In this document: positions 1 to 9,677 of the stretch, one piece after another
How the letters are laid out: each line of letters starts with the position of its first letter
How positions within the stretch are numbered: position 1 is the stretch's first letter
IMG/VR virus record: IMGVR_UViG_2585427748_000017
Location: 1-9,677 of that record
Reading direction: 5' to 3' (one strand)
DNA: 9,677 nucleotides
Origin: a virus
Taxonomy: Duplodnaviria; Heunggongvirae; Uroviricota; Caudoviricetes
Made by a program: the position numbers and the translations under genes
The notes under the pieces: generated by a model
Told to the model about the DNA's origin: nothing
The model's database searches: none
The model's input: the letters and a program-made list of their open reading frames with translations, nothing else

Positions 1-138
1 GTGTTTGATTTTAGCAAACTGATTCGGGAGATTCGAGTGATGGCTGAAAAATTATCCACCTGGAAGTTCATTCTTATCTGGCTGGTGTTTGTGATTATGG
101 CCTCCGGTTATTTCATCGGTCAGATACGCTGGTGGTGA
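1..138 (+). CDS. 3' end of an unidentified upstream gene (45 codons in window); C-terminal hydrophobic segment, stop 4 nt before Rz start
   Basis: Only frame 1 is open across 1-135 (frames 2 and 3 hit stops within the first 25 nt); stop TGA at 136-138 with Rz ATG at 140, suggesting translational coupling. Translation ...KLSTWKFILIWLVFVIMASGYFIGQIRWW ends in an approx 18-residue hydrophobic stretch. It does not resemble the C-terminus of lambda R or phage 21 R endolysin as I recall them. Function not assigned. Confidence 0.35.
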   Translation: MFDFSKLIREIRVMAEKLSTWKFILIWLVFVIMASGYFIGQIRWW

Positions 139-139
139 A

Positions 140-607
140 ATGAACCGCGTACTGTGCGTGGTCATCATTGCCCTGCTGGTGGCCTGTGGTGCGCTTAGTC
201 TGGGGCTGAATCATTACCGTGATAACGCCATAACCTACAAAGAGCAGCGCGATAAAAAAGTCAGTGAGCTGGAGCTGGCAAATGCAACCATTACTGATAT
301 GCAGCAGCGCCAGCGTGATGTTGCTGCACTTGATGCCAGATACTCGAGGGAATTAGCCGATGCGAGAGCTGAAAATGAAACTCTTCGCGCTGACGTTGCC
401 GCTGGTCACCGCAGCCTGCGGATCAACGCCACCTGTCCAGGTCCCGTGCGTGAAGCCACCGGCACCGCCCGCGTGGATAATGCAACCGGCCCCCAACTGG
501 CAGACACCGTTACACGGGATTATTTCACCCTCAGAGAGCGGCTGATGACGATGCAGAAGCAACTGGAAGGGGCACAGGACTATATCCGCACTCAGTGCCT
601 GAAATAA
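140..607 (+). CDS. Rz: Rz i-spanin (inner-membrane spanin subunit), lambda Rz homologue
   Basis: 155-aa ORF with N-terminal hydrophobic anchor (VLCVVIIALLVACGALSLGL) followed by NHYRDNAITYK...DMQQRQRDVAALDA...RDYFTLRERLMTMQKQLEG, which aligns along its length with lambda Rz as I recall it. Stop TAA 605-607. Contains an embedded +1-frame lipoprotein ORF (Rz1). Confidence 0.85.
   Translation: MNRVLCVVIIALLVACGALSLGLNHYRDNAITYKEQRDKKVSELELANATITDMQQRQRDVAALDARYSRELADARAENETLRADVAAGHRSLRINATCPGPVREATGTARVDNATGPQLADTVTRDYFTLRERLMTMQKQLEGAQDYIRTQCLK
360..545 (+). CDS. Rz1: Rz1 o-spanin (outer-membrane lipoprotein spanin subunit), fully embedded in Rz in another frame
   Basis: 61-aa ORF inside Rz: MRELKMKLFALTLPLVTAAC (signal peptide with lipobox-like TAAC) followed by a proline-rich mature part VKPPAPPAWIMQPAPNWQTPLHGIISPSESG, closely matching lambda Rz1 (…CVKPPPPPAWIMQPPPDWQTPLNGIISPSERG). 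Stop TGA 543-545. Confidence 0.8.
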   Translation: MRELKMKLFALTLPLVTAACGSTPPVQVPCVKPPAPPAWIMQPAPNWQTPLHGIISPSESG

Positions 608-957
608 GTTTTGCTGATGCGCGGTATTGTCGCCGTATCCCCGCATTAACAGAGACCGCAGCCCGACAGGGAGACTCCTCTGCGCGAGTGTGCGGGGATA
701 ATCAAAAACGATACACACCGGGGTTTACCGCGTTAACGGAGCGCGGCGTTGTCCCCTCATAGTCGCCTGTCCGGTGCGATGGTGGAAGAAGCCGGATGTT
801 TATCACTATTAATTGATGACACAGAAATGGATTCATTGAATTTCAGCACGTTTTTGTATTCGTGTTATTGAACATCTGTTTATTTTACTTTTAACATATT
901 GATAATAAAAAGAGCTGTAAATCTTTAGATGAGTCGATTTTGTCCGGGGAAGTTCAA

Positions 958-1098
958 ATGGATTTTATGCTGACGGTTTCTGGTGTGGTTATCCTGTCCA
1001 TTGCTTATACTGCAGATAAATATGGCTGCCATTTGTTATCACGTATTGGCGCTTATTGTTCGTTGATGCTGATTTTCTCGTCGCTTTTTTTTGAGTAA
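958..1098 (+). CDS. hypothetical small hydrophobic protein (46 aa), possible membrane peptide
   Basis: ATG at 958 preceded by GGGGA (945-949, 8-nt spacing); translation MDFMLTVSGVVILSIAYTADKYGCHLLSRIGAYCSLMLIFSSLFFE, stop TAA 1096-1098. Lies in an AT-rich island; candidate promoter TTGAAC (868-873) - 18 nt - TAACAT (892-897). Below the 60-aa cutoff of the supplied ORF track; coding status unproven. Confidence 0.3.
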   Translation: MDFMLTVSGVVILSIAYTADKYGCHLLSRIGAYCSLMLIFSSLFFE

Positions 1099-1230
1099 GT
1101 TATATTAATTATAACAAATAATTTTCTGTGTTATTTTTTCAGGCTATCCCGTCAGAGGGGAAGCCTGTACTGCCAGGGAGCGAATGGAAAACTGATGTGT
1201 CCGGTAACTGCGTGTTCTGTGAACACCATG

Positions 1231-1416
1231 TTACTTAATTATGTAATTCATACCCGAACTCTCTGTTGACAGCCTTCTTCTGCAGGCTTCAATAACCCAC
1301 GCTGAAAAGTTTCCTGAACCTTTCAGATCAAGAGCGATGTTAATTTGTTCAATCATCTGGTTTGGAAATCGGATGTTGCGGGTTGTTGTTCTGCGCGTTC
1401 TGTTTTTTGATGACAT
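1231..1416 (-). CDS. ylcI: small ribbon-helix-helix-like protein, YlcI-like (DUF3950 family) of DLP12-type prophages
   Basis: 61-aa minus-strand ORF MSSKNRTRRTTTRNIRFPNQMIEQINIALDLKGSGNFSAWVIEACRRRL..., with ATG at 1416-1414 and GGGGA 7 nt upstream on the minus strand. Basic N-terminus, short beta-strand (IRF), then two helices is the RHH pattern. Position immediately upstream of and divergent from cos/Nu1 matches ylcI-nohD in E. coli DLP12 as I recall it. Confidence 0.65.
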   Translation of the reverse strand: MSSKNRTRRTTTRNIRFPNQMIEQINIALDLKGSGNFSAWVIEACRRRLSTESSGMNYIIK

Positions 1417-1589
1417 AATGTTTCCCCATATTCAGTGTTGCTGATTTGTATTATCAGAAGTTGCTTTTACGTTAATTTGACGCAGATCAATTAATACGAT
1501 ACCTGCGTCATAATTGATTATTTCTCGTGGTTTGATGGCGTACACACATGTTGTGATAAACCTTATATAGATGATAATAATTATCATTT

Positions 1590-1850
1590 CGTGGGTCCTT
1601 TCCGGCGATCCGACCGGTTACGGGGCGGCGACCTCGCGCGTTTTCACTATTTATGAGATTTTTTGAGGGGGTGGTTGTTGTTTAATTGTTTGGTATATCT
1701 AATTGATAAGTAAGGTGAAAATAAAATAAATACAACAACCTTACGATGTGTTTTGATGTCGTCAATGCGAAAAATGTCAATGATATCAAATGGTTTTGCA
1801 AAAACACATGGTTGTTGTTTCGCTTTTTATCGATGACTTATGGAGAGGAG
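1590..1850. other. cos: cos packaging site: cosQ-side flank, cosN (12-nt cohesive end GGGCGGCGACCT at 1623-1634) and cosB region up to the Nu1 start
   Basis: Sequence ATAATTATCATTTCGTGGGTCCTTTCCGGCGATCCGACCGGTTACG|GGGCGGCGACCTCGCGCGTTTTCACTATTTATGA matches the lambda right-end/left-end junction nearly base for base (lambda: ...GGGTCCTTTCCGGCGATCCGACAGGTTACG|GGGCGGCGACCTCGCGGGTTTTCGCTATTTATGA). The downstream approx 215 bp before Nu1 carries direct repeats TGGTTGTTGTTT (1672-1683, 1809-1820) and GTCAATG (1761-1767, 1776-1782), candidate terminase/IHF binding elements. Confidence 0.85.
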
Positions 1851-2357
1851 ATGGCCTTTTTATTGAATAAAAGTGATATGGCCTCCTCCATCGGTATCTC
1901 TGTTCAGGCATTTGATAAATGGGGCGTTCCTCCTGTTGAACGTCGGGGGAGGGAAGTTTTATATGACGTTAAAACTGTACTGGAGATAGATCGCGAGCGG
2001 CGACAACACAATCAGAGAACACCTGATGACGGGGGAGAACTGGAGGAAAGGCTGCTTCGGGCCAGAGCTGAACTGACAGAAGAACAGGCTGTAGCTCAAA
2101 AACTTAAAAATCAGGTAACCGAAGGTAAGCTCATCGATTCAGACTTCTGCGTTTTCGCCCTCAGCAAACTGGCGATGGCATTGTCCAGTACGCTTGATTC
2201 CATTCCGTTATCCATGCAGCGACAGTTCCCGGATTTAACGCCACGTCATATTGACCATCTGAAAACCCTTATTGCAAAGGGCGCAAATCAGTGTGCGCGG
2301 GCAGGGGATAAATTACCGGATTTGCTGGATGAATATATCAGAGCAACAACTGAATAA
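1851..2357 (+). CDS. nu1: terminase small subunit (lambda gpNu1 homologue)
   Basis: ATG 1851 preceded by GGAGAGGAG. Translation MAFLLNKSDMASSIGISVQAFDKWGVPPVERRGREVLYD... aligns with lambda Nu1 (winged-HTH N-terminus, ...FALSKLA...LPLSMQRQFPDLTPRHIDHLK..., C-terminus LLDEYI). The 3' end overlaps the gpA start as in lambda. The ORF-track start at 1746 lies in cosB and is rejected. Confidence 0.85.
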   Translation: MAFLLNKSDMASSIGISVQAFDKWGVPPVERRGREVLYDVKTVLEIDRERRQHNQRTPDDGGELEERLLRARAELTEEQAVAQKLKNQVTEGKLIDSDFCVFALSKLAMALSSTLDSIPLSMQRQFPDLTPRHIDHLKTLIAKGANQCARAGDKLPDLLDEYIRATTE

Positions 2358-4257
2358 TATGGTGGCCGCCGTTTCGGTTGCGCTGCAGCCTCTGGTCAGG
2401 GTTGTACCGATGACGGCAGTTGAATGGGCTGACCAGTATTATTATCTGCCGAAAGAATCCTCATACGGTGACGGCGAATGGAAAACGCTGCCGTTCCAGA
2501 TCGCCATCATGAACAGTATGGGGAATGATCAGATCCGCACTGTTAATCTGATTAAATCTGCCCGTGTTGGCTATACAAAGATGTTGCTGGGAGTCGCCGG
2601 GTATTTTATTGAGCATAAATCCCGAAACAGTCTGCTTTTTCAGCCCACGGATTCTGCCGCTGAAGATTTTATGAAGTCTCACGTGGAGGCGACGATTCGG
2701 GACGTGCCATGCCTGAAAGATCTTTCCCCGTGGCTGGGTCGTAAACATCGTGACAATACTCTCACGCTGAAACGCTTTTCATCGGGGGTGGGCTTCTGGT
2801 GCCTGGGTGGTGCGGCAGCAAAAAACTACCGTGAAAAATCCGTGGACGTGGTCTGCTATGACGAACTTTCCTCGTTCGAGCCGGATGTCGAAAAAGAGGG
2901 CTCGCCAACCCTGCTGGGGGATAAGCGTATTGAGGGCTCGGTATGGCCAAAATCCATTCGCGGCTCGACGCCTAAAATAAAAGGCTCCTGCCAGATCGAA
3001 AAAGCGGCCAACGAGTCGGCGCATTTCATGCGTTTTTATGTGCCCTGCCCGCACTGTGGGGAGGCGCAGTATCTGAAATTTGGCGATGAGTCCACGCCTT
3101 TTGGCCTTAAATGGGAGAAGGACAGCCCCGAAAGCGTTTTCTACCTCTGTGAACATCATGGCTGCGTGATCCATCAGTCTGAGCTTGACCAGAGCAACGG
3201 GCGGTGGATCTGCGAAAACACGGGGATGTGGACCCGCGACGGTCTGACGTTTTTCAGCGCCGCGGATAATGAAATTCCGCCGCCGCGCTCCATCACATTC
3301 CATATCTGGACGGCGTACAGTCCGTTCACCACCTGGGTACAGATTGTCTATGACTGGCTGGATGCACTGAAAGATCCCAACGGCCTGAAAACCTTTGTGA
3401 ACACCACGCTGGGCGAGACCTGGGAAGAGGCCGTGGGCGAAAAACTCGATCACCAGGTACTGATGGATAAGGTTGTGCATTACACGGCGGCGGTGCCTGC
3501 CCGGGTGGTTTATCTGACGGCGGGCATTGACTCGCAGCGAAACCGTTTTGAGATGTATGTCTGGGGATGGGCACCGGGAGAGGAAGCTTTTCTGGTGGAT
3601 AAAATCATCATTATGGGCCGTCCCGATGAGGAAGAGACGCTGTTACGTGTGGATGCGGCGATCAACAAAAAATACTGCCATGCAGACGGAACCGAAATGA
3701 CCATTTCCCGTGTCTGCTGGGACACCGGGGGGATCGATGGTGAAATTGTCTATCAGAGGTCAAAAAAACACGGTGTTTTCCGGGTGCTGCCGGTAAAAGG
3801 CGCATCTGTCTATGGCAAGCCGGTGATCACCATGCCGAAAACCCGCAATCAGCGGGGCGTTTATCTGTGTGAAGTGGGGACGGACACCGCAAAAGAAATT
3901 CTCTATGCCCGTATGAAAGCCGAGCCCACGCCTGCGGATGAAGCCACGTCGTATGCCATCCGTTTTCCTGATGATCCGGAGATTTTTTCGCAGACAGAGG
4001 CGCAGCAACTGGTCGCGGAAGAGCTTGTGGAGAAGTGGGAAAAAGGAAAGATGCGTCTGCTGTGGGATAACAAAAAGCGGCGTAACGAAGCGCTGGACTG
4101 CCTGGTGTATGCCTACGCGGCATTACGTGTGTCCGTGCAACGCTGGCAGCTTGATCTGGCTGTACTGGCAAAATCCCGGGAAGAAGAGACGACCCGGCCA
4201 ACCCTTAAAGAACTGGCAGCGAAGCTGTCCGGAGGAGTGAATGGTTACAGTCGCTGA
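2329..4257 (+). CDS. A: terminase large subunit (lambda gpA homologue)
   Basis: Collinear with lambda gpA over the full length (TAVEWAD..YYLPKESSY, GFWCLGGAAAKNYREKSVDV, GDKRIEGSVWPKSIRGSTPK, CPHCGE.QYLKFGD, HIWTAYSPFTTWVQIV, CWDTGGID, KRRNEALDC, RWQLDL). ATG 2329 (MNISEQQ) corresponds to lambda MNISNSQ; the TTG at 2272 listed in the ORF track is an upstream artefact. Stop TGA 4255-4257. Confidence 0.95.
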   Translation: MNISEQQLNNMVAAVSVALQPLVRVVPMTAVEWADQYYYLPKESSYGDGEWKTLPFQIAIMNSMGNDQIRTVNLIKSARVGYTKMLLGVAGYFIEHKSRNSLLFQPTDSAAEDFMKSHVEATIRDVPCLKDLSPWLGRKHRDNTLTLKRFSSGVGFWCLGGAAAKNYREKSVDVVCYDELSSFEPDVEKEGSPTLLGDKRIEGSVWPKSIRGSTPKIKGSCQIEKAANESAHFMRFYVPCPHCGEAQYLKFGDESTPFGLKWEKDSPESVFYLCEHHGCVIHQSELDQSNGRWICENTGMWTRDGLTFFSAADNEIPPPRSITFHIWTAYSPFTTWVQIVYDWLDALKDPNGLKTFVNTTLGETWEEAVGEKLDHQVLMDKVVHYTAAVPARVVYLTAGIDSQRNRFEMYVWGWAPGEEAFLVDKIIIMGRPDEEETLLRVDAAINKKYCHADGTEMTISRVCWDTGGIDGEIVYQRSKKHGVFRVLPVKGASVYGKPVITMPKTRNQRGVYLCEVGTDTAKEILYARMKAEPTPADEATSYAIRFPDDPEIFSQTEAQQLVAEELVEKWEKGKMRLLWDNKKRRNEALDCLVYAYAALRVSVQRWQLDLAVLAKSREEETTRPTLKELAAKLSGGVNGYSR

Positions 4258-4447
4258 ACTACAGGCGCTGCGTCAGGCGCGCCTTGATTTATTAACCGGT
4301 AAACGGGTGGTGTCTGTCCAGAAAGATGGTCGCAGAATTGAATATACGGCGGCTTCTCTGGATGAGCTTAACCGGGCGATCAATGATGCGGAGTCGGTAC
4401 TGGGGACAACCCGACGTCGCCGTCGTCCGCTGGGAGTGAGGTTATGA
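4241..4447 (+). CDS. W: head-tail joining / head completion protein (lambda gpW homologue)
   Basis: 68-aa ORF with GGAGGAG 4 nt upstream. MVTVAELQALRQARLDLLTGKRVVSVQKDGRRIEYTAASLDEL... matches lambda gpW (…[27 protein letters not shown]…). Overlaps the gpA 3' end; stop TGA 4445-4447 overlaps the B start (ATGA). Confidence 0.85.
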   Translation: MVTVAELQALRQARLDLLTGKRVVSVQKDGRRIEYTAASLDELNRAINDAESVLGTTRRRRRPLGVRL

Positions 4448-6036
4448 AACGAACGCCTGTCCTGATTGATGTGAACGGCGTTCCGCTTCGTGAGAGTCTC
4501 AGCTACAACGGGGGCGGCGCAGGATTTGGCGGGCAAATGGCGGAGTGGTTGCCACCGGCGCAGAGTGCCGATGCGGCCCTGCTACCCGCGTTGCGTCTGG
4601 GGAATGCCCGGGCAGATGATCTGGTGCGCAATAACGGAATAGCGGCTAATGCGGTGGCTCTGCATAAGGATCACATTGTCGGGCATATGTTTCTGATCAG
4701 CTACCGTCCGAACTGGCGCTGGCTGGGGATGCGGGAGACCGCAGCAAAAAGTTTTGTCGATGAGGTGGAGGCGGCCTGGTCGGAATACGCCGAAGGGATG
4801 TTTGGTGAGATCGACGTGGAAGGAAAACGCACGTTCACGGAATTTATCCGTGAAGGTGTGGGCGTTCATGCGTTTAACGGCGAAATCTTTGTGCAGCCGG
4901 TCTGGGATACGGAGAGTACGCAACTGTTTCGTACGCGTTTTAAAGCCGTGAGTCCGAAACGGGTGGACACGCCTGGACACGGTATGGGGAACCGTTTTCT
5001 GCGGGCCGGTGTGGAGGTCGATCGATATGGCCGTGCCGTCGCGTACCATATTTGTGAGGACGATTTTCCGTTCTCTGGTAGTGGACGATGGGAACGGATC
5101 CCGCGTGAACTTCCCACCGGGCGTCCGGCCATGCTGCATATTTTCGAGCCGGTGGAGGACGGGCAGACCCGTGGAGCCAATCAGTTTTACAGCGTTATGG
5201 AACGGCTGAAGATGCTGGATTCCCTGCAGGCAACACAGCTTCAGTCGGCCATAGTGAAGGCGATGTATGCAGCGACGATTGAAAGTGAACTTGATACCGA
5301 AAAGGCCTTTGAATATATCGCCGGTGCGCCGCAGGGGCAGAAGGATAATCCGCTTATTAATATTCTGGATAAGTTCTCCACCTGGTATGACACGAATCAC
5401 GTGACGCTGGGCGGTGTCAAAATTCCGCACCTTTTCCCCGGTGATGATCTGAAACTTCAGACCGCGCAGGATTCAGACAATGGATTTTCGGCGCTTGAAC
5501 AGGCGCTGCTGCGGTATATCGCCGCCGGTCTTGGCGTTTCCTACGAACAGTTGTCCCGTGATTACTCGAAGGTCAGTTATTCAAGTGCCCGCGCCTCCGC
5601 CAATGAGTCGTGGCGCTATTTTATGGGGCGGCGAAAATTTATTGCGTCCCGGCTGGCCACGCAGATGTTTTCCTGCTGGCTGGAAGAGGCACTTCTTCGG
5701 GGGATTATTCGTCCGCCACGGGCACGGTTTGATTTTTATCAGGCGCGATCAGCCTGGTCACGGGCTGAGTGGATTGGAGCCGGAAGAATGGCCATTGACG
5801 GGCTCAAGGAGGTTCAGGAATCAGTGATGCGCATTGAGGCCGGACTGAGCACGTATGAGAAAGAGCTGGCGCTGATGGGCGAGGATTATCAGGACATTTT
5901 CCGCCAGCAGGTCAGGGAATCTGCAGAGCGGGAAAAAGCCGGACTCTCACGTCCGGTGTGGATAGCGCAGGCGTATCAGCAGCAGATAGCGGAGAGTCGC
6001 AGGCCGGAAGAGGAGACAACACCACGTGAGACGTAA
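4444..6036 (+). CDS. B: portal protein (lambda gpB homologue)
   Basis: 530-aa ORF collinear with lambda gpB ([140 protein letters not shown]). Confidence 0.95.
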
Positions 6037-7759
6037 TCTTTCACACATTATTGCCGCAGCATTCAATGAACCGCTGCTTCTGGAGCCCGCCTATGCGCGG
6101 GTTTTCTTTTGCGCGCTGGGGCGCGAGATGGGGGCAGCAAGTCTTTCGGTACCGCAACAGCAGGTACAGCTTGATGCTCCCGGAATGCTGGCTGAAACGG
6201 ACGAGTACATGGCCGGAGGTAAACGACCTGCCCGTGTTTACCGGGTGGTGAACGGTATTGCGGTACTGCCGATGAGCGGCACGCTGGTGCACCGGCTGGG
6301 GGGGATGCGGCCATTTTCCGGAATGACTGGCTATGACGGCATTGTCGCCTGTCTTCAGCAGGCAATGGCAGATAGCCAGGTGCGGGGCATACTGCTGGAC
6401 ATTGACAGTCCGGGCGGGCAGGCCGCCGGCGCGTTTGACTGCGCTGACATGATTTACCGCCTCCGTCAGCAGAAGCCGGTCTGGGCACTGTGCAATGACA
6501 CGGCCTGTTCTGCAGCCATGCTGCTGGCGTCGGCCTGCTCCCGACGGCTGGTTACCCAGACATCCCGTATCGGCTCCATTGGCGTGATGATGAGCCATGT
6601 CAGCTATGCCGGTCATCTGGCGCAGGCCGGTGTGGATATCACGCTGATTTATGCCGGGGCGCACAAGGTGGATGGCAATCAGTTTGAAGCGTTGCCGGCA
6701 GAGGTTCGCCAGGATATGCAGCAGCGGATTGATGCGGCGCACCGGATGTTTGCCGAAAAAGTGGCGATGTATACCGGGTTGTCTGTGGATGCGGTCACGG
6801 GAACAGAGGCCGCCGTTTTTGAAGGTCAGTCCGGCATTGAGGCCGGGCTGGCGGATGAATTAATCAATGCGTCGGATGCCATCAGTGTGATGGCCACGGC
6901 GCTGAACAGTAATGTCAGAGGAGGCACTATGCCGCAATTAACTGCAACGGAAGCCGCCGTGCAGGAGAACCAGCGAGTGATGGGGATCCTGACATGCCAG
7001 GAAGCGAAAGGACGTGAACAGCTTGCCACGATGCTGGCAGGGCAACAGGGCATGAGCGTTGAACAGGCCCGGGCGATTCTGGCCGCGGCGGCACCGCAGC
7101 AGCCGGTGGCATCCGCGCAGAGTGAAGCCGATCGCATTATGGCGTGTGAAGAAGCGAACGGTCGTGAACAACTGGCAGTAACGCTGGCGGCGATGCCGGA
7201 GATGACGGTGGAAAAAGCCCGCCCGATCCTGGCTGCTTCACCGCAGGCGAATGCCGGACCATCACTCCGTGATCAGATCATGGCCCTGGATGAGGCAAAA
7301 GGGGCTGAGGCGCAGGCTGAACAGCTGGCTGCCTGCCCGGGAATGACCGTGGAGAGCGCCCGGGCTGTGCTGGCTGCGGGATCAGGTACGGGGTCTGCCG
7401 GTGATCATACTCATGGTAATGGTATTCGTTGGCCAGGAGGCGGCGGTTCTGCGTTAGCATTTTATGATGGCGGTGGGTTCACTTATGTCCAGGATTCACA
7501 GTATCAAGTAAGCCCGGGGACTTCTTCCCGTAGATCGTATTATCAACGTATTCAGACACAGTCAGCAGGTGCTCATACCCACTCGCTGTCTGGTACTGCA
7601 GCAAGTTCTGGCGCACATGCACATACTGTAGGTATTGGTGCGCATACGCACTCCGTTGCGATTGGTTCACATGGACACACCATCACCGTTAACGCTGCTG
7701 GTAACGCGGAAAACACCGTCAAAAACATCGCATTTAACTATATTGTGAGGCTTGCATAA
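6026..7759 (+). CDS. C: chimeric ORF: gpC-like prohead protease (S49/SppA-type) with Nu3-like scaffold region, fused in frame near 7380-7400 to a side-tail-fibre (Stf-like) C-terminal His-box domain; likely a deletion remnant
   Basis: First approx 450 aa align with lambda gpC ([105 protein letters not shown], then the IMGIL..EA.GRE module). The last approx 125 aa (GDHTHGNG...[10 protein letters not shown]...[28 protein letters not shown]...[16 protein letters not shown]) carry repeated HxH motifs and the ending typical of lambdoid tail-fibre C-termini; the stop overlaps the tfa start (TAATG). GC content falls at the junction. The start is GTG 6026 (GAGGAG 10 nt upstream) overlapping the B stop; exact start uncertain. 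Confidence 0.75.
6929..7759 (+). CDS. nu3: nested in-frame internal start corresponding to lambda Nu3 scaffolding protein (here continuing into the fused tail-fibre domain)
   Basis: In-frame ATG 6929-6931 preceded by GAGGAGG (6918-6924) that is itself coding (R-G-G-T-M); this mirrors the lambda C/Nu3 arrangement (…SGGRM TKETQ…), where Nu3 starts inside C in the same frame. Expression not verifiable from sequence. Confidence 0.4.
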
Positions 7760-8343
7760 TGGCATTCAGAATGAGTGAACAAGCACGGACCATAAAAATT
7801 TATAATCTGCTGGCCGGAACTAATGAATTTATTGGTGAAGGTGACGCATATATTCCGCCTCATACAGGTCTGCCAGCAAACAGTACCGATATTGCACCAC
7901 CAGATATTCCTGCTGGCTTTGTGGCTGTTTTCAACAGTGATGAGGCATCGTGGCATCTCGTTGAAGACCATCGGGGTAAAACGGTTTATGACGTAGCGTC
8001 AGGGGACGAGTTATTTATTTCTGAACTCGGTCCGTTACCGGAAAATGTTACCTGGTTATCGCCGGAAGGGGAGTTTCAGAAGTGGAACGGCACAGCCTGG
8101 GTGAAGGATACGGAAGCAGAAAAAATGTTCCGGATCCGGGAGGCGGAAGAAACAAAAAACAACCTGATGCAGGTAGCCAGTGAGCATATTGCGCCGCTTC
8201 AGGATGCTGCAGATCTGGAAATTGCAACGGAGGAAGAAACCTCATTGCTGGAAGCCTGGAAAAAGTATCGGGTGTTGCTGAACCGTGTTGATACATCAAC
8301 TGCACCTGATATTGAGTGGCCTACGAACCCTGTCAGGGAGTAA
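7759..8343 (+). CDS. tfa: tail fibre assembly protein (Tfa; lambda Tfa / Mu U / T4 gp38 family)
   Basis: 194-aa [54 protein letters not shown]...[42 protein letters not shown], which I recognise as the Tfa proteins of E. coli lambdoid prophages. The start overlaps the upstream tail-fibre stop (TAATG), the usual stf-tfa coupling. Confidence 0.85.
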
Positions 8344-8391
8344 TCATTGGGATTATGCCGCAGCACGTCTTAAGCAAGAACGTGCTGCGGT
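8178..8391 (+). repeat. direct repeat copy A (tfa 3' end plus downstream hairpin); partner at 9227-9441
   Basis: By eye about 210 bp align between 8178-8391 and 9227-9441 at an offset of about 1049 bp with most positions identical, including the stop codon, TCATTGGGATTATGCCGCAG and the ACGTGCTGCGGTT hairpin arm. Exact identity not computed. Confidence 0.8.
8358..8390. other. perfect 11-bp inverted repeat (CCGCAGCACGT / ACGTGCTGCGG) with 11-nt loop, 15 nt after the tfa stop and 8 nt beyond the convergent methyltransferase stop; possible bidirectional terminator or recombination/junction element
   Basis: Left arm 8358-8368 and right arm 8380-8390 are exact reverse complements. A T6 run follows after a 10-nt gap on the + strand, so this is not a textbook intrinsic terminator. 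A near-identical copy with a 1-nt bulge occurs after the second tfa copy (9407-9440). Confidence 0.3.
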
Positions 8392-8397
8392 TGGATG

Positions 8398-9066
8398 CTA
8401 TTTTTTCCCTGAAGCGGAAAACATTACTACAGTACCTTGAACCTTGGTTTTAACATTCTCGAAATGCTCTGAGAGTATATGTGTTAAGCCTTCTTCGGAA
8501 TCTTTTGTGTTTGAAAAGATGCCTTTCTGATTGTAAATGCGCATCAGTTTTTGACCGAAGCTATTGTGCACAACTCCATCGCCAAGAATTGTGGCTCCGT
8601 ATAGAGTTCCATCGTCAGTTAAGGCCTGCGCCGCATTGCGTATTACACAGCTTTTTGTAGATATATTTCCAGGCAGGCAGTGAAGAAGGTAAAACATGGA
8701 AATGGAATCAAATTGACCATGTAACGCCGCGGGATAAGGTTCAAAAACATCATGGCTAATTTTATGTTTAATTTTTGATTCCCCAGCCCTTGTAGATGCC
8801 GCGTTCAGGCTAGCTTCGTTCAAATCCATTAAAGATATCAGACTACTCTCAGGTACGTGAGTAAGGTAAAACCCAGTTCCAACACCAATATCCAGATGGT
8901 TGTTACCTACATGTTCCAGAAAGTGTGGAAGAAGGTGTTCCTTTGTAGGACATCCCCATGCAAGCCGATTTGATACTCCCAAAACCCACCAGTCATAAAG
9001 CTTTAGGGTAAGTGGTGTGTAAATTTTAGCCCCATCATCTGTGTTTTTTTTCATTGATTTCACCAT
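8398..9066 (-). CDS. ybcY: class I SAM-dependent methyltransferase (Rossmann fold), YbcY-like prophage moron
   Basis: 222-aa minus-strand ORF with methyltransferase motif I LDIGVGTGFY, an acidic residue ending the next strand (SLMDLNE) and a motif II-like FDSISMFYLLHCLPG. No DPPY/NPPY motif, so not obviously a DNA N6-adenine methyltransferase. Visibly more AT-rich than the flanking tfa and head genes. The position between two tfa copies on the opposite strand matches tfaD-ybcY-tfaX in DLP12 as I recall it. The start may be the second ATG (9054, MKKNTDD) rather than 9066. Confidence 0.7.
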   Translation of the reverse strand: MVKSMKKNTDDGAKIYTPLTLKLYDWWVLGVSNRLAWGCPTKEHLLPHFLEHVGNNHLDIGVGTGFYLTHVPESSLISLMDLNEASLNAASTRAGESKIKHKISHDVFEPYPAALHGQFDSISMFYLLHCLPGNISTKSCVIRNAAQALTDDGTLYGATILGDGVVHNSFGQKLMRIYNQKGIFSNTKDSEEGLTHILSEHFENVKTKVQGTVVMFSASGKK

Positions 9067-9122
9067 GTTATAGTTTTATTTGTGAATTAAATCAATTATG
9101 GCGATGAATTACAAGGGGTTAA

Positions 9123-9392
9123 ATGCTGCCGCAGCATAGCGATATTGAAATAGCCTGGTATGCTTCGATACAGCAGGAGCCGAATGGCTGGAAGACCGTC
9201 ACCACACAGTTCTACATCCAGGAATTCAGTGAGTATATTGCGCCACTGCAGGATGCTGTAGATCTGGAAATCGCAACGGAGGAAGAAAGATCGTTGCTGG
9301 AGGCATGGAATAAATATCGGGTATTGTTGAATCGTGTTGATACATCAACTGCACCTGATATTGAGTGGCCTGCAAATCCTGTCAGGGAGTAA
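9123..9392 (+). CDS. tfaX: truncated tail fibre assembly protein copy (TfaX-like; C-terminal Tfa domain with unrelated 35-aa N-terminus)
   Basis: 89-aa ORF; the C-terminal 54 aa ([54 protein letters not shown]) are near-identical to the C-terminus of the 7759-8343 Tfa, while the N-terminus [35 protein letters not shown] is different. ATG 9123 with AAGGGG 4 nt upstream. Probably a remnant of a second tail-fibre cassette. Confidence 0.65.
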
Positions 9393-9441
9393 TCATTGGG
9401 ATTATGCCGCAGACACGTCGTATGCAGGAACGTGCTGCGGT
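9227..9441 (+). repeat. direct repeat copy B (tfaX 3' end plus downstream hairpin); partner at 8178-8391
   Basis: See copy A. The two copies bracket the opposite-strand methyltransferase gene. Confidence 0.8.
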
Positions 9442-9506
9442 TAGTTTGTGAGCTTTCGATAGTGGTTGTTATTTTTGCCCTTATTTGTTCCGGAGGCCAT
9501 GGTTCA

Positions 9507-9677
9507 ATGGTCCGTCTGCCCCCTGTGGTGATGTCAGCAAAATCAGCCACTGCGCGAACCACAATAGCCCGGGAAGATGCTGAAGATCACCAGGTAAAGC
9601 TATCAGCGCAGAAACTGGAAGAACTGCTCGCATCAATGGTTAAGGATGAGGTTGATCGCAATGATGGGATTTATTGA
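9507..9677 (+). CDS. hypothetical small protein (56 aa), charged and probably helical
   Basis: ATG 9507 with GGAGG (9493-9497) 9 nt upstream; translation MVRLPPVVMSAKSATARTTIAREDAEDHQVKLSAQKLEELLASMVKDEVDRNDGIY; stop TGA 9675-9677 at the window edge. The longer TTG-initiated ORF in the track (9396) starts inside the tfa repeat and is rejected. No family recognised. Confidence 0.35.
   Translation: MVRLPPVVMSAKSATARTTIAREDAEDHQVKLSAQKLEELLASMVKDEVDRNDGIY

Follow-up and report, generated by a model that had tools for sequence, protein, structure and literature searches.

A 46-codon open reading frame (ORF) between the lysis genes and the cohesive-end site of a lambdoid Escherichia coli prophage is, at best, a weakly constrained, lineage-restricted gene for a small membrane peptide, and a chance ORF is nearly as likely. 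We tentatively favour the reading in which a small, weakly constrained gene for a membrane hairpin rides on a moron-like insert. A role as toxin or modulator, as proposed in the earlier note on this DNA, is pure conjecture. The observation is real but ordinary, and most of what made the ORF look promising is also what T-rich DNA produces by itself.

The window, meaning the whole 9,677-nucleotide (nt) stretch that was analysed (positions 1 to 9,677 of IMG/VR record IMGVR_UViG_2585427748_000017), belongs to a lambdoid E. coli prophage read along late transcription. Rz occupies 140-607 (Pfam Phage_lysis, E=6e-48), with Rz1 embedded in it at 360-545, and is followed by 620 nt without large genes. 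Beyond that gap, ylcI/ynfO (DUF3950; 1231-1416, - strand; Pfam E=9e-19, also NCBIfam and RefSeq annotation) runs convergently with the 46-codon ORF, and the packaging region continues with cosN, the lambda cohesive-end sequence GGGCGGCGACCT (1623-1634), and the small (1851-2357) and large (2329-4257) terminase subunits. The ORF thus lies between the lysis genes and cos, where the earlier note had placed it. As side observations, the segment from inside ylcI to cos (1282-1663) shares ~86-87% identity with the right end of lambda-like phages, and ylcI/ynfO also matches a HicB-like antitoxin family, PHROG 497, weakly (E=0.012). Upstream, between the lysozyme gene and Rz, a 45-amino-acid ORF with one hydrophobic segment (MFDFSKLIREIRVMAEKLSTWKFILIWLVFVIMASGYFIGQIRWW; 1-138, + strand; phrog_6632, E=1e-29) corresponds to hypothetical protein WP_000459345.1; its product is probably a small membrane protein within the lysis cassette.

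The 46-codon ORF is carried on an AT-rich island of ~425 bp (805-1230). Composition by segment gave 29-42% GC for the island, as against 53-58% in Rz, in the GC-rich block just upstream and in the structural genes. Alignment with ST131 strain 4224 revealed an empty site, in which the GC-rich block (equivalent to window 617-804) directly abuts the 3' end of ylcI, so that the window has ~425 extra bases at 805-1230. In a second context, which lacks ylcI (locus L089), the right boundary of the island falls at ~1216 and a different packaging module follows; because the ORF and island persist there without ylcI, the island appears to move as its own unit. Relative to related prophages, 805-1230 is, to judge from these alignments, a discrete insertion. 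Two marks of a moron, insertion where two blocks adjoin in related phages and an atypical base composition, are both found in the island, which would make it a moron-like insertion of ~425 bp, flanked by a conserved RNA element that follows the lysis genes and by the ylcI/cos packaging region.

Phage lambda offers a useful comparison, in which the order is Rz, bor (annotated at 46,459-46,752), the GC-rich block (46,862-47,042) and then lambdap78/p79. The earlier note had equated the position of the ORF with that of bor. The comparison with lambda holds only in amended form: the bor slot lies 5' of the structured GC-rich element and the ORF lies 3' of it, and hence in the p78/p79 position. The accompanying claim that no bor-like ORF is present was borne out: Pfam had no match for any of the five remaining ORFs (>=30 amino acids) listed within 595-1238. 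Separately, a second cargo slot in bor's place, 5' of the structured element, holds an extra hypothetical ORF of ~216-225 bp after Rz in some relatives from O157:H7 and ST131 (L084, 2548-2772; L002, 2261-2485; L093, 1270-1485).

Direct reading confirmed the ORF itself (MDFMLTVSGVVILSIAYTADKYGCHLLSRIGAYCSLMLIFSSLFFE; 958-1098, + strand, ATG start, 46 codons) and a GGGGA resembling a Shine-Dalgarno (SD) sequence at 946-950 (+ strand), whose spacing to the ATG we counted as 7 nt. Further upstream, a conserved AT-rich block (868-915, + strand) holds weak sigma70-like matches on both strands: TTGAAC-18-TAACAT at 868-897 (+; TTGAAC 868-873, TAACAT 892-897), TTTATT-16-GATAAT at 879-906 (+) and TTTACA-17-TATGTT at 921-893 (-). 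These promoter-like motifs occur in all three alleles of the island. Only the minus-strand site reaches the threshold of our promoter scanner (9 of 12 matches), both plus-strand sites scoring 8/12, and scanner sites in this region were no more numerous than in shuffles. The sigma70 promoter of the earlier note is therefore present as a sequence at 868-897 but lies below the threshold.

At its 3' end the ORF runs into a T8 tract (1085-1092, + strand) with length variants. These alter only the last residues (FFE, FF or FFFLSKLY): slippage in the tract does no harm, since whichever frame results meets a stop codon within six codons. Two hairpins lie downstream. The first, CAGGCTATCCC-GTCAGA-GGGGAAGCCTG (1140-1167, + strand, found by folding), has no U-tract after it on either strand and is poorly conserved in allele B; the second, a weak terminator-like hairpin called by the scanner between the ORF and the ylcI stop codon (1212-1226, + strand), is not conserved in allele B. 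Scanner, fold and allele comparison together yielded no conserved intrinsic terminator 3' of the ORF.

The ORF had been described as unannotated, which proved wrong for RefSeq. PGAP calls it as WP_000347013.1, hypothetical protein, in the RefSeq loci examined; all 60 rows sampled from the 734 matching genomes carry a hypothetical protein under the match; UniRef lists the product as an uncharacterised protein; and the annotation is missing only in one GenBank phage record. A literature search for the accession WP_000347013 found no paper that mentions it. The supplements of a small-gene Ribo-seq study in strain Sakai (PMC5597208) contain neither the peptide, nor its DNA, nor ylcI/ynfO; the Stx1 prophage Sp15 of Sakai is without the island. 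The locus is not covered in the Pas sRNA preprint or in the AgvB/AsxR paper, and our literature search found no expression data for an island-carrying strain.

Across 5,426 complete E. coli genomes, the island was found in 734 (788 places), nearly always at >=98.7% identity, in strains that include O157:H7, O104:H4, O26, O103 and O111. O104:H4 2009EL-2050 and EHEC 86-24 are among the carriers. It also occurs in 95 IMG/VR contigs and 59 metagenome contigs, with the same three alleles only. Allele A is the type found in the window; allele C, found in the context without ylcI, has 89-91% amino-acid identity; and allele B has 71% amino-acid and 81-82% nucleotide identity. Among GTDB representatives, one genome for each of 185,579 species, the island was absent and there was no relative. 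The peptide had no family match in Pfam, PHROGs, NCBIfam or PADLOC, and word-indexed homologue searches with alleles A and B returned the peptide's own clusters only. An exhaustive HMM search of 1.84 billion protein representatives recovered its own family together with low-complexity matches in large proteins, which we regarded as spurious. On these searches, the 46-codon ORF is an ORFan confined to E. coli prophages in three alleles.

The strongest rival to a gene is a chance reading frame in non-coding AT/T-rich accessory DNA, a remnant or spacer, which we consider possible if somewhat doubtful. The RefSeq 'hypothetical protein' would then be an ab initio call spread via protein clusters, and the higher conservation of 868-915 and 958-1092 would stem from DNA or RNA constraint or from patchy recombination. 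ORFan status, with no family found even by exhaustive search, suits such a frame. So do the properties of the single sequence: no feature of it, whether length, hydrophobicity or promoter match, goes beyond chance when taken singly. When the 426-nt island was shuffled with its dinucleotides preserved, 42% of the shuffles contained an ATG ORF of 46 codons or more (P=0.42), and the GRAVY of 1.11 compares with 1.06 +/- 0.34 for random stop-free translations of the same base composition (P=0.44). T makes up 44% of the ORF and outnumbers every other base at each codon position; the hydrophobicity of the peptide is a by-product of this T-richness.

Structure prediction agreed with the earlier description of a hydrophobic peptide with membrane helices. 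The AF2 model is a helix-turn-helix hairpin with two predicted helices (residues 2-21 and 25-44; mean pLDDT 85), in which the hydrophobic stretches are ~15-17 residues each and the insertion energies borderline. Helical hairpins are generic, and a Foldseek search of this one against viral structures returned nothing at E<=0.001.

The evidence on selection points both ways. The earlier note had named frame conservation in homologous loci as its own test. The ORF survived it, being intact in 157/157 loci (isolates, IMG/VR and metagenomes) and in all three alleles, which speaks against a chance frame. An intact frame is a weak test, however, because a neutral frame stays open after 24 random substitutions in 46-68% of cases (simulated probability 0.46-0.68). 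The start codon argues in the same direction as the frame: 8 of the 157 loci, four of them from the IMG/VR set, have GTG instead of ATG, which is still a start codon. Initiation signals have likewise been kept at optimal spacing within a diverged leader; alleles A and B share only 69% identity in the 5' untranslated region (UTR), but CGGGGAA and CAAATGG are unchanged in every allele, with a variable spacer between them. The ORF has also diverged less than other parts of the island (Fisher p=0.0011), its A-B identity being 82%, against 63-71% for the non-coding parts and 81% for ylcI. Finally, the single-nucleotide polymorphisms (SNPs) within alleles comprise four synonymous changes and one non-synonymous (P=0.07), a ratio that runs counter to a chance frame and is only suggestive of purifying selection.

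Amino-acid evolution tells against the gene. The 24 A-B differences in the ORF fall 8/6/10 by codon position, and the 13 amino-acid changes that they cause compare with 14.7 expected under neutral simulation (P=0.28); this simulation detected no purifying selection at the protein level between alleles A and B. Residues that did change were replaced slightly more conservatively than at random (P=0.06-0.10). Neighbouring genes behaved quite differently in the same simulations, which hold the observed transition:transversion ratio. In codons 1-50 of ylcI, the same number of differences falls 1/2/21 by codon position and changes 5 residues where 15.7 were expected; in Rz, 22 residues changed where 34.9 were expected; none of 10,000 simulations was as low in either case. 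Both ylcI and Rz are under clear purifying selection, whereas the amino-acid evolution of the ORF is neutral-like, as a chance frame would have it. SNP density within the main allele, equal in the ORF (4.3 per 100 nt) and the upstream non-coding DNA (4.5 per 100 nt), also suits a chance frame. A Nei-Gojobori dN/dS of 0.31 looked supportive of a gene at first sight; it is an artefact, because simulations that model transition bias and codon content show it to be misleading.

Our preferred reading, a weakly constrained membrane-hairpin gene on a moron-like insert, would accommodate these results as follows. The ORF would be a young ORFan, restricted to this lineage and most likely translated from the conserved GGGGA-N7-ATG. 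Its weakly constrained product would sit in the inner membrane as a hairpin of two short helices, for which the positive-inside rule predicts a cytoplasmic loop (K21/H25/R29) and two periplasmic termini. Transcription may start from the weak, conserved promoter-like block at 868-906, and in any case the ORF, being on the late strand, would be covered by Q-antiterminated late transcripts that read through from the lysis genes. We picture a dispensable accessory membrane peptide outside the holin/endolysin/spanin machinery, since that set is complete without it.

A second rival holds that the island acts as RNA, either a small RNA or a leader from 868-915, possibly together with the upstream structured RNA, and that the ORF is incidental. 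We judge this unlikely. The promoter-like block, not the ORF, is the most conserved piece of the island (the 48 nt of 868-915 are 92% identical between alleles A and B, their flanks 69-71%), a covarying RNA element adjoins the island, and 900-1240 folds somewhat better than shuffles (z=-2.3). In addition, the predicted pairing partner of the SD region (CGGGGAA) is UUUCUCG, close to the 3' end of the ORF, and this pairing is invariant in all alleles; it proves nothing, because neither side varies and G-U accounts for two of the seven pairs. Against an RNA function, compensatory change was seen in 3/60 pairs among four sequences (three alleles), with an unfavourable covariation term in RNAalifold, and there is no conserved terminator. 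Rfam, searched over 560-1900 both with its gathering thresholds and with E relaxed to 10, offered no credible match there, the island included.

A third possibility is that the ORF encodes a candidate membrane-active peptide specific to E. coli prophages, either type I toxin-like or an effector of superinfection exclusion or abortive infection. We regard it as very unlikely. On this view the peptide would evolve almost neutrally because hydrophobic helices are all that it requires, or because it is caught in an arms race, and the predicted pairing between SD and 3' end would control its expression. In its explicit form, a toxin like those of type I toxin-antitoxin systems, or an abortive-infection or superinfection-exclusion peptide, that damages or gates the inner membrane and is restrained by antisense RNA or SD sequestration, the proposal is highly improbable. 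Size, hydrophobic hairpin and prophage location suit the class, and the long-range pairing recalls the fold-back inhibition of hok, but two of its seven pairs are G-U and none covaries. An antisense promoter-like site inside the ORF (991 to 962) is present in alleles A and C but missing in allele B. At 46 amino acids and a GRAVY of 1.11, the peptide has the size (<~60 amino acids) and hydrophobicity of type I toxins, a GRAVY that equals the compositional expectation; base composition thus explains the hydrophobicity, and the strong constraint typical of toxins is not seen. No toxin or defence family of PADLOC, Pfam or PHROGs matched the peptide, and no Rfam antitoxin RNA matched at the locus. 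What stands of the toxin or modulator idea in the earlier note is that a small membrane peptide is possible; its hydrophobicity is compositional, and neither a toxin or defence family nor an antisense RNA could be linked to it.

Two further identities were rejected. The three minus-strand ORFs listed within 700-1035 are all <=44 amino acids and have no Pfam match, against ~97 amino acids for the lipoprotein Bor, which is encoded on the minus strand after Rz. A holin or antiholin is disfavoured by the position of the 46-codon ORF ~350 nt past Rz, outside the lysis cassette, by a class II holin already annotated upstream in the same prophage, and by a C-terminus (...SSLFFE) without a charged tail, together with the lack of a Pfam or PHROG holin match.

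Among known systems, the island most resembles the lambdoid morons (lambda bor, lambdap78/p79), being an extra segment of atypical composition in the known cargo hot spot that separates Rz from the packaging genes, with a single small ORF behind a promoter-like sequence. It differs from morons in that its promoter is weak and a terminator not demonstrable, and from bor in having its ORF on the late strand and its insertion point past the conserved RNA element (3' of it). The island ORF has no sequence or family relationship to Bor or to other described cargo genes. The cryptic prophages of E. coli K-12 likewise have cargo genes next to ylcI/ynfO. Hok, Ldr, TisB and ShoB are type I toxins or small hydrophobic proteins of <50 amino acids, typically with a single transmembrane helix. 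The candidate peptide shares with them a very short hydrophobic product on a mobile element; in contrast to them, it has no homology, no conserved antisense RNA gene, two short predicted helices and a hydrophobicity explained by composition. Lineage-restricted ORFans or proto-genes in bacterial accessory DNA are a concept treated in two reviews (PMC12315717, PMC12542359). The ORF resembles proto-genes in that it is short and AT-rich, occurs only in the prophages of a single species, may be translated and bears no signature of purifying selection; unlike a random proto-gene, it has a conserved SD and ATG and diverges less than its flanks, which hint at more constraint.

If the preferred reading is true, lambdoid prophage cargo gains one more uncharacterised small membrane protein, a peptide gene in ~13% of complete E. 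coli genomes, which would not be surprising. The methodological point is broader. T-rich accessory DNA gives an ORF of such size and hydrophobicity and a sigma70-like match by chance, and a frame that stays intact among close relatives is weak support for a gene; a real signal is what the neighbouring genes display at an equal number of substitutions.

The structured RNA candidate next to the island may matter more than the ORF and may deserve a study of its own. It spans ~190 nt (612-806, + strand; pairs ~619-797) immediately 5' of the island and coincides with the GC-rich block, which is far more widespread than the 46-codon ORF. We found it at 4,520 places in 1,891 of the 5,426 E. coli genomes and in 398 phage records, including Stx1 and Stx2 phages, mEp460 and Salmonella phage SPN3UB; individual copies lie in lambda (NC_001416, 46,862-47,042), Sakai Sp15 (~2,919,074-2,919,268, - strand) and loci L094 (1196-1390) and L095 (1189-1383). 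It always stands after lysis or accessory genes and before a packaging module of whatever type. An alignment of 28 diverse copies yielded eight helices with 44 base pairs, 97.7% of cells paired and 12 pairs with compensatory double changes; column shuffles gave 3.6 +/- 1.3 such pairs (0/500 reached 12) and slid controls 2-7. Many one-sided changes produce U-G or G-U pairs, which indicates the late-sense strand. A covariance model scored 218 bits on the window copy, which is in the training alignment, and 112 bits (E=1e-30) on lambda 46,862-47,042. Rfam had no match for the candidate at gathering thresholds or at E up to 10, and its conserved sequence strings were in no paper found by our literature search, where it may go by other names. 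By covariation, 612-806 is a candidate structured RNA that is conserved from lambda through Stx phages to Salmonella phages.

In a distant part of the window, the structural-gene region, 8102-8300 (+ strand) is a full-length Rfam match to IS009 (RF02111; 223.8 bits, E=1.6e-55). IS009 matches are reported in a 2026 preprint to be frequent in the flanks of the prophage sRNA PasB.

Follow-up and report, generated by a model that had tools for sequence, protein, structure and literature searches.

In-frame fusion of a prohead protease/scaffold gene to a tail-fibre gene 3' end, a probable deletion scar in an Escherichia coli ompW prophage

We analysed a stretch of 9,677 nucleotides (the window) from a prophage of E. 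coli 7-233-03_S3_C1 (contig JORO01000073.1) and found that one of its ORFs is chimeric. This ORF (6026..7759, plus strand, GTG start, 577 aa; WP_077760556.1 / KEM76751.1) consists of aa 1-454 of a phage-21-type gp5, the equivalent of lambda gpC, followed in frame by aa 913-1035 of a tail fibre protein, Stf. The original prediction had proposed an in-frame fusion of a prohead protease/scaffold to a tail-fibre C-terminal domain, and PHROGs, PDB and DNA identity agree with it. We consider it highly probable (about 90%) that the ORF is the scar of a single illegitimate deletion within a lambdoid prophage in ompW with a phage-21-type head module, and that it represents ordinary prophage decay. That the chimera might be a tolerated remnant had been allowed for from the start, and this is now the best-supported reading.

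The protease/scaffold-derived part covers 6026..7388 on the plus strand (aa 1-454), as delimited by Pfam, PHROGs and alignment to intact C genes. Both expected kinds of match were recovered for this part, Peptidase_S49 (PF01343) at aa 146-293 (Pfam, E 1.4e-35) and phage C protein, in the form of the head maturation protease family phrog_53 over aa 1-454 (PHROGs, E 2.6e-202). Collinearity with lambda gpC had been proposed for about 450 aa; the length held, with a split into 454 and 123 aa, and the type needed refinement. In tblastn searches of phage records, aa 1-454 were 97.4% identical in amino acids to phage 21 gp5, and lambda-type records reached only 54% over aa 3-344. Strain Ecol_AZ146 encodes an intact C protein of 501 aa, and aa 1-454 of the chimera match it except for one substitution, V83M. 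The length of 501 aa is that of intact C proteins of the phage-21 subtype; identity of the chimera to intact C alleles stops at aa 454, and the final 47 aa (KAEPVSAST...MLMAMP) are gone. The C-terminus of intact C is common to protease and scaffold, and it is incomplete in the chimera.

Within this part we mapped the phage 21 annotation onto the window and found a nested, in-frame scaffold gene, the equivalent of phage 21 gene 6 and lambda Nu3, at 6929..7759 on the plus strand. Its ATG at 6929 lies at the position of the phage 21 gene 6 start and is preceded by the ribosome-binding site GAGGAGG at 6918-6924. The nested ORF would encode a 276-aa scaffold'-'Stf fusion (153 + 123 aa). The scaffold region contains three diverged repeats of about 45 aa each, assigned from the phage 21 record M81255 and all on the plus strand: the Tri1 box (6996..7099), the second Tri box (7136..7246) and the Tri3 box (7277..7390). 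The deletion junction falls at the 3' edge of Tri3, such that all three repeats are retained and just the 47-aa tail that follows them is lost.

The tail-fibre-derived part occupies 7388..7759 on the plus strand (aa 455-577). Its DNA is 100% identical to the stf 3' end of the ompW prophage of strain UTI89, and its protein sequence is identical to residues 913-1035 of the annotated 1035-aa tail fibre of that prophage. Residues 455-577 matched tail-fibre families, for example phrog_295 (PHROGs, E 4e-40), and the final 68 aa, with the HxH boxes and the conserved terminal sequence, matched the C-terminus of T4 gp37 (residues 175-242 of the PDB 2XGF chain, E 7e-24). The tail-fibre families expected for this part were thus recovered from PHROGs and the PDB, but Pfam gave no model match to it at E <= 0.01, and the assignment therefore rests on DNA identity, PHROGs and PDB. 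These three lines leave little room for the possibility, raised with the original prediction, that the C-terminal part is something other than a tail fibre.

Alignment with T4 gp37 located the breakpoint within the fibre structure. The C-terminus of the intact parental Stf aligns with gp37 residues 799-1026 (E 5e-84), and the breakpoint maps to approximately gp37 residue 923, such that the fibre fragment corresponds to about residues 923-1026. In T4 gp37 the collar domain D10 is formed by residues 811-881 and 1010-1026, and the needle domain D11 by residues 882-1009 (PMC6957217). Because of where the breakpoint lies relative to these limits, half of the collar is missing from the fragment, as is most of the needle's ascending strand; aligned with gp37, the lost residues are the equivalents of D10 residues 811-881 and of stem residues 882-922. 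The first 912 of the 1035 Stf residues are absent, including the N-terminal tail-attachment domain and the shaft, and five of the seven HxH boxes are retained together with the variable receptor-binding tip. Judged from this homology, the fibre tip of the chimera is incomplete and probably would not form a trimeric, iron-bound needle.

Base-level alignment to intact C and stf genes placed the deletion junction at 7387..7388, within the interval of 7380-7400 that had been predicted. The window resembles intact C genes up to position 7388, and from 7387 onward it is 100% identical to the 3' end of UTI89 stf. The two parental sequences, GATCAGGTA/AGGCAG in the C gene and GGCTCTA/CGGGGTC in stf, have in common a 2-bp TA microhomology at the join. 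We detected no longer homology at the breakpoint in this alignment, the flanking matches being at chance level by inspection, and a repeat search around the junction returned nothing beyond the diverged Tri repeats. Homologous or site-specific recombination at the breakpoint was rejected, as no repeat or homology longer than TA was found. Furthermore, the fall in GC content that had been noted across the join was confirmed, from 0.64 in the 300 nt to its left to 0.52 in the 300 nt to its right. No RNA element accounts for the region; the only Rfam match in the window, IS009, lies within tfa.

Upstream on the plus strand, the small terminase (Nu1 type, 1851-2357), the large terminase (2329-4257) and gpW (4241-4447) are full length compared with intact relatives. 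An intact, 530-aa portal gene of lambda B type (4444..6036, plus strand) lies directly upstream of the chimera and overlaps its start by 11 nt, a position expected for a gpC/gp5 gene. No capsid genes are left in the locus. Downstream, the TAA stop of the chimeric ORF and the ATG of tfa have one base in common at 7759, giving the TAATG overlap that had been noted. This tfa gene (7759..8343, plus strand), for the tail fibre assembly chaperone, is intact (194 aa; Caudo_TAP, E 1.3e-44). The right end of the prophage carries cargo, a ybcY-like class I SAM-dependent methyltransferase gene on the minus strand (8398..9066) and a truncated, tfaX-like second copy of tfa on the plus strand (9123..9392, 89 aa). 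The order of the right flank is 'ompW-yciE-yciF-trpA, the same as in UTI89, which places the prophage in ompW beside the trp operon. The contig starts just 119 bp left of the window, and Q, the late promoter, the immunity region and the integrase gene would lie beyond it.

Comparison with intact prophages in ompW gave the size and content of the missing interval. The left arm of the window (1-7388) is collinear with intact prophages and 98.2% identical over its whole length to the ompW prophage of strain B2.3. Over the right arm (7387-9677), identity is 100% to the ompW prophage of UTI89 and 99.6% to that of B2.3. The two endpoints are 17,358 bp (UTI89) and 17,342 bp (B2.3) apart in these collinear prophages. 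Intact relatives encode a separate 501-aa C protein and a tail fibre of about 1000 aa, with D, E and the tail genes between them. The interval comprises 47 C codons, 17 whole genes (D, E, FI, FII, Z, U, V, G, T, H, M, L, K, I, one hypothetical gene, J and lom) and 912 stf codons. The original prediction was correct that the head-shell and tail module is missing between C and stf, but its figure of roughly 15 kb was too low, the relatives giving about 17.35 kb. Along the left arm, which is a mosaic, different relatives give the best match from one 500-bp segment to the next, and no single candidate for the exact parent prophage emerged; the deleted length is for this reason an estimate from relatives.

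We then considered how widely the junction is distributed. A set of 5,426 complete E. coli genomes did not contain it, and scanning for the exact 24-nt junction sequence in contigs from metagenomes, species-representative genomes and viruses gave no match. When the 577-aa protein was searched by tblastn against 50,697 phage records, no place covered at least 80% of it, and the best matches stopped at aa 454. The fusion is therefore not the normal architecture of real phages, including intact ones that carry D, E and tail genes elsewhere. A wide spread in E. coli was likewise rejected; the sole match at the level of at least 80% among the complete genomes, in strain TW14425, is a different deletion. 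At 90% identity the protein forms a singleton cluster. A junction-spanning query recovered one other such protein, P0002, truncated by a contig end and present on six contigs. The one contig of these six that was read, from GCA_050850475.1, matches at 100% identity along 10.58 kb that take in the trp genes and the junction, which shows that clonal relatives yielded the same join in independent assemblies. Every carrier is a draft assembly. The absence of the junction from the genome and phage sets argues for a recent deletion confined to one lineage. NCBI names the protein 'S49 family peptidase' with nothing flagging a chimera, as was anticipated for an annotation pipeline, and we found no description of the junction in the open-access literature searched.

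The draft status of every carrier would also be compatible with an assembly or sequencing artefact, a contig that joins two non-contiguous prophage regions. E. coli genomes contain several near-identical lambdoid prophages, which break and confuse assemblies, and the contigs in question do end inside such repeats. However, the 7-233-03_S3_C1 contig has this junction in common with six contigs from other assemblies, and the right arm runs unbroken into the correct chromosomal flank. False joins by graph assemblers arise where repeats of k-mer length are shared, and the arms have just 2 bp in common at the join, so the overlap itself counts against a misassembly. We regard an artefact as extremely unlikely. 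We place equally little weight on a chromosomal rearrangement by illegitimate recombination between two co-resident prophages, in place of a deletion within one. The C segment is closest (99.6-100%) to a prophage of Ecol_AZ146 at another chromosomal position, the right arm is instead identical to the UTI89 ompW prophage, and the left flank lies outside the contig, all of which would fit such an exchange. Yet the intact ompW prophages of B2.3 and UTI89 share the gene order on both sides of the join, the B2.3 prophage resembles the whole left arm, and a segment-wise mosaic is normal for homologous exchange among lambdoid prophages (PMC3945230). We also reason that an illegitimate join at 2 bp is likelier over 17 kb than over hundreds of kilobases.

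A further question was whether the fusion has been put to use. The chimera, the nested 276-aa form or both might be made with Tfa and benefit the host as a Tfa-folded tip tethered to a protease/scaffold, for example by receptor masking against related phages, by exclusion or as an adhesin that is secreted or released on lysis; alternatively, the prophage, without capsid and tail genes, might persist as a helper-dependent element. Several features are compatible with exaptation: the frame is open over 577 codons, the GTG at 6026, the nested ATG at 6929 with its ribosome-binding site and the cognate tfa are all intact, and the variable tip is kept with most of its HxH boxes. The undamaged terminase, W and portal ORFs would also suit a helper-dependent element. 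Against this, the protein is a singleton found only in clonal drafts and in none of the complete genomes or phage records, and its lack of divergence gives no basis for measuring selection. One join in three should be in frame by chance; that of the sister deletion in TW14425 is not, and the counterpart in the K-12 cryptic prophage DLP12 is annotated as a terminase pseudogene overlapping tfaD. In addition, by homology to gp37, the collar of the fibre fragment has lost its N-terminal half and the needle most of its ascending strand. We judge a host-beneficial role for either ORF, or a helper-dependent life of the prophage, to be very unlikely.

The reading we prefer, a deletion scar within the ompW prophage, would require one event. 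C codon 454 would have been joined to stf codon 913 at the TA microhomology, and about 17.35 kb, made up of the last 47 C codons, 17 whole genes and the first 912 stf codons, would have been removed in one step. We infer that the mechanism belongs to the class of microhomology-mediated illegitimate recombination. With the capsid and tail genes deleted, the prophage is unable to build capsids or tails; as the join is in frame, which chance alone would give one time in three, the 577-aa ORF and the nested 276-aa ORF stay open. Both ORFs are by-products, and nothing points to selection. The full-length neighbours (terminase subunits, W, portal and tfa) and the one-residue difference in C are consistent with a recent event in one clonal lineage, and the open frame and intact packaging genes would then reflect this recency rather than selection. 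Transcription of the late operon, should it ever occur, would give a product with an intact S49 core, no protease/scaffold C-terminal tail and an incomplete fibre tip. From its sequence, a working bifunctional protein is unlikely, and the chimera presumably has no function.

This locus offers a clean, base-resolved case of a lambdoid prophage made defective in one step, by a 17-kb deletion at a 2-bp microhomology. The in-frame scar has produced a plausible-looking ORF, and chimeras of this sort can find their way into family alignments and domain-architecture surveys as contaminants. The remnant retains an intact tfa and the receptor-specifying stf 3' end; experiments with K-12 Rac and Qin have demonstrated that infecting lambdoid phages can recombine with the stf/tfa of defective prophages (PMC3945230). 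The locus raises no new biological question unless the fusion protein proves to be made and active.

Each half of the chimera has a known counterpart. Like phage 21 gene 5 with its nested gene 6, it contains the S49 domain, an internal gene-6 start with a ribosome-binding site and three Tri boxes. In phage 21, however, the native protein has 501 aa and the decoration and capsid genes come next, whereas the chimera carries 123 tail-fibre residues in place of the last 47 aa and is followed by no capsid genes. With the tip of T4 gp37 and lambdoid Stf it shares the HxH iron-box motifs, a near-identical C-terminal 68 aa and a tfa chaperone gene downstream; unlike them, it has no shaft and no N-terminus for tail attachment, and it has lost the first half of the collar together with two of three ascending HxH boxes.

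Similar deletions are known from two other prophage remnants. DLP12 of K-12 (nohD-aaaD-tfaD-ybcY-tfaX) is a lambdoid remnant that lost its head and tail genes to an internal deletion, which brought a packaging/head-gene fragment beside the tail-fibre-assembly region, and it carries the same right-end cargo, an opposite-strand methyltransferase gene followed by a truncated second tfa. It differs in its chromosomal site and in its endpoints, the left one in terminase gene A and the right one inside tfa (equivalent to window position 7905), and it has an annotated pseudogene overlapping tfaD rather than a long open fusion. By comparison, the 7-233-03_S3_C1 prophage has kept W, the portal gene and most of C, and its join is in frame. 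The TW14425 remnant (NZ_CP127265.1, 1610-3807) is an independent deletion in the same prophage type. Here too a head gene is joined to the very 3' end of stf, in the same allele, and the same tfa and methyltransferase cargo follows. Its left endpoint, however, lies 150 nt into the major capsid gene E and its right endpoint within the final ~110 nt of stf (equivalent to window position 7650); the BLAST alignments of its arms overlap by 9 bp at the junction, and its join, which is out of frame, has been annotated as two pseudogene fragments.

The 577-aa ORF at 6026..7759 (+) joins a prohead protease/scaffold protein (C in lambda, gp5 in phage 21) to the C-terminus of a side tail fibre (Stf), which confirmed the original prediction. 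Pfam placed Peptidase_S49 at aa 146-293 (E 1.4e-35), and aa 1-454 matched phrog_53, head maturation protease (PHROGs, E 2.6e-202). The remaining residues, aa 455-577, matched tail-fibre families, e.g. phrog_295 (E 4e-40), and are identical to residues 913-1035 of Stf in UTI89, which carries an intact prophage of this type. The last 68 aa also matched the C-terminus of the T4 long tail fibre gp37 (PDB 2XGF, E 7e-24), HxH boxes and terminal motif included. These lengths refine the anticipated split at about residue 450, with 125 aa beyond it, to 454 + 123 aa. Collinearity with lambda gpC had been proposed for about 450 aa; phage 21 gp5 is 97.4% identical to aa 1-454 and lambda-type phage records gave a 54% match limited to aa 3-344, indicating that the head module is of phage-21 and not lambda type.

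Mapping of the phage 21 annotation placed gene 6, the nested scaffold gene equivalent to Nu3, at ATG 6929 with a GAGGAGG ribosome-binding site ahead of it, and identified the scaffold-like repeat region seen earlier as three 'Tri' repeats (6996-7099, 7136-7246 and 7277-7390). A nested scaffold-Stf fusion is therefore predicted to be encoded as well. The fusion keeps the S49 core and all three repeats and lacks the last 47 residues common to protease and scaffold; the capsid protein on which these two act is also missing from the locus.

The breakpoint could be placed precisely. When 5,426 complete E. coli genomes were searched with megablast, intact C genes were matched in their thousands and the best alignments stopped at ORF nucleotide 1366. 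From 7387 on, the window matches UTI89 and many other strains at 100% identity, across the 3' end of a tail-fibre gene encoding 1035 aa and across tfa, the tail-fibre assembly chaperone gene. At the join the C gene reads ...GATCAGGTA|AGGCAG..., stf reads ...GGCTCTA|CGGGGTC... and the window reads ...GATCAGGTACGGGGTC...; TA alone (7387-7388) is common to both arms, within the 7380-7400 interval first suggested. The in-frame join and its GC drop were likewise borne out (0.64 to 0.52).

The window corresponds to positions 120-9796 of contig JORO01000073.1 from E. coli 7-233-03_S3_C1, which begins 119 bp further left, with the late promoter and Q region outside it. The prophage end is followed by an ompW fragment, yciE, yciF and the trp operon; ompW is a documented integration site of lambda-like prophages (PMC8112680). 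Collinear, apparently complete prophages occupy ompW in UTI89 and B2.3, where the two endpoints are 17,358 and 17,342 bp apart, respectively, supporting the reading of the join as a deletion scar. The missing interval is thus large, as expected, but measures about 17.35 kb instead of roughly 15 kb. In UTI89 it comprises 47 codons of C, 17 whole genes (D, E, FI, FII, Z, U, V, G, T, H, M, L, K, I, one hypothetical, J and lom) and 912 codons of stf. The right arm is 100% identical to UTI89 throughout. In 500-bp segments of the left arm (1-7388), the best match switches among the Ecol_AZ146, B2.3, TW14425 and UTI89 prophages: 1-1500 is 99.8-100% identical to AZ146, with UTI89 at 86.8-88.4% or unmatched, and B2.3 is the sole match among the compared prophages at 2001-2500. 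The exact parent prophage was not found, as the closest relative of the left arm shifts every few hundred bases; such a fine patchwork is the usual lambdoid mosaic.

The window as a whole covers the end of a lambdoid prophage's late operon. Rz/Rz1 lysis genes (140-607) are separated from the small terminase gene by a low-GC spacer (750-1800, GC 0.37-0.41), which presumably contains the cos site and carries a 61-aa DUF3950 gene of the YlcI/YnfO family (ylcI-like, 1231-1416, minus strand). Next come the genes for both terminase subunits (small, then large), gpW and a portal protein of lambda type (1851-6036), the end of the portal gene overlapping the GTG start of the fusion ORF by 11 nt. As predicted, tfa (7759..8343) comes next with a stop/start overlap, TAA and ATG sharing one base at 7759. 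Beyond it are a SAM-dependent methyltransferase gene (8398..9066, minus strand) and a second, truncated tfa (9123..9392). The methyltransferase gene, opposite in orientation, is flanked by direct repeats of the tfa 3' end (8178-8392 and 9227-9442, ~215 bp, 89.8% identical). A full-length Rfam match to IS009 (RF02111, 8102-8300 (+), 223.8 bits) lies wholly inside the tfa 3' half; in this instance the 'RNA family' match falls on conserved coding DNA of tfa.

Over its whole length, the C-terminus of the intact parental Stf can be aligned with T4 gp37 799-1026 (E 5e-84), which puts the breakpoint near gp37 residue 923. The gp37 collar domain, D10, consists of residues 811-881 and 1010-1026, with the needle D11 (882-1009) inserted in it and seven histidine-coordinated iron ions along its length (PMC6957217). 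The tip, the descending strand and five of the seven HxH boxes remain in the fibre fragment. Because it has lost the first half of the collar and the greater part of the ascending strand, it seems unlikely to fold as the native trimer, even in the presence of Tfa. The Stf tip (37479-38255 of the UTI89 locus against 2XGF; window ~7410-7560) is longer than that of gp37 and unrelated in sequence, with conserved HxH strands flanking it; it is the expected hypervariable receptor-binding head, retained whole in the fusion.

The 577-aa protein (KEM76751.1 / WP_077760556.1) clusters alone at 90% identity and bears the public name 'S49 family peptidase', the kind of miscall that had been foreseen. With a junction-spanning 121-aa query, the only other join-crossing protein was P0002 (192 aa, cut at the contig end, six contigs). 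The one of these contigs examined, from GCA_050850475.1, is 100% identical over 10.58 kb, trp genes included, indicating that the junction was assembled independently, but in clonal relatives. The junction occurs in 0 of the 5,426 complete E. coli genomes, and exact-match scans found none in metagenome, species-representative genome or viral contigs. It is also missing from 50,697 phage records: a check there for the same architecture gave no place covering at least 80% of the protein.

A single illegitimate deletion at the 2-bp microhomology would have joined C to stf, and such an event explains everything observed; the in-frame outcome has an expected chance of one in three. An assembly artefact is unlikely, since independent assemblies show the same junction and the arms overlap by 2 bp; false joins generally arise at long shared repeats and not at so short an overlap. 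Rearrangement between prophages is less parsimonious, given that gene order on both sides is the same in intact ompW prophages. All neighbouring genes are full length, and the C-derived portion barely differs from intact alleles (one substitution, V83M, against the 501-aa C protein of Ecol_AZ146). These features fit a recent deletion, and they leave no divergence from which to infer selection. Functional exaptation of the fusion protein, for which the open frame and intact tfa are the sole support, is argued against by a distribution that is clonal and singleton.

Comparable scars were found elsewhere. An E. coli protein met incidentally (P0021, 182 aa, 40.8-kb contig), annotated 'phage portal protein', is an in-frame portal-gp5 scar in which ~71 N-terminal portal residues (..NGIAANAV|) run directly into ~110 C-terminal gp5/C residues. 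In TW14425 (NZ_CP127265.1; 9948-10198 of the locus), a prophage of the same type has independently undergone a deletion that fused the initial 150 nt of E, the major capsid gene, to the final ~110 nt of the stf allele found here (right arm from about window 7650 onward). The BLAST alignments of its arms overlap by 9 bp, and tfa and methyltransferase cargo lie downstream, as in the window. That join breaks the reading frame, and its annotation is a pair of pseudogene fragments. In K-12 DLP12 (5355-6098 of the locus), the terminase-A pseudogene aaaD overlaps truncated tfaD. The right endpoints of the three independent structural-module deletions, in the window, TW14425 and DLP12 (window equivalents 7387, 7650 and 7905), fall within ~520 bp at the stf 3' / tfa 5' end, and the left endpoints are scattered over C, E and A, respectively. 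This clustering could reflect retention of right-end cargo, or it could be pure ascertainment bias, TW14425 and DLP12 having been found through the same region. The fusion is noteworthy mainly as an annotation chimera left unflagged. In biological terms it is a commonplace scar of prophage decay, of the kind seen in DLP12, whose tfaD-ybcY-tfaX arrangement matches the tfa, methyltransferase and truncated tfa of the window.

Follow-up and report, generated by a model that had tools for sequence, protein, structure and literature searches.

A methyltransferase gene between two tail fibre assembly gene ends in a lambda-type prophage

We ask how a methyltransferase gene came to lie between two ends of the tail fibre assembly gene tfa, and whether this position allows it to be lost and gained. 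The locus closes the late (tail-fibre) operon on the right in a lambda-type prophage whose integration site in related genomes is ompW. We address both points with a window of 9,677 nt (the whole stretch of DNA analysed), whose copy of the prophage is defective. The arrangement is real and recombination-prone, but it is also common and already known from K-12. Our overall account, to which we assign a probability of about 0.8, is that a cargo unit lies between the end of the resident tfa and the scar of a second tfa allele, in a configuration prone to recombination, and that the enzyme is of a small-molecule or lipid type.

Anatomy of the repeats and of the unit between them

The features of the region are as follows.

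7759-8343, plus strand: tfa, tail fibre assembly, 194 aa, intact (open reading frame; Pfam Caudo_TAP; phrog_105)
8178-8393, plus strand: repeat copy A, the final ~165 nt of tfa and 50 nt of 3' flank with hairpin
8357-8391: hairpin A, stem of 11-12 bp and rich in G+C; tfa and the methyltransferase gene converge on it
8394-9226: cargo segment between the repeats, 41% GC (GC content; homology to Citrobacter and Salmonella)
8398-9066, minus strand: ybcY-family class I SAM-dependent methyltransferase, 222-aa open reading frame (Pfam; phrog_2132)
9067-9095, minus strand: sigma-70 promoter-like element TTGATT-17-TATAAC for the methyltransferase, read from the sequence
9122-9095: second promoter-like match TTAACC-16-CATAAT, an overlapping site found by consensus scan
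9123-9226, plus strand: 5' remnant of orfX, ~34 codons, phrog_3893-like, divergent from the methyltransferase
9227-9443, plus strand: repeat copy B, a 5'-truncated tfa (tfaX-like) with its stop at 9392, and hairpin B
9407-9440: hairpin B, stem as in hairpin A with a 1-nt bulge, then GTTAGTTTGT
9489-9677, plus strand: start of a DUF4376-domain pseudogene, the resident right flank (RefSeq on the identical UTI89 sequence)

A preliminary description of the locus had claimed direct repeats of about 210 bp derived from tfa 3' ends, and this is borne out by copies A and B, which are in direct orientation, about 90% identical with one indel, and 1049-1050 bp apart from start to start. Between 8178-8391 and 9227-9441 the identity is 193/215 (89.8%). 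The repeat search returned one direct-repeat family (8167-8363 and 9216-9412, 197 nt, 89%), which extends after a 1-nt indel into 8364-8392 and 9414-9442 (90%); the MAFFT alignment agrees, and the blastn E-value of 1e-79 between the copies shows that their likeness is not due to chance. Two blocks are perfectly identical, of 39 bp (8284-8322) and 35 bp (8329-8363). To the left of ~8178 and 9227 the flanks are unrelated and the homology ends abruptly, with the true left edge of copy B placed at ~9225-9227 by a three-way comparison including the Citrobacter homologue. The right limit of homology, 8393 and 9443, lies 2-3 nt past the hairpin.

Copy A belongs to an intact Caudo_TAP gene of 194 aa, whose 3' end it forms, and copy B represents the 3' 56 codons of a gene of the same family. 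The complete tfa product matches Pfam Caudo_TAP (PF02413) over residues 72-191 with 151.9 bits (E = 1.3e-44, above the gathering score) and phrog_105 with E = 1e-100. The tfaX-like reading frame scores 88.3 bits against Caudo_TAP and covers only profile positions 75-130 of 131, which identifies it as a C-terminal fragment; RefSeq likewise annotates the equivalent of 9216-9392 on the identical UTI89 sequence as a tfa fragment without N-terminus. The recurrence of the tfa 3' end and its hairpin about 1.05 kb downstream, within a truncated tfaX-like gene, was thus correctly recognized from the start. The region 8340-8420 folds as RNA with -30.8 kcal/mol (z = -4.5), and no T-run directly follows the stem of hairpin A on the 3' side of either strand.

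The repeats also account for the tfa fragment and the match to Rfam IS009 (RF02111) found beside ybcY in most E. coli genomes. In the window this family matches 8102-8300 with 223.8 bits, exceeding the gathering score of 117, and 9146-9349 with 112.5 bits, just under it. Both matches fall on the coding strand of tfa coding sequence, and we therefore interpret them as marking tfa rather than an independent RNA gene.

The content of the interval was originally described as a single AT-rich methyltransferase gene on the opposite strand. Strand and composition are correct (minus strand, 41.1% GC), but the gene is not alone: the interval also contains a divergent promoter region and ~100 nt from the 5' end of another cargo gene, the truncated orfX. 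The remnant of orfX is joined in frame to copy B, at a junction lying in patchy microhomology, which creates an 89-aa reading frame (9123-9392) whose match to phrog_3893 covers residues 3-37. Intact orfX encodes 79 aa and adjoins the methyltransferase gene in Citrobacter. Its homologues occur in the cargo regions of temperate phages, where those of the phages Ayreon and vB_EcoS-733R5 have no adjoining methyltransferase gene. RefSeq labels the equivalent of 9141-9221 in IAI39 as "DinI family" on the minus strand, with a translation that is only vaguely DinI-like; we read this stretch as the orfX remnant because its plus strand matches the 5' part of the 79-aa Citrobacter gene and phrog_3893.

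Methyltransferase and orfX form a unit of ~820 bp that exists independently of tfa. In Citrobacter the homology spans 8386-9209 at 92% DNA identity with orfX intact, and on a plasmid-like contig of Salmonella 8392-9123 at 88%, in both cases with no tfa nearby; these homologies end at most 8 nt from the inner edge of copy A. Within E. coli, the query 8394-9215 is present at an identity of at least 95% in 3844 of 5426 complete genomes (71%).

The morons of lambdoid phages, known from comparisons of HK97 and HK022, are extra genes between neighbours that are adjacent in related phages, with deviant base composition and their own promoter-like element. The methyltransferase gene had been regarded as a captured moron, and the evidence agrees with this. 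It is absent from collinear relatives (lambda, and 19 genomes in which tfa is followed by the same right flank). Its GC content of 41.1% is unlike that of its neighbours, compared with 47.9% in tfa and 56.3% in the head genes from terminase to protease (2272-7386). It reads leftward, antisense to the late operon, has a promoter-like element of its own, and belongs to the unit found free of tfa in Citrobacter and Salmonella. Unlike a typical moron, it lacks a clean terminator of its own: the sole structure at its 3' end is the hairpin that it shares with tfa, and on the methyltransferase strand this hairpin lacks a canonical U-tract. Likewise atypical is the homologous scar that flanks it, and hence the direct repeats.

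Presence and absence at the ompW prophage

In related genomes the DUF4376-domain pseudogene is followed by the split ompW gene, so that occupied and empty forms of one site can be compared. At least 645 genomes carry the stretch 7387-9677, cassette included, whereas the same ompW site in 19 complete E. coli genomes has tfa with only one copy of the repeat, next to the same right flank. The predicted presence/absence polymorphism is accordingly found among public genomes, with its boundaries inside the repeats. Four alleles without the cassette were inspected, and each changes from A-type to B-type bases within the identical 39-bp block. However, a single copy that is A-like on the left and B-like on the right is in itself no proof of a crossover between A and B, as in the full-length tfa of lambda, too, the body is A-like and the hairpin B-like. 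In 5426 complete E. coli genomes, a composite query detected no cassette-less allele with a DLP12-type right flank. The junction between protease and fibre genes at ~7387 had no match in this set or in the GTDB species representatives.

With ~216 bp, the repeats would be long enough for recombination by RecA or Red, and through them the 1049-bp unit could be lost, or gained by allelic replacement. At a divergence of 10-12%, mismatch repair should reduce recombination by RecA. One pair compared consists of strain 190693, which has no cassette, and Z0117EC0051, which has one: their right flanks agree at 1363 of 1364 positions and their left flanks over 1340 identical bases. All of the nearest relatives of 190693 at the locus (at least 11 genomes) carry the cassette, so that parsimony favours loss in this strain. 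Its tfa, however, contains a patch of 16 mismatches and two odd sites, which speaks for replacement of the allele by foreign DNA rather than for a simple intramolecular deletion, and for this reason we do not call a recent clean deletion between A and B in 190693.

We also have to consider that the cassette-less prophages are the older state and that a donor phage supplied the cargo through homologous allelic replacement. The incoming DNA would then have comprised the cargo, the tail of copy A and the left part of copy B, and the right crossover would lie within copy B. We regard this as plausible, though below even odds. It would fit the observation that the left part of copy B (9227-~9300) hardly varies and accompanies the cargo in every context, while the right part and its flank vary; in the window, the right part and flank are of the same type as the tail and flank of the cassette-less alleles. 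The latter comprise at least seven sequence classes on several chromosomal backgrounds, and the foreign-looking patch in 190693 points in the same direction. Against gain stand the cassette-bearing relatives of that strain and the numerical excess of occupied over empty alleles (645 to 19). Since gain and loss use the same repeats, this alternative contests only that the cassette is excisable, not the anatomy.

The invariance of the left part of copy B could further be taken to mean that it serves as a built-in homology arm, by which any lambda-type tfa may gain or lose the cargo. If so, one RecA or Red event would acquire or shed the cargo, and exchange of host range through the tail fibre would be mechanically coupled to cargo turnover across E. 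coli prophages; we consider this reading unlikely. The idea that the right part of copy B is always the end of the resident tfa fails in PhiR26_1, where the sequence after 9347 is unlike Tfa. As it does not read as Tfa, we interpret this end as a further illegitimate truncation.

Origin of the second tfa end

Over 55-58 codons, copies A and B differ with dS = 0.41 and dN/dS = 0.15-0.18. Both values indicate that the copies diverged as working genes, and we therefore interpret copy B as the scar of a second tfa allele and not as a local duplication. At the right-hand junction a cargo gene has been fused illegitimately to tfa. A tail-fibre module with downstream cargo may have recombined illegitimately into the resident tfa, or, as an equivalent route, an internal deletion may have occurred between two tail-fibre modules; either would leave a 3' tfa scar. 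In the window orfX is cut after about codon 34 and joined at microhomology to the end of the second, diverged tfa allele with its hairpin. The preliminary description saw here a cassette exchange that left a moron between two cassettes. This stands insofar as the substitution pattern identifies distinct tfa alleles, but the right end is not a clean cassette end.

The junction between cargo and copy B is identical in K-12, O157, IAI39, PhiR26_1, 2G7b, PhiR68_2 and the window, and such identity across seven contexts suggests a single ancestral event. The outer limits, on the other hand, differ by context: the right end of copy B lies at 9347, 9369 or 9443, and the homology on the left starts at 7905, 8223, 8352 or 8358.

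The 89-aa product of the in-frame fusion might be a working OrfX-Tfa C-terminal protein kept by selection. The reading frame is intact in the window and in genomes matching at 100%, phrog_2341 spans its full length, and K-12 has a listed promoter-like site for tfaX (PMC3946193). The listed -10 element, however, overlaps the ATG, so that the start codon may escape transcription. Moreover, the equivalent frame is interrupted by a stop codon in K-12, has lost 7 nt in IAI39 and 2G7b, and breaks off beside an IS66-family element in O157, and RefSeq labels it a pseudogene. Maintenance by selection is thus very unlikely. As a weaker variant of the homology-arm reading, the fusion could be expressed and act on fibre assembly.

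That the repeats are a local duplication, made by target duplication or unequal crossover when the methyltransferase inserted and followed by decay of copy B, might be suggested by two direct copies of equal length near each other. The differences between them are mostly synonymous, however, the opposite of what is expected of a decaying pseudogene; copy B joins the interior of orfX instead of the end of the cargo; and the sequence type of its left part differs from every full-length tfa allele examined. We regard this origin as most improbable. Scarcely credible is a relic of an invertible alternative tail-fibre segment of the Gin/Cin/Pin type: phage PhiR68_2 does carry a Pin-type recombinase between tfa and methyltransferase, but in the window the two tfa ends are direct rather than inverted, no recombinase reading frame is present, no inverted crossover sites or inverted repeats flank the segment, and copy B abuts a cargo gene and not a fibre gene.

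The enzyme and comparison with known systems

The true start of the methyltransferase is likely Met5 at 9054, which would give a protein of 218 aa: this residue is invariant in 29 homologues, mostly of 218-220 aa, and the alignment to phrog_2132 (E = 4e-157) begins at residue 5. Pfam Methyltransf_12, 23, 25 and 11 all score above their cut-offs. The protein has the Rossmann-like domain and the glycine-rich SAM-binding motif of class I SAM methyltransferases, with D59, G61, G63, T64 and G65 invariant and V62 nearly so among the 29 homologues. Its AlphaFold2 model (pLDDT 89.8) shows strands alternating with helices, and in Foldseek many SAM methyltransferases match it with probability 1.0. Its 50 nearest neighbours in the PDB are methyltransferases of lipids, phosphoethanolamine, juvenile hormone acid and natural products. 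Fold and family suggest a small molecule or lipid as substrate class rather than DNA. The enzyme matches no DNA methyltransferase family in Pfam, NCBIfam or PADLOC, and the motif (D/N/S)PP(Y/F/W) is not seen in its sequence. A role in defence or DNA modification, for which PADLOC, NCBIfam and structural comparison give no significant support, was accordingly rejected, and we note as a caution that ybcY, as modelled, does not look like a DNA-modification enzyme. Enterobacter and Salmonella have chromosomal homologues at 56-65% identity that stand alone; beside these distant homologues there are no informative gene partners.

The TTGATT-17-TATAAC element has exactly the sequence of the promoter that is listed in K-12 as constitutive for ybcY and lies in a spacer flagged as H-NS bound (PMC3946193). 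Expression of the methyltransferase probably starts from this sigma-70 promoter-like element of its own, within AT-rich DNA bound by H-NS.

In lambda, the 3' end of stf and tfa share ~92% DNA identity with the window, and orf-194 is equal in length to the window tfa. The same hairpin lies ~15-50 nt past its stop, differing from that of the window by one compensatory change (C:G to A:U). The cargo of the window starts directly after this hairpin, where the b region of lambda begins, and the leftward accessory gene ea47 occupies a position equivalent to that of the methyltransferase. Lambda differs in having neither ybcY nor a second tfa fragment.

The same methyltransferase with the same truncated tfa on its right (97-99% identity) occurs in the inducible lambdoid phages PhiR26_1, PhiR30_1, PhiR29, 2G7b, ev243 and PhiR68_2. 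As these have complete genomes and named propagation hosts, the module is phage-borne. In these phages the end of copy B lies at 9347 or 9369, and beyond it come either a hydrolase gene and ompT or appY. Copy A is likewise a mere remnant (from 8223) in 2G7b, behind a different fibre set, and in PhiR68_2 pin and ynaE separate tfa from the cargo.

The closest parallel is tfaD-ybcY-tfaX (ybcX) of prophage DLP12 in K-12, with the same three-part order and strands and an identical junction between orfX and tfa; in K-12 DH1, 7905-9369 of the window is matched in one blastn piece at 96.9%. The genes are all pseudogenes in DLP12, where tfaD lacks its 5' part, ybcY carries a frameshift and tfaX is interrupted by a stop codon; copy B stops at 9369 with a mosaic 3' part, followed by appY. 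In the window, by contrast, the tfa and methyltransferase reading frames are intact and copy B reaches through its stop and hairpin. The prophage site also differs, being argU for DLP12 and ompW for the relatives of the window. Recombination of such ends is itself established, as the 3' third (~200 bp) of lambda tfa recombines via Red with both DLP12 tfa copies, ybcX and a linked unnamed fragment, both of which were noted in 2004 (PMC545071). With the arrangement annotated in K-12 and tfa-end recombination shown experimentally in 2004, the locus opens no new question. It offers instead a countable example of lambdoid prophages trading tail-fibre modules and dragging cargo along, in which an old tfa scar supplies the direct repeats of the cargo, and occupied and empty alleles are both visible in public genomes.

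The tfa repeat and its hairpin

By its ORFs and profile matches, the window corresponds to a lambda-type prophage's late region. Rz/Rz1 and a DUF3950 gene come first, then both terminase subunits (small before large), W, portal and an S49 (gpC-type) protease. Distal to the protease lie the stf 3' end, tfa, a methyltransferase ORF on the minus strand and an ORF of 89 aa of which the C-terminal two-thirds are Tfa-like.

Features of the repeat region, with the lambda counterpart of the hairpin
8178-8393, plus: copy A of the direct repeat, the last ~165 nt of tfa and 50 nt of 3' flank
8357-8391: hairpin A, 11-12 bp G+C-rich stem in the tfa 3' flank, just past the stop codon
8398-9066, minus: methyltransferase ORF (ybcY family)
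9227-9443, plus: copy B of the direct repeat, a 5'-truncated tfa
9407-9440: hairpin B, in copy B
9489-9677 and beyond, plus: DUF4376-domain pseudogene 3' of copy B, with an internal stop and the N-terminus missing
Lambda (L019), about 2197-2231: the same hairpin after lambda tfa

A repeat search of the window returned one long direct repeat (8167-8363 / 9216-9412, 89%), which resumes past a 1-nt indel (8364-8392 / 9414-9442, 90%) at a spacing of 1049-1050 bp. The alignment is upheld by MAFFT, the two copies match in blastn at E = 1e-79, and the sequences flanking the repeat on the outside are unrelated. Over the extent that the preliminary description had assigned to the repeat, identity is 193/215 (89.8%), including perfect blocks of 39 bp (8284-8322) and 35 bp (8329-8363). 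The tfa gene is intact (194 aa, the length of lambda orf-194; Caudo_TAP E = 1e-44). That its 3' end and hairpin recur as the end of a truncated tfaX-like ORF agrees with RefSeq, in which the identical UTI89 sequence of copy B is labelled a tfa fragment without N-terminus.

Over 58 shared codons the copies differ with dS 0.41 and dN 0.07, and the low dN/dS (0.15-0.18) implies that selection at the protein level acted on both during most of their divergence. In its left part, copy B is likewise unlike every full-length tfa compared (the window's own and those of lambda, PhiR26_1, PhiR68_2, O157 and K-12). Local duplication as the source of the repeats is therefore rejected: the copies are two diverged tfa alleles.

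The flank of copy A folds at -30.8 kcal/mol (z = -4.5). One stem pair that is C:G in the window is A:U in lambda, altered on both sides so that pairing is kept, and a 1-nt bulge is common to copy B and lambda. This conservation after lambda tfa indicates that lambda-type tfa genes naturally carry the hairpin at their 3' end; its candidate roles are a late-operon 3' end or an RNA stabiliser.

Several annotations overlap the repeat. Against a gathering score of 117, Rfam RF02111 'IS009' matches the plus strand with 223.8 bits at 8102-8300 and with 112.5 bits at 9146-9349. Both stretches belong to the coding sequence of tfa and lie on its coding strand, and IS009 is here a marker of tfa gene fragments, not a separate RNA gene. 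The Shigella sRNA family CssrB gives a weak, sub-threshold match at 8327-8389, overlapping hairpin A. A 45-aa ORF (8316-8453, plus strand) runs across the tfa stop and hairpin into the methyltransferase gene's 3' end, to which it is antisense. RefSeq calls its product hypothetical, or 'nucleocapsid protein' in one K-12 derivative; the ORF is probably not a genuine gene.

The cargo between the copies

A single opposite-strand, AT-rich methyltransferase gene had been described between the copies. The minus-strand ORF and the low GC content (41%, vs 48% in tfa and 56% in the terminase-to-protease head genes, 2272-7386) stand, but the segment also holds the 5' remnant of a second cargo gene, orfX. 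The 89-aa ORF opens with ~34 codons (9123-9226) of non-tfa sequence, which match phrog_3893. They also match the start of a 79-aa gene that in Citrobacter freundii is intact and oriented divergently from the methyltransferase; homologues of this small gene occur in cargo regions of numerous temperate phages. Compared base by base, the window tracks the Citrobacter gene through 9224 (TCCAGGAA) and tfa from 9227 (CAGTGAG), the join falling within a patch common to both parents (CAGG.A...AG). The orfX::tfa junction is illegitimate, of microhomology type, and in frame by chance. The cargo/copy-B junction does not differ among the seven contexts compared, which implies a single origin. The RefSeq label 'DinI family protein' for a fragment in IAI39 (L008 4748-4828; window 9141-9221, minus strand) looks mistaken; against it, the plus strand of 9141-9221 matches the 5' end of the real 79-aa Citrobacter cargo gene.

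Homology to the window extends over 8386-9209 in Citrobacter (92% DNA identity) and 8392-9123 in a plasmid-like Salmonella contig (88%), in both cases with no tfa nearby. These limits place the left edge of the cargo at the inner edge of copy A, within 8 nt, and 5-12 nt past the end of the methyltransferase coding sequence. Where homology ends on the outer sides depends on context. Copy B ends at 9347 in O157, IAI39, PhiR26_1 and 2G7b, is mosaic from about 9302 and ends at 9369 in K-12 and PhiR68_2, and in its window-type form extends to 9443, stop codon and hairpin included. The left-hand start of homology likewise differs (7905, 8223, 8352 or 8358). In 2G7b, copy A itself is just a 121-nt remnant behind a different tail-fibre gene set, so tail-fibre replacement has left tfa 3' scars around the cargo on more than one occasion. 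The diverged alleles, the discrete cargo and the repeated scars support the earlier interpretation as tail-fibre cassette exchange with cargo between.

In O157:H7 Z563 (L007 1294-3507), a manganese-catalase, two ferritin-like and a general-stress-protein gene lie between a tfa and the methyltransferase; PhiR68_2 (L012 1854-3027) has ynaE and the gene for a Pin-type invertase there. Window homology resumes in each case within or just before the hairpin (8352 and 8358). Other cargo has repeatedly inserted at this site by the tfa hairpin.

For the methyltransferase, four Pfam families of class I SAM methyltransferases exceed their cut-offs, and phrog_2132 (unknown function) matches at E = 4e-157. 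Homologues with 56-68% identity are widespread in Enterobacterales, those of Enterobacter and Salmonella being stand-alone chromosomal genes in non-phage surroundings. An AlphaFold2 model built from 29 homologues (pLDDT 89.8) is closest to bacterial phosphatidylethanolamine N-methyltransferase and juvenile-hormone-acid methyltransferase, as well as to phosphoethanolamine and natural-product methyltransferases (TM-scores 0.53-0.65, sequence identities 13-21%). Sequence searches gave weak matches only, of the same small-molecule or lipid kind, and PADLOC returned nothing meaningful for this protein. Fold model and sequence thus point to a small-molecule or lipid type enzyme and not a DNA methylase, a refinement of the preliminary description. 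A promoter-like TTGATT-17-TATAAC lies upstream (9095-9067, minus strand); the same sequence is listed for K-12 as a constitutive promoter of ybcY, situated in a spacer flagged as H-NS bound (PMC3946193). Since the -10 element of the window's copy directly adjoins the first ATG of the ORF, Met5 (9054) is invariant among homologues and the PHROG profile alignment begins at residue 5, the true start within 9054-9066 (minus strand) is probably 9054, giving a 218-aa protein. A literature search found no functional study of ybcY.

Distribution, cassette-less alleles and prophage state

The inter-repeat query (8394-9215) is found in 3844 of 5426 complete E. coli genomes at >=95% identity, in 1-4 copies each. 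The segment 7387-9677 occurs in at least 645 genomes, at 100% identity in those listed (UTI89, S88, APEC O1 and the type strain); the UTI89 prophage is located within ompW, adjoining yciE-trp. A split ompW follows the DUF4376 pseudogene in related genomes, which suggests the attachment site there.

Presence/absence polymorphism of the cassette had been predicted, and the comparison across genomes bears this out, with boundaries in the repeats. A 642-nt composite query joined the unique 5' part of tfa to the right flank, halves that meet only if the cassette is missing. It was fully covered in 19 genomes over 870 bp, i.e., the query plus one 228-bp repeat copy. These empty alleles form at least seven sequence classes in differing chromosomal backgrounds. 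In the four inspected, the prophage occupies the same ompW site and tfa is directly followed by the DUF4376 pseudogene. Their single copy is A-type (or within full-length tfa allele variation) up to 8283-8303 and B-type at every informative site from 8323 on, placing the switch within the 39-bp perfect block.

A given empty allele may reflect a deletion or an allelic replacement, and the change may have run in either direction. The empty strain 190693 and cassette-bearing Z0117EC0051 are identical at 1363/1364 positions of the right flank and for 1340 bases on the left, and the closest relatives of 190693 at the locus all bear the cassette. Past these 1340 bases, tfa of 190693 shows a patch of 16 mismatches, and two sites in the strain's single repeat copy depart from the expected A/B pattern. 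Lambda's own tfa combines an A-like body with a B-like hairpin, so a hybrid single copy alone is not diagnostic. A composite query made for the DLP12-type flank found no empty allele in 5426 genomes.

In a single 577-aa ORF (6026-7759), the S49 (gpC-type) head protease continues into the terminal ~124 codons of the side tail fibre gene (stf), with the fusion junction near 7386/7387. The prophage thus lacks the capsid genes through most of stf and is defective. Searches of the 5426 complete E. coli genomes and of GTDB species representatives did not find this junction. Independent deletions of like kind are seen in strain 300709 (a terminase::fibre fusion) and TW14425 (a short stretch joining head genes to tail gene and tfa).

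Comparison with known arrangements

The same module is present in phages PhiR26_1, PhiR30_1, PhiR29, 2G7b, ev243 and PhiR68_2. In lambda, tfa and its hairpin are followed next by ea47, a leftward gene of the b region. K-12 DLP12 (tfaD-ybcY-tfaX) matches window 7905-9369 at 96.9%. Poteete and colleagues found the ~200-bp C-terminal third of lambda tfa closely matched in K-12 by ybcX (now tfaX), a closely linked unnamed DLP12 fragment (now tfaD), tfaR and tfaQ, and showed by PCR Red-mediated recombination with both DLP12 copies and tfaR (PMC545071). Both the pair of tfa ends flanking ybcY and their capacity to recombine are therefore documented already. The preliminary observation and interpretation hold overall, with the refinement that at the right junction a cargo gene is fused to tfa. 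The finding is sound but adds little new: the locus is textbook phage mosaicism, matching the known K-12 arrangement.

Follow-up and report, generated by a model that had tools for sequence, protein, structure and literature searches.

The Escherichia coli K-12 gene ybcY (b0562, prophage DLP12) appears in the literature mainly as a landmark. It is named as the gene 272 bp from ompT in strains CFT073 (where the same gene is c0651), UTI89, 536, J96, ABU 83972 and E2348/69. A ybcY mutant behaved like the wild type in a Hha toxicity test, and the gene lies inside a deletion in an ethanol-adapted strain. Publications on ybcY, c0651 and Salmonella STM1638 mention these genes only as flanking or array genes and report no function, and a literature search by accession returned no matches. 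For a relative on virulence plasmids of Rhodococcus equi, pVAPA_0470, 'a potential regulatory role' has been suggested (PMC5434932). The characterised enzymes that come closest in profile searches are CysG and BelI, which are carboxyl O-methyltransferases of 3-isopropylmalate and 3-sec-butylmalate in which a His-His-Asp motif holds a catalytic Ca2+ (PMC11408123). RefSeq annotates the protein considered here as a class I SAM-dependent methyltransferase, and the basic sequence finding is thus already known.

The locus described here lies in a window of 9,677 nucleotides, the whole stretch of DNA that was analysed, from the caudoviral IMG/VR record IMGVR_UViG_2585427748_000017. By sequence, its methyltransferase gene is an intact orthologue of K-12 ybcY. 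The features of the window, with the evidence for each in brackets, are:

140-607: Rz (Pfam)
1231-1416, minus strand: DUF3950/YlcI-like protein (Pfam)
1746-2357: Nu1 (Pfam)
2272-4257: terminase large subunit (Pfam)
4241-4447: gpW (Pfam)
4444-6036: portal protein (Pfam)
6026-7759: S49 protease, gpC (Pfam)
7759-8343, plus strand: complete tfa, a tail-fibre assembly gene, in convergent orientation to the methyltransferase gene (Caudo_TAP, E 1e-44)
8167-8392, plus strand: direct repeat, first copy, made up of the 3' end of tfa and the downstream hairpin (repeat families D1 and D2, 197 + 29 nt)
8357-8391: strong hairpin in the gap where tfa and the methyltransferase gene converge (folding)
8398-9054, minus strand: probable coding sequence of a YbcY-family class I SAM-dependent methyltransferase, 218 aa (homologue starts, profiles, structure model, dN/dS)
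8677-8682, minus strand: family-invariant His129 and near-invariant Cys130 (family alignment)
9044-9051, minus strand: A8 homopolymer run right after the start codon (kept in 78/80 IMG/VR loci)
9061-9064, minus strand: Shine-Dalgarno-like GGTG, 6 nt 5' of ATG 9054 (read from the sequence)
9067-9095, minus strand: sigma-70 promoter-like TTGATT-17-TATAAC (same sequence in the window, K-12, phage ev243 and further loci)
9095-9122, minus strand: alternative promoter-like site TTAACC-16-CATAAT (consensus match only, 9 of 12 matches)
9123-9392, plus strand: 5'-truncated tfa remnant, divergent from the methyltransferase gene (Caudo_TAP profile positions 75-130 only)
9216-9442, plus strand: direct repeat, second copy, formed by the 3' end of the tfa remnant (repeat search)

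An intact ybcY in a defective prophage

The minus-strand open reading frame at 8398-9066, which encodes 222 aa, is a real gene. Its reality is far beyond chance because a word-seeded search returns 2296 database homologues, dN/dS comes to about 0.10 in comparisons with orthologues from Citrobacter, Enterobacter and Klebsiella, and the 218-aa reading frame is intact in 78 of the best 80 matching IMG/VR prophage contigs. The original prediction, made without database searches, identified this frame correctly; as called mechanically, the frame extends to ATG 9066. The true start is probably ATG 9054, which gives 218 aa: all of the aligned homologues (21/21) start at the residue matching Met5, and inspection of the sequence found no Shine-Dalgarno-like element before ATG 9066 comparable to the GGTG of ATG 9054. 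RefSeq lists a 218-aa product (WP_000742375.1) for the ABU 83972 copy, a variant 98.5% identical, whereas its entries for the identical gene of ATCC 11775 and for O157 stay at 222 aa (669 nt). The coding sequence was placed at 8398-9054 because of the homologue starts, the GGTG element and the RefSeq annotation of the ABU 83972 variant. The gene has a GC content of 41.2% (GC3 35.6%) against 51.2% for the whole window, and the terminase gene has a GC3 of 60.9%. These values, with the opposite strand and the tfa copies on both sides, bear out the earlier description of AT-rich cargo set between tail-fibre assembly sequences.

YbcY is very common in E. coli. The 669-nt frame is matched at >=95% nucleotide identity in 3799/5426 complete E. 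coli genomes (~70%), with one to four copies per genome, and 14 lambdoid phage records contain the gene, several of which list a propagation host. In an MG1655 derivative, the match is annotated as a 'frameshifted' class I methyltransferase between two tfa fragments, adjoining appY-ompT (DLP12). The gene is among the commonest E. coli prophage cargo and has relatives in well-studied Klebsiella and R. equi virulence elements. Discovery of its substrate would give a function to a very widespread y-gene and could expose a prophage-conferred host trait. The identity with ybcY, the prevalence of ~70% and the recombination through tfa repeats that is considered below were all beyond the reach of a prediction made from this one sequence.

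In this prophage, the gpC protease reading frame is fused to the 3' end of stf, and its C terminus is the His-rich one of a tail fibre. On the left side of the window, phage matches end at 7362-7388, and those to the stf-tfa-methyltransferase part begin at about 7387. All capsid and tail genes are therefore deleted and the prophage is defective, as shown by this gpC-stf junction at ~7387, which occurs in one piece in none of the complete E. coli genomes of the collection. The tfa remnant at 9123-9392 is the counterpart of K-12 tfaX' and is annotated elsewhere as a partial pseudogene. The two direct repeat copies (roughly 226 nt) are 89-90% identical, lie 1049-1050 nt apart and bracket the methyltransferase cassette. 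The position of the gene next to tfa is best explained, from the sequence, by module exchange via these repeated tfa 3' ends.

Gene order is similar in other genomes. In ATCC 11775 and many other E. coli strains, J, lom, stf and tfa are followed by the methyltransferase gene on the opposite strand, a tfa remnant and host DNA, so that no intact gene lies between the methyltransferase gene and the right end of the prophage. Among the best 80 IMG/VR prophage contigs, it usually lies 0.3-1.3 kb from the contig end. Catalase and ferritin-like genes separate tfa from the methyltransferase gene in O157:H7, and a remnant in ABU 83972 retains only int', tfa', the intact methyltransferase gene and ompT. 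The methyltransferase gene of phage ev243 shares its orientation, opposite to that of the tail genes, with the genes for an alpha/beta hydrolase, ompT and int, in a region that we take to be the lambda b region. The leftward early transcript of lambda can read the b region during phage replication, and in the prophage state the attachment site cuts the b region off from the leftward early promoter. By analogy, this transcript might extend over ybcY while the phage replicates, and ybcY might be cut off from it in a prophage.

Two roles that its position next to tail-fibre sequences might suggest were rejected. A link to tail-fibre function does not fit the opposite strand, the strong hairpin before tfa and the existence of homologues that are ordinary chromosomal genes. 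A type III effector, comparable to the cargo found 3' of tail fibres in EHEC phages, does not fit the 50-65% identical chromosomal homologues in fungi and other genera.

Candidate signals for independent expression surround the gene. The TTGATT-17-TATAAC site is found in 68/80 IMG/VR loci. Shimada et al. 2014 assigned the same hexamers to K-12 ybcY within an RpoD-holoenzyme genomic-SELEX peak and also marked the ybcY/tfaX spacer as H-NS-bound in K-12 (PMC3946193). This promoter support is in vitro and comes from K-12, where the spacer sequence is identical, and not from the intact gene; the H-NS binding suggests that ybcY is silenced. The alternative site, TTAACC-16-CATAAT, would yield a leader of roughly 35 nt that includes GGTG. 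The predicted transcription start is near 9058-9062 or near 9088. A consensus scan found no enrichment of promoter-like sites upstream (2 found vs 2.7 expected in shuffles). The hairpin at 8357-8391, which is part of the repeated tfa 3' segment, folds with -25.4 and -28.6 kcal/mol (z -3.6 and -4.0), and 0/200 shuffles fold as well. It is likely, from the folding model, to be a transcript end or stabiliser for both tfa and the methyltransferase gene.

Family distribution, fold and conserved residues

The YbcY family extends far beyond prophages. The window protein matches phrog_2132, annotated as of unknown function, with E 4e-157 over profile positions 1-218 of 218, and this full-length match together with orthology to K-12 ybcY places it in the family. 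When 1.84 billion representatives were scanned with HMMER, 1738 clusters scored E<=1e-3 and 412 reached E<=1e-30, nearly all of them with end-to-end matches. Stand-alone chromosomal members with 50-75% identity occur in Citrobacter, Enterobacter, Klebsiella, Salmonella, Yersinia (including Y. pestis), Proteus, Erwinia, Pantoea, the Pseudomonas syringae group, Xanthomonas and Dyella. Francisella members are more distant (about 35% identity), and ascomycete members (Fusarium, Aspergillus, Trichoderma and lichen-forming fungi) are ~50% identical to Pseudomonas proteins. Longer members have unannotated N-terminal extensions, and one fungal protein has an RCC1 domain.

The neighbours of these genes vary. 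The Salmonella homologue is flanked by a PMT_2 membrane protein and RydC/cybB, in agreement with the published description of STM1638. A homologue is carried by 603 Klebsiella plasmids and adjoins rmpC, rmpD and peg-344 in the one example inspected. On Erwinia amylovora pEA29 it adjoins a choline transporter, and in the R. equi vap pathogenicity island it adjoins virR. Clustering of 755 neighbouring open reading frames from 65 loci revealed no neighbour conserved across genera. The function of YbcY would be self-contained because no conserved neighbour was found in these 65 loci and because the chromosomal, plasmid and island contexts differ.

Domain searches assign the protein to the class I methyltransferases in a general way. 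Pfam finds generic class I methyltransferase domains only, the best being Methyltransf_12 (37.5 bits vs a cut-off of 30, E 4e-9), with Methyltransf_23, _25 and _11 likewise above their Pfam cut-offs. The AF2 model (mean pLDDT 88.4, with residues 1-15 alone disordered) has a Rossmann fold that begins with two helices and carries an insertion behind strand 5, with no extra domain. These results uphold the class I assignment of the original prediction, which was based on motif I, LDIGVGTGFY; this motif is present at residues 58-67 (nt 8866-8895). Its glycines G61, G63 and G65 are invariant in A1 and >=90% conserved in 108 family representatives. The acidic residue of strand 2, D81 (in MDLN), is invariant in 108/108 representatives and aligns in an HMM alignment with the ribose-binding Asp of CysG. 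The window protein retains every SAM-binding motif in an intact reading frame.

Only D81, H129 and G157 are invariant among the 108 representatives, and C39, C130, N186 and D189 are each >=90% conserved. In an hhalign comparison (probability 98%), His129-Cys130 of YbcY falls on the His-His of CysG-like proteins: the first His of the CysG His-His-Asp motif corresponds to the invariant H129 and the second to Cys130, and N186 and D189 are conserved nearby, with the Asp unaligned. A metal- or base-assisted active site after strand 4 is plausible from these alignments, and metal-assisted catalysis in particular is plausible because H129/C130 sit where the His-His of CysG/BelI hold metal.

Curated families give no more specific assignment. 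NCBIfam, PADLOC and Pfam scans of the query and 18 distant or fused members placed them in no specific family. NCBIfam scores are far under the cut-offs for CpaM (18 bits vs 180), RquA (17 vs 175) and PmtA (NF045882, 15.7 vs 390), and the query and ten distant members fall far below the cut-offs of the curated RquA, CpaM, BioC, UbiG and UbiE families. Distant family members weakly match BioC and UbiG. With profile and structure searches leading to no characterised family of known substrate, the earlier judgement that the substrate is not evident from the protein holds.

A proposed cytoplasmic small-molecule methyltransferase as prophage cargo

We consider YbcY to be a cytoplasmic small-molecule methyltransferase, possibly metal-assisted, that is carried as prophage cargo, and we assign this reading a probability of roughly 0.58. 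The analysis shows the identity, fold, conservation, context and distribution of the gene; its substrate class, metal use and expression are inferred. The gene is accessory cargo of lambda-like prophages, transcribed against the tail genes in a region equivalent to the lambda b region, and it probably spread between prophages by homologous recombination via the tfa 3' repeats that bracket it. Transcription in a lysogen would start at a sigma-70 promoter of its own in the AT-rich, H-NS-bound spacer. The enzyme would transfer the methyl group of SAM by an SN2 reaction to an O or N nucleophile of a small, non-polymeric substrate, such as a metabolite, a xenobiotic or a lipid head group. This substrate would lie under the N-terminal helical lid (YDWWVL..SN..AW.C.T) and contact the loop after strand 5 (YN.KGIFSN..D), with His129/Cys130 after strand 4 in the position of the metal-holding His-His of CysG/BelI.

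Several other readings of the gene have to be weighed against this one. Many orphan methyltransferases of phages act on DNA, and YbcY is phage-borne, so an orphan enzyme that shields phage or host DNA from restriction has to be considered; the single hit of a PADLOC scan is a weak one to mad2, and at E 0.009 and 12.9 bits this is no match to a defence system. The protein has no (D/N/S)PP(Y/F/W) motif IV and no Pro-Cys dipeptide, as had been predicted for the DPPY/NPPY type of motif, and it has no target-recognition domain. Pfam gives no match to DNA_methylase, and none to N6_Mtase, N6_N4_Mtase or MethyltransfD12 at E up to 1. Its fold neighbours are not DNA methyltransferases, and close homologues are ordinary chromosomal genes of bacteria and fungi. 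The absence of an adjacent restriction endonuclease was also seen correctly at the outset: there is no adjacent nuclease or partner, and both neighbours are tfa sequences. YbcY is not a DNA methyltransferase because it lacks a DPPY or PC motif and any Pfam or defence match and has homologues in fungi; nor is it half of a restriction system or an aid to tail-fibre assembly. We give protection of DNA almost no credence. It is also very improbable that the gene is a decaying relic, without current function, that hitch-hikes in prophage remnants. The window prophage is defective with its gpC-stf fusion, the K-12 copy is a pseudogene with an H-NS-bound promoter region, and the A8 run after the start codon is a frameshift hotspot, all of which would suit decay. 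Against this, the gene is functional by the measures available because dN/dS relative to orthologues is ~0.10, which indicates purifying selection, the frame is intact in 78/80 prophage contigs and in sequenced lambdoid phage genomes, and even the ABU 83972 remnant, with int and tfa reduced to fragments, keeps it whole; the preserved SAM-binding motifs likewise speak against a relic.

Substrates other than a soluble small molecule are harder to set aside. YbcY could modify a non-DNA macromolecule, that is, an rRNA or tRNA nucleotide or a protein side chain, and serve the lysogen or phage as a regulator or a modifier of translation. Most family members are basic (pI 8-9.4), which would also suit an RNA or membrane substrate, but the window copy is near neutral (pI about 7). 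Stand-alone genes without metabolic partners are usual for RNA and protein methyltransferases, and the regulatory role suggested for pVAPA_0470 (PMC5434932) points the same way. However, the 218 aa amount to a single Rossmann domain plus lid, without an additional domain for RNA binding or otherwise; sequence and Foldseek searches give small-molecule enzymes as the best matches; and sporadic occurrence as an accessory gene, in fungi and on plasmids among others, would be atypical of an RNA-modification enzyme unless it conferred resistance. We regard a macromolecular substrate as possible but unlikely. A PmtA-like peripheral membrane enzyme that N-methylates phosphatidylethanolamine (PE) or another lipid head group, and so alters the lysogen membrane, seems quite improbable. 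It would agree with Foldseek ranks 2 and 3, which are the 207-aa PE N-methyltransferase of R. thermophilum with full-length coverage, with the weak NCBIfam match to Legionella PmtA, and with the similar size, basic family pI and hydrophobic Trp-rich N-terminal helix. The NCBIfam PmtA score is far short of its cut-off, however, and similarity to PmtA is no better than to many unrelated small-molecule methyltransferases. To our knowledge, there is no report of methylated PE or phosphatidylcholine from E. coli, a species in which ~70% of genomes carry the gene.

The small-molecule reading can be taken further in a speculative direction. The YbcY family might be a new class of metal-assisted (His-Cys) small-molecule methyltransferases, spread by mobile elements among host-associated microbes, that neutralises or modifies one host or competitor metabolite. 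We hold this wider proposal to be improbable. Its carriers would be E. coli prophages, Klebsiella hypervirulence-type plasmids, the R. equi vap island, pEA29, a Salmonella locus near sseJ, and ascomycetes. An example substrate could be, as speculation by analogy, an inhibitory di- or tricarboxylic acid that is methyl-esterified, in the way that Tam and Tmt1 methyl-esterify trans-aconitate. The sole ground for this idea is that the nearest sequence relatives, CysG/BelI, JHAMT and BioC, are carboxyl O-methyltransferases, and no conserved Arg pair for a dicarboxylate is evident in the family alignment. If the proposal of a new class is true, ybcY would be a genuine lysogenic-conversion trait.

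Comparison with known systems

Homology between YbcY and characterised enzymes is limited to the SAM-binding core (residues about 50-160), and nothing characterised matches the lid and C-terminal regions that determine specificity. The best Foldseek matches are JHAMT, PmtA, CysG, NodS and SgvM. A PDB search with the profile of 108 representatives ranks CysG/BelI best (E 7e-8, core only), followed by NodS, XrdM, PmtA, UbiG and JHAMT. JHAMT (PDB 7EBS, 7EC0) is the top match in Foldseek (E 1e-11, 21% identity) and with the A1 profile (E 7e-6), and is a carboxyl O-methyltransferase with a small lipophilic acid as substrate. It is an insect enzyme about 50 aa longer, and the substrate-binding Trp of its 'LHW' is Cys in the 'LHC' of YbcY. 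PmtA (PDB 8YS9) superposes over its full length (TM 0.61-0.63 on the query, 0.65-0.67 on the target) and is of the same size, but sequence identity is 15-17% and the NCBIfam PmtA model scores well below its threshold, as given above.

CysG and BelI (PDB 9FCD, 9FCE) align with YbcY over the SAM-binding core only. The second ligand position is Cys130 in YbcY and not His, and the Asp ligand is unmatched in YbcY in a core-only hhalign comparison with three CysG-like sequences that included the C terminus. The substrate-binding Arg22, His167 and Arg187 could not be matched in YbcY, which shows no equivalent conserved Arg residues, and no beta-lactone gene cluster lies nearby. The homology is not full-length: alignments run out near residue 158 (numbered on 218 aa) or at profile position 154. 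A homologue search seeded with a 100-aa piece of CysG yielded nothing but fragments.

Two further comparisons concern genes on mobile elements. R. equi pVAPA_0470 and its pVAPB and pVAPN counterparts belong to the same family, with 34-42% full-length identity, and are likewise stand-alone genes on a mobile element. They are distant relatives, however, and sit beside virR in an actinobacterial plasmid island and not in a prophage. K-12 ybcY is by far closer: it shares 99% nucleotide identity, the same tfa'-ybcY-tfaX' order (tfaD'/tfaX') and an identical upstream promoter sequence. In K-12, a change of ATG to ATA and a 2-nt deletion in the A-run break the frame and make the gene a pseudogene, whereas the window copy is intact and lies in another prophage, one that is less eroded and retains the genes for terminase and portal protein.

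Methyltransferase homologues on virulence-associated elements

Members of the methyltransferase family occur on plasmids of two pathogens. The Klebsiella plasmid pWSCRKP-1 (L089 of the loci retrieved for comparison) carries a 65% identical homologue at 6995-7648. It is carried by IncFIB/IncHI1B plasmids and, on pWSCRKP-1, lies at most about 3 kb from three genes that mark hypervirulent strains (rmpD, rmpC, and peg-344). A homologue is present on 603 Klebsiella plasmids. A more distant family member (34-42% identical) occurs in R. equi, on pVAPB1413 (locus L100, 7962-8723) and on pVAPN (L091), where it is the conserved SAM-methyltransferase that borders the vap pathogenicity island and is divergent from virR-icgA.

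Genomic surroundings and start of the methyltransferase gene

In E. coli O157:H7 ATCC 43888 (locus L102, 1290-3503), genes for a manganese catalase, two ferritin-like proteins, and a general stress protein lie between the tail-fibre assembly gene tfa and the methyltransferase gene; the slot therefore gathers other cargo too. In Salmonella (locus L003), the sRNA RydC was detected at 8784-8849 (Rfam, 86.6 bits), ~120 nt downstream of the methyltransferase homologue (STM1638 position) and ahead of cybB. The cfa gene, which RydC activates, likewise encodes a SAM-dependent methyltransferase; the location of RydC beside the homologue is probably coincidental.

A run of eight adenines (A8) follows the methyltransferase start codon immediately (9044-9051, minus strand). 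K-12 ybcY (locus L088) is disrupted precisely at this site, by ATG>ATA together with the loss of 2 nt. Of the 80 best IMG/VR prophage contigs, 78 have the run at A8, and there is thus no sign of frequent on/off switching.

Two further features lie in or near tfa:
8102-8300, plus strand: 'IS009' Rfam match (RF02111), 223.8 bits versus a gathering score of 117
8285-8440, plus strand: small ORF overlapping the end of tfa, the hairpin, and the 3' end of the methyltransferase gene

The RF02111 match is fully contained in the tfa coding sequence and is probably due to conservation of tfa, not to an RNA gene of its own. The small ORF, termed 'hypothetical protein' in RefSeq and 'nucleocapsid protein' in K-12 records, is very likely an annotation artefact.

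Prophage state and the left part of the window

In a single ORF (6026-7759), gpC, the S49 head protease, is joined to a His-rich C terminus that belongs to a side tail fibre; the junction lies at about 7362-7388. The capsid and tail genes between the two are all absent, so the prophage is defective. This junction was found in one piece in no complete E. coli genome of the collection.

The left part of the window contains:
140-607, plus strand: Rz (Pfam Phage_lysis)
360-545, plus strand: ORF nested in Rz in the +1 frame
about 800-1750: AT-rich stretch (35-41% GC) between Rz and Nu1
1231-1416, minus strand: DUF3950/YlcI-like gene inside the AT-rich stretch

The nested ORF begins with a lipoprotein-like signal (…LVTAAC GS…), which is compatible with an Rz1 o-spanin encoded within Rz. 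The Nu1 ORF starts ~40 codons ahead of the part matched by Pfam, and its real start is therefore probably later. DLP12 resembles the window in that it also has a minus-strand DUF3950/YlcI-like gene.
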